Below, piece after piece: positions 1 to 64,000 of a stretch of DNA of 64,000 nucleotides. Both the position numbers and the translations under genes were made by a program. The notes under the pieces were generated by a model that had not been told where the DNA came from, made no database searches, and worked only from the letters and a program-made list of their open reading frames with translations. This stretch comes from Syncephalis fuscata S228 (Eukaryota > Fungi > Zoopagomycota): positions 62,001 to 126,000 of the forward strand of contig JAHLTZ010000003.1 in the NCBI GenBank assembly GCA_025786725.1, read 5' to 3'. Each line of letters starts with the position of its first letter. Position 1 is the first letter of the stretch.

Positions 1-844
1 ACATGGTGAACGCGCGACCATCCACGCGTGCACCAATCCACACACACTTTTCAACACGTGTGTTTTTTACTGCATGTCTAACCTGCAGAGCCTTCGTTCG
101 AATAGGCTATAGAAATGAAGTCAATATATATAAGTACATAAACAATAGTTATTGGTCTTTGCTATCGAAGTGTTATTTAGTTGGTTAGTACAGGTGAAGT
201 ACGCACTGTTTACCATTTATGCACAGTTGATATGTATAACAATCATGCCGAGCCTCTAGGGATGAATATATTGCTACATACCACAACATAATTATTTTTA
301 TTTAGCAAAGATAATGGACTATTGCTTCATACGGAGTACATCAGTGTTGTTTTATCAATGGTGTGTCCTATGATTACATTTTGGTGTATTTAACTTTTAT
401 TTACTTATTTACTTACTACACTCCTTACTTTCTTTCAGTAACCATTTAAGTTATAGTCCATTCTATCTTAGCATTATTCAATAGACGGTATCATAGAACG
501 TAGTATTAGTAAAATAGCGAGTAAAAGAAGAAGATTAACGCAATAGAATATAGTTTAGCGTATGACAAATATGTGTGGTCATAAAACATACTATCTGTAA
601 AGTAGCAAAACAATACCAAAATGTTATGAAAATAAAGCAATGTACTATTAATTTAAATAAATACGCGACTACATAACTGTGCTATATTTATAAAGCGATA
701 GGTTTATCTTTACCGACTTGGTGTCATGTTGTACATAAAGTGAATGTAAATTTGTAAAATATTACTTTTATTTTGTATATACATATGAAATTTATACAAA
801 TGTAAACAAATATAAAACAGTATGTTTTATAGATGTTACATGTT

Positions 845-1662
845 TTATATAAAGGTATTTATAATTCGTTTTACATTGTAACAAAATGACCAGATATTAA
901 AAATCGTATTAATTGGTTGATTTGAATGTTTCAACGCCTGACAATTCAACCTTGCGCCTGTGACTGTTCCGACAACAACAGGTTTGCTGCAGTCATATTT
1001 AGCTTTTATTGCTGATTGTGGTCGGTCTAGTAAATTCTCAGCTATTGCTGTAAAGATGGCGTCGGCTGGATAGGTAGTATTATCTATTATTATTTCAAAA
1101 AATGGACATCCCCATAGCGTTGCCAGTGCGATTCCGTCTTCTGTGGGAATAGTACGCTCGTTTACACTCTTTACCGTGCTGGTGCCAACCAATACAATAG
1201 GAATCTATATTGATGAGGTGTTAGTGATTGATCAAAGGCCATCTGCGTGTATAGAAAAACTTGCCTGCTGAAAGATATCCAGCTTATCAATTGCTTCTTT
1301 AAAAATGGACACCATTTCAAATGACTTTATATCTGTCGTTGAATACACGAGTATTGCCGCATCTCCCAAGGTAATGGGCAAGTAGGATAAAGCCGCATCC
1401 TGTTCGTTAAACGAAGCATCAACGACGTTGATGGCGCATTTGTAGTCCTTGATGATCAAGCGGCAATCATCTATTGTATTCAGATCGGACTCCAATGGAT
1501 CACTCAATGTTTGTCGTTGAAATTGACGACACTATAGAATGAGGCAGGTTAGAAGTGAATCTAATAGCCTACATACTAGACATGTATACTAACCAAACTT
1601 GTTTTGCCCGTATAGCGAGCGCCATAGATCGAAATACTAAATGATACACTTGGAAATAGCAT
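845..1662 (-). CDS. Highly divergent Ras-like small GTPase (3 exons), probable pseudo-GTPase
   Basis: Exon 1 reads MLFPSVSFSISIYGARYTGKTSL (P-loop). Exon 2 contains INVVDASF..GDAAILVYSTTDIKSF and exon 3 IPIVLVGT..LWGCPFFE. The second intron has a GCAAGT donor. Confidence 0.8.
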
Positions 1663-2118
1663 GGTACAATGATAACTACAGTAACGGTGACAAAAACAAA
1701 ACGTCGAAAAATCGGGCTAGCCTACACGCCATTTTGTTTAAATTCCAGTTTGAGCCGCAGCACGGCCAGTAAGCCGGTTTTTTGTCTGTGTTGTTACAAC
1801 AAGTATGCTTCCAGCACATGTGTAGGCCTTGACAGGTTATCAATAGATGTTTATGCCTGTATACGCAAATACTACGTGCGTACCATGTGCATGTCATGCT
1901 GGGCTTTTACTTTCATCCCGATGGTTCGTGTGGATTAGCTGAAAAGTGTGCCATCATTTAACTGCTTATTAGCACAATGGCTTAATCAATCACATGTACT
2001 ACCACTATTTCCATATTAGTAATATTTTCTTTATTGACTGAATACAGATTGAAACAAGTAGGATGCAAAGTAACATGGATATTTTGTCAGACTATGGCTA
2101 TAAACTATTTAGCATTAT

Positions 2119-2908
2119 TTAATTGGTTGCTGTTCCTCTCCAATGAGTAACTAGTTTGTGACATGCAGTAAAGTAACGCTGTGCTCGGGTTTTGAAGCGA
2201 CTTTTTTTCATGCGGAAGCGCATGCTGGTTGGTGAATATGACAGTGATGGCGGGTATGGCGCCCATGTTGTTATGCCTAGCGAGGTTTCCGTAAGTACCG
2301 TAATGGCATCCAAGATAGCCGATGAAGACTGCGTTGCTGCTGTTTCAAAAAACGGACAGTCCCATAGGGTAGCTTGTGCCATACCATCAGCGATAGGCAC
2401 TTTTCGATCTTGTTCTAAATCAGCTTTGGTGCCCATCAGCACAATAGGAATCTAATGGTGTTCGTGAATATGCTGGCACTTGTGAATGATGCGTCACAAG
2501 TAGTAGCTTACCTTTCCTGGCCAATACAATTGGCAATTGCATCGTAGTAAGCCTGAAGATCGTCGAGAGATTCGTGCGAAGTTATGTCGTAAACCAAAAT
2601 GACCGCATCTCCTATGGTTCGGTGTAGATTGGCCATTGCCTCGAATAAAGTAGGCGAGCCCGTATCCATAACACTAACAACCATCGGCTGACCTTCCGTC
2701 CACTGAACATGTCTATAGTATCCAGTGGCCGTGGTTGCCGTCCCCGCTCTAGACAACGTCATATCCAGGGGCAATTGACGTAGCTGAATAAAGTATATAT
2801 CTATATTAGCACCAATCTACTATTGTGTACTTTATTACTCACCAGTGATGTCTTACCAACACCACGTGCACCATAGACTGTTATATTCAAATACTTTTTC
2901 CTTAACAT
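2119..2908 (-). CDS. Divergent Ras/Rap-like small GTPase (3 exons), tandem paralogue of the previous gene
   Basis: Motifs are MLRKKYLNITVYGARGVGKTSL, VMDTGS, GDAVILVYDITSHESL, IPIVLMGTKADL and WDCPFFETAA. Intron positions match the neighbouring gene, and there is no CAAX. Confidence 0.85.
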
Positions 2909-3135
2909 GTCGACACACATTTAAACAGTCTATAAAACACAGAAATAAAACAAAAATAAGAAGACAAGCGTTTACGCGTCAAGATGCTATCTACTTTCTT
3001 ATGCACATAGTTGCACTGCACATCTTCCTAGTTCTACCGAGACATACATTGCTATTTTTGGTCATATTTTATTCTATTGGCGGCCACTCGGCCTCAAGAG
3101 CAACGGTAAACTCCGGACCGATGATTTCATAGCAG

Positions 3136-4636
3136 CTAGTTCGTTGCATTATGACTAAGCAGTTGATCAAGTACACGGCGTGGACGTATACGCTCGGGAT
3201 AGCCTTCAAGTACAATTGGCCACTGCCGCATAATCTCTTTGGGTCGTACACGATCACGGTGTGGATGTATACACGGTTTGCCATTTTTTGGCGGATTCGC
3301 TGCATCTGCAACTACGTGTGCCGCTGTTTCCCGCTCAGCCTTCTCTACCTCGATACAAACCGGAGATCCACAGGTGCGTGAATGAGTAACACGGCATGTG
3401 TCACACTGAATAAATAGCAAATTACACCGGCGATTTCTACAATTTGTATAGTGATCGCATGGTGTACCACACTGATGGCAACGGCCAACTGTTTCCTCGT
3501 CTTCTCCGCCAGTGATCGACTCACCTAATCGCTTGTCAAAAGTAAAGTTTTTGCCTCTGAATAGCGATTTAATGCCTTTGTTCTCTCGTATATATCGACC
3601 ATAAGCAGTAATACCGCCTTTTAACTAAATGTGCGGCAATATTATTTATGCTATTAGTTTATTTTAAAATGACTTGATTTATTTCTACTTTGTACTTACC
3701 ATGCGCACATCCTCCCATCCTTGAGAGCGAAGAATGGCACCTGCTTTGGAACAACGAATACCACCCGTGCAGTACATATAGATTGGCTGATCTTTAGGTA
3801 CTTGCTCGGCAAGTCGTTCCATTTCTTGTAGTCCATCGCGGAATGTATCCACATCAGGTCGTTGAGCACCATTAAAATAGCCAATTTCACTATAAATAGT
3901 CATCATTAGTTGTAACCAACACAGTTACAATTTACTACCTTTCATAATGGTTTCGCATGTCAATAAGTAATGGTGATCCTGATGCCAATTCATTATGCCA
4001 TGTTTCAGCATCTAAATAAATCGGCTGTTTTGTTAAATCATATGTGCTGTTTGATCGACCATCTGATACAATCTATATTGAAATGTTTAACAGTTATTAT
4101 TACAGCTATTATTATTGTCATTCATATTGCAAGTAGCCTAATAAACTTACCTGTCGTTTAATACGAATGGCTAAACGGCGGAATGCTCGTCGATGTTCTG
4201 TCGACATATTGAATTCAATGCCATTTAATATCTCATACTTATCACACAGTTCTCGTAGTTGTGGCAGACTAGAAGGCGGACAGGATATTTGCGCGTTGAT
4301 ACCTTCAGTGGCTACATAAATACGTCCCAATACACCTATTGACTCCAATTGACGTGAGAGTTGTTGGCGTAGCGGTTCCAGCGTTATAGCTGGTATTTCG
4401 ACGAAGCGATAAAATGATAGTGTTAAGTAGTCAATATCAGTCGTGGTTACTTCGCCATTAGTATGAATTGCCGTTGTTGTTGTAATTGAATTGTCAGCGG
4501 TAGTACAACTATAGACGCGACATGATTGAGACACTGGACAAGCCAAACGTCCAATGCTTGGAATTAATACGCGAGACGGTAAAGATACGCGGCGACGAAG
4601 AGAAGAATAGGCTAGACGTAGAACGGCTCGTTGCAT
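3136..4636 (-). CDS. UPF0176/TrhO-like (TSTD2) rhodanese-domain protein, likely mitochondrial
   Basis: Motifs include LSFYRF, LGRIYVATEGINAQ, DMRNHYE, YMYCTGGIRCSKA, LKGGI, GKNFTFDKR and a C-terminal Cys cluster. The N-terminus is Arg-rich and presequence-like. Confidence 0.9.
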
Positions 4637-4882
4637 TTTTCGTTCTATAGCCAGTGCCAGTTAGAATAATAAAACAAAAAAGAAAGGAAATAAAAATAAG
4701 GTTTTAATATAATATTTATACTTTTATTTACCTATTTCACTTCTTTTTCTAATACTTTTAAATACAATTAAACACAAATCAATTAAGCGAATCATTATGG
4801 TCAATTGCGTAAAATGGTTTATTACATTGAATGGGGGGGCAAAGTAAAAATTAAACATAATATTTCTTTTCTTTCCTTTATT

Positions 4883-6352
4883 ATGACAGATGATTATCTA
4901 AATCAACAAGCTTTACAGCTATTACCGGATAGTTCTTGTATCCGTAAATTATGCACAACACGAGCAGTGTCCAGTGGAGATATAGTATTTGTAAGCGATC
5001 CATTGGCTAGTGTCCTTTTAGCTGAAGAAGTGACGCGTCGCTGCCATGCCTGTTTACAAGAGGCTGTACCAAACGACACTGGCAACGACAAAGCAGAGGA
5101 TTCGCCCAATTCATTGATGCATTGTGGTGGCTGCCATTACGCCCTATACTGTGATACGGCATGCCAACGAATAGCATGGCCACGACATCGATTAGAGTGC
5201 CGATATCGCCAACAGCGTCATTTAGCTATTCTACTAGGCAATGATCCAGAGTTACTCTTACTACTACGTACTTGCGATCTATTAAAAATGAATAATTGAC
5301 CACAATACCACAATTAATTCACATTAAAAATTTTTCTTTCATTGCCGGATCATCGGTTAAAACACACACCTTGGTCGCTTGATCGTTATGGCGAAGTGGC
5401 CGATAAAGTATTACAAGTAGCACCGCCTCACTTGACATCATGGTTAACTAAATCACTACTTATTGAGCACCAGTGTCGATTTGGCTGTAACAATTTCACC
5501 ATGGTTGATGACCGTTGCCATCCAATAGGCGTGGGTGTATATCCGGTAGCTTCTTTGTTAAATCATAGCTGCCGCCCCAATTGTATTTATCGATTTGATG
5601 GTGTTCAGCTGCAGGTCATAGCTCAGCGTCCAATTTCTGCCGGTGAAGAGCTTACTATAAGCTATATTGATTGGATTTATGGCCCAAATGAACGTACGAA
5701 CCAATTAGAGCGGCAGTACTTTTTTCAATGTCAATGTTTACGCTGTATAGATGGCGAAAATAACGATCCCTTAGATCGATTGCTACGCCACAGTACCAAT
5801 GTATTTACGAATATCGATCTTGATGATTGGATTAGTGAACAAATGAAATCGCCAAATACATTATTACAACAAACAACTCGAAGCATTATTGGTGATCTTT
5901 TATTAGAATCAACCAATTTAACTAATGAATTGTTTATTGAACGTCAAAAATATTGGCGAATGAAATTGGGTGATAAAGATGAGTCCACTGCTATTGGTAA
6001 TCTATTTAGTCGAACTATTTTAGAGTATGTCGGAGGCTATATGAACCGTGAATTGGCAAAAGGCAACTGGAATGAGGCTGGTGAAGCATCGCGCTATCGT
6101 CTATCCATCTATTTGTTAGTCTATGGTCGTTATCACCCACTGGTGCCATTAGAAATTTTAACACTATCCAGCTGTTTATGGAATAGTGAGCAATCGGGCA
6201 TGGTGCGTGATGTGCATAGCTTTCTTCAAACTATGAAAGATTTAATGTTAAAAACTCATCCAAATGCTCAAAAGAACAATACGGTATTGTATAAGCAATA
6301 TAAGGAATTGCACGATAAAGTTCGCCGTGAATTATCGGCTATTTATTATTAA
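4883..6352 (+). CDS. SET and MYND domain lysine methyltransferase (SMYD family); two in-frame stops near 5297 and 5315
   Basis: The MYND finger reads CHAC..CGGC..YCDTACQRIAWPRHRLEC. The SET domain has LLNHSCRPNC and GEELTISYI, followed by post-SET FQCQCLRC. Confidence 0.9.
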
Positions 6353-6358
6353 ACAAAT

Positions 6359-9300
6359 TTATTCATCAATATCTTCACCGTAATCTTGTCGTAATCGATC
6401 ACGAATTCTAATGCCTCGTACAAGTTGACGCCATCTTTGTAATGCAGCCTTTTCCCGTTTAATGCGGTTCTTTTTTATTTGTTCTGCTTCATATACATGC
6501 CAGGCCTACAAAGTGTATAATTAATTAAAATGCTATTATACTATCCCTCTTACCTGTAATAGCTCTTCTTCTCTCTCGGATGGTATAACAATACCCGATA
6601 ATATAGGAATGCAGCGTCGTTGCTGAAAATCAAATCCAGTCTAATAATTTAAAGCTGATCAGTGCTTTGACTTGACTATTTACTTTGTCACTATTACCAC
6701 TGCATCGGCATAATCAATTTTAAGCTTACGAGCAATCTTGGCAATTCCAGAAACTAATAGTAATAATAGTTGATGAATTTATTGTATAAATAACTAATGC
6801 CATGATGCCACTTACTTTGTATATGGCAGCCACCTGAAGGCAGCATACTAGGTTGAAATAAATCAATATTACCATACTGATTTTTGGGCACTTTGCCCTA
6901 TATGAATTTAGTAGCTTTTGTTAAATTGAGTTGATAAATCAGACATGTTACTTACATTAATTATAGGAGGCGCTGTATACGGTTCAGTTTGCCATTCACC
7001 ATAAAGTGCTGATATTCGCTCCATGCCTTCCATTTCCGCCATAGCTTGTTCTCGACGACTTTGAAGTGTAACTGCACGCGCTTTTATTTCTTTTATCGGA
7101 TTCTCACCTTCCTATATATATTGTTATAATAATTAAACTATTATCATAAAGTTTATACCTTGACTTGTCGACCTTCGCGTAACCATGTTTCTGTTGTATG
7201 TAGCTTAAGATGACGTTACAATTGATAACTACAATACTTTTTGCTGCAACTTACTTGTTGAACGCAGCTTCGTGGATAAACTGGTTCACCTCGAATATGT
7301 CCAATAATTGGTTCACGTGGGTAAAGTATTTCAAACTTTTTTAAATGACGTTCTAACGCGTATCTGATTATTGTCAGCCTAGCATTATATGCTATAATAC
7401 AAATACTTACAGTGGATGGTTATTAAATTCGCCCACAGTTGTAGGCATACGCTCAGATTTCTCTTTGACTAGCAGCTCAGCGTTTTCCCGAGCATCTACA
7501 TCCTATCACACATAGTCATCAATGATTTGTGTAGACTAATATACATAATATATATATATATGTATCTATTCATATAAAAATTGACAATTACCGTAGGACG
7601 GCGGTCTTGATAAGGTGTTAAGGTGGCAGCCCACCAATCCCGACCTGATTGTAGTCCTGCTGAGTGTGGACGTCGCTTTAATGTTTTGGCCGCCCATTGT
7701 GATGCATATCTTCGTGATACGTCTTTTATACGATTACCTACAGATAAAATATTAATAAAACTGGTTGTAAGCTTGAATAATAATATTATACCATATTCAA
7801 ATGCTGTTACATAAGGCAAAGGATTTTTATGCTCCATGTTATCAGGCTTATCAATAGTTGAATTAAGCACATCAACTGAAATCCATTGGCCCTTATCTGG
7901 ATGTAAGACCTCGCACCATGCAGGTAGATCTGTTTAAACTGTTATAGAATTGACTCGATTGTAATGTATGTATATAGCAAAACAATACATACCATTAGAT
8001 GATTCAGCAAAATGCTCCTGTTTTAAAGTCGATTGTTTTTTAGGATGTTTTGTTGACTGTATTTATAGAATTATAACGTTAAACTTAGTATTATAATTCA
8101 CAATGTTTATGTTAGTTGTAGTATTTACCTTCGAATGAACAGCCGTATGGGAAGTAGGCTCAAAAGAAACAACTAAGCGAACTCGATGTCCAAGTGTGTA
8201 TAGCAGTGTAGAAAATAGTAAGGCACTATCGTTTTTGCTACAACGACGCATTTCTAAACACTTTATAAAATAATCAATCTAGGTGACCAATAATTAGTAC
8301 TATAAATACAGCTTAGTGTTTAATACCAACTCACGTCAGCCTTAACGCTGTCATTTGCCCGCTCGGCATATTGCTTGTTTCTGTCCAGTTTGAAATCAAT
8401 CCAATAGTAATCGTTCCACAATACGAGCATTTCTTGTAGCCAACTTTTAAACAAATCAACAGATTGGTTAGAGCTATTTTTTGCTTTGGAGCTTTTAGGC
8501 GCCGATGGTATTGGTTCAAATTCTTTATAATTTAATAAATCCATTGGCACCACTGACAATAAAATGGCCTGGATTGTAAAATAAAAATAGCAAATTAAAA
8601 TGATTAGTTACCTACATTACTAAGCTATTGATAAATACTACTTGCACGTATCAGTGGATGATGGACACGTCGATGTCGTCGTAGCCAGTGTACCAATAGA
8701 CAGAGTAAATGTATGTGGTGTACTGCAACTCTGGCATTTCTCTCTTGTTTAGTCACGCCTAATACACGTTCTCTGTTGTTGCCATTTGGTTAACAAAATT
8801 GGTTAAATTGAATATGCAATAATTACCGCATAACTGGCATGTTATTTAAAGTAACCTCAATTGTTTTGTAAGGTGATTCTGTCGTATCATCATTGTTTGT
8901 TTCTTCAATTTCGGATGTTGCTATTGCTGTTTGGTCTACTGGAGCAGACTTGTCTATAACAATCTATTTAATGGCTATTGATACAAAAATGCATTTATAT
9001 TTATAATTACCTGCAAGTATCGCTACCTCCTCCCAAGACTCTTCTTCCTCGTCCTCACTATTACTTTCTTCGTCATTTGCCTCGTTTACCTTAGTTGCCG
9101 GTGATTCCATTACCCTTCTACTATTTGCATCATGTTTAGCTCTTTTGTTGCTTTTATCTACGCCAGGTATAGTCTTGGGTAGTTTTCGTTTAACGCCTTT
9201 CTGTTTTAATGTTTTTTTTGTGGCAGAGCTAGCAGACTTGCTTGGTGTTGTAAAGTGCGGGGAGGCAGTCTGTGTTGTGATTCCAACCAAGCGTCGCGTC

Positions 9301-9383
9301 CTTGAACTAGTAGGTATACTAGAGATATTACTATCGTTTTCCTGCTTAGTATCGCGTTGACGCAACGAGCGTTTTGTTATCAT
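6359..9383 (-). CDS. RAD4: Nucleotide excision repair damage sensor Rad4/XPC (multi-exon)
   Basis: Motifs include HVVHIHLLCLL, AWCEV, DVSRRYA, NNHPLYALERHLKKFE, WLREGRQVK, LYGEWQTE, VPKNQYGNIDLF and DYADAVTGFDF. Confidence 0.95.
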
Positions 9384-9771
9384 TGTAAAAAAGGTTGAAA
9401 TAAAAAAGGAGTTGCAGATAGCGCTTTTTCTAAATAAGAGACATAGCTGTCACAGAATTGCTATACTGTAATTGAGATGGAGTTTTAGTATCAGTACTAT
9501 TAGTTGCAGTTAAAAACACAGGTTTCAATTCAATTGTTATATTCTTTTTGTTAACTCTTTTTCTTTCTCGTTCAATGGATCATTATTAATTATATATACA
9601 AGGCGTAGTTTAAAGTAGATATGTTTGCAAGTATTTTATTTGACATTCAATAAACACTGTTGCTTATATACTAAATCTAATGCTTAAAAGTTTAGCTGTT
9701 AATTATAATATTATGTTCTGTGATAATGACATTTGTTTATGCATTAATATCCATCCTTCTTATTTTACCAG

Positions 9772-10020
9772 TGACATTGTTCTATGAATATATTTAGATT
9801 TATTGTTTGTTGTTTGTCATTTTTATTACACTCATTGTTCTACTGTTGACATTGTTCTGTGATATATTTAGATTTATTGTTTGTTGTTTGTCATTTTTAT
9901 TACATTCATTGTTCTACTGTTGACATTGTTCTATGAATATATTTAGATTTATTGTTTGTTGTTTGTCATTTTTATTACACTCATTGTTCTACTGTTGACA
10001 TTGTTCTATGAATATATTTA
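9772..10020. repeat. Minisatellite, ~75 bp unit, ~3.3 copies
   Basis: The unit TGACATTGTTCTATGAATATATTTAGATTTATTGTTTGTTGTTTGTCATTTTTATTACACTCATTGTTCTACTGT restarts at 9772, 9847, 9921 and 9996. Confidence 0.95.
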
Positions 10021-10429
10021 ATTTTATACTATTACTTTTTATTCTTTCTTTTATTCCACCACTTGAGTAATTTTCTTTCTGTATTTCAATTTGTTTCTAG
10101 TCTTTTTATGTACAATGCCCTTTAATTTATGGCTTGTATTATAATATTGTATATATCGTCTCTTTTATTAATTAAATAAAAATAACTTTTTTGTACATAT
10201 TGCTAATCTCGTTCAATGTTGCATATTTATTATAGTGTTTATCATTTTAATATATATTAGCTATACTTTATCTATAACCGTTGTTGGTATGGTTCTAGCT
10301 CTTTACTAATAAGAATCAACTTGTTGCACTTAGTTTGCTCACTGAGTTGTATCGGTAGAACAAATAATATGGATATGAACAAAGCTACGCTTTATTAAGA
10401 TTATGTCAATAGATTGATTTAAATAAATA

Positions 10430-10780
10430 ATGTAAAATACTATTTGATTTTTGAAACATTTGAGCCCGATTATTATTGTTGTTGGCCATGTGTAGAAAGA
10501 TTGATCGAATATCAATAGAAGCCATATGATTGCAATTCCATATCGTTCCGCAGTTGTTGTTATTCTATCTATGTACAGCATGGATTATTGCATCTTAATT
10601 GTCTCTTCTATTTTCTAATATTCTACTATTGCATTATGGGCATATTTGTGATGTAAAATCAATATTAATACAATTAGTATAAAAGTTGTTTATTAAACAG
10701 CCACTTTTCCTATAGCCAATCTGACTAAATAAATGGCATTTAAACAATTAATATCATAAATGAATATATATATATATATT
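10430..10780 (-). repeat. Dispersed repeat family A, copy 1 (~350 bp)
   Basis: The reverse complement aligns with 56010-56350 and 52331-52475. The shared core is AATGCCATTTATTTAGTCAGATTGGCTATAG..AAGTGGCTGTTTAATAAAC. Confidence 0.85.
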
Positions 10781-11658
10781 AAAGCAATAATAAGTATAAC
10801 TAATTGAACAATTGATGGACTAACAAGCTAGCAAATAAATAAATAAATAACTGACTAATTGAATAGAGAATAATTTAAGGTTTTTCATATTATCGATGTA
10901 GTCAGCATTAATTAACCACTAGTCCTAGTCATATCATTATATCATAGTGCATAATTGTAATTGCGTTTCTTTACTACTGTGGCCACTAAAATATACAAAC
11001 TTATGTACAACTGTTATTTTGTATAAAATAAACTTTGGATATTCAAACTCCAGGTTGCTAAGGTAGATGTTAATGTTATTGTTTTTATAATTAGTGCATT
11101 TATATTTGATTGTTTATGTATTGTTTTATCTGCACAGCAATGTAGTTTGTTTGCATTTTGTTTTGGCATCATTAACGCTATTAAATATAAAATGTACCTT
11201 TATTGCTATAAATATTTAATACCACACTAAAATACGGATACACTATGAAATTAAGAAAATCAAATACTATGTTAACAGTGATCGGTGTTAGAAATCTAAT
11301 AAAATATACAAAGAAACGACATTACATTCCCCTTTGTTTTGAACTATTGTTTGTTGTGAAATTCTATAACCTACCAACCAGGACGCCGTGTCTTGGCATT
11401 AAGTGCCTAGTCATGTATACGTGTATTAGTGAGCACTATAAAAGAAGCCCAGTAATGCCTACCTAATCTTTTTTCCCATTTGATATCCTCGCCATTTTCA
11501 CACGCACTTTCTAGATTTCTTTTTGCCATATGCAGTTCATATTGTTTAACATTTGTCATCAGTTTTATGCTTTAGCATCTTATTTAGATTTATTACAGGC
11601 CAATATTACTTTTATTCTTTTTGTTTATCGCTTATCTTAGACTTTTCTACTAGGCACT

Positions 11659-13819
11659 ATGGACATTTGGACATGGATTATTGATTTATCGCAATTAATA
11701 ATACCGACACCTGCTTTAGACAGTCATTTGATATTGCCATCTTTTCATGCTATCAACCAAAACCACAGCGCCACTGAAGACTATAGGACTTATTTAAAAA
11801 TACAGTTTATTTAGATAGTGGGTTTTATAGCATTGTCGATGCAGCTCAAATGATAGCTATAACATCCTCTGCGTATGTCGAGACTGCTAAAAGCCAGCTG
11901 GCTTTATTTCATTTAACTGATATTACTACTTTTTTATCTAGCCAATTTTATCACTTTTTATTCGAACCATTTGTTATTTCTCCTGGCCTACTGATGCTTT
12001 ATATCTTTCTGGCCATGGCCATATTTTATTGCTTTCTTTTCTCAAAAAGCAAGATTTACAAAGGTATACTTATGCCAGCTTTTAGTAAATTATACCTATT
12101 GCATTACAATAAGTCAAATGCTGAGCATGAAAATGGTCAGCTTGATAGCAAAACACTAGAACTAGAACAACGCATCGCTGCCTTAGAAAACAATTTCAAG
12201 TCTAGCGTGTATCTTGAGACAACATGCAATTCAATGAAAACAAAAATGGCAGAACTTGAACAATTGGCCACAAACATACTAAACAATATGCAAAAGTGTA
12301 CAGAAAAAGACGCACAATTACTTGATGCAACTTCCATTAATATAAACCCAACAACAGCCGAATCAACTGCTGTAAAGTTAACGTTGAAAAATGTAATATC
12401 AGATAATTACAATTATTCACCAACATTCGAAAGTCAATCTTTATTGCATAGCATCAATTTAGATAAGTCTATTTCTAGAGAATCAGGCGTACAAAATACG
12501 TTTAATCTTTATAGTAGTATAAGTTGTGGTTATCCCAGTTTAAACAGCCCTTTATCGCAATCATCGATGGAGTCTCCTTTGGTCAGAGCCAATGTGTTAA
12601 AATTAGACGCGTTTAGGCGACAGACTGGGGTCAAGAAATACTAAAGGCATTGGATGACAATAAGCTGTTACATAGGACCAAGCAAGATTTTAGTGCGCTA
12701 TTGATTAATCCCATCATTGACAATTTAGACACTACACTAAATTTTGAAATAGCCAAATTTGATGCACTTGATCAATTTAATGAAAATGTGAACAAAAGAC
12801 TACTGGAACAAGAGGCAGACGCTGTAGCCGAGTATTTTCATATTAATGGTGCACTCCATGGCTTTCATTCATTCGAGCGCGCAAGTCGATATTCCGATGC
12901 TGTACTTGGATTGGCACAAGACTATGTCGATTCAGATATTTCTACACTATCATCTTCCACTAATGAATCGAAAAAAGGTGCCATTTTACTAAAACGACGT
13001 CATTCTATCGGTAGTCATTGCAATTATGTAAATAGCGTTTTTTAAAACGTTACTCGGATGGTGCTGAGAATATCCCACATCTAGATAATTGTATCTGGAA
13101 GCAGATACTTACAGATGAAAAACGCAACAGCTTTGTTGCAGCTTTAAATTCAAGCATCAACTGCGATATTGCCGACGAGGAGTATGTAGCGATAGATGCA
13201 ATAGACTTAAATATTTTCTAACACCGTTGCACATAGAGATGCATTAATGATTTTGTCGCAAAGTATTCAAGCAATGGGAGAGAATATTGAAATGCAAGAA
13301 CAAAGCTCCAAGCACTAGAGAAACAAATTATTCAATATGACATTAAAATTGCAGATGATACGCTGGCATTACAACAGTAAGCTACATTCAACACATATTG
13401 CCTAAATTAACTGCTGTATTTTAACATTATTGCAGCGACCAAAAGCAAGATAGTTTACAAATTAAAGAGATACTGCATAGAATTAACGAATTGAAACAGC
13501 AACGAGACATGCTTTGTCACTTATGCTATGAGGTGAAAATCGCATTAAGAGAATGTAAGTGTTTTAACAAAGTATTCTGTTAACCAACTTGCTTCATCGA
13601 TCTAATTTGCGGCTTACTATCCTATTTATAGCAGAAAAAGACTTTACCAAGCTTGGAAAAGAATTTGATAGGCGTACCGATGCACTAGAACTTCGTCAAA
13701 TCGAAAGAGAACAGTTACAATTTCAACGCAGCCAATGGATTAGCGGAGAGCAGCTGTTAGTTGAGCTTGAAGAGGAGCGTATCATATCCGAGCGTCGACA
13801 AAAACGTAGCTTCGAGTAG
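11659..13819 (+). CDS. Hypothetical protein with a predicted TM segment and coiled coils (multi-exon, frameshifted)
   Basis: Consecutive + strand ORFs (11850-12644, 12650-13045, 13589-13819) are separated by frameshifts and GT..AG introns. It has a hydrophobic stretch LLMLYIFLAMAIFYCFLF and heptad-like regions. The start codon is uncertain. Confidence 0.55.
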
Positions 13820-14241
13820 AGTAGCGCATTGTTTTGCGCCATTTCCCACATCAGGCTAGAATACAGTTTAGTTTATTCGAAACAAATGTAAATGAGCACG
13901 TATACTTTGCTTGAACTGAGCTGTAATAGTTTAGGCGACAGTGTATCATATGGACTGTCTGTACAACAGTTGTGTATTTTATTTATCGACACAATATAGA
14001 ATATGAAGCAAATGGCAGTAATGAGAATTCTGCCGCCGCTAAGGGCAATAGACCGAGATTACACAATTGAAAACATTGAAATATGTAACATTAAAATAAA
14101 AGACATCAAATAAAAGATATTACTTATAACACAGTTGTGTTGGTTATTTATTAACCACTATAAGTCCTGATTGGACAACAGAGCTTACGCTGATACGCAA
14201 TAAACTTGGGTCAAATACACTTGCTGTTATAATAGCACTAC

Positions 14242-15547
14242 TTAGAAAGCAATGACGGAAATAGCCACGGCCACAAGCGCAAAACCGGCTGTGTAAAGTG
14301 TGCTAGAAAGTGTGGTTGCGGAGACATTGGATTGTTCGCTGGAGCTGTCACTGGCATCCTTTGAGTTGCCGTCCTTTCCTCCCTTGCCGTTGTTCTTGCT
14401 CTTGGGCTTCTCTGGACCATAACCAGCTGGGGGCCATTCGGTTGTAGCATTGCCTGGGTTAAGGCATTCAACCTTGAGGCTCTTGACGTACATCGAGTAG
14501 ACTTTGCTCTTGTCGCTCCAGTTGGTTGGTGTACCAGCCCATTTAGCTGTGCCTTCAGCCAGCATACCACCGTCCCAAATAGAAAGCTGCACATGAGACA
14601 GTTCAGTTGGGAACTTGTAGCTGCCGTCCGCTTGCTTCGTTTCCTCGCGTGTTAAGGTACGGGCAGGCTTGCCAGCGACCCACCAAACAATCTTGTCTGG
14701 TGACCATTCAATCGCATATTCACGATATTCTTTGCTGGTGTCGACGTCGACTGCGTGATGTTTGCCCTTGGTCCAGTCGGGTATGTTGTTGAAATAGTAG
14801 TTGGACTGCACCTCGCTTGGATCCAAACCAACCCATTCAAAGTCGATTTCGTCACCGCCAGGGGATTTAGTGATGAGGGACGAGACGACACCTGGCGAGG
14901 TAGAGGCTGACTTAACAAGGGCGGTAACTTTACCATATTTCATAAGGCTAAATAATAGTGGGATTAGCATGCTGATAAAATCATCATTTCTACCTAATAC
15001 TTACCGAGTCCAGGTAACTGTGGCACCGAAGCCACCATAATTGCCCACTTCGTTTTTGGCGTCGCCCTTATACTTTAGATCCAATTGCATCTCGCCGTTG
15101 CTGTTGATAAGAGCATTGTTGGGCTTAAAGTCGCTGTAGAAGTCGATTTCATTAGGATTGCCGTTGAAATCATCAAGCTGGACAAACTTTTTGGCATTAC
15201 CAAAAGAAGTTTCAAAATTGACACAGTCCGGTGTGGGGATGCATGACTTTGGACTGAAGGAATTTTCTGGTTCGCAGTTTACAGCGCAGAATCGCAGTTT
15301 TGAGTCGCACCAGCCATTACTGCAGCAAGGCGAGTCTTTGCCACATTTCTTGCCGATGTTTTTGCAAACAGCATCGGCGGGCGTGATTAAGGTAGCAGCC
15401 ACAAGCAGCAAAGCTGCTGAAGTAATTAACTAAAATGGTTGATTTATTGAATATTGAAATTAGCAGTGTAATAAAAAGTATTTGAAAGCGGTAGAGAACT
15501 CCGCGTTTACCACAAATGGCCATTGTTTTACTTACCTGAGAGCGCAT
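14242..15547 (-). CDS. GH16 Crh/Utr2-type chitin transglycosylase with N-terminal chitin-binding domain and GPI signal
   Basis: It has a signal peptide, CGKDSPCCSNGWC (CBM18-like), the catalytic DEIDFEWVG motif, IWDGG..GTAKWAG and a hydrophobic C-terminus. The first exon is 12 nt (MRSQ). Confidence 0.92.
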
Positions 15548-15915
15548 GTTGTCTCTAAACAAAAATAGTTAATAATAGTAATAAAGGTGCGGTATGTCGA
15601 CTTATAAGCGACGGGAAAGCAATAAGCTAGGTGTAGGAGATAAAAGCAAGATGAGTACGTTGAGGTGTATAAAGTAGAAAAACTTTGAAAAAAACGTGAA
15701 GGACTGGGCAGCAGAATATGTGATGGGCAGCGTTTATCGCTCAACCGGTAAGTGTGCTGTTGTGCAGAATAGGATGAGTTGTCCACACATATATATGACA
15801 AACCGGTGACAATTTGAAAAGGCGAGGTGTGGTATGGTTTCATTGACAAGGAAGTAGGATGTGACTTCTCGGGGTCAAATATGGACCACTAAGAATGCGC
15901 GACACCAAGCTGAAG

Positions 15916-16056
15916 TGCACGACAGAAGATTTCCACACTGAGTCAGCCACGCATAGAACTAAGGCGAACTTTCTAAGCACTATTTCGCTTTGCTAACTGC
16001 ATGATCGCTTTAGTTCTATGAGTGGCTGACGCAGTGTGGAAATCTTCTGTCGTGCA
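15916..16056. repeat. Long inverted repeat / hairpin, 52 bp arms and 37 nt loop
   Basis: 15916-15967 is the reverse complement of 16005-16056 with 3 differences. Confidence 0.95.
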
Positions 16057-18763
16057 TTACCAGCGGATAGACTATAAGATATGGCGGTTCTTGGGACTTT
16101 AGCGTTATACTGAGTATTTTATCGAGTAGACAGTAGCGTAATAAAAGACTGCAACGTGAACTATTCACTTCAATTAGGAAGGGACTTAGCTAAAGGCGAG
16201 AAAACATCGATGCAGAAGCTCGTGTTAAACCAGGAACATAGGGAAGTAAGGCGGCTGGAGTGATGTTGGCCACGATATAATTAGAATTCTCCCCACCTGT
16301 CACACACCAAATTGAGCGTTGACTGGATGAGTAAAATACTTCAACATAGCCGCTATTTTACAATGAATCTAAGTGGCCGACTTTATGGAGTATCCCAAAA
16401 TAGTGCACGTCGCCTTTATTCGCCTGCATGGTTCTAAATCTACTTAAAAGCAGGTAACAATGATTCACCTGCCTATTGCCAGTTGTTCGGACAAACAGTA
16501 GCGATAATGTTAAACACTGTGCTTCACAATAGAAACAATGTCGTGCTACGTTACGTAGTCGTGATATTGTAACAATATGTACCGTATCAGCAATTAATTA
16601 GTATGCGCTGTTATGTAAAATTGTTATTATTATTATTATCACATGAATATCGGACAGAAAATAATGTATTAAAATGTTGTATATGATTTATTATAAAAAA
16701 GCTATAAAATACTTTACGGCTACCTGGTTATAATGGCATTGTATAGTTACATTAGCAGAAAGATCGTCGATAAATGTAACATGTCATTTAGCCACTTGAC
16801 TTATATGTGTTATCTGCTCCTGGTGGCAGCATTACACAATACATGTGTGTTGTATTGCGTTTTAGTTTTATTTTAAAAGCCTCTAGGTCTTGCAATGTAC
16901 ATATTATAAAGCTAAATAATGTGTGTTAACCATATAATCTGTTGTATGTTATTTAATGCTAATATACAATTGATTATAGGCAGATTATTAACTGTTTGGT
17001 GTGATTTGGTGATCAAGTGGCCATTTTTTAACAAAAATTTACTTCTTGAACCATGCGCACTGCAACATCAATTCTATTACCCATGGTTTTTTATTAATAA
17101 TTTGTTTTAATTTATAATATCGTTACAAAACATGATATGCGATAATGTAATGCTTCTAAGCAACCAAAATAGGAGGGAGAATAATAGAGGTGGCTTAGTG
17201 TGCAGATATTAAAGTTAATAAAGATTATTAAAGCAATATCGTAGGATTTTATTACCAATAAATAGCTTTATTCAGCAATTTGAAACAGAAGTCTCAACTG
17301 TATAAATCTGAAAGTAAGCTAGAAGTGACTGAAAGTATAAAAAGTTATTTATTAAATATTTGGCCGGCAGTATTAAGTATTTATAATAGTGTTGGCAGTT
17401 AAAATGGCGAGTAAATGCAATAGACCCTGATGGGAAAAACCTTAATTAGAGTACAATGAAGCTTAAACTGAACTTCGTTGAATAATGTAATTTAGGCCAT
17501 AGTAACAATATTATATTCTCCAATAACTTTGCTTTATTCTTGAAAATTGTTGTTTTTAGCTGTATTCGTTGCAAAGTTTAACTCAGTTTCTTTTTTTATT
17601 TCTTACATACCAATCATTTTTTATTATCATCCATATTCTATTGTTGATGCTGCCAATACATTGCAATGATATATATATATATATATATTAGCGACTAGCT
17701 AAAACTGTTTACTATGTTAAACACAGTTATTATTATAAAATGAATACTGGTAAAAATATGGTACATGCAATACGTATATTGTTTATTATAAAGAATCATA
17801 AAATGTGCTATAGTTAAACATAAAAAGTATAGATACATCAACAATAAAAATGCCGATAGTACTGAGTATGATGTTGTCGTAAACTAGATTTAGAATTAAA
17901 AGTATAATTTTTTGGATACTGCTCGGCATATATATTTATTTAAACGTTTGTATAGCACGCCTTCAATATAAGCACACACATGATTCGTTTATCTTGTAAT
18001 AAAATGTTGTCCTTTAGCCTATTAGTACTTTATTACTATTTAACCATTTGTCTTATTCTCGACGCTATAATGTAACGGTTAGCATTTACAGCATGTGATG
18101 TTCGCTAATGGCTGTTGCTACAATATGTTTAGAGTAAAGTGCTATGCTATGTACTATTGGCTACTTTTAAATATTTATAATATATATAGTAATTGACTTC
18201 GCATAAACGTTGTTTATTTTTACACACGGGACGTAGTTGCCGCGACTTTACTCAAGATAGTTTTTGACCGTTCAACTCCGAGCAACTTACTTGAAAAGAC
18301 AACTGCCATTTAGATTTAAAACAGCGGAGCCTTTTGAATATATTTATATAGTAATATCTCCGTTCTACATTTGGTTACCAAACATTGTCGCAGATTTAAG
18401 CGGAGAATTAAACTTCTTGGCTATTGCTTGTCATTAGATTCGTCATTGGCACATAGTAGAAATGTTGTTAATCGTGTATAAAATGGTTCAAGCAAAGCAA
18501 TCAACTTACAATATTCTCATCACAACATCAGCCAACTTTTCTGCTTTCTGCCTTTTGCCTTTTCCTTTTTGAAATTACGATCTCTCTCTCTCTCTTTTCT
18601 CCATTATCAACAGTGGCATTACTGTTATCGACCGTGACGACAAGCCCTGACTGACGCGCTGTTTTTATTTACTGTTCAAATTCAAGTTTGTTATCTTATC
18701 TACCCGCAACCAACCAAACGGACTATTTTCCTCAACAACAACAACCATTGGCCATAAATCACC

Positions 18764-19222
18764 ATGCAGTTACCAACACGCTTTCTAATCACCACCGGTG
18801 CTGCCCTCGTTGCCTCTTGCGCCTTAGCCAATGCCATGCCGAGTTACATAAGACGTGCGACGTCCTCTTTGACGACAAAGTCTGATACATGTGATATAGC
18901 TGAGAGCTCGGTTGTTTTTGATGCCACACTAAGCGCCAAGGAATTCGATGTCTCCAAATGTAACACTTGTATCTATGTGCCTCCGGCCGTTACTGGTGGC
19001 TATGGTATCGTTGCAAGGGTGACAGGTGTTTGTTCAACTTGTACCAGTGGTCAAGCAAAGCTGACCAAGGAAGCGGTGAACGCCATTAACGGTCGGTCAT
19101 CGACGCCATCCTTCCCACCTAAGCCACCTCTGCCATTAACTGTGACAAGTCAAAAGACTTGGGACTGCGATAAGCCCGCCCCACCAGTCAAAAGCCCATC
19201 GCCTGGTTCAATTTCCTCTTAG
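18764..19222 (+). CDS. Small secreted Cys-rich protein, degenerate RlpA-like DPBB/expansin-like fold
   Basis: It has a signal peptide. ATLS..KCNTCIYV..IVARVTGVCSTC...KLTKEAVNAI parallels AALS..YCGQCARV..VVVKIVDACPTC...DLTRSAFQRI of the gene at 29905. Confidence 0.7.
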   Translation: MQLPTRFLITTGAALVASCALANAMPSYIRRATSSLTTKSDTCDIAESSVVFDATLSAKEFDVSKCNTCIYVPPAVTGGYGIVARVTGVCSTCTSGQAKLTKEAVNAINGRSSTPSFPPKPPLPLTVTSQKTWDCDKPAPPVKSPSPGSISS

Positions 19223-20104
19223 GCAAATACTTGAAGTAGGCTTATTTGCTTATCCGGGACAACAGTAGCAGCACTATAGCTACATTTACTACAGCTAAAC
19301 ATTAATGCACAATGATAGTGAACTATTATGAATAAAGCTGATATGTTTTATCCCCAAACTATTTTATTCATAGTGTTACATAAACAACAAAGTTGTTATT
19401 CAATGTGATGATGCATTAACGAAACCTTTTTTATTAACTTGTCTTATCTGCCCAGCAATCATTTTAAATAACAAATTTACTATCCAAAAAAGCAGATCTG
19501 CCAACTATTTTTGGGACCTATAATAGCGAAGATGGCTGAGTATGGAAATGCAGTAAAAATAGAACACGCATTTTCCCATTAGGCCAAGTCTTGCTAAACC
19601 ACCCATTAGCAATCTTAGCTCAGCTTAATGTAATGCTTAACGACTGTAAGCATTGGCACATGTAAGTACAAACCACTGCACTGCAAAAAGTCACATTAAA
19701 CAATTAGCTGCACATTGCTTTTCAATGGTAGTTTACACATCATGTTAATGCAGGCGCAAGTTACTCAAAGCCTTTTTGGTAGCAGATTCATGTGGCACCC
19801 TTTGAAATAAGACACGGCTACACGTTTGAGCCTTCCACTCCGCTTTCTTCTCAGCTGGGCAACAAACGTGGTACAGCCTCACGCAACCTCCTTTAAAGAG
19901 AGCACGAGCGGTGTCGAGGAGAACTTGCTCCATCCTTCTTTTTTTCTAACTTTTATTGACAACATCGCTTCAAATTACCGTAGTTTGTGTCATCTTTGCT
20001 CGGCTCTTAATTGTAACGACGCAAAGCGTAATAATATACCGCGTATATCACCACCACTATAACATAATCTAGCGTTTATTAACTAATCGTACTACAACTT
20101 CATC

Positions 20105-20829
20105 ATGAAGGGCATGATCTCAACCGCTTTGACAGTAGCGCTGGCCTCCGCTCCTGTACTAGCCAACTTTTACCCAACCTTTCCCATCTCGAACTCGGTA
20201 TGGCCAGCAGGCAGCGAGCAGACAATCACCTGGGATGACGACAAAGCTTTACCCAATATTAATGATATCAGCTCGTTCAAACTTGAGCTTCAAACCGGTA
20301 CTGATAGCAAGCAAAAGACACTTGCTACAATCGGCACTAATCTAAAGGGCAGCGATAAATCGGTCAAGTTTACCATTCCACAAAGCGTTGGCCCATCGGG
20401 TAAAGTCTACTTTTTACGATTTACACCAAACAATGGTGATATTGTCTGGACTACTCGTTTCACGGTAACTGGCGGTACTGGCACTTTCCCATCGGATGTC
20501 GAACTCCCACCTGGCAGCTCGGTCAGCACATCACCAAGCACCGGTACTTCGTCGCCACCCACCTCTACGCCTACTGGAACGAACAGCCAATCTGGATCGT
20601 CCAGCAGCAGCCGTTCCGGCAGCAGCAGCAGCGATTCAAGCTCTACTTCCGTTACCGTGGTTACTCCTACCGTTACAGCTACTCCATCGGAGTCTTCAAC
20701 TTCATCTACAACTGCTCGGCCAGACAGCGGTAATTCCAACTCTGCTGGCATGGTTTCTCTGGAGTCGAGGCAATGGTGTCATCGGTGTTGATCGCCGGTT
20801 TTGGCGCCGCTATTGCCGCATTGATCTAA
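20105..20829 (+). CDS. Kre9/Knh1-like N-terminal domain, Ser/Thr-rich GPI-anchored cell-wall protein
   Basis: It has a signal peptide, PTFP..WPAGSEQTITWDD, IPQSVGPSGKVYFLRF, WTTRFTVTGGTG and an S/T tract. The GPI-like tail MVSSVLIAGFGAAIAALI follows a frameshift at ~20758. Confidence 0.85.
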
Positions 20830-22183
20830 TTATTGCAATAATAATATAATAATATCTATTATTATTTCATTGATCACATGGGTGTATCTTTCTGTTTTGT
20901 TATGTGCTTTCCTTTTATCCGCCTACGCAACGTATTTTTACGGGTCTGCGTTATTTTGGCTTTGACTAATTTAATAAAATGGCGCTTTACAACACACATG
21001 TAGTCTAGATTATTAACTAGTTTAGTCCATCTATTATTTATTATGACGTATTTTCTTTCTCCGTTTATTTGACAATGGTCCATCATCTAATGTTTATCTG
21101 TCAGACAGTACATTCATCGCCTTATATTGCCAAAGTAAGCAAGTGAATTAATTGTTTATTTTTAACTTTCAATAGAATGCTCAGTGCTCCAACTGTCAAA
21201 CCAACTGTTAGAAAAAACTAAACCGCCTACCTTGTCCCGTACCTCTTGTCAAACCATCACTATCAGTGCACGGTATCTATAGGTCAGTTACAACACCGCC
21301 TATTGCTACTGTCATAGCTATCAATCAGCTTGAATAAAATAACCGGCTACCATAATAATTACAAGTGTAACGGCACATCTATTCACAGACGCTTGGCATT
21401 GCCTTGCATTACGAGTAAGATTACGCGCTCTATCTTTTTTCAATCGGCATATTACTGCCTATTCCGTTGCAATTATAGTAGCTATAGCACCAATCTACTC
21501 ACTCGTTTATTCACTCACTTACACTCGCTCAGTACTCACACAAAAACGCATCCTTGTTTTTTTCTCAGCGATTTTCCAAATCCACATTTTACCGGCCATA
21601 TCATCGACTCATAGCTGTTGGTTGTTTTTTTTAAATATACAGTTACATTTGAGTCAGGCCACAGCTACGCAGCATAGTCGGGTTTAATATTCTTGTCTTT
21701 CAATGCTTACTGCTATTTGATTATTATTATTGTCGTTGTTGCTATCGCCACCACGTTTACTTTTATTATTGACCATTCATATCGTCTCTCTTTGTCTCTC
21801 TTTCTCGTTCTTCTTCTCTTTCTACGTCTTTTTTGGACTAGTCAATACTTTTGTTTCGTCAATCTTTAACTGGCGTGCTCCTGCTTGCTACTAAACAGTA
21901 GCACTGCCCCTTAAAGCGTCCTCACCCCTTTTTAGCACGCGGCTATTTTTATCGGTTCTCTCACGGAGAATTGCCTTTGCCTTCTTATTCGTACACGCAC
22001 TTTCAAGCATTTGCCATTTATTTCTGTGGCTGCAGAGTGACAAGCATCTTAGTGCCACGCATAACTGTGCTGTGGTCTATTTACAATTCATCTTTCTGTA
22101 GCTTCATCTGACCATCACTGTCCTCAGCGACAACACCTACCTCTCATCTCCTCTACCGCCTGCACAAGTAGATTGTCGGCACT

Positions 22184-23278
22184 ATGTCAGCCCATGAACC
22201 TATCAAGCGTAAACTGATCATTGTTGGCGACGGTGCTTGCGGTAAGACCTGTCTATTGACGGTATTTCACCTAGGCCGGTTTCCTCATGTAAGTAGCATT
22301 GATCCTAAGTTATGGTAGATGTAACTTTGGTTCAGTATATGAAGAAATAGACTAACACGACATCTAAATAATCAATACTATTTATTAGGAATATGTACGT
22401 GACAGTGGTGTTGTAATGACGACGACAGTCATAATCAATGACATGACAACTAAAGAGTTGACTTTTTGTCCATCATTTTAATATAATTAGGTGCCAACGG
22501 TATTTGAACACTTTGTGGCGGAACTTCGTATTGATGGCCGATATGTATCGCTATCACTGTGGGATACAGCGTAAGTGTTGCGGGTCTGTGGTTGTCTGGG
22601 TACGATAGTCAAAGTGAACTAATAATTGTGACAATGATGATTGTTTATATGTATTGTTATCAATGCCACTGTTGCATATCAAACAATAGTGGTCAAGAAG
22701 AATATGAGGTAGGCTAAATTACAGTTTAAATATTATTATACAGTTATGCTTAATGAATTGTAATAATAGCGTCTTCGCCCTATGGCCTACTCACACTCGA
22801 ATGTTATTCTAATTGCATATGCCATCGATTCACCCGATTCGCTTGACAATGTTGTATCAAAAGTAAATAGTATGGCTATCAATTGGCTGGCAAATGATAA
22901 CTAACACTATGTTTTATGTATATTTAGTGGGTAGATGAGGTGCGCCAAGAATGTCCTGGCTGTCCTTTTATACTGGTTGGCTGTAAGCGTGATCTACGAG
23001 AGGATGGTTTAAATCGTGGAGAACCAGCCACCAACTTTGTAACTGTTGAGAAAGGCGCCGAAATAGCACGGCAACTTGGTGCTAAACGACATATGGAATG
23101 CAGTGCGTTGACGGGGTATAACGTGGACAAGGTATTTGAACATGCTACACGCGCCGCCTTGTTTTCCGGTGCCCTTGGCTATAGTAAAGATCGTCCGGCT
23201 AAGAAGAGTGGATCGAACAAAAATAGCATCCAAGGCGGTAATGACGATAATAGTACCAACTGTTGTATAATTTTGTAA
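22184..23278 (+). CDS. RHO2: Rho-family GTPase, Rho2-like (6 exons)
   Basis: Motifs are [44 protein letters not shown] and ECSA, with a CCIIL C-terminus. Confidence 0.88.
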
Positions 23279-24796
23279 TGAAAACAATGACGACCACAGT
23301 TGCCGTTGATCTATCTATGCCGGGACAGGTCGGTATCGCCATTGTTTTCAATTGGTCATTCGCTTTCTACGTCGTTTCCTATACTATATACTTATGCCAT
23401 ACACATTTTTAGTGCAATGTATCTTTTTATTTGACCAATGAACAGTCTATTATTATTATTATTTTATTATTATTTGACTAGTTAATAAGTGATCATTCAT
23501 TTCAGTGCCAATCGTCACTTCTCCATAAATCATTTATTATTGCTGTAATTTATAACATTTCATAATTATCGTATTTATAGTTATACAATTTGTAATATAA
23601 AAATATTAGTTTCAATGAATTATTGACGATGGTAACGATCAAAATTGTAAATGTAATTAAAGATTATGGTGTAGTTAGAGCTTATAAGATTGCTTTAAAA
23701 ATATCATGGACTATACAATAACATACACATCTAAACTATACAATATACCAGCCATATTTAAATAAACTACTATAATTTGTCAATTTGTTATTGCTATATT
23801 TGTATTATACGTAGACTATTTAATAATACGCCATATCATTACGATTGCCATCGTGACAGTGTGTTGCTAACGTTGATCTTTATTGTGTAATGATAGTAAC
23901 CGTCATAATACATTGATATCCATAGGTATGAATTAAGCAAAAATTAGCAGCATTCTACCATTTCTAATAAAACAATGACTAGATCTACTCTTTCTAGTGC
24001 TTCTTTACTAGGTATTATAAGTCCGGTGCTTATACGTGCACTGCAAATCCCTCATCCAATCATTCGTTATGGCAGTCAAATAGCTGAAATCCCCTGGGTC
24101 AGAGTACATTTAGTACAGCTGGGCCAGCAATTATGGCAAAGTATTTGTCAATTATGCTCAACCATTTACCATCACAGCGCACCTCGCCTAGCTATTTGGA
24201 CAGGTGACTGTCTAAAATATGTCTTTCATCAACAAACCGATCTAATTCGCTTGGTATTCTTCAAGATACGCGGACTAATCTGGTCCAAATAGTTGAATCG
24301 AGTGCCACCTTATTGATTTACGAAAAGTAATCACTCAGCCACCCAGCCACTCAGTCCTACTCGGTCAGCTAGTTAGCCGCTCTACACCGATCACACTCAA
24401 ACATGATGCTAAAGCAAAAGTGAAATTAATTAGTATAAAATGTTAGCATTCTACATGAACCACACACAAATTGGTTACCTGATTTGAGGTATTTGAATCA
24501 TTTCTTTAGAGTGCCATAGCAAAGAAATGAACTATAGAAAACATTAATGTGATTTCATTTGTTTCACTAAAGTGTAGACTCAAAAGATCTAGTCAAGTGG
24601 GTCAACGCCATGTCTTGCCCAGTCATACTGGCGTATCATGTGTTCATACGCTTATTATATATTGGCATGCCCATGTACATACTTTTATTCCCATTCATTT
24701 ATACTGTCACTATCTTTGCGTACTTCTAATACCAGCTATAACATTTACATTTTAATAATCAGTCAAATATTGCACGTACATCATTGCATCTTTAGT

Positions 24797-25540
24797 ATGT
24801 ATACGGAGTATCTTTTGCTAGTGGCTGGCTTTCTAGCCGCTACACCAACTGCCTATGCTAGCGATATGAATGAACTCGTTAGAGAGATGCAAGGCAATGT
24901 CAACGAGCCATGGCATATTGGCGGTGATAGCAATGGCCGTGTATTCAATCAATCATGGGGTAATTACGAGTACTTTGACGGCTTCTTTGCCATGAAGTCC
25001 GTTAAAAGCACCTACATTGGTCTATTCTGTTTATGGCTGCTGTGGATCATTGCTCGTATGCTTAATAGCTTATTCGGTAAAAGTGCACGCAGTACGCATG
25101 CTGGCGCAAATGCACCGGGAACTGCAGGAACAAATGCTGCGGGCGAAACTACAGCACAACAACAACAGCTAATACCGCTAATGACCTGGTTATACACATC
25201 GGGCAAGTAAAATTGTTTACCTTAATACCTGATTAACTAATTTATTATTTATTTATCCATTTGTTATTAATAGGCTGGAGCAACAACACGGGTCGAGAAG
25301 TTAATTCGTGATCTTATTCTACTGCTACTTGTTCCACTCGTCGTTAACGGATTTGGTCGCGGTAGCGGTGTTGGCACGGAAATTCTAACTTGGTTATTCT
25401 TTGCCTTCGCTCTAATCTTCATGCTGGTCGAGTTTGTTGCGGGTAATCGTCTCTTCCGCTCTGCGTTCAATCTTCTGCTTATCGGCCTAAGTCTTACTAT
25501 TTTCATTTTGGCTTATGCAGCCGGTTGGCATATTCCATAA
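24797..25540 (+). CDS. Hypothetical multi-pass membrane protein with signal peptide (2 exons)
   Basis: The signal is MYTEYLLLVAGFLAATPTAYA and the first TM is YIGLFCLWLLWIIA. The second exon from 25274 encodes three hydrophobic helices ending AYAAGWHIP*. The junction frame is uncertain. Confidence 0.7.
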
Positions 25541-26056
25541 ATGCACCACCGCACACTCTAATCTACACCTTTATCAAGGTTATCATCTAATCGTTTTCGT
25601 TTAGTCAATTTGTGCGGTCCATTTTTATAATAAATGGTTATTGTTTGCAATGGATCCATACTACTATCGACGTGTATATGCCAATCTATACATTTATGTG
25701 TGACGGTGTAACTGTTTAGTTGGCAAGTTGGTAGTTTTAATTCGTGTCTAATGAAACTGTATAGATAGACGGATATTTTAACGTTTAACCTTCTACACCC
25801 GATCAGATGGCATTCTCCTTTTCGTCTTTTATTTGACTTTGTTACTTCAGTCGCGGTAAGTATAGGTTAGAGATGCGGTTGGCGGAGACGGTTGCGCTTG
25901 TTTATGTTGAGACAGATAAGCATGACACGATCTAATCGGTGAATCCAAGTGACACGATTCAGACTTATGAACTAATCTTGATATTAATCACTTTGTAGTT
26001 ATTATCGCGCATCTCTCTTTTACTTAAGCTACAGTCAATCCAGTCTATTATCCAAT

Positions 26057-26326
26057 ATGGGTGGTGGCGGTAAATGGTTCGGTGATATGGGCTCTAACAA
26101 GGGCCCACTCCAAAAAGGCATTGTGTCTTATCAGCTATCTCCCAATCACCAACGCGTGTTTGCCAATGCTTTCCGCAAGGGCGTCTTTAACGTCTTTCGC
26201 CGTACATCGGCCCAAGCATTCTATGTTGTTCCAGGAGCATTGCTATTCTACTTTACAGTGACTATGGGAAATAAGCGCCATGCTTATATTAACAGCAAAG
26301 CGGGAGCACATTTGCGCGAAGCCTAA
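26057..26326 (+). CDS. QCR8: Cytochrome bc1 complex subunit 8 (UQCRQ)
   Basis: An 89 aa ORF with WFGDMG..QKGIVSYQLSPNHQR..GVFNVFRR..YVVP..YINSKAG. Confidence 0.95.
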   Translation: MGGGGKWFGDMGSNKGPLQKGIVSYQLSPNHQRVFANAFRKGVFNVFRRTSAQAFYVVPGALLFYFTVTMGNKRHAYINSKAGAHLREA

Positions 26327-27375
26327 GTGCGTTTTGCAACTAGCTAATATTGACGCGTTATCAACCATTAAATTGAGTGTCTTTACTTGCCAACAGATAT
26401 TCTATAGATTATACATAGCAGTAGTATTAATTATTATTATTTATATTTATGTAATAGTATGATGATTATAATTATTTGTTATATTATAGTTGTAATGTTT
26501 AAATTAAGTATTTAAATTAAACATTATGTAGAACGAAAAATTACGAATTAGATTAGTCTATTAAATCTTCAAAAAAGACTGATCATAAAAATATTTAATA
26601 ATGTAATAGCAACAATAACAATACTAGTACATAATATGCAATAATACATACAAATACATATTACATAGCCATAATATACAATTCATAATATATGGTATTA
26701 ATAGTCATAATAATAGTAATTTATAAAACTCCTTTTTTTACCACAAGTAACTACATATCGAATGCATGCATATAGCCTTTGACACAGATAACAAAACAGT
26801 CTTCAAGTCGGCGTCATTCTCGCAATTAGACCAATTAGCTAATACAAAGCGATCGTCTATATGCAACTTTCTCACCAAACACCGCCAGTAATTGCACTTC
26901 TATTTAGCAATAGAGCGGGGATGGATATCTACCATTTTGGTATCATTATTTGCTCATAGTATTCCGGCATTTTCCGACAGTCACCTCCCTTACCTTTTCC
27001 CTTGCGTGCAACAAAACTGGACATTGTAGTGAACACCACAACAACAGCAACAGCGATAATAAAAACAGCTGTTACCTGTCTTATTCCCCTTGGCTTTCCT
27101 CTCTAGTGTTATATTCGTAAAACAGTCTGCCATCACTGTGTTCATTTACACATTGACCGGCTATTCTTCTGTTTACCACTTTACTAATTACTAGCGTGTA
27201 GAAAGTCTTCGATAGGCTGTCCCTTTTTCGCTCGAGATCGCTCTGTCTTCAACAGAATCTACTCCACTCGTAGTGTCGAATCTATTGCTGTGCCTTTTGT
27301 TGTAGGCAAAGGTAGTTGTTATTTTCACGATTTAGCATTGTTAGTTTTCTATAAGCTAGGCTTGCGAGTACATAT

Positions 27376-28150
27376 ATGTACTCATCGATCAAGGCACCTT
27401 TCTATTTAGCGGTAAGTCAATGGAATATTTGGTCTATTAGCACTGACGTAATAATTGCTACAAACAATATTACTCTGTAAACCACCATAATGACTATAGA
27501 GTGATTGATAATGGTATTTGTATCAGTACTGGTGGACTTGGTACGAGCCACTCGACAAGAGCGTGCCAATGATCATGCATCAGCTGGTGTGTCATTATCG
27601 AATAGTTCAAGTGTCCACCATGATCATAGTCCAACGTTGAATGGCAGCGGAGGAGACATAACACCTACCGGAACAGGAACAGCGTCTTCGGCATCTGTTA
27701 CATCATCAACCATTATGAATATGGCTGTGAATTCATTCCATCAACGTGGTCGATGGCGTGATCGATTTGATACTACCGATCATATGCATAGAAGTGCTCC
27801 ACTTAACAGTTCAACATCAATAGATTCGCTGTCTTCGTCTTCACCTTCTACAGGTAATATAGGCGTAAGTACAACTGATTCATTTTACGGCACAAATGAT
27901 AGTGGATCCGGATACAATTCATCCACCTCATCGGATGGCCATTCTCCCTCTAGATCGCGCTCACCTTCTCCGGGGGCCGGCAATGGACATGGTCCCAGCG
28001 GGGAATGGTGGATTGGTGCTACTACTGCCGATGGCCGTAGAAGATTCTATCGTGTTCGTTCTAGGTATGCATTTGCTTGTATTATGTATAATTAATGTAT
28101 TAATGAGTTTGTATTATTGAAATAGGAGTCCTTCTCCGGATAAGCGATAA
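27376..28150 (+). CDS. Hypothetical Ser-rich low-complexity protein (3 exons)
   Basis: The model MYSSIKAPFYLA | VLVDLVRATR...WWIGATTADGRRRFYRVRSR | SPSPDKR* uses canonical splice sites and contains RSRSPSP motifs. Confidence 0.6.
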
Positions 28151-28711
28151 TCGTTTTAGTGGATACAATAATGAAAATCATTTTTCTTTGTTTTGTTCTT
28201 TTCGTACAAACTATTTGCATGCGTTTATGTAGGCAATTAAAACAAGAACCTTTATGCGGTTCCTTTCGTTTACTGTAGCTTTAATTAATTACGTTGTAGA
28301 GTATATTGATTGTATAATGTACAGTCTTGTACTAATATTAATAGGCAAATTAAAATAATAGTACCATTTACGCTTATTTTATATGAAAAAGCATAGTATA
28401 CGTTTAAATGGAACCCATGGGTGATATTATCAATATTAATGTGATTTATAAAATATACAAAAACCATATAGTGATATAAGTGAATAAGTTTATCGACGTG
28501 CTTTAATAAATTTTATTGTCATGTTTCAACTGTATTTAAGGATTAATATGTATAGCCAGCTTAAAGCCACATCTCTATTATAAATAAATATAGAATTAAA
28601 AAGTATAGAATCAAGTGCACAATCTACATTGGTCAAGTCTAGTGAAGATTATACTACAGCGCAATAATCTGTGCTTTATCTTTAGATCTAGTATTTGCAA
28701 CTCTAGTCTGT

Positions 28712-29537
28712 TTATACTTCACTGGCACTATCATCGGCCTCTTCGTCATCTAAATGTTCCTCGTCGTTTGAATTATATTCATCGTTAATTGGATTGAAAT
28801 GGTGAAGTGCATCCATTACTAGTTCTTGATCGATATTTTGTGGTAATTTTTTTAAATTTGAATAATGTGATAGTGCTAATTGAGCCTTTGATAGAGCAGT
28901 ATGACGATCGTCATTATCATCATCATCACTTTCTGTAGGATCATTATCAGTTGTATTTGTATCTTGAAATTCATCAATTTCAAAGTTATCATCATCATCA
29001 CCAGAGCACATAATCCAATGCCATTTTATACCAATTACACCATCTTGCAATTCACCAATTTAGCAAATGCTGCAGGTGAAAGATCAAGTGAAAATGGTGC
29101 ACAAGTTGGACAAGCATCGACAATTTGTGCCACAACCTGTCCTTTTGGCCCGTAGATACGTACACAGTGTCCGCAGTATTCGCTTCGACGACGAGAATCG
29201 CCGTATAAGTGAGTGGAGATTGCGGCAATCAACTGGCCTGGTCGACTACTTTTTCCGGTACAAGCATCGTTGGATGGTGTATAGTAGGTTGCTACCGATC
29301 TTCGATTCATAGAATTTGAATTTAATAAACGAGTAAATTGGTTCATTTTTGTATGAGTGGCCAAGCCATAAGTTAATAATGATTTCTGGTAGTTTAGCTG
29401 TTTAAGCTCTGTCCTCTTGGTTGTTGTATTATTTATAATGTCGGTGGTATCGAAAAAAGCGGATTCAACTAAATTAAACGTTGAACAGAACTGTAGATAA
29501 GCGAGAAATGTAACTGAATGTGTTGGATTATTTTCAT
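28712..29537 (-). CDS. RlpA-like DPBB/expansin-like protein with acidic C-terminal tail (frameshifted)
   Basis: ATYYTPSNDACTG..IAAIS..YCGHCVRI..IVDACPTC..LDLSPAAF..GVIGIKW is followed by a D/E-rich tail. Confidence 0.85.
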
Positions 29538-29904
29538 ATTGATTTGTCAGCTAGACAGTTCAAGAATAGCAAATGGAAAGTGTATAATAAAATATAATAA
29601 ATCGATGGATATATACTTTATAGCCATGCCAAGTAAAAAAAATGGTATTAAACTGTTGGTATAGTTAATATATCGGTGGCCAGCTATCTATAACGAATAT
29701 TGGAATAAACATGCCTAGCCTAAGCTAAGTACTGCCTTTGTACAGTAGATAGATCGCTAGCAAGGAGATTGCAAATAAATCTCCTTATTCCATACCCCTT
29801 ACATAGTAGCCGTATACAATAGTGGTCAAAAGCTGATGTTAAAAATTAGCCAAAAAGCAAAGCAACAACAATGCGCTTAGCTAGATCGGAGTTTATTTAA
29901 ATAT

Positions 29905-30361
29905 TTAAAGAGAACCGCAGGAGGTCCATGACCACTGAATGGTGACGACACCAGCGTCAAGATTGGCAATGCGTTGAAATGCTGATCTGGTAAGGTCGAG
30001 CGAGTGACGCTCGCAGGTTGGGCACGCGTCGACTATCTTTACAACCACTGTGCCTTTAGGACCTTTAACACGAGCACATTGACCACAGTATTTTGATTTA
30101 ACACTGGTTTTGCCATACATGTCAGTGCTTAAGGCAGCGATCATGGCAGTGCTTGGACTAGTCTTGCCAGTGCATGCATCTTTGTCGGGAGTAAACCATG
30201 TACCTTGTTGTCGCGAGCAAAAGATTTGTGTGTTGGTATTGGTTCAAAGCCACGAAGGCGGGCCTGCCAACGTTTTCGGGAGCTACGGCAGCTTCGATAC
30301 CAATGACGGCGAGACCAGCAATGACAGCAGTGGTAGCGATAGTGGAGATTGAGAAGCGCAT
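29905..30361 (-). CDS. Secreted RlpA-like DPBB/expansin-like (loosenin-like) protein (frameshifted)
   Basis: A signal peptide is followed by GTWFTPDKDACTG..IAALS..YCGQC..IVDACPTC..LDLTRSAF..GVVTIQWSW. Confidence 0.9.
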
Positions 30362-32027
30362 GATGATATTTGTAAAAAGTGATTGCGTTAAAAATGAAGA
30401 TAATACTTCAAGTCAGTCAATTAATTAGATAGAGTGAGTTGATGGCTATGGATGGCGTGCTTTGTTCGTAAGTGTGATGCTGTTAAAATGATTGACATTG
30501 CAAATTGTATTGTTTATATAGTAATTTTAATTAAATAAGTAGATGGTTATTTAATGATAATTTCTAACAATGTTTCATTTTCGTATACAAAGGTACTGGT
30601 TTACACGTGAGTGTTACCAAAGACCCAGCTTATTTTGATGGAGTATCTTTCAGCATCAAGTCGTATAATAAGCCTCAATGAACGGCTTAATTCTTCACAG
30701 TAATTGATATAGAGTGAGCATCAGCTTATATGCATCACGTTACTGACTCATGAACCTAGCGCGCAAACTACAAACTGTGGTTTCATTTTTGTTTTGTATA
30801 GCCATGCTGCTATACGGCCTTAAACATTTTTTCAAGGCCTTCGTAAAATAATATGTGTGGGATTATCCTTGTACTACAGCTGTGCTGTGGCATAATTGGC
30901 AATATAATATAACTTAGTGCTACAACAGGTTGACCTGGATACAATCTGTATTAGTGTAACCAGTAACAATATGAAACCGGTCGATCTGCCTTGTATACCT
31001 AACACTTTGAGCACACGTATGCAAAATACAAGGTGTACAGTAACATTATTAAATCGGATTTTTATTGCTCACAGAAGTAGTTTTGTACAAATTTTATAAT
31101 TAATAAGAACAATACTAATGGGTTTGCACTAAAAACTTATATGTTATTGAATAATTTGCATTTAATTCGGTTTAAATTTTCAGTTACTTCTAAAGGGAAC
31201 ACCTTTTTTAGCTAAAACAAGGGCACTACTATCTAGAAGGCAAAACGATTTCCCTTAAAACGTTGTGACGTTATTTTATCTATTTTTTACTCTTGCTTAA
31301 ATTTCAGTAATATATTGCTCCCATACTGGGCAATGTAACACTATTTGTTGTTATTTTAGAACCTATCGTGATTCTATCAATGCGAACAGCAGCTTAATAC
31401 GTGTTATAATTGTATCAGCTTATTTGAATATCCGTGGATAATTTGCGTAAATTTATAGACATGCATGATAAACTATTATAATTAGTTAAACTACGTTTAT
31501 AAAGAATGAATTAGTAATTTCTATAGGCATTGCATCTAAATGTTTGTTGCCACACACGCACATATATATAAAAATATATATTACATAAAATATAGACATA
31601 TTATTTATTAATATATTCATTATTTTGCTGACAATATGTCCTATAATATATTGAGCTTTGATATCAAATGTTGTGATTTATTTGAAACGAGGACGCATAC
31701 AATCACTAAAACAAAAGCTTGGCCATGTGCTTAGCTGTTTATAGTATAAAATTATACCAAACTTAGTTATTAAATCACCGTAATACCATTTATGTAGCTA
31801 AATTAAAATGCCGATTTAGATGATTGGCTTCAACATTTAGCAGCACGTGGACTGCTTATTAAATTCCGACGACATTTAGAACAATTGAAACTTCGACATT
31901 TTTATATATTAGTTGAAATAGAAATAAGCGATGGCCAAATGAAATCCCACTCCAATTTTCTCCTCTTCATTACGCCTTAGACTCTTTATTTTCACGTTGC
32001 TTATTAAACTATCATTTAACAGTAAAA

Positions 32028-33691
32028 ATGAATATCAAACTATACAGTCAGCTAGCCCTGATTGCTACCGCTTTTGGTTTCCTATCCATTAGCTTTAGCT
32101 CTTTGCAAGTAGATGCATTAAAGGCTGAAAAACAGCCTCTTAACAAGATTCAATCCGATGATACATTGGATACATGGTATAGCGCAGTCGAGTTCATGCA
32201 ATTAGATGAACAACAAAGAGCAACTAACCAACCTCCTCCATTGCCGCCACGTAATACTGAACAGCTAAGAGCAACTAACCAACCTCCTCCATTGCCGCCA
32301 CGTAATAGCGAACAATTAAGATTAGCTAATCAACCTCCTCCATTGCCGCCACGTAATAGCGAACAATTAAGATTAGCTAATCAACCACCCCCATTGCCAC
32401 CACGTAATAACAACCTACAACAATCTATAACACAACTAAAAACAGTTAGAATTCCGCCTCCATTGCCACCACGTTCGAAACAGCAACAGCAAGAAGTACC
32501 TAATAGCTCTGAAACTTCATCTTTAATTGGATATGGAGTTCCACCATTAAAAGAAGAAGCAATTGATAAGCGCGATGCTTATGGAAAAAAGGGTCTTGTT
32601 ATGAAGAAATGGATTCCCACAAAGCCTTCGTTAACTGCAGGGTATTCAGAGTATAAGAAGGAAAAGGCCTTTTTAAAATGCTCCAGCAACAAGGAAAATT
32701 TCAATAAGGAAGACCGTGCATTTGCTGTAAGTAACTTATGCTATATTAACATTAATTACTCACTGTTGTTTGTTCAGTTAATAAGGATAGCTATGTCTAA
32801 TAAAAATAATCCTTTCTATGAAGGCAGTAAATATATCGTTTACAAAAAGGATGAATTCAAAGCGGGCAGGCACTATTGTTTAATTATTTCCGATGCTGGT
32901 GATTCAAACTTGTATGACTATATGTTAGAATTAACTGACGATGAGCGACGTGACCAAATGCCTAGGTTATTCAGACAACTTTTATATGGTAATTAAAATT
33001 ATTGTGCCATTAAGATTTACTAATATAATTTTATGTATTATTGTGCTAGCCACTGCATTCTTACACTCAGCCAAAGTTGCACACAATGATATTAAACCGC
33101 ATAGTAAGTAAATTGCCAAAAATGCTACGTACACTAACTTCAGCACAACATTAGATATCATGGTTAATACTAAAAACAAAAATAATATTATCTTCTCGCT
33201 TATTGACTACGACCTTGCGACTGAGCTGCAATTTGCGAATGGTCAAGTTGTACGTGTTGCAAGCGAGTCTGGTACGATTGGTTTTCATCCACCCGAAGCC
33301 TTTGGAAAGATTCCATTTGATTTACGCGTAGCAGATTCATGGAGATTAATAGCCACTATGTACTATTTTTACGGACGGGAGTCTAACTACAATCCTGACC
33401 ACATTATTGATCCAAATAGTGATACTGATCCAACGGTGCAATATCTATCCTATATGGAGAGGGTGTATCAGTCTGGTGTAAATCAACAAAGGATGGCGAA
33501 TTTAGCGCCAAAGACATCCGCAGCACTTCAGCTTATGGACAAAAATTCATTGAAGCTCTTTATGATAAATCAAGCATTTAGACCAGCACCTGCAGAGTAT
33601 ATTACAAAATATTTTATGAAGAACTATCAGGTAATTGCATTAGCGTGCTTATATAAACATTAGCTAAACTAAATATGTTGCTCAGGTTTAG
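32028..33691 (+). CDS. Secreted atypical protein kinase with N-terminal PPPLPPR tandem repeats (5 exons)
   Basis: It has a signal peptide and AFLKC (beta3 Lys), helix C EDRAF, HNDIKPHNIMV, LIDYDLA, GTIGFHPPE and ADSW. GT-AG introns start at ~32727, 32989, 33103 and 33631. Confidence 0.85.
32217..32475 (+). repeat. Coding tandem repeat, 51 nt / 17 aa unit x4 plus a partial fifth
   Basis: The units are RATNQPPPLPPRNTEQL, RATNQPPPLPPRNSEQL, RLANQPPPLPPRNSEQL, RLANQPPPLPPRNNNLQ and RIPPPLPPR. Confidence 0.95.
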
Positions 33692-34155
33692 ATTTTTAAC
33701 AATTATAGACTTGATGAAGTTGAAGAGCAAAATAAACTGAAGTTTTAATGATGATCTAGTAGTAAACTGATGTTATTTAGTTATTAGTACTGATTTGCTG
33801 TATTGATTTCTGTAGATATTAATATTAGTGCACATACTATTAATATGACTACTTTTCAATTAAGAATAGCTTGTTTTAAATTAAAACCATTATAGCTATA
33901 ACAATGATCAAGCAATCTATCTATCTAATTAGCACCATTAAATACACGACTTGAATTAATGGCTAAACTGTGTACAAAATTACAAATATATGTGTTGTAA
34001 TTGTATGCAACTGTCATATTGGTTACATAAATAACTAAATTCCATTTATAGATTAGTAGCAGCAGCAACAACAACGATAATAATTTCTAAAAGATTTAAC
34101 TAAATTTATGCAATTAAATGGGGTTAACAATAGCTTTTACTAAAATATATATTCA

Positions 34156-35479
34156 TTAGCCTCTAGCAAGCTTGTCTCTTGCTTTATCTTGTCCCGCCAT
34201 TTGCGCTTGTCTTGCACCGTTGACCGCTAATCGATCTGCAGCCTCGTTGCCTGGAATGCCTATATGTGCTCTTACATGGGTCTATTTAAGCAAAACGCAT
34301 AAGTCAGTGGTGGGGTTTAAACATTTATTCTTACGAATTTAACCGGTGATGTGTGTGCTACTAATAATTCATCAAGCCGTCGGAATAAATCACTATTAAG
34401 CACTGCCTTTCCATCCGACTTGTGCCAGTTCCGTTTTTTCCAATTATTAATCCATGAGCGTGTCGCTATCGGCCGAGTAAATCATTAATTGAATAAAAAT
34501 GACAATAATATTAGCATTTTATACCATTTACAACATAAGCACTATCTGTACGAATTTCTATAGGTTGGTGACTATCCACGGTTTCCAATGCCCGAATGAC
34601 AGCCTAGTAATGTTTTTGTTTTAGAATCTAGTAATGTACAAATTAAAGATAGTTTACTTACTGTAATTTCAGCGCGTTGATTTGTCTGTAAAGATCCTGG
34701 TAGTGGCTCACTAATATTACTATGTACTAGTCAATATAATGCGTTAAATCCAGTCTGCCATTACCGAGCATCCCCTGGACCAAAGTAGACCCCTACACCA
34801 GCCACAGCGTTTTTCTGGCCGTTGCTTAGTCCGCTACCATCTGTGTAGACTACCAAATAATCCTGGCTACTATCGCTCGTATTAGGAAGCACCATATCTT
34901 TGATACTCTATATTTCAATAATTAATATAGCTGCATACTTGTTCAGTTTACGATAGCTTCTTTGCTTACTAACCTCTACTAATGAAGGGGTCGAATGCGA
35001 TAGCGATGTAGCCGCACGTTGTTGTATTAATCGCTGGTAAGGCGCAAGTCGTTTTTTCTTGGTTGCTTTTACATCGCTAATAGGCTAGCATGTTCTTAAT
35101 ATCGTGTCAAACCAAACATTAGTTATACACAGCTTACTTTTTCTATTCAAGTTAATTAAATTGTAGTTTTGTCATTTGTATTTTACAAAACTTACTTTCT
35201 GTCACTGTAGCTACAGAGGAAGCTGTGATGTTTGCTACTGAATTAACCGTTTTACCAATAAATTTTTGCGCTTCTTGAAGTGAATTGAAGCGCTTAAACG
35301 CAGCTCTTGGATATCCTTCTACATTTGCTTTACATTCCTCCCTGTTTCAACGTCAAATGCCGTCATACCAGACATTCAAACAGTTAAGTGACAACCTACC
35401 AAGTTTTGAATATACCCTGCTGTCGACCAACACGTACAGCATAGTATTTGCCAGCTTTTTCTTTTGAATGTTTAGGCAT
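34156..35479 (-). CDS. RNH1: Ribonuclease H1 (multi-exon)
   Basis: The hybrid-binding domain reads YYAVRVGRQQGIFKTWEEC..VEGYP..FKRF. The catalytic domain has VYTDGS, GVGVYFG, QTNQRAEI, IRTDSAY and HVRAHIGIPGNEAADRLA. Confidence 0.95.
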
Positions 35480-36752
35480 TCTAAGAACGCGAAGATCGCG
35501 CAACACATATAGCAATTTGCGTGGAATTTCGAAAGAATAACAAAAACACCTACAAAGCTAGAAGACAAATAGAAAAACCTCAATATTTATTACTATTACT
35601 GGCAATGTGCCAAGTGTTAACTACATAAAGTGCGACTGCTATTTATTGACTTTTTAGACTAGCATTCGTTTTTAATTAATATCGTAGACATTATTAATAA
35701 TAATACATCTAACATTATTATTTCTTTATTTTATTAATTTGTAAAGCAGCTTTAGTATTCAATCATATAATTTAGGTTATTTTTAATCTATTGAATTATT
35801 TATGAAATTTGTAATCTACATGGTCTTAATTATAGCTATTATATTTTAATGCTTATACATATACATTACATTACTATTATTATCCAACACATGGTACACA
35901 TTGGTTAATACGATTAAATTAGCAAAACCAGCACCGTAATAATTAAATTTATATTGGCAAAATGCTTTGAAAAATACAATATACGCTCCTCTCACAGTTT
36001 TACAATGTATTAGCAAGTACAAAATACTTTGAATCTTTTAGATCCAAACTCAATTCTCACTAAGACACAGGGCATAGCTTCTTTTTGCACACAATAACTA
36101 TTTGCAGTTTTAATTAGAAACTAGCAAATTACTTTAATTTTTTATGAATCATAGCATCAAGGTGTGATTGGATAAAATTTCCACAGCTTTTGCCATTTTG
36201 CTATTTTCTCTTTTGTTGCTTATTGTATCCGACTGCCACACACGCACACACACTTGCTCGCTTGCTCACTAAAAGCTACCAACTGTTAACGACGTTCATT
36301 ACAGTTTCTTGCTGGTCGGATCACCTACAAACATTTAAAAGTGCGGGAAAACTCCGGTAAGTACCTACAAACGCTTATACCTGCTTGCCATTCGTCAAAG
36401 AAAGCCTGGTAGCTTTTCAGACCAGGAATGAATAGATCGCGACACCATGGCGCTAGTAGAACGGGTGTTTTTTTTCGGGTCGCACTACGACGCGTACTTT
36501 AGAACGAAGCAATGCGGCATTAGATAGCTTATTGAACTGTTTGATACTATTTGCTAACTTTTATTGCTAACTAGACCACCTGCTTACGTCCTGTGGTTGT
36601 GTGTAGAGATTTAGTATGAACGTCGGCGAAGTAAGCGGAAATTCGATCGACGGCGTTATTAAAAGTTAAACGTCACTTCCTTTATAAAGGCTATAGGTGG
36701 TTTTGGAACTGGTAAAAACAAACAAAGGCAACTTCTTACAGAAACATCAACT

Positions 36753-39407
36753 ATGCTGGCGGAACGAGATACCAACCGTGTTAATGAAGAAATGCTTGTG
36801 GCAGTGTCGGCCAATCCTCTAACGGCAAGACATGCTAGCAGTCTACACGACTATGGACATACAAGGGACTCCAGCATGAATATAGACGATGTGGTACAAG
36901 TATCGCGTAATAATGGCAATGAATTCACTTATGCACCAGTAAGTAGTTATGAATGATAATATTTATTACTGTATTAACGGCTATGATAGGGAACATCAAG
37001 CGAGGAAGTTGCTATGTTGGAAGCATTATTGCGTCATACAGCAGCTAACGATGCCACAGTGTCAGCTGTAACGGCAAGTATGACGGCAACAGGTATAACA
37101 ACATCAGCTACGACCACTACCACTACCACTACCACCGCAATAACAACGACTACAGCTAATAACGAGACACACCACCTTGCTCATATGGTAAGAACATTTA
37201 TAGATCAAACAATGTTAATTATATTAAACAATGATTTAAATAGTCACAAGAAGCTGATTTAATAGCATCACCAAACGATTCGGTTCTACATCGTACACAT
37301 GGTTTGTTTAAACTAACAATAGTTGTATATTAATACTCATTTATTTATTGTACAGATGATGGATCATTGACTGATACAATGCATGACGAAGATATGGATC
37401 GACAATGTTATGAGTGTAATGGCGACGACTCTATTAGCGGTAATAAGCTTATGTTCTGTTCTAATTGCAGCCGCAACTTCCATCAACTGTGTCATGATCC
37501 AGTTGTAGATGATGTATGGGCCGAGACAGTAGCTGAATGGCTATGTCACGATTGTATTCAAAAGTATGGTATTCAATTTGATGCAGATGGACAAGAATTG
37601 GAAGATTCACGCGTGACAAGCCATTCGGACCATGATGACCATTCACAGCCTAGTGATTCGGGATTAACACTAGGCGAGGAAACGACCAAGACAAGTAATC
37701 GTCGAATGGAACAGGCAGTATCGGGCATTGGTATTAGCTATGCACAGGTAGGATGGGCTACAATAATGCACTTGCTTGTTTGTTTTACTTATTCAAGTGT
37801 AGAAAAAAAGCTATTTAAATACACTGCCCAAATCAGTACTGGTTGATTTAGTGTTAGCCTGTGATGCAACACATCCAGATATGCCATTATTTCCTGCTTC
37901 ATTACACGTACAAGCAGCTGTTATAGGCGGTGATGGCGTGAACGACTATGATCGTATGGCAGAATGGGCCCACGATGCATCCATGGCGACACCAGTACGG
38001 GCACGTGGTAAAATTGTTGGTAGTGCTGATCGTTTACCTTCGGAAACGACACAGACTGGCAGAGAAACGGTGACAGGCCTCACACCTCGACGAACCTATG
38101 GTAGACGAGCACCACGAAGTGCAGTTGGTCTACCACTTCCTTCGTATGAAGATCTATGCGTTGAGGCAGTACTGGATATGGATAATGAGAATGGCAGTCT
38201 GCCTAAACGGATATTTGAATGGATTGCTTCGTAAGTAATAGTGATTATGCCCTATGTCACATCTATATTAACTACTGTTGATATTAGTAACTATCCGGTG
38301 GCGGCCAATTTCCGTCCTTCATGTTCACAAGCACTTCAACGAGCCTATCGCAAAGGAAAGCTTGATAAACATGGACGAGCATATAAAGTGTCAGACTCAG
38401 AGATGATACACATTAAAGAGTTCCAGGAACGCCAACGACGCTCACGCGAAGAGGCGCAAATGCCAGAAGGAGAGGAAGGAGAGGAAGGAGAAGAAAGAGA
38501 CGCAGTAGAAGGAGAAGAAAACGAAGAAGAGACAGAGCTGATGAATAGTATTGACGGTGTCAAATCAGAAGAGCATAACGACAAATCAATGGCTGGAGTG
38601 GGAAATGATGATACTATTAATGAACCAACTGTAAAACGAGAACGATATATAACTGTATCAGAAGTATCTGATGGTGACGCTTCAATCTTGCCTAATGCAG
38701 CATTTGCCAGTAGTAGTTTAGGAAATAGTCATGACCATGAACATAATGATCATGATGCTGATGTCGATGAAGATATGGATAGTCGTGAAGCAATTGATTT
38801 TGATCAAGTTATAGGTATGGGAATTGATACATCTTTTATTCCTGAGTCAAATGTTGGATTAGAGTCGTTAGAGGCTACTGAAGAGGATACAGCAGCTATT
38901 GTAGCGGCAGTAACTGCTAGTGATATGGATTTGGCCGGTAGTGGCGATAATGGTCATGGTATGGATGAAATTGACATAGACGATTCACATAGTATAATGA
39001 CCTCTGTACTATTGACTGACACACACGATGGGTTGGTTGATGCTAAAGATATGGAATCGGTGGTTGATGTGGAGGTTGATGAAATTGATGAAATGGTCGA
39101 TGTGGGCACAGAAATTGATGTAGATGGCGATGCGGCAGTGTCAGCCCGTACGGCACCGACAAGACACCAGCAACATAGAAATCAGCGAAGGAGAAAACGT
39201 TCTCGACAAGAATCAGAAGCATTGGAAATGATGTCGTCGATTACGGATACGACACGACCGGCACGGCGTCGAACAAGTATCCAAACGGCCACCATTACCA
39301 CCACATCGAATAGTGACGATGAAATTATTTCCGTTGATTATGTAAACGGTCATCCTGTAACACCGAGCATGCTTAATGGCACCACCTACCCATCAGCCGA
39401 TGCGTAG
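36753..39407 (+). CDS. PHD-finger protein (Phf1/Phf2-like) with a linker-histone-like winged-helix domain and long acidic tail
   Basis: The PHD reads CYEC..FCSNCSRNFHQLCHDP..WLCHDC, followed by KKSYLNTLPKSVLVDLVLACDATHPDMPLF. The H15-like part is LPSYEDLCVEAV..NGSLPKRIFEWIASNYP..ALQRAYRKGKL. Confidence 0.8.
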
Positions 39408-39583
39408 CGTATTTCTACATACATTCATATAATACTCATATATTCATCTATACAGCAACTTTTCTTTCCAGTTTTCCCACCTATAGTATTTGCACATTGC
39501 TGTGTTTTCTCTTTTTATGCTTTAGCCGATTCTAGTTAGTTTGTTAAATGATCGATTTAATTTCACATTATTAGCACACGTAT

Positions 39584-39616
<33 letters not shown>

Positions 39617-39799
39617 ATTTGATACGATGTTTTCAAAATCACTTTAGTCTCTTTTTAAAAGCAAATAAATGTGTAGTTACTATTTATTTAATGATAGATC
39701 ACTTTATTATTATAAATTAACGTTTAGCTCTATAGTAAACTACTTGTGTGTTGTATAATCTAAAATGATATGTTTACAGACGTATATTATTAATCATCG

Positions 39800-40882
39800 C
39801 TATTAGTTAATTCTGTAAAAGATGTGTTATCTTTTTGTGATTGGGATGATTTTCCTTCAATGGCACTTTTTGCCGTAGCTATTTGGGAAAGATGAAGAAC
39901 ATTCATAGTTTGTGGACGATGTGATAATGTTGTTGTTTTGTGCATACCATAACAATGGTATACGAGTATGGTAGATACAAGTAACCTAGTAAAAGTGTGC
40001 GTGTATATATATATATGTGTGTGTGTGTGTTATTGCTATATTGTTGTATTTGTTTGTTTGTTTTTACTTACCAATCTGCTACGAAAAATAGCTCTGAAAG
40101 TTTGCCTACTACTTCGACTAAAATACAAATAGCACAGGCAACGTTGCAAAAAGTTACCAAGCACATGGTTTGGATGCCATCCCGTGCTAAATGCTTCCAT
40201 GCTTCAGACCCAAAAACACAATATTGTTGATAGGCTACACGGCTAAAGATGGCCGAAAAGAAGGTATTAATAGGTGTAGCTGCTAAAAACCAATACCAAG
40301 GTAAAAATGGTGGATAGTGAATAACACAGCCATCTTCACCTTCTAGTGTTATGTAACAATAATACATTACAATAAATCCAATGAATTATTGAGGCAGTAA
40401 AAATAGAAAGCCAACTATCAATACCCATCGTTGTCGGCAAAGTGCCAAATAAGCTTTGCGTAATACGATTAAACTGTTGCACATAATGGATACGGTAATG
40501 GCATAGCCGATATACCAGACCATTATTCGGCAATTGATAGTATTTGAAAATATGGCTATACCAAATAATAGACCTGAAAGCATACCAAGCAATGCCGGCA
40601 TCATACAGAAAATACCGAGAAAAATACGTGATTGTTGTATGGCCATTTTACTGGCTAGATAAAAATTACGAGAAAATATAAAAAAAATAATAGTATTCAT
40701 ACAGACTTGCGAGTAAATACCCGTAGTTGAAAGGCGTTAAAGTCTTCTTTGGTCGTTAAATTAATAACAAAATCGACGATTGCCTCTTCACCTTGAGGAT
40801 GTAGGGCAATACCCCATAGCCTAGTAGTATTGGCGGTCCATGCACCATTCGGCTCATAAATATTACGAGTATCTGTAGTCAT
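39800..40882 (-). CDS. Orphan multi-pass (GPCR-like) membrane protein, frameshifted; 3' end approximate
   Basis: WGIALHPQGE precedes ~7 hydrophobic segments with SIMCNSLIVLRKAY, EDGCVIHYPPFLPWYW and AWKHLARDGIQ. A paralogue lies at 56979-57910. Confidence 0.7.
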
Positions 40883-42046
40883 GTAAACTATAATCAAACA
40901 AATAAAACTAGCGCTATTAATAACTATACACGGAAACGATTGTATAAGCAATGATAAAGAGACAAATATAATGAGTGGTAGATATTGTACTTAAAAATGC
41001 AATATAATAAAAGAGAATCTGTTGCTTTCCATTAGTTATACTTACTGGTTTGTCTTACATTGTGTAGCTAATATGCAGCTGAAGCATGGTTGGTTATAAC
41101 AGCTAGCAGATTTACATATAGTATAGGCCTAGCGTTATGCACTCTACCGGTTACCAAGGCCTAGAATTACCTCATCTGAGCCTGTTATCTGTCATGTCGT
41201 CTGCGGTAAGTCCACCACTAAAATTAGTATATGTAATTTTATCGATTATTTTTTTACGGTAAAGCTAAGTAATATAGATAGTAAATTACATAAATAGCAT
41301 AATATATATTGAATATCACACTGAACTATTAAAATGTATTTAATGTAAATAACAATTAGCCAATGAACGTACATGCAAATAATTAATGATCAACTAAAAG
41401 TGTAGATGAAGCAATATAGGTAGCTGCACTTATCACTACGATGCATTAAAATTAATGTGACTACGAATACTGTTTGTTCCAACATTGTGATAACTAATAT
41501 TAAAAAACTATATATATATATATAAGTTCTTGCAAGTAAATATAATAGCAAAAACTGTGTATCAAAGTAAAAGCAATACTATTTTAATATATATTGAATT
41601 AATGGTTTTTACTATAAAGATGAAAAGTGACAATACTACTGCGTATTCAGCAATGATGCCCAATTATTATTTATGATTATATTATTGATTCTAATATTGC
41701 GACTATCAAAAACCGGTTATACGAATTACACTAATAAACCAATAAATGACCATATTAAATACTATTTTTTAAAATATTACTATTTACATAGCAAACTAAA
41801 TTTATAAGAATGTAAAGTATAAAACAGCAATCCAATGTATACAATCATAGACTTGTTAGTATAAACCATATTAGGAAAGCATCAATCTGATTGAATCAAA
41901 CTATTTTCTAATTTGATCAAAAATAACGCGGTTATTTTCGTTTGTTTTTGCAATAATGGCGTCTACTTTTACTTGCTCATTTATAGTAATTAGCCACTGT
42001 AACAGCAACATAGTATTTTATAGCTTTATTCTTTATTCATTACAAC

Positions 42047-44949
42047 ATGCCACCTTGGCCAAATACGTCTCACGAGACACCAATACTTACCAAGAATGCT
42101 GCTGCTACTGACTGTAGGGCATTACCGCAAAGTGTAGCCGGTGCACTATCCTATTCACCCTTAACTACACTTACTTCCGCGTTAGCTGACGGTAAATAAC
42201 ATTCCCGAGTTATATCAGTATATAATTATTTAATTAATTGTATATTTTTATTTAGTATTGCCTAATATTCCAGACGGAGAAATACGTTCTTTATTAGAGG
42301 AGAAGGAGAAGGAGGAAGAAGATAACACAGATACTAATACTGAACTGGATACTCCACTAACACATCATATCTAACTGATCTTATTGCTCAGGTTAAGCTG
42401 GTTGATATTCATACAATGTACGTAATCATAACACTAACCATTATAAACTATTACTTATATATATATATAGCCAAGTTAAAGCACTACCATCTACTCGACC
42501 AGATCCATCAGTATTAATATCCACAGATTTACCCAATTCATTGCCCAATCGATCAGATCATCTACAGTTTCTAATAGATCGATTACCTTCAATTGTACCA
42601 GTTTCATTTGACGGTTTAAATGAACATAATGATGATGAGTCATGGCAAATGAAGCACCACTTACTTGGATTCATCAGTGGTGCCATATAAATGATAAATC
42701 TACTCTAATGGATATTCATGAGTCTACAGCTGCATCGAATATCATGAATATTACAACAACAACAACAGATCAAAAAGTAGATCAAACAGATATAATATTG
42801 AATTTACCGATTAAACAAGTAGAATAATATCTCATGATTATGCATCCGAACCGGCAATTCAACAAGGTAAATGATAGATTATAATATAAATATAAAATAC
42901 AAACTATTAATTAACTATTAAATATTAGCTATTCAGAAATTACACCAATTTTTACAACAACTATTTAAAAGTCAAGATGCTCTTGACACAGCCCCATTAA
43001 CATTAACTACTACACCAATACCAATGACTGGTGATATATCTACATTGTTTACTCCCGAGGGTTTAGGGGATCAACAACAACAATGGATACTTTCACCTTC
43101 AAGTGTACAGCAGTTATTCTATTTGTGTGGTGCACCTGCTGCTGCCACTACTGCAGTATCAGCTGCTGATATGACAGCCTATAGTCAAATGTTTATTCAT
43201 TATCCTACTGTATCTGATCTATGTCGATTAGAGCATTTACTAGAACGGGTTGTTCAAATGGGCGAAACTTGTAGCTTAATGTTACTTGAATCAATGGGAA
43301 CTGCCACTGACTATTCAACTACATTAGATCGTATTTCTATAGCAGTACAGGCTACTCGATGTGTTTTGGCAATTATGACAAGTAGTGGTTCAGCACTAAA
43401 TCCTCGAGTATGTAGTTATTATTTTAATATTCAATTATATACGTACTAATTGACTAATCCATGGCGATGACGATTAGCTATATCCCGAGGAATTGATTCT
43501 TTGTATGTTGCGATTAATTCGACTTGTTCAGCGTTTATCTTTATCTGAACTATTTCTTTCAGGTATTATCTATTAGAGTGACAGTAATAGCAATGGCATA
43601 TTAACTGATAGTATTATAAGGCTTAAATGAAGACCACAACAATGATAGTAATAATAGCAAATGGTCTTCTTTAATAATATCCACGGGACAGTGTATTAGA
43701 GGAGTTGAAAGACTTGTACACCAACAAGATATGACAGAACAAGTTATTATTCTATCAAGTTATACTGCTCTATCGTCATTATTTGAATCTAGTAGTACAT
43801 ATTTGTCACTTCCATCACTTGAGCTGTTATGTACTGTAAGTTATTAATATAGTATATTAGTTAGTATCTAGTCCAACACACTACATGAATAGATATTTCA
43901 TCGTTATGCAACACAACGACAATGGCTACTTGATGAGGTCTTTCAAATGCTACCTTAGAACAGACATCATCTAATGAATCATCTGTTAATAATCATATGT
44001 ATTTGTAAGTGTCATTGCTATTATTAATATTGTTTAATAATACTATACTATTATAATTATAGCCTATCAAAAGATTTGTCAATTTATCGACTATCTGTAT
44101 TATTGTTACGATTTATTCAAAGTAACTCTAATGATAATATTAGTAATGAACAAGAGCCATCATTAACCAATACAGCAATCGATAATATTACTGAATTGAT
44201 GGCACAAGTAAGTATATAATAGTTTAGTAGTGACTGAATTAATTATAATACAAATAATCAATGATTATTAGCTTGATGAACAAAGTCAGCGACAACTTCA
44301 AACAACAATGCAGTATGCAACGTGGTGTATACAACATTTACTACAACGGTAATTTATAATTAATAATAAGTATCAATATACTAATATATATATATATATA
44401 TATATATATAACTATTATAGAGACTCAGATAATTTATATCAACATTTATAACAGATTTATTCAAGGTTCTACATTTACCTGAATGGCCTGGTGCTCATGT
44501 AACACTACTTGTACTAAGTAAACAACTTGTAAGTATATTTTTGGCATTATTGACACTATAAATAATAAATATGGTCATCAGAATCAACTATGGCTAGGAG
44601 AAGTTGTGAGTGATAACAGAGAAGATAGCAAGCGTACTATAGATAGAAAACGCAATAAGAACATGATCAACGTCGAGGTATGGCTCTTGAACAATTAACG
44701 CGTATTTATGTCCATTTATACGCAAATGACAAGAAATTGAAAGAAGATACCATATCATTTGATCAAATACAGGTAAATACATTAACAAGTAAATTGAAAT
44801 AATATTAATAATCTAATTAATAAATGACAGTTAACACTTAATCAAGTAATTCATTATCAGCGACAATTACTTGATTATTATTATTATCATTATTACCAAG
44901 ATCAAAATCAATATTCTGATCAGTACTTAAAGGTATTTAACCGATTTAC

Positions 44950-44983
<34 letters not shown>

Positions 44984-47900
44984 CTAATATTTATTAATAA
45001 TAGTCTTTGGGCTATTTATTTACAAGTCAACACTATCTTTATTTAAAACCATATATACATTCATGTATATTGCACAACTCTACAAATACTTCTTCTTCCT
45101 CACAATTAGATGAATTGTTGTATTTAGTGTTACGTCCTTTAAAACAGGTACTTTTTAATACATATATTACAGATAGAACAGCATCGTTGTAAGTGATTGT
45201 ATAATAATATTTAAAACAATCCATAGAACTAGTATAATTAGAGATATCGAGTTACAATTACAATCATGGGCTCAATTAACTAAATACTGGTATCAATGGA
45301 ATGCATCACTATTTCACGTTAATTCACTGTCCTTTCCAGCAGATTCAACGAATAGTCCTAATTTACGTATTCGAGGATTAAAAGCCATTTCAACTTTATT
45401 ATTAACAACTACGCGGGATCATCCATTGGTAAGATGATGAATTAGTAGTGTGGTATATATTAATAGTATTTCTAAATATTTTATATACTTAGTGGTCTAG
45501 TTGGTTGGATATGGTTACAAGTAGCTTAGAAGATCCGATATCTGTTAGTATACGTGATACGGCATTAGGTATTATTGGACAGTTATGTTTAAGCTGCAAT
45601 GAAGCAACATTGTTTAAGCAGTGCTATCCACTTATACAAGCACGTGTTATGGTAAGTATTAGTATGGGTATACTTGCTTATTATTAACTATGCATCTAGG
45701 ATATTGGTGTATCAGTTAGAAAGCATGCCATTCGAATATTAAAAGATATTTACGATCAAGTTGATGATCAGGCAATTAAAATTGCTATTACGCAATGTTT
45801 ACTTGATAGAATAGAAGATGTAGATTCAACTATTATGGTAATTATGATTATAATAGTGCATTGGTAGTATTACTGATTACCATTGTATTTATATCATTAT
45901 TATAGAAATTAAGTCTACAACAATTACAATGGTTATGGCTGTCTGAACTATCGGGATCTACATTTACAATGATGCAACAACAACAACAACAGTATTCTGG
46001 ATACTATTCACTGCCTATTAAAGATTTGACAATTCTATCGGAACGCTTAACTATTCTGGGTCAAGTAATGGTTCAATGTCCTATTTCATATCGATATCGT
46101 GTATCAAAAGTATTTGAAAAGGTACATATATATATATATATTAAATATATTGTTTTTTATTTATTCAATAATTAGGCACTAGAAACTGCAACCAAAGGTA
46201 GAAACAAAAAGGAAAAGTTACAGCTATGTCAATGGTATATTACATGGTATATAGAACATTTATCAAGCACAGCAACAAATCATGAAGTATGTTAAATATA
46301 TTAGTAGTAATAATAATAATAATAATAGTTTAATCAATATAATACTATTAGCCAGTATCAACGGGATATGATCTTGTTTTGGTGCAATTAAGTCAAGTAG
46401 TACCGGAACTGTTCATCTATCATATACCAAGTTTATGTTTATACTTATCATCTGCAACTGCTCAAGTAGGTTGATGTAGTACTATACAATAATATTTACT
46501 AAAGACTATTGATATAGGAATATGATTTACTTGAATCGATTATTCGAATTATCCAATCAGTATTGCCATCAATACGACAACAAGTGGATCCAACGCTTAT
46601 GACAAAGTTACAATCAGATCTAATGAGCTTACTGTTAAAAGGATCTCAATCAGTAAGTAATATTAACAATTTATTAGATCAACTATTTATACATTATAGA
46701 TTATTGAATTAATTGTGCCATGTCTATGCATGATGGTGGCACGATTTACGCAACGATATGAACAAATAATACGATTGTGGATGGCATCTATTAGTTAGTA
46801 TTAACAACGTTAAATTAATATGTAGTAATGACTGCTAATTAACGAATAGAACGTATTAGTGAAGAAGAAGCAAGATATCAACAAACGGGTGCATTCCAGT
46901 CATTACGGAATGTTTTAAGACTATTACTCATCATTGGATTAGTATGTCTTCATTATCGCTATCGTAATAATGGACAGTTAATAGGTAAATAATAGTAGTT
47001 TGTAGATTATTACATTTAATAATATGTAAATTAATATTATTGCAAAATAGAAGCAGCAAATCAAGTAAGTTGTAATAAATGAATTGAAACTATTGGTACT
47101 TATATTTGGATTTGGATTTTATTAGCTTAAGTGAGACAACGGTCCGTAGGACCTAACCGCGCATTTGCAGCATTTGTCTGCCACCCCTAGGAGAATAGAC
47201 GGTTCATTTCGAACCTATCCGCGCGCAACGCAGAACCTGCCATCTACAACTGAAAACCGTTGGTGGCTCTCCTCACGTGTTGGAATATCGACCATTTCTT
47301 CTACGGAAGGATCCCATCACGCATTTCCTGAAAACAAGATTCGAACTAGGCGAACCAACATTTCCTACTTTAGGGAAGACGCGTTGACCGTTTAGGCCAC
47401 CACGCCTCCCTATTGGTACTTATATTTATTTTTAGTATAAGTCGTTAAGAGACAAAACATTCAATTTGGTGGTTCAGTTTATTGATCCACAGTATGATTC
47501 AATAATACAAACATATGCCCTTAAAAGTATGAGTAAGTATAGTGTACTAATTGGTAATAATGATACTAATTAAATATTAGGCTATTTATATCAAGCAAAT
47601 CCTGCCTGGTTAATGGATGAGAAGAGTACACAAATTATTCGTCGTATTTTGGCTATGGATAATGAACAAGTAATGGTACGACTACAATTAATGAAAGTAT
47701 TTGGTTCTCTATTACTACATGAATCATCAGCAACACCGGCAGATCAAGGTTAGTTACAATTTAAATGGTCATAATAGACAATAAATAACAAGATAATTAG
47801 AGGATAAAAATCAAGCTAATAGCCATAAGTTGAATGTAGAATTTATAGATGAAGGGTAATAAAATAGTAAATACAATTTCTACCACTAATATAACTACAA

Positions 47901-49536
47901 TGTTGATTAGATTAGGACCAGGATTGGTGCACACTTATATAGATTCAATACTTGAGACATCACTTAATCAGCACCCATTATTACACGAAACAGCATTTGA
48001 CGTGGTGCGATATGCACTACAACAAGGAGTTATACATCCGTTAAAAGTATGTATATGTGACATATTTATATAATAGAATGATTGCTTACATTGTATACAG
48101 TGTATGTCTGTTGTAGTGGCTGTAATGGCCAGTCCATACGAGCGTGTCCGTCAACGTGCCATCAGTTTGTTTGAAGCAATGGATAGTCGATATGCGTCAT
48201 TTCTCTATCAGAGAATGGCCGAATATCTTGATACACTATTTAATTACCGACACCAATGTTACTCGGCGCTAAAAAGAGAGCATTGTGAAATGATGGGCGT
48301 GTTTGGACCTGAAGAAGCCAACAGTGGACATGGACCAGAACCAATACTTGCCTCTTTGTATCGGTTTGTTCGATTGAAGAAGCCACGGTATACGCAATTT
48401 ATTAAAATAATGCTGCAACAGCAACAACGATTAAAGTTTGATAACAATAACTCAATTCCATTTAATATGGAACAAGTAAGTTTAAAGAAGAATATAAAGA
48501 ATGGGGTAATAGAATTTAAATCTAGATTAATTTGGACTATGGACAATTTGTGGCTATTCAATTGGCTACATTGGCTTATCAAACTGTCGATGAAGTAATA
48601 ACTGTGGTTAATACAATTAATGAATTAATAACCGAACAAGGAGCGGATCTTCTGGATCAATGTAGCCGTATTTTGGATAGAAATAAGGGTAGGCCATAGA
48701 TGAATATAAATATAATTGTGTAGATAATTTATAATTACGTAATTTATTAGTGATAAGTGAAGGAAATGCTAGAGCCTATTTGTGCTATAGTAGCATTCTT
48801 TATGCCAAAAAGTATATTTATACGCGATTTTGTTTAAAGTAAGCAGTAAAGAGTACTCTAAATAGCATACTAATGTGATTATAATAAGGGATAAATAACA
48901 TTTGAACAACTTTTACGTAATAGTCATCGTATGATTGCTCCATTTACATGGCATGGCCTTTTACTTGATTTTGATACTGATAAACAGAGACAACAGCAAG
49001 GATTGCAGGTAATTGATGAATAGTCTGTATTAATATTTGTCTATTATAACTAACTATGCATTGCAGTTTCAACAACTCATGGAACAAGATATTGGTTTAG
49101 CAGCAGGATTTAAACGTTTATCACTAATATCACAATCAAAAAAGCCGAGTAACGTGGTATCCACGAGTAAAAAGCAAGAGTCAGCAACTAAGGATGCAAT
49201 GGACATTGACAATGATAAAAAGAAGAAGAATCGACAAAAATCATCTTTTCGTCCATTTAATAAAATAGCAAGAAAAACAAGAGATTTATCACATTCTGAG
49301 ACCGAAGAAGGCGAAGATGGTACTGAGAAAGATGATAATACTGAGGAAGAAGACGAGGAAGAAGAAGAAGAAGAAGAAGAAGAAGAAGAAGAAGAAGAAG
49401 AAGATAGTGATAGCGATGTACCTATTGCTGAATTGATGAAATCAGCTCAAAAAGAAGATACTGATGCTGATAGTGATGTGATAGTGATGTACCTATTGCT
49501 GAATTGATGAAATCAGCTCAAAAGTCGCGTGTATAA
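42047..49536 (+). CDS. SCC2: Cohesin loader subunit Scc2/NIPBL (Mis4), many exons, several frameshifts
   Basis: Motifs include N-terminal ALSYSPLTT, LHLPEWPGA, SPNLRIRGLKAI, VSIRDTALGIIG, RVMDIGVSVRKHAIRILKDIY and ALQQGVIHPLKC, with an acidic tail. Confidence 0.9.
47090..47427 (-). mobile_element. tRNA-derived SINE, ~300 bp, with 18 bp target-site duplication, antisense in an Scc2 intron
   Basis: The TSD CTATTGGTACTTATATTT occurs at 47090-47107 and 47410-47427. The minus strand has an A box TGGCCTAAACGG, a B box AGTTCGAATC, a 3' hairpin GGTCC-TAC-GGACC and a (TCCAAA)n tail. A second copy lies at 55679-55980. Confidence 0.88.
49358..49403 (+). repeat. (GAA)n microsatellite encoding poly-Glu
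   Basis: An uninterrupted GAA run lies in the last Scc2 exon. Confidence 0.95.
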
Positions 49537-49959
49537 ATAAATATTGTTACGGATTGAAAGTTTAACTGACCACTAGCTTTAAAAAGTCATAGATTTGTTT
49601 GTGAACTTCGTATATTGCAATGATATTTTTTGTCAATACTAACTAGAACTCAAAATGCTGTAGTTCAAACAACACAGGTTTCTAATAACATACATTAAGA
49701 ATGATTTGCAATTTACTGCTTTTATAATAAAATAAGTAATTACAAATATATCAATTGATAGCATTTGTTTACATTATGCAAAAGAATACAGCATTGTTTA
49801 ATTTAAAAATTTATTCAATGTTTAACATACTTTTACAGTTTAAATATATTATCAGAATTTACTCTTTGACATTTAGTAATAAATAATATAAATGCAGCTA
49901 TAAACACTTTATTTATCAAGATACATTTAAATATTGACTTCACTTAAATTCGCAATACT

Positions 49960-51028
49960 GTATCAATCTTCTGTGATATTTAATTCATTAATAATTGAAT
50001 AGTTCCTGGTCTTCTTCATTAGTCAATGTTACATCAGTAGCTTCTAGGTTTTCTTCAAAGTATTAAACTTGTTTAGTACCGAAATAACAAAAATGTTATT
50101 CCATCGCCAAAGTACCCATGCAATACAAAGTTGACCAGTAGTGCATTTTTTCTTTCAGCAAGACGTTAAAGAGCATCGACTACAGCTAATTTTTTAGCAA
50201 GTACTTTTTATTAAAAGCGCGGGTTGATACAACGCCAGCCACCTTCAGGTGAATTATTTATGTTGCGAATATTGCCAGTAAGAAAACCACGATCTAAAGG
50301 TAAGTAGGCCACAATGGCAATACCCAACTCTTTACACGTATCAAGTATATCATTTTTTCAATGTTACAAGTCCATAGGCTATATTCTACTTGAATGGCAG
50401 CAATAGGATGTACTTTATGTGCACAGTGTAATATTTTTGCAGAACACTCGGATAAGTCAAGATAACGTACTTTACCCTCACGCACAAGTTCACCATAGTG
50501 CCAACCGTTGTTTCTATTAGCACTTTGGGATCAATGCGATACTGGTAGTATATATCGATGGTTTGGACTTTGAGTCGTTCCAAACTTTTTTGCAGCATTG
50601 GAGGATATAATCAGGCTCGGCGTGGATATTTCAAATGCCTTCGCGTATCACTTGAATGCCGTATTTTGTACAAATAAAGACTTTTCTCGATTCGAAGAAA
50701 GTACCGTAATATTAATTTTTCATTATGACCTAAACCATAGATATTCTGATTAAAGTATTAATAAACATAATATAGTTAGTGCTATATCACTTACTGAAGT
50801 GCCCTAGAAGGTACAGCCATGTTCTATAGACCGAAAGAGCGTAGCTAATCCAGATGCAATGTTCTTGTCGTTTTTTTCCACATCCAAGTCATGTAGTATA
50901 ACATTTTTAAGCGCTGCATTATTTCCGTAAATACTGGGCAACATGATCATGCATCCAAGGCCAAGTGCTGGTAATAAAGGACCATTCTGACCAAGCTTGC
51001 ATAGAGGAATATTGAATTTTTGGACCAT
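49960..51028 (-). pseudogene. Aldo-keto reductase (YakC-like) pseudogene
   Basis: [40 protein letters not shown] and [13 protein letters not shown] are recognisable. TAG replaces the Trp of GCTFW, and there are many frameshifts and losses of conserved residues. Confidence 0.8.
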
Positions 51029-52330
51029 AGTTGCTATAGTATGTTAAACTGCTAAAGGAAAGTAATGATGCTTATTCAACTAATAAATTAATAGTCTATT
51101 TATACCAATATGACATTGTTACTGTTTTGACATTCCGGACAGGGTTTTGTGAAAGTGTGACCAAGAAATATACCATGCGATCGACCACAAGATTAATATA
51201 CCTATCGAATATTAGTACCGATTACTAGTAACAAATGCCTATTACGACAATATGACGAGTAGCTACTGGTTAGTTGTAAGCATATGAGCAGCCACCTGAA
51301 CTAATATGCCGCGCTAATAATGAAATACTACAAGGCATTCAAGTTCTATTATTAGTTATGTTTACTATATAATGATAGCTTTATTCAATATCAATAAAGA
51401 AATAATCAAGTTTCTAGTCCAACATTATTTCTACTTAGTGTCATACAAGTTATTCAGTTTATTATAGTTAAACTGTGGTAATTAATGACCAATAAGGAAT
51501 AATTTTATTATAAAAGCAATACAACCAAACAACACATTGTATTCTGAGCGTTAAGGTAAGCCTTAATAAGCATCAGAAATTAACGTTATAGGATAGCGAC
51601 AGGATAAGGTGTTGCTTGGTCATCTAAGTTGCGATTTCTAAAACTAGAAGCGTAACAACATGACAAATTAAATAATTTAATAACGTGTATAATTGCTTTA
51701 TTGAACAAGGTGTCAATGATGATACCGCAACGGATAATCTATCTATTAAGTTTCTTGTACGGTAATTATGGCCATTGCCTGAAATGTAAACTAACGTTTA
51801 TTGCATGCCTAAATCGATGTTCTTTGTGTTTTATATTTATTTATAATGTAAATATAATTATAATCTAAAACTATAAAAGTATTGTATTTTTATACCGTGC
51901 CCATGCCGTTTTTAATACAATATAGGATATTTGGACCATATGTTATAACCTTTATTATATTACTATTTTTTTAACCATACGTTAATATATGATGCAGTAG
52001 TTTTTTACATTTGAGAAAAACCGCTTTAATATTAGACAACGGGACTCTGTGATACATATGCAATATACAAGTTATTTTATAAGTCATGTCTTGCAGCCCA
52101 TGACAGTCGTGCGCATGAACGATTTTCAATTAATAAATAGTGTATAATTTGAGAAGTTATTTACTTTGACTTCCACATTTTTATTTATCCATTTCACCTC
52201 TCAACACTTTTAAATACAATTAAACACTATTCATTACTATAAAATGTATAATATTACATCCAACATTAATCAACTCATGTGTAATTATCAGTATAATAAT
52301 GTAATTAATTAGTTATTTTTATTATTGCTT

Positions 52331-52475
52331 AATATATATACATTGTCATTATGATATTAATTGTTCAAAATGTCATTTATTTAGACAGATTGGCTATAGG
52401 GAAAGTGGCTGTTTAATAAACAACTTTTATACTAATTATATTAAACTTACATCACAAACACGCCAAAATGCACGT
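52331..52475 (+). repeat. Dispersed repeat family A, copy 2 (partial)
   Basis: It matches the first ~140 bp of 56010-56350 and the reverse complement of 10640-10780. Confidence 0.85.
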
Positions 52476-52571
52476 ATACAACAGCAACTTATACATGATT
52501 TTATTTATTGTATAGAAATATATTGGTGATGTAATTAGCTGTTAATAATTATACCAATGATATTTAATTAT

Positions 52572-54441
52572 TTAAAATGTTTGTTTTCTGATTATTTGTG
52601 TAAGTTTATGAGTCAATTGTCTATGTAATGGTCTTGTCTCCATGGTTGTATGACATCCGATAGTCGTCATCCCACCAAGTGGCGCTCGAGTTTCTTCTTC
52701 AGCGGTATCGTTCGGTCGTGGCCATCGTATGCCAAATACTGACAAAAATACAAGTACACGCAACATGTATGCTGTATCAAATACAGTTAGTGATGCAAGT
52801 ATTTCAGTAGGCTGTAGCCATAAGCCAAAGGTGATGTTGGCCGTATAATATACTGCAAATACTATATATGTAGCAAAGCCCAGTAATGCAAATAGTCCCA
52901 ACTAAATATAGCACACAATTATTAGTATCTACTATGTTGTCTTTGTCCTATTACTTACCCGGATAAACCGATAGCGACCTTTAGGATGTTTTTTAAGTTT
53001 GTAACCATTTATTCCAAACCATATTGCTAATCAATGGTTAGATTATAATTTTGATTCATATAACATACATGCAACTTACCAAATCCACCAAAAACAATAG
53101 TGTTAAGCCAGGATAATGCAAATATAATAACGTACACATCCATTTGATTCTCAAATAATATTCTAAAGCCATCGGAGCTTATGTCGCTGTCCATTGCTGT
53201 AAGTATGGTGCGCGCAATGTTTGATGCAATATCAATAATAATAATTGAACGAAGTAGTATAATGGACCTTTTTGAAAACAAATTTCTTCCAACAATTGAC
53301 CTGTTCGATTGTTAATTTGTATTATTACATTATGCTAGCTACATACCAATACCACAGTATTAAATCAAACGGTACACCTGATAAAATTGTGTAGATGCCA
53401 TACAATCCGGTCGATTTAGACGGCTGATATAGCATAGTCAGGTGCATTAAAAAAACTAATGTACATTCATAAGCTTTTTGTCATCAGATATATTGCCAGT
53501 ACTTACAAATACAGTAAACAATGGTGACAACAAACGATGCTAAGAGTAGATTCAAATGTAGCATCTTTAGCTTTGCCAACATTATAACGCGAGCACATGC
53601 GTATAATAAAGCCAGCGCTATCTGTGTGAATACAGTTAGCACTAATTACAAGCGATCTGTTATTTACTTACTATTACAGAATACATGATTTTGTAAGCGA
53701 TGTGCCATTTTGATGTAAGTATGGCATACCATGGATTGGGTTCTATCGAAATGTTAATATTACACGATGGTCAAATAAAATATGCTTACCTTGTTCAGCA
53801 ATGTAATGAAAATATGGAAATATACTAAATCTATCAATAAATGATAATGGCTGAGGACTACTCAATATTGCAATATTGCTGGATTATATTTAGTTAATAT
53901 GTCATAGTATTGCTGCTCATTCTGGCCCATGATGAAGTTGTCATTAAATCCAAAATTTGGACTATAGTTTCTTTCTAAAATGAGTAGCTTGACTGGTGGA
54001 AATCCGTTTCTTACTAGTTGTTGCATAAGATGGTCTAGCGACTCAGTTACCTAAATCAAATAAGTAAACACCTTTTTGTAATACTAAACTTACTAGCTTA
54101 TTTTTTTCGCAATTTGTATATGGAGGAAGATTTTGAAGGGCAAGTAGTGCAAATTCTGGATGTTTAGCAGACATTTTAGAAGTGAATTTGACAACTGGGT
54201 TGCTTTCATTGATTGGTGAAAATTTGCAGGTGTCGGTTACATTATTATAAGTAAGATGGATTTTAAATGCTAGGCCTTCGTAGCGATAATAAGGCTGTGG
54301 ATGAAGAAAATGGTCATTCAGTGGATAAGTTTCAGTTCGGGGCCCACTCGTAAAAGTAATTTTTGCGCTGACAGTCTTTGGCTGTATTGAGAAACAAATA
54401 GCAAAAAATAGGCATAATCTCTGGTAGTCTAAAAGGCGCAT
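52572..54441 (-). CDS. Orphan protein with signal peptide, extracellular N-terminal domain and multiple C-terminal TM helices
   Basis: The signal is MRLLDYQRLCLFFAICFSIQ. GFPPVKLLIL and EPNPW..TSKW are followed by several hydrophobic exons with canonical introns. Confidence 0.65.
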
Positions 54442-55678
54442 GCTTTAAGTCAAAGTAAAAGAATATTGTGGGCTTCAGTAATTAATTTGGTTACCAATAT
54501 ATATATATATATATATATATGTAAGCCAAGTACATAACTTGGGCTACATCCCAATAGAGCCAGTTTTAGCTCTAGGCCTTGTCTAGACATTTAACTTGGA
54601 CATGTGAAATGCCAAGCGTTTGTCACAGACACACACAAAAGCACGTTGAATATTGACAGCAATATGAAAACATATATCATAGCAATTTAATCGTGCTCCT
54701 GTTTTGGCGCCGTTCTTTTGTGCGATACTATTGATTCGAATAGAAAAAATAAAGCTTTAGTACTGACTGTTAATTAGCTGACCTGAATAGAGTAAACGGT
54801 TTTGAATGGCGACCCCTGACTCAAATAAAATATTGGACTAAACCGGTTAATTATTAAAAACTCATTGTCTAGACCGCTGCATGGTAGTTTCCTGTTCTGT
54901 GCTTTATTTCAATAGTGTTAGGAACTTTGTTGAATAAGGCCTTAGTAGTAAAAGCAAACATCTGCTCATCAGCTATCGCTGGCCGAGCAACACAAACAAT
55001 GATATGCTTAAACGTATTTTGTTTCTAATTGTAGCCATTGCCTTCAATTCTGCGTATTTACATTACATTCTATTGTTGCAGTTGTATAGCATATTGTACA
55101 AATTATATAGCGATATTACATGCTACGCTTGATTTCGATTTGGAAACAGCTTACAAAAGCTAGAAACTTTATCGTGATGTCGTTATGGCTTTATTGCAAA
55201 AGCTACGACAAAACTTAACACATCAAAGTTGTCAACGCATTAGTGCACTATTAAAAATGCCAATAATACACATTAGTCTTTCAATACAGCGATTAATTCT
55301 ATAAACTAAAAAGCAATAGTAAGATTAAGCATAAAATGCTGCAAGGCTTTATCATGTATACTATTCTGTGATATTATATACTGGCTTGTGAATAAGGTGG
55401 GCAGCGTTTTAGACATCAATACTGTCCACAGTAGGTATTCAACACAAATGAATTGATCTTTTATTACTAGAATAAAAGTATAAGGCACAATAAAATAAGA
55501 GTTTTTTGGAGTAGTAGTCTGCGGCTATTGCTCCAGTATAACTAGGAAAGTATATTGGAATTAGTATTAGTTTGAACATATGATATATTTGAGTCAAGCT
55601 TACCATGGTGGATATGCTCTAGTGCAACAGCAGTGCAATAAAGTGTAATAGTACTTTAGGATTATTAATTTTTAGATA

Positions 55679-55980
55679 TTTGAATTTGAATTTGAATCTA
55701 TTAGCTTGAGACAACGGTTTGTAGGACCTAGCCGCGCATTTACAGCATTTGCCTGCCACTTATAAAAATATAAACGGTTCTTTTTTGAACCTATCCGTAC
55801 GCAACGCAGAACCTGCCATCTACAACGGAAACTGTTGGTGGCTCTCCTCACATACTGTAATATTGATTATTTTCTTACGAAGGATTCTTTTACGCATTTC
55901 CTAAAAACAAGATTCAAACTAGGCAAACCAACTTTTTTTTTAAGAGAAAACGTGTTGATGTTTAGACCACCACGACTCCC
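55679..55980 (-). mobile_element. Older, degenerate copy of the same SINE
   Basis: It is colinear with 47108-47410 (GCAACGCAGAACCTGCCATCTACAAC is identical) and has an (ATTCAA)3 tail. The B box is mutated to AGTTTGAATC, and no TSD is recognisable. Confidence 0.85.
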
Positions 55981-56009
55981 TTCAATTGGTTATGTTATTA
56001 TTTCTTTAA

Positions 56010-56350
56010 TATATATATAAATATTGTTCTTATGATATTAATTTTAAATGCCATTTATTTAGTCAGATTGGCTATAGAGAAGTGGCTGTTTAATAAACGA
56101 CATTTATAATAATTATATTAATCTTGATCTTACATCACAAATATGCCCAATGCAATCGTAGAAATTAGAAAATAAAAGAAACCATTCAGATGCAATAATC
56201 CACACTGTACATAGATGCAATAACAATTAATGTGCAATGATATAAAATCGTAATCATATGGTTTCTATTAATATTTGATCAATATTTCTACACATGGATA
56301 ATAATAATAATCGGCCTCGTGGATTTCAAAGTAGTCAAATAGTATGTTAA
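56010..56350 (+). repeat. Dispersed repeat family A, copy 3
   Basis: It is colinear with the reverse complement of 10430-10780. Confidence 0.85.
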
Positions 56351-56978
56351 ATTCTTTATTTGAATGTTTAATATTATTACTAATACAGTGTTCTATTACA
56401 TTCAATTATATTATATGGAAATGCTAATGTTATTACATTACATTAATATTTATTGTAAATGATCATTTAAACACAAATCAATTAAGCGAATAATTATGGT
56501 CGATGGCGTAGAAAGATTTACTGTCCCAAGGGGAATCAAGTAAATTTTTTACGGACATTAACCTGTTTGTCATTGGTGCACTGTCCTTTTTAATACTTTT
56601 TTGTTGTTAATTCACTTTGACAATTACCTACTAAATAGTTTAATCTATTTAATACACCCAACATATCTAGCATTGTTTTTTAACATCAAGTATTGGTCTA
56701 CAAATGTATTATTATTGATACTATTATAAATATAGCTGAGTAGTTTTGGAATTTTTTTTTGTAATGGCACTGAAAATAGCCACGCTGCTTAACATTCCAT
56801 GTAGTCGTAATATGCAGCTAAACTGATTTATTTGAGAATGCATGTGGGTTAGCCTTTGTAGCTGCATCTACTTTATGTACCTATTTAATTCATTGTTTTA
56901 GTAAATTCGGATATATCGCTTTTTACTAGCTTGTTTATAACTATTTACTGTAATTCTTGTATATGTAATTACGTAACT

Positions 56979-57910
56979 ATGATAATTCTACAAATTTTTG
57001 AGTATAATAGTACTAATTGGAGACATAATCTACACGACTATGGGGTGTCCCGCTACATCCAAGTGGTGAGCTTCATATGTACGAGTTTATTACCAAATCA
57101 GCCAATGATTTGAAAACTATTCAAAATCGACTATTTAGCATTTAAGTACAAGTTTTCGGTATAGCTGTTATGGTTGTTATATTTATGTAAATCTTAAACT
57201 TTCAATCCGGATGATTGCTAATCAGTCACGTTTTTTTTCTGGATGGGGCTGTTTAATCCCGGTCATACTTGGTTTTGGCTGGGGAATAGCTTCAACCACG
57301 TATTTTTAATTTGGTAAATTGTCGAGAGTCAATTTGCTATTTTATCTTTGCAATGACGTTTTCAAATTTGTGCAATAATACAATTATGCCACAAAAGCAT
57401 AATTTATCGAAGTTACGATGGGTGTTAATAGCTGGCAGCTTACTTATAGCTCTACAAGCAGTATTTGAGCTAATATCTATAAGTCTTTCGTGGTGTACGA
57501 CACAGGTGGAGGAAGGCTGTACTACTTACTATCCGTCCTTTGTACCTTAGTACTGGTTTATTTGCTTATATCAATCAGCGCTTTATTTTCGGCAATATTT
57601 AGTTATGTAGCATATAACAGTACATAACATTTGGGCTGAAGTGTGGAAACAACTAATGCACAATGAAATTTAAGTTATGTGCCTCGTAATCATTTGTAAT
57701 ATTGTATGTGCAACCTGGGTAATATCAGGAATACTTACGAAATATCACAATACATTTTTTACCATAAATTGGTAAGGCTGCAATTATAATTAAAAACAAC
57801 TAATTAATAATTTTGTACAGGGTAGTTACATCAACCATTCTAATTTATCATTGTAGTAGAGCACGTAAAAATGCATCGGTAAGTACTAATGATAAACGCC
57901 AATTTCCTTA
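56979..57910 (+). pseudogene. Degenerate paralogue of the orphan multi-pass membrane gene at 39800-40882
   Basis: It contains RLWGVPLHPSGE, NCR and EEGCTTYYPSFVP*YW, and has the same 3' intron after the last Trp. There are several stops and frameshifts. Confidence 0.7.
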
Positions 57911-58113
57911 GCTAACCATAACTTAAAACATCACAATTCCTTGTAATTCCCCATCTCATACAGCAATTATCAATGAAATCAATTAAATTACAAATTGTTG
58001 TGCTAATATTAAAAACAATTAAATTTATTAATCATTAATTTACAAACGTATTATTTTAAAACATAATCTAGCAAATAATTTTATTATTATAACAATTGAT
58101 GATTATAAGACAC

Positions 58114-61100
58114 TCAATGATGCCAAATCATTACCATCTTCGCAAGCACTGCCATCGGCTTCTGTCGCCCATAAACTGATGTATCGCGTGATGTCTTTGA
58201 AATACGGCAAAAAAGACGATCACCAACTTTAAGATTACTGTTAATCAGCTTGCCTTTACCAGGCACGAGACGTGCAACAATACCTAAATCAAGCAATAAA
58301 GCAGCATAAGTACTGCCACTTTCTGATACATTCAACACAATGGCTGGCCAGTGTCTAGCACCCATTGTTGACCAATCGGGCGCACCAGTAATTAGGGAGG
58401 ACGACAACGACGAATTGTAAGATTTGACGGGACCAAGTTCCATACGCTGCAAAAATTCAATCATCCAAAAACGATTGGCATTGTTTTGTATTGAACGAAT
58501 CGTTCGCTCTTTAGCCAGCATACGTTGGCCAAGCAACTCGAGATGTGTCATGTCAAATGCCGTACGATAAGCAGTTCGTGGATCAGCATCACGCAGTAGT
58601 TGTGACTTAATCTGCCAATGCACCAACATATCAGTGTAACGTCGAAGAGGCGATGTACATTTGACGTAGCCACAATCATGCTCGCCAATACCCATCGTCC
58701 AGTGCTGGCCCGGTATCATTTGTTGGGTGGCCGGTGACATGTAAGCGCGTATTTTTTGGAATAGAATAAAATCAACAAAGCCATGACTCTGCTTTGATGC
58801 ATCGGCCAATGCTTCTGATAGGTAGTTTGGCACACCTACTGGAGCCTTTTGCACACGATAATGAACAGGCAAGTGTCGTTCATGACACCAATGACCACAA
58901 ACACGTCCGGCCATTACCATTAACTCGGCCACCATTAAGCGGGCTGGCGAATAAGATGCCCGCTCTAATTGTAGAGTTAATGAAGGTGGTGGCATATTTG
59001 CCAATTCGGGCTGTTTATACCGCAATGGCTGCAATGAATGCTGTGTAATCGGTAGCGGGAATGGATTCGTTGACATATTAGATGCCGGTAATGAGAACAT
59101 AAGCATACCACGCTCCACTCTATATGCCATATGCTTATTAGCCCATTGCTGTAAATCACGTAGATCTTGTTCTGCTTTGGGTGATATACTACTACTACCA
59201 CTACCACTATTATTATCTTTAGAACGTTGATGAATATCGCTAACAGTCAAGTTACGCCGTCCATCAATATGCCATACTCGCTGCATTCGACGTCTTATTA
59301 CTTTGTTTTTCATGCGTTGAATATTCGACCAGTCGAGTAATTTATCGACCGAGTCATATTGTAATACGTGTACATTCCGAATAATACCCGCCCGCACCTT
59401 AAAGTCTTCTATCTGAGCAGTGGTTGAATTAAGGCGGGCCGAGAAGGTAAGTACATTTTGTAAGTGACCGGCATTCTTGCTAACACCCAAACTAAATCGA
59501 TTCACTGATAGATTATCGGGCAGCATTGGATAGTGCCGTTCAGGGAAGTAGACGGTACTGCCTTGTGATTCTGCCCGACGTGATATTAAATGCTGTGGTG
59601 GAATGTATGCTGTGGGATCTGCTATATGTACATGTAGCCAGCAGTGGCCATCTGCTGTACGTTCAATAGATACACCATCATCAAGTTCCTTCGCACCCAT
59701 ATCGTCAATAGTGTAGACGGGCAAATAACCGAAATCATGTCGTAATGACCCAACAATATCTTTGGTGTAGAAATCGTTGGAACCAAGTGAATCAAGGCTG
59801 GCCGGGGAAGGCAGTGAAGGGATGGTTGTCGACTTTTGTGATTTATGTGTTGATATTTTAGTGTTATAATTAAATACGGTGTAGATAGTAAATGTTGAGC
59901 AAGTTCATTACATTGAAGGGTCACTTTCTCCAAGTGGGGCGATTGATGATGTCCATCAAGTGGTATTGATTCACGTAATGTTACTACATTCTCCCATTCG
60001 GGCCATACGCCCATATCAACGAGGAAGGCGGCAGCTGTATCAGCATTCAGATCGTCATAATAGCGTAGTGGTTTAATAATCTCGTTGTTGCGAATACAAA
60101 TGGATTACGTAGTGTATTATTAACTTCAGCATGAATAAATGCCCGAACCAATTCGAGAAAAGATATATCTGTATCACAATAGAGTTGTTCGGGACCGGTT
60201 GAATCGCTATCCGCTAACATGCCCGATCGTTTAAGATCAATCATTTTAGTGGCTCGTCTAAGAAATTCGGTAAATGCTGGCTCTTTATCACGTATCATAC
60301 GAAGGGCCGCTTCAATACGTTGCAATTCACCACAAGGTCTAAATCTAAATTGGCCCATGGAATGATTTTCATGGGCTGCTATATACTCGTAAGAGCTTGA
60401 ATGGAATCGTTCTGGAATAATTGTAATGGGTTACGGTATAGAAAACGATGTACGGCATATCGTTCAGCGTGAGTAATTTGAGTTGTCGATCCATCGGTGT
60501 TGAATACACGTTGAGCTATTTCATCAAGACTGGCATTTTCACGCTTCTCTTGTTCGTGTAACTCAGTATACATTTGTTGAATACGTAGAATAGATGACCA
60601 TTGACGCGATAAAGAGGTTCTATCAAAGGTGGATAGAATACGACGGGCTACTTGAGGCAGTAATCCTGGTTGTTCTTCTGTATTATGTATTAGCTGTTTC
60701 ATATCGACGGGTTCTCCACTGCCTGATTTTAATAAACCTTTTGAAAATAGTTCTTTAAATTCTGAAGATTTTAAAAAGTTTGGTATATGAAATATGACAT
60801 CGGTGGGACGGAAATCTACTAAATAATCAGCAGTTACCGCTCCTTGATACTGGGAATTATTAATATCCTTTGATGTAACAAGCATAAGTATTGGTGCTTT
60901 TACTCTAATAACATGAATAGTATGATTAGTATATATATATATATATTAATACATTACTTTAATATTTAATATCAACTTACTTTATAACTTCTACTAAATC
61001 ACCAACTTTAAAGTTCCATGCTGGTTCAACTGTCTCTTCTAGATTAGACATTATTTCATTTACTTCTTCATTATCTTCTTGTTGTCTATCAATACTAGAT

Positions 61101-61633
61101 GCTTTAATAGTATTAGGTAATTGAAAGCGCTGACCTATTTTATTCAATGATAGTTTATTTTGTTTCTGTTGTTTCTGTTGTTGTTGATATAGTCGTATTT
61201 CTTTTGGCTTTTCCGTAATTTGTAATGGTATATTCTCCAAAGGTGATTTGGGCAGTGTTGTTCGTCGATGACGTGATAAATGACGTTTATCAGTGTGTTG
61301 TAATGGATTGGACGTATTGCGTCGATATTGTTCTTCTTCAGCTGTTTCCAATAATTGTTCAAGTCGTTTGGCCGGTTGTTCTCTTGTCTTGTTATTCTTT
61401 GCATTGAAGGCTGTTTTTTGTATTGCTTGAGCAAGTGGACTCTTGACTTTAGGCGTAGCAACCAATGACGTGGTCATAATGCCTCGATGAGACAAACCAT
61501 AACTATATTGTCGTAGCCATAATGAATGTTGCGTACAAGATCTAAAAGGTAATACAACACTGGTTGTAGAACAATATCGCGATCGTAACGACGATCTAAC
61601 GCGATAGTCGACGACATTCGCGATCAAGTTCAA
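58114..61633 (-). CDS. Mitochondrial RNase II/RNB exoribonuclease Dss1/Cyt-4 (frameshifted in this sequence)
   Basis: Motifs include DMGVWPEWEN, RHDFGYLPVYTIDD..ELDDGVS, WLHVHIADPT, LMVAELM and TSPLRRYTDMLVHWQI. The N-terminus is presequence-like. Confidence 0.92.
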
Positions 61634-61805
61634 GTGTTAAGCGACACGTAAAGAAAAAGGCACTGGCGTATTATTTAATAAAAGAAAAAAGAAAAAAAAT
61701 TAAATCGCCGATATATTAGTATCCATAGGGGCAGTGAAGCTTATTATTTTTTATAGTGTCTTGTAACAAAGATTCCAGACCTCAGTAGTATATTAGTATA
61801 TTAGT

Positions 61806-64000
61806 ATGGATTCTAGCACGGCCCAACTAGTTGAATATACGCAAAAAGTGCGATGTTGTCTAACTATTTACGCAGAACAAGGCACATCAGCACAATTAAC
61901 TACAGAGATTACAAATGCCAGACTATTGGACAGCAATTCCTCGTTAGCTTTTCACGCCAACAAAAACGCCAGACATCAGTAGAAACGAATACTGATGATA
62001 AGAGTTGGCATAATATCAGTTTTGTAGATCGAGAAGCCGCCATTAAAGCGTGTATAGATGTGTGTGCTCTACCACGAATTGCTCGGGATATTGGACCCGT
62101 AGCGGGTGTTATATTTGCTACATTACTGCAATTACACTCAAATACTGATCCATTGGCACTATTATGGAAATATTGTTTAAAAAGCGAATTGATATGTTCT
62201 ACACCAATGGATACCTATCTACCTGTAGTAGAGTTTATTAATCTACATGCTTTGTATCTACCATTATGTCGTGGTCTATTGGTAGCTAATCCATACAACG
62301 TATTACAATCACCATTATCCAATACAAATATCTATATTAACTGTTCAGAGTAAGTATAATAGATAGATAGATAGATATGTAATGATAACTAATGGTATCT
62401 ATTGTATTAAGTGTTAATGTACATCCAACCACACTTATGGAATTATTATTCTATTTAGCAGTTGGTATGTCAAATCAGCCAGAAATACAACATCGATTTA
62501 TGGCCTTTGATACGTTAACTCAATGGTTCAGTAAATTAAATGGACCATTGGATGCATATAAACGCCAATTATTAATAGCACTGATATGGGATAGTTGGCG
62601 TGATCCTGTTGATGCTGTACGGCATAAGGTATGTATATAATAACAAAAACAATAATAATAATAGTGGTCAACGACTTATACAATATAGGTCAAAATGGCT
62701 TTAGAAGGATTATTAAAGAATTTAGCCGTATTTCCTATGGATGAAATAGTAACACAAGAAATTGAACATTTTAAAAAAGATTTAGTTTTACGTTTAATAG
62801 CTGTTGATTGGAGAGAAGAGGTAATTAATTATTAATGACCATCGATATTGATATCAATATTAACTAACTAGTTATTAATTAGATGAAATATGGATTTCTT
62901 GAATGTCTAGTACCATATGTATCAACTAATCTATTTATGAGTGAAGAACTACAATCAAGTTTAATGTTAGCACTGTCAGATGTAGTAGTCGGATCCTATG
63001 CCATGTCATTATTTGTAGCCATTATGGAACACTTGACTATGAATGATTTGGTAATTAATAGATGGTGTTCGATCTAATATGTCTAATTATTGTATAGTCT
63101 AATAGTAATTGGAACACTGTATGGATTCCATTAATGGCCCGTGGTCTATTATCCAATGAAGCTATGACGCGTAAACATATGGGTCGAGTAGTGGCCAAAC
63201 TATTTAAATTCAATACTGCCGTATTTCAACCCCTCTACACACTCGTCACTAGTAATGACGTGACTATTACATCGGATCGACGTACGGCAGCCTGGTTAAC
63301 TGTATTAAGAACAGCCAAATCTCAAGGAATCATTACCACGAATACAGGTAATTTATGCATATTATATATAATATGTGTGTATATGTGTGTGAATAGCTAA
63401 TAAACCATTGATTAGAATTACAAGATTTGGCACGCGATGGACAACACGCTCTTAGTCATTCGGAGGAACAAGTAAGACTTGATTTGTTATCACTGGTGTG
63501 TGAGGCAAGACGTACCACTGATCCAGTAACCGCACCTGAACTATTACTTGTCAAACAATTTTTACGCATTAATATGGGCGTGACGGGTGCTCATTTCCGA
63601 CAAGATATGTCTGCTTCTATGACACGATTAATGAAACGACTTCACGATAATGCCGTATCGTGTGCCCATGGTCGATCCAACTATCCTCCTACTGCTTATG
63701 AACCAGGACATCAATTTGTTGGATGGCTAGTACGCCATTGTATTCGGGGATGTTATCCGGTGCTCCATTTACCCGAATTGCTATGTCATTAAGATTGTTA
63801 CGGCAATTACTAGAACACTTTTTAGTATTGCCATCATTACACGGGATAGCCTCCACCGTCACTTATCATTGTCATAACTGTAGTGCTATGGGAGATATTA
63901 TTAAGCAGGCACTATTCATACCTATAGCTACTCAGTCATTACTTGCCCTATTGCTTGGCAGTTATGATGCCAATCGACTAATTGCTATCAAATGCCTCGC
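61806..64000 (+). CDS. THADA/Trm732 armadillo-repeat tRNA 2'-O-methylation cofactor (5' part; runs off the window)
   Basis: Motifs include IWDSWRDPVDAVRHK, KYGFL, ALSHSEEQVRLDLLSLVCE..ELLLVKQFLRINM..FRQ, YPGAPF.R and LLGSYDANR. Confidence 0.85.

Follow-up and report, generated by a model that had tools for sequence, protein, structure and literature searches.

A Recently Active tRNA-Type SINE Family and Its Likely Partner LINE in the Zoopagomycete Fungus Syncephalis fuscata

Introduction

One intron of the Scc2 gene of Syncephalis fuscata, a member of the Zoopagomycota that parasitises other fungi, contains a compact element bounded by direct repeats, which raises the questions of what this element is, how it came to be there, and whether its relatives are still moving. 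An earlier note on a 64,000-nucleotide stretch of this genome (hereafter "the window"; positions given without a contig or locus name refer to it) had read the element as a young SINE of tRNA descent. We have compared the element with its relatives throughout the genome assembly, searched for the LINE that might mobilise it, and analysed the sites at which members of the family have inserted.

Several fungal SINEs provide a context for this locus. Mg-SINE, found with MGL/MGR583 in Magnaporthe, and SINE2-1_BG, found with Tad1-24_BG in Blumeria, are tRNA-derived fungal SINEs with a partner LINE (PMC3747384). Mg-SINE is 472 bp long and present in ~100 copies, and Foxy of Fusarium oxysporum (which is reported to be active), AfuSINE2 of Aspergillus fumigatus, and Egr1/EGH24 of Erysiphe are also fungal SINEs (PMC5063351). 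In stringent-type SINE/LINE pairs, of which the eel SINE and UnaL2 are an example, the two partners have a 3′ stem-loop in common, and a short tandem tail has been linked to template slippage (PMC3747384). There are also precedents for target-specific insertion, namely crocodilian SINEU-3 in Mariner-N4_AMi and Xenopus Tx1 in Tx1D, and a family is counted as target specific if more than 20% of its flanks belong to one target (PMC4494074). Our literature searches turned up no description of a SINE from Syncephalis or from the Zoopagomycota.

Results

An Antisense Element in an Scc2 Intron

The host intron (47065–47435, plus strand) is 371 nt long. The earlier note had estimated that ~51 nt would remain once the element and one copy of the flanking repeat were taken out, and exactly 51 nt remain, from the GT at 47065 to the AG at 47435. 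By local translation, the exons on the two sides of the intron, one of which lies upstream and is 14 nt long (47051–47064, plus strand), join in one open frame that continues into the next Scc2 exon, and there is no open frame across the junction if the 14-nt exon is omitted. Two exons beyond that next exon match Nipped-B_C when the exons are searched separately, which identifies the gene as Scc2/NIPBL.

Inspection of the sequence and comparison of copies place the element at 47410–47108 on the minus strand. It is a full-length copy of 303 nt that belongs to the youngest subfamily, and it has no substitutions relative to most other young copies. Its GC content is 50%, compared with 28% in the flanks, and the GC-rich element as a whole is predicted to be structured (fold z −2.0). 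The exact 18-nt duplication that had been described is present (47090–47107 and 47410–47427), and because the G at 47410 closes the repeat and, in all other copies, also opens the element, the true target site duplication (TSD) is 17 or 18 nt long.

Each of the parts that the earlier note had listed (a tRNA-type head with A and B boxes, a body, a terminal stem-loop, a repeat tail, and the flanking duplication) can be found in the element, and all are described here on the minus strand. The first 37 nt (47374–47410) form a 5′ hairpin that is predicted to be a rod and not a cloverleaf (−23.2 kcal/mol, z −5.5 relative to shuffled sequences). The Pol III A box at nt 12–23 (47388–47399) is a full match to TRGYYNARNNGG, and the B box at nt 65–73 (47338–47346) is a full match to GTTCRANYC. 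These are followed by a body (nt 79–223; 47188–47332), for which Rfam gave no match that would indicate its origin, and then by a 3′ domain that begins at nt 224 (47127–47187) and is predicted to form a closed stem with two hairpins, although the z value of this fold is only −1.2. A 28-nt stretch (47130–47157), which includes a GGTCC-TAC-GGACC stem-loop (47153–47141), matches the 3′ region of a candidate partner LINE. The tail consists of two AAATCC units (47108–47119), and other copies have one to four units of AAATCC, AAATTC, AAATC, or GAATCC. A repeat tail is thus present, but the last AAAT of the tail as originally quoted belongs to the TSD copy on the 3′ side of the element (47090–47107), whose minus strand starts with the same four letters as the tail unit, an instance of junction microhomology.

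The element is antisense to Scc2 and was inserted 8 nt ahead of the end of the intron. As the TSD copy on the 5′ side of the element (47410–47427) repeats the region ahead of the acceptor, the insertion has left the 3′ splice site unaltered and in its original context, and this is probably why the insertion is tolerated. The antisense 3′ end of the SINE also provides an AG, 5 nt, and then a GTGAGA donor (47124–47136); these signals could define a cryptic 5-nt micro-exon in Scc2, inclusion of which would shift the frame. We found no general preference for introns, in that only two of 17 insertion sites outside the hotspot described below look antisense-intronic by a crude rule.

The Head Contains Pol III Promoter Boxes

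The A and B boxes occurred together at tRNA-like spacing in only two of 20,000 dinucleotide shuffles, and at the level of sequence a type-2 Pol III promoter is present. ARAGORN called no tRNA in the head, and Rfam gave no match to RF00005 at E values up to 10. When we compared the head with 13 distinct host tRNAs, the best local matches were to tRNA-Trp(CCA) (z 4.9) and tRNA-Arg(CCT) (z 4.7). In older copies, a stem of 4–5 bp carries a 7-nt loop that reads AAG at the anticodon position, which hints at a parent tRNA of the Leu type. The predicted rod formed by nt 1–37 may explain the loss of the cloverleaf. Two intact boxes and a modest resemblance to host tRNAs are the basis for the proposal that the element is tRNA derived; neither of the search programs supports it, and we regard a tRNA origin of the head as likely. 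A run of at least five T residues is required for termination by fungal Pol III; the longest T runs in the SINE are two runs of T4.

A Very Young Family with Empty Sites

One protein encoded in the window is 100% identical to a protein of S. fuscata, which agrees with the earlier note's placement of the host among early-diverging fungi. We searched the S. fuscata assembly, which comprises 29.36 Mb in 371 contigs. BLAST gave at least 40 matches to the SINE genome-wide (40 listed of 67 candidates), and a 17-nt pattern from the 3′ stem-loop gave 67 matches on many contigs, compared with none for the reversed control. Four of the 67 stem-loop matches are LINE copies and two are a LINE-like variant, which leaves ~60 SINE-type loci, some of them duplicated. 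The many copies with distinct TSDs that had been anticipated from the window were thus recovered, but the suggestion of a high copy number has to be replaced by a moderate one (~60 loci in 29.4 Mb). In the analyses that follow, true duplicates (L004/L007, L011/L019, L022/L024, L027/L028, L033/L034, L036/L039, and L037/L038) were counted once.

Over 288 nt, 17 of the 20 young full-length copies are free of substitutions, and older layers of the family are found at ~96% and 82%–86% identity. The TSDs of 26 events are 15–23 nt long, with a median of 19. Each independent insertion has a TSD of its own, and most TSDs start with AAAT, as does the tail unit, although some older copies have no clear TSD. 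At the 5′ junction, full-length copies carry 0–3 extra bases, mostly G. In one case (L009:1458–1500), ~19 extra bases lie between a 23-nt TSD and the 5′ end of the SINE, possibly as a result of a template switch or 5′ transduction.

A second copy in the window, which had been reported near 55679, was found at 55980–55688 (minus strand). It is an older full-length copy with ~80% identity and no recognisable TSD, and its tail runs on to ~55679. CpG-focused decay of this copy was not supported by the counts (11 of 40 CpG positions compared with 24 of 105 other C/G positions). Its end at 55980 abuts a dispersed AT-rich repeat (56027–56364). An old, diverged relative of the SINE at L010:765–1215 has an A-box-like head, the same body, and an 18-nt unit that occurs ~7 times inside it; ARAGORN and Rfam found nothing meaningful in this relative.

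We looked for preinsertion sites of seven loci other than the focal one, using patterns composed of the two flanks separated by a gap of one TSD length. Exact empty sites with a single TSD were present elsewhere in the assembly for five of the seven loci, and this flank-pattern search of the assembly found none for L031 and L014. The empty sites of L002 and L013, two loci that are close to the ends of contigs C103 and C92 and whose flanks are unrelated to the repeat R described below, are on other contigs, which suggests allelic presence/absence. The empty twins of L017, L021, and L012 lie in sister repeat arms and may be allelic or paralogous. The exact single-TSD empty sites show directly that the duplication arises on insertion and that members of the family were mobile very recently. 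Many young copies are situated less than ~0.5 kb from contig ends (on C103, C92, C238, C252, C169, C210, and C60), and these copies, together with the empty sites on other contigs (two tested), suggest that haplotype bubbles in the assembly open at SINE insertions.

Near-identical copies, distinct TSDs, and empty sites bear out the earlier view that the family was recently active. The family has the features by which SINEs are recognised (short, noncoding, interspersed copies; variable TSDs; a simple-repeat tail; 5′ truncation with intact 3′ ends; and an internal Pol III promoter sequence), and we conclude that S. fuscata contains a real and very young SINE family.

A LINE with the Stem-Loop of the SINE

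The assembly contains seven long matches to reverse transcriptase (RT), which fall into two families. In all seven, there is an AP-endonuclease match upstream and an RNase H match downstream, a domain order that is the same as in Tad1 and I-group LINEs, with the caveat that the endonuclease match is weak. One of the families has four copies (C35, ~505–512 kb; C57, ~215–223 kb; C223, ~694–702 kb; and C324, ~70–77 kb), in which the E values are ~3e-4 for the endonuclease and ~1e-20 for RNase H. Their open frames are 1672–2168 aa long, and the frame of 2168 aa is open in two of the four. Each of the four has the stem-loop of the SINE 2265–2276 nt beyond its RT match and on the same strand; with up to two mismatches allowed, a match of this kind would arise by chance within 3 kb with a probability of ~2e-4. 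The match between LINE and SINE extends to 25 of 28 nt (the LINE being known here from coordinates and one 28-nt pattern match), and older SINE copies carry the C of the LINE at one of the three positions that differ. No match to nt 224–243 of the SINE was found in the LINE, and the tail pattern AATYYRAAT, searched for as one exact pattern, was absent within 32 nt of the LINE stem-loop, which indicates that the stretch in common is short.

The second LINE family (C2:269–273 kb, C24:315–320 kb, and C177:5–10 kb) also encodes an endonuclease, RT, and RNase H, in a frame of 1708 aa, and does not have the stem-loop motif. Elements with a zf-RVT domain are present on C151 and C214; the LINE on C35, C57, C223, and C324 gave no zf-RVT match. 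Judging by the stretch that they have in common, this four-copy LINE is likely to be the partner of the SINE, and by analogy the arrangement would be the one described for stringent-type pairs (PMC3747384).

Short Forms of the SINE

The 5′ ends of SINE copies cluster at nt 1–3, nt 25–34, and nt 221–226. L023, L022/L024, and L025 account for three events with starts at nt 25–34, and L029 also starts there. The cluster at nt 221–226, where the predicted 3′ domain begins, comprises ~10 independent short insertions; among the matches listed, almost none start between nt 35 and nt 220. Both truncation points are at the 3′ side of predicted helices, and arrest of RT is therefore the simplest reading.

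Insertions Are Concentrated at One Site in a Foldback Repeat

At sites outside the hotspot, the TSD starts with a consensus of approximately AAT/AAAT, and ATT or TTT follows the end of the TSD in 12 of 17 cases, compared with a background of 27% (P 2e-4). The hotspot lies in a repeat, which we call R, that is a foldback or MITE-like element of 0.8–1.1 kb with long inverted arms and inner sub-repeats, present at many loci (for example L010:1880–2900 and C354:18900–19900). The arms are 83 nt long and 95% complementary in L010, and an arm pattern gave 365 matches compared with none for a control, so the assembly contains at least 365 arms. Some R arms bracket inverted segments of 4–8 kb (C355 and C357).

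Nine of the 34 independent insertions for which we had the sequence in hand are at position 77–80 of the R arm, all in one orientation, and the figure becomes 13 of 41 when four events known from coordinates only are added. A model based on the short motif, which was built from 15 sites, predicts that ~0.1%–4% of insertions would be at this site (assuming 365–3000 arms), or 15% at the most generous setting. In total, ~15 of the 34 insertions are in or beside R. Within R, the arm site has ~5% of the motif weight yet received nine of the ~15 insertions (P ~1e-8, or 0.004 if a 25% share is assumed); this was a post hoc test, and part of the enrichment may come from survival in gene-poor regions. 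We ruled out the explanation that the R-site copies are duplicates of one insertion, because their TSD pairs and SINE lengths differ. TSD pairs agree within each locus and differ between loci, which shows that the insertions were separate events. The share of insertions in one target repeat (9/34 or 13/41) exceeds the 20% that serves as a working definition of target specificity (PMC4494074), and a real preference for the R arm site, beyond the short motif, is the reading that we consider probable.

Discussion

A Model for Mobilisation

It is very probable that the element in Scc2 belongs to a recently and probably still active family of nonautonomous tRNA-type SINEs that are made by Pol III and mobilised by a co-resident LINE. 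In the model that we propose, Pol III would transcribe the SINE from its internal A and B boxes and read through the two T4 runs, and the protein of the co-resident LINE would bind the stem-loop that the two RNAs have in common, as the stringent-type model predicts. The microhomology at the junctions suggests that the LINE endonuclease nicks AT-rich DNA at approximately 5′-ATTT/ATT-3′; the freed ATTT end could then pair with AAAU of the hexamer tail and prime reverse transcription, during which template slippage would give rise to one to four tail units. A second nick 15–23 nt away, usually ahead of ATT or TTT, would account for the TSDs, which the empty sites also document. The 5′ end is joined with 0–3 extra G residues or is short, at nt 25–34 (inside the 5′ hairpin) or at nt 221–226 (immediately past the next folded domain, on its 3′ side), probably because RT is arrested. 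The quarter to a third of insertions that occupy the R arm site may mean that the LINE endonuclease has a broader preference for certain sequences or structures.

Alternative Explanations

The alternatives to this model differ greatly in plausibility. Although the element is GC rich and structured, its identification as a MITE, solo LTR, or multicopy structural RNA gene is scarcely conceivable. A MITE and a solo LTR were ruled out by the absence of terminal inverted repeats and of TG...CA ends with a short fixed TSD, and a single-locus structural RNA was ruled out by the many copies, the distinct TSDs, and the empty sites; long TSDs of variable length, 5′ truncation with intact 3′ ends, and a variable tail also argue for a SINE. 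It is improbable that the SINE is real but took its head from another Pol III RNA, or that the head is tRNA-like only by convergence. Such an origin would fit with the predicted rod, the lack of an RF00005 match, an anticodon-arm register that is one base off, and the fact that none of the 13 host tRNAs compared aligns well over the whole head, but both boxes match fully at tRNA spacing, local matches to tRNA-Trp(CCA) and tRNA-Arg(CCT) have z values of ~4.8, and the older copies retain the stem and the 7-nt loop with AAG at the anticodon position. We are similarly disinclined to believe that a different LINE (the family on C2, C24, and C177 or the zf-RVT elements on C151 and C214) mobilises the SINE and that the 28-nt match is a relic. 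Other LINE families are indeed co-resident, and the search for the tail pattern in the LINE that bears the stem-loop was negative; the motif is nevertheless confined to the C35/C57/C223/C324 family, where it occupies the position expected for a 3′ UTR, and two of the four copies of this LINE keep their 2168-aa frame open.

Two further alternatives, which concern parts of the model, deserve more weight. The 80-nt short copies could derive from a discrete RNA that is cut at ~nt 223, or from a master copy that was itself short, instead of from arrest of RT. The numbers of short insertions at nt 221–226 and the near absence of starts at nt 35–220 would suit a discrete RNA of this kind, as would the facts that the short and full forms both start in a G run and that the short piece is predicted to fold as a closed domain. 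We nevertheless think this explanation unlikely: the short copies start directly 3′ of a predicted helix that ends at nt 222, the remaining truncations fall within the 5′ hairpin, on its 3′ arm, where RT arrest would be expected to leave them, and the short copies carry variants of several subfamilies. In addition, intermediate lengths may be missed among the matches listed, Rfam identified no ribozyme around the boundary at nt 224, and by inspection we found no fit to an HDV or hammerhead ribozyme there. There is a somewhat greater, but still minor, chance that the hotspot in R does not reflect targeting and arose instead from survival in gene-poor, R-rich islands combined with a good short motif in some arms. 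Of the 34 insertions, ~15 are in or beside R; the AAAT motif is present in six of the nine filled arms and absent from most empty arms, and the second motif, at the end of the TSD (12 of 17 compared with 27%), also occurs in R arms and was absent from the model. However, survival in R-rich islands leaves the arm site overfilled within R itself, at least two filled arms (L029 and L034) do not have the motif and were still hit at the same position, the TSD pairs point to separate events, and the second motif, with its 2- to 3-fold effect, is insufficient.

Relation to Known SINE/LINE Pairs

tRNA-type fungal SINEs with LINE partners are already known, and the two such pairs that we found in the literature are both from ascomycetes. 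Mg-SINE with MGL and SINE2-1_BG with Tad1 resemble the Syncephalis pair in combining a tRNA-type fungal SINE with a partner LINE; they differ, on a comparison of descriptions, in that their hosts are Ascomycota, whereas the Syncephalis SINE belongs to the Zoopagomycota and its partner LINE has one long frame. Foxy, AfuSINE2, and Egr1/EGH24 are likewise all from Dikarya, and the TSDs of AfuSINE2 are 4–14 bp long, compared with 15–23 nt in the Syncephalis SINE. The eel SINE and UnaL2 provide a parallel for the sharing of a 3′ stem-loop and for the short tandem tail, but the partner in Syncephalis carries RNase H, the stretch in common has been seen over only 28 nt, and the tail unit is AAATCC/AAATTC.

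As regards targeting, SINEU-3 and Tx1 resemble the Syncephalis SINE in preferring a nonautonomous repeat of DNA-transposon type, the share in Syncephalis being 26%–32%. Those systems are found in animals and have snRNA heads and Tx1-clade partners, with a specificity of 90% for SINEU-3, whereas the Syncephalis SINE has a tRNA-type head and a partial preference, and its partner carries RNase H and gave no match to zf-RVT. What is new here, then, is a likely partner LINE with a common 3′ end, an insertion preference for one R arm site, and the short insertions from nt 221–226. A bolder proposal, which we offer tentatively and hold to be more doubtful than not, is that a LINE with an AP endonuclease and RNase H, belonging to neither the Tx1 nor the R1 clade, acquired real sequence-specific targeting of foldback arms independently in a compact fungal genome and mobilises both the SINE and its 80-nt mini form; this would give fungi their first SINE/LINE pair with a preferred target, and would be the first of its kind from beyond the Dikarya.

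Fungi have yielded few well-supported SINEs, and Syncephalis adds what appears to be a young, intact SINE/LINE pair from the Zoopagomycota, although the general understanding of SINEs is unchanged by this family. As empty and filled sites coexist in one assembly, the 28-nt recognition signal, the nick site, and the priming microhomology are directly testable, and the insertions are ready for use as presence/absence markers for Syncephalis. If the targeting is real, the preference for the R site would supply a fungal example of the idea, reviewed elsewhere (PMC6719617), that insertions in compact genomes are directed to safe havens.

Other Features of the Window

The window contains several other repeats. 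The dispersed AT-rich repeat that lies next to the old SINE copy is also found at 10199–10744 and 52303–52448, occurs in both orientations, and is beside R in several loci too. A tandem array with a unit of ~74 nt occupies 9760–10056, and an inverted repeat of 52 nt (94% complementary, with a 37-nt spacer) is present at 15916–16056. At the end of Scc2, 46 nt are duplicated nearly exactly at a spacing of 71 nt (49407–49523). An ORF at 32028–33663 has a start that resembles a signal peptide, followed by proline-rich repeats of 17 aa and then by a kinase-like part.
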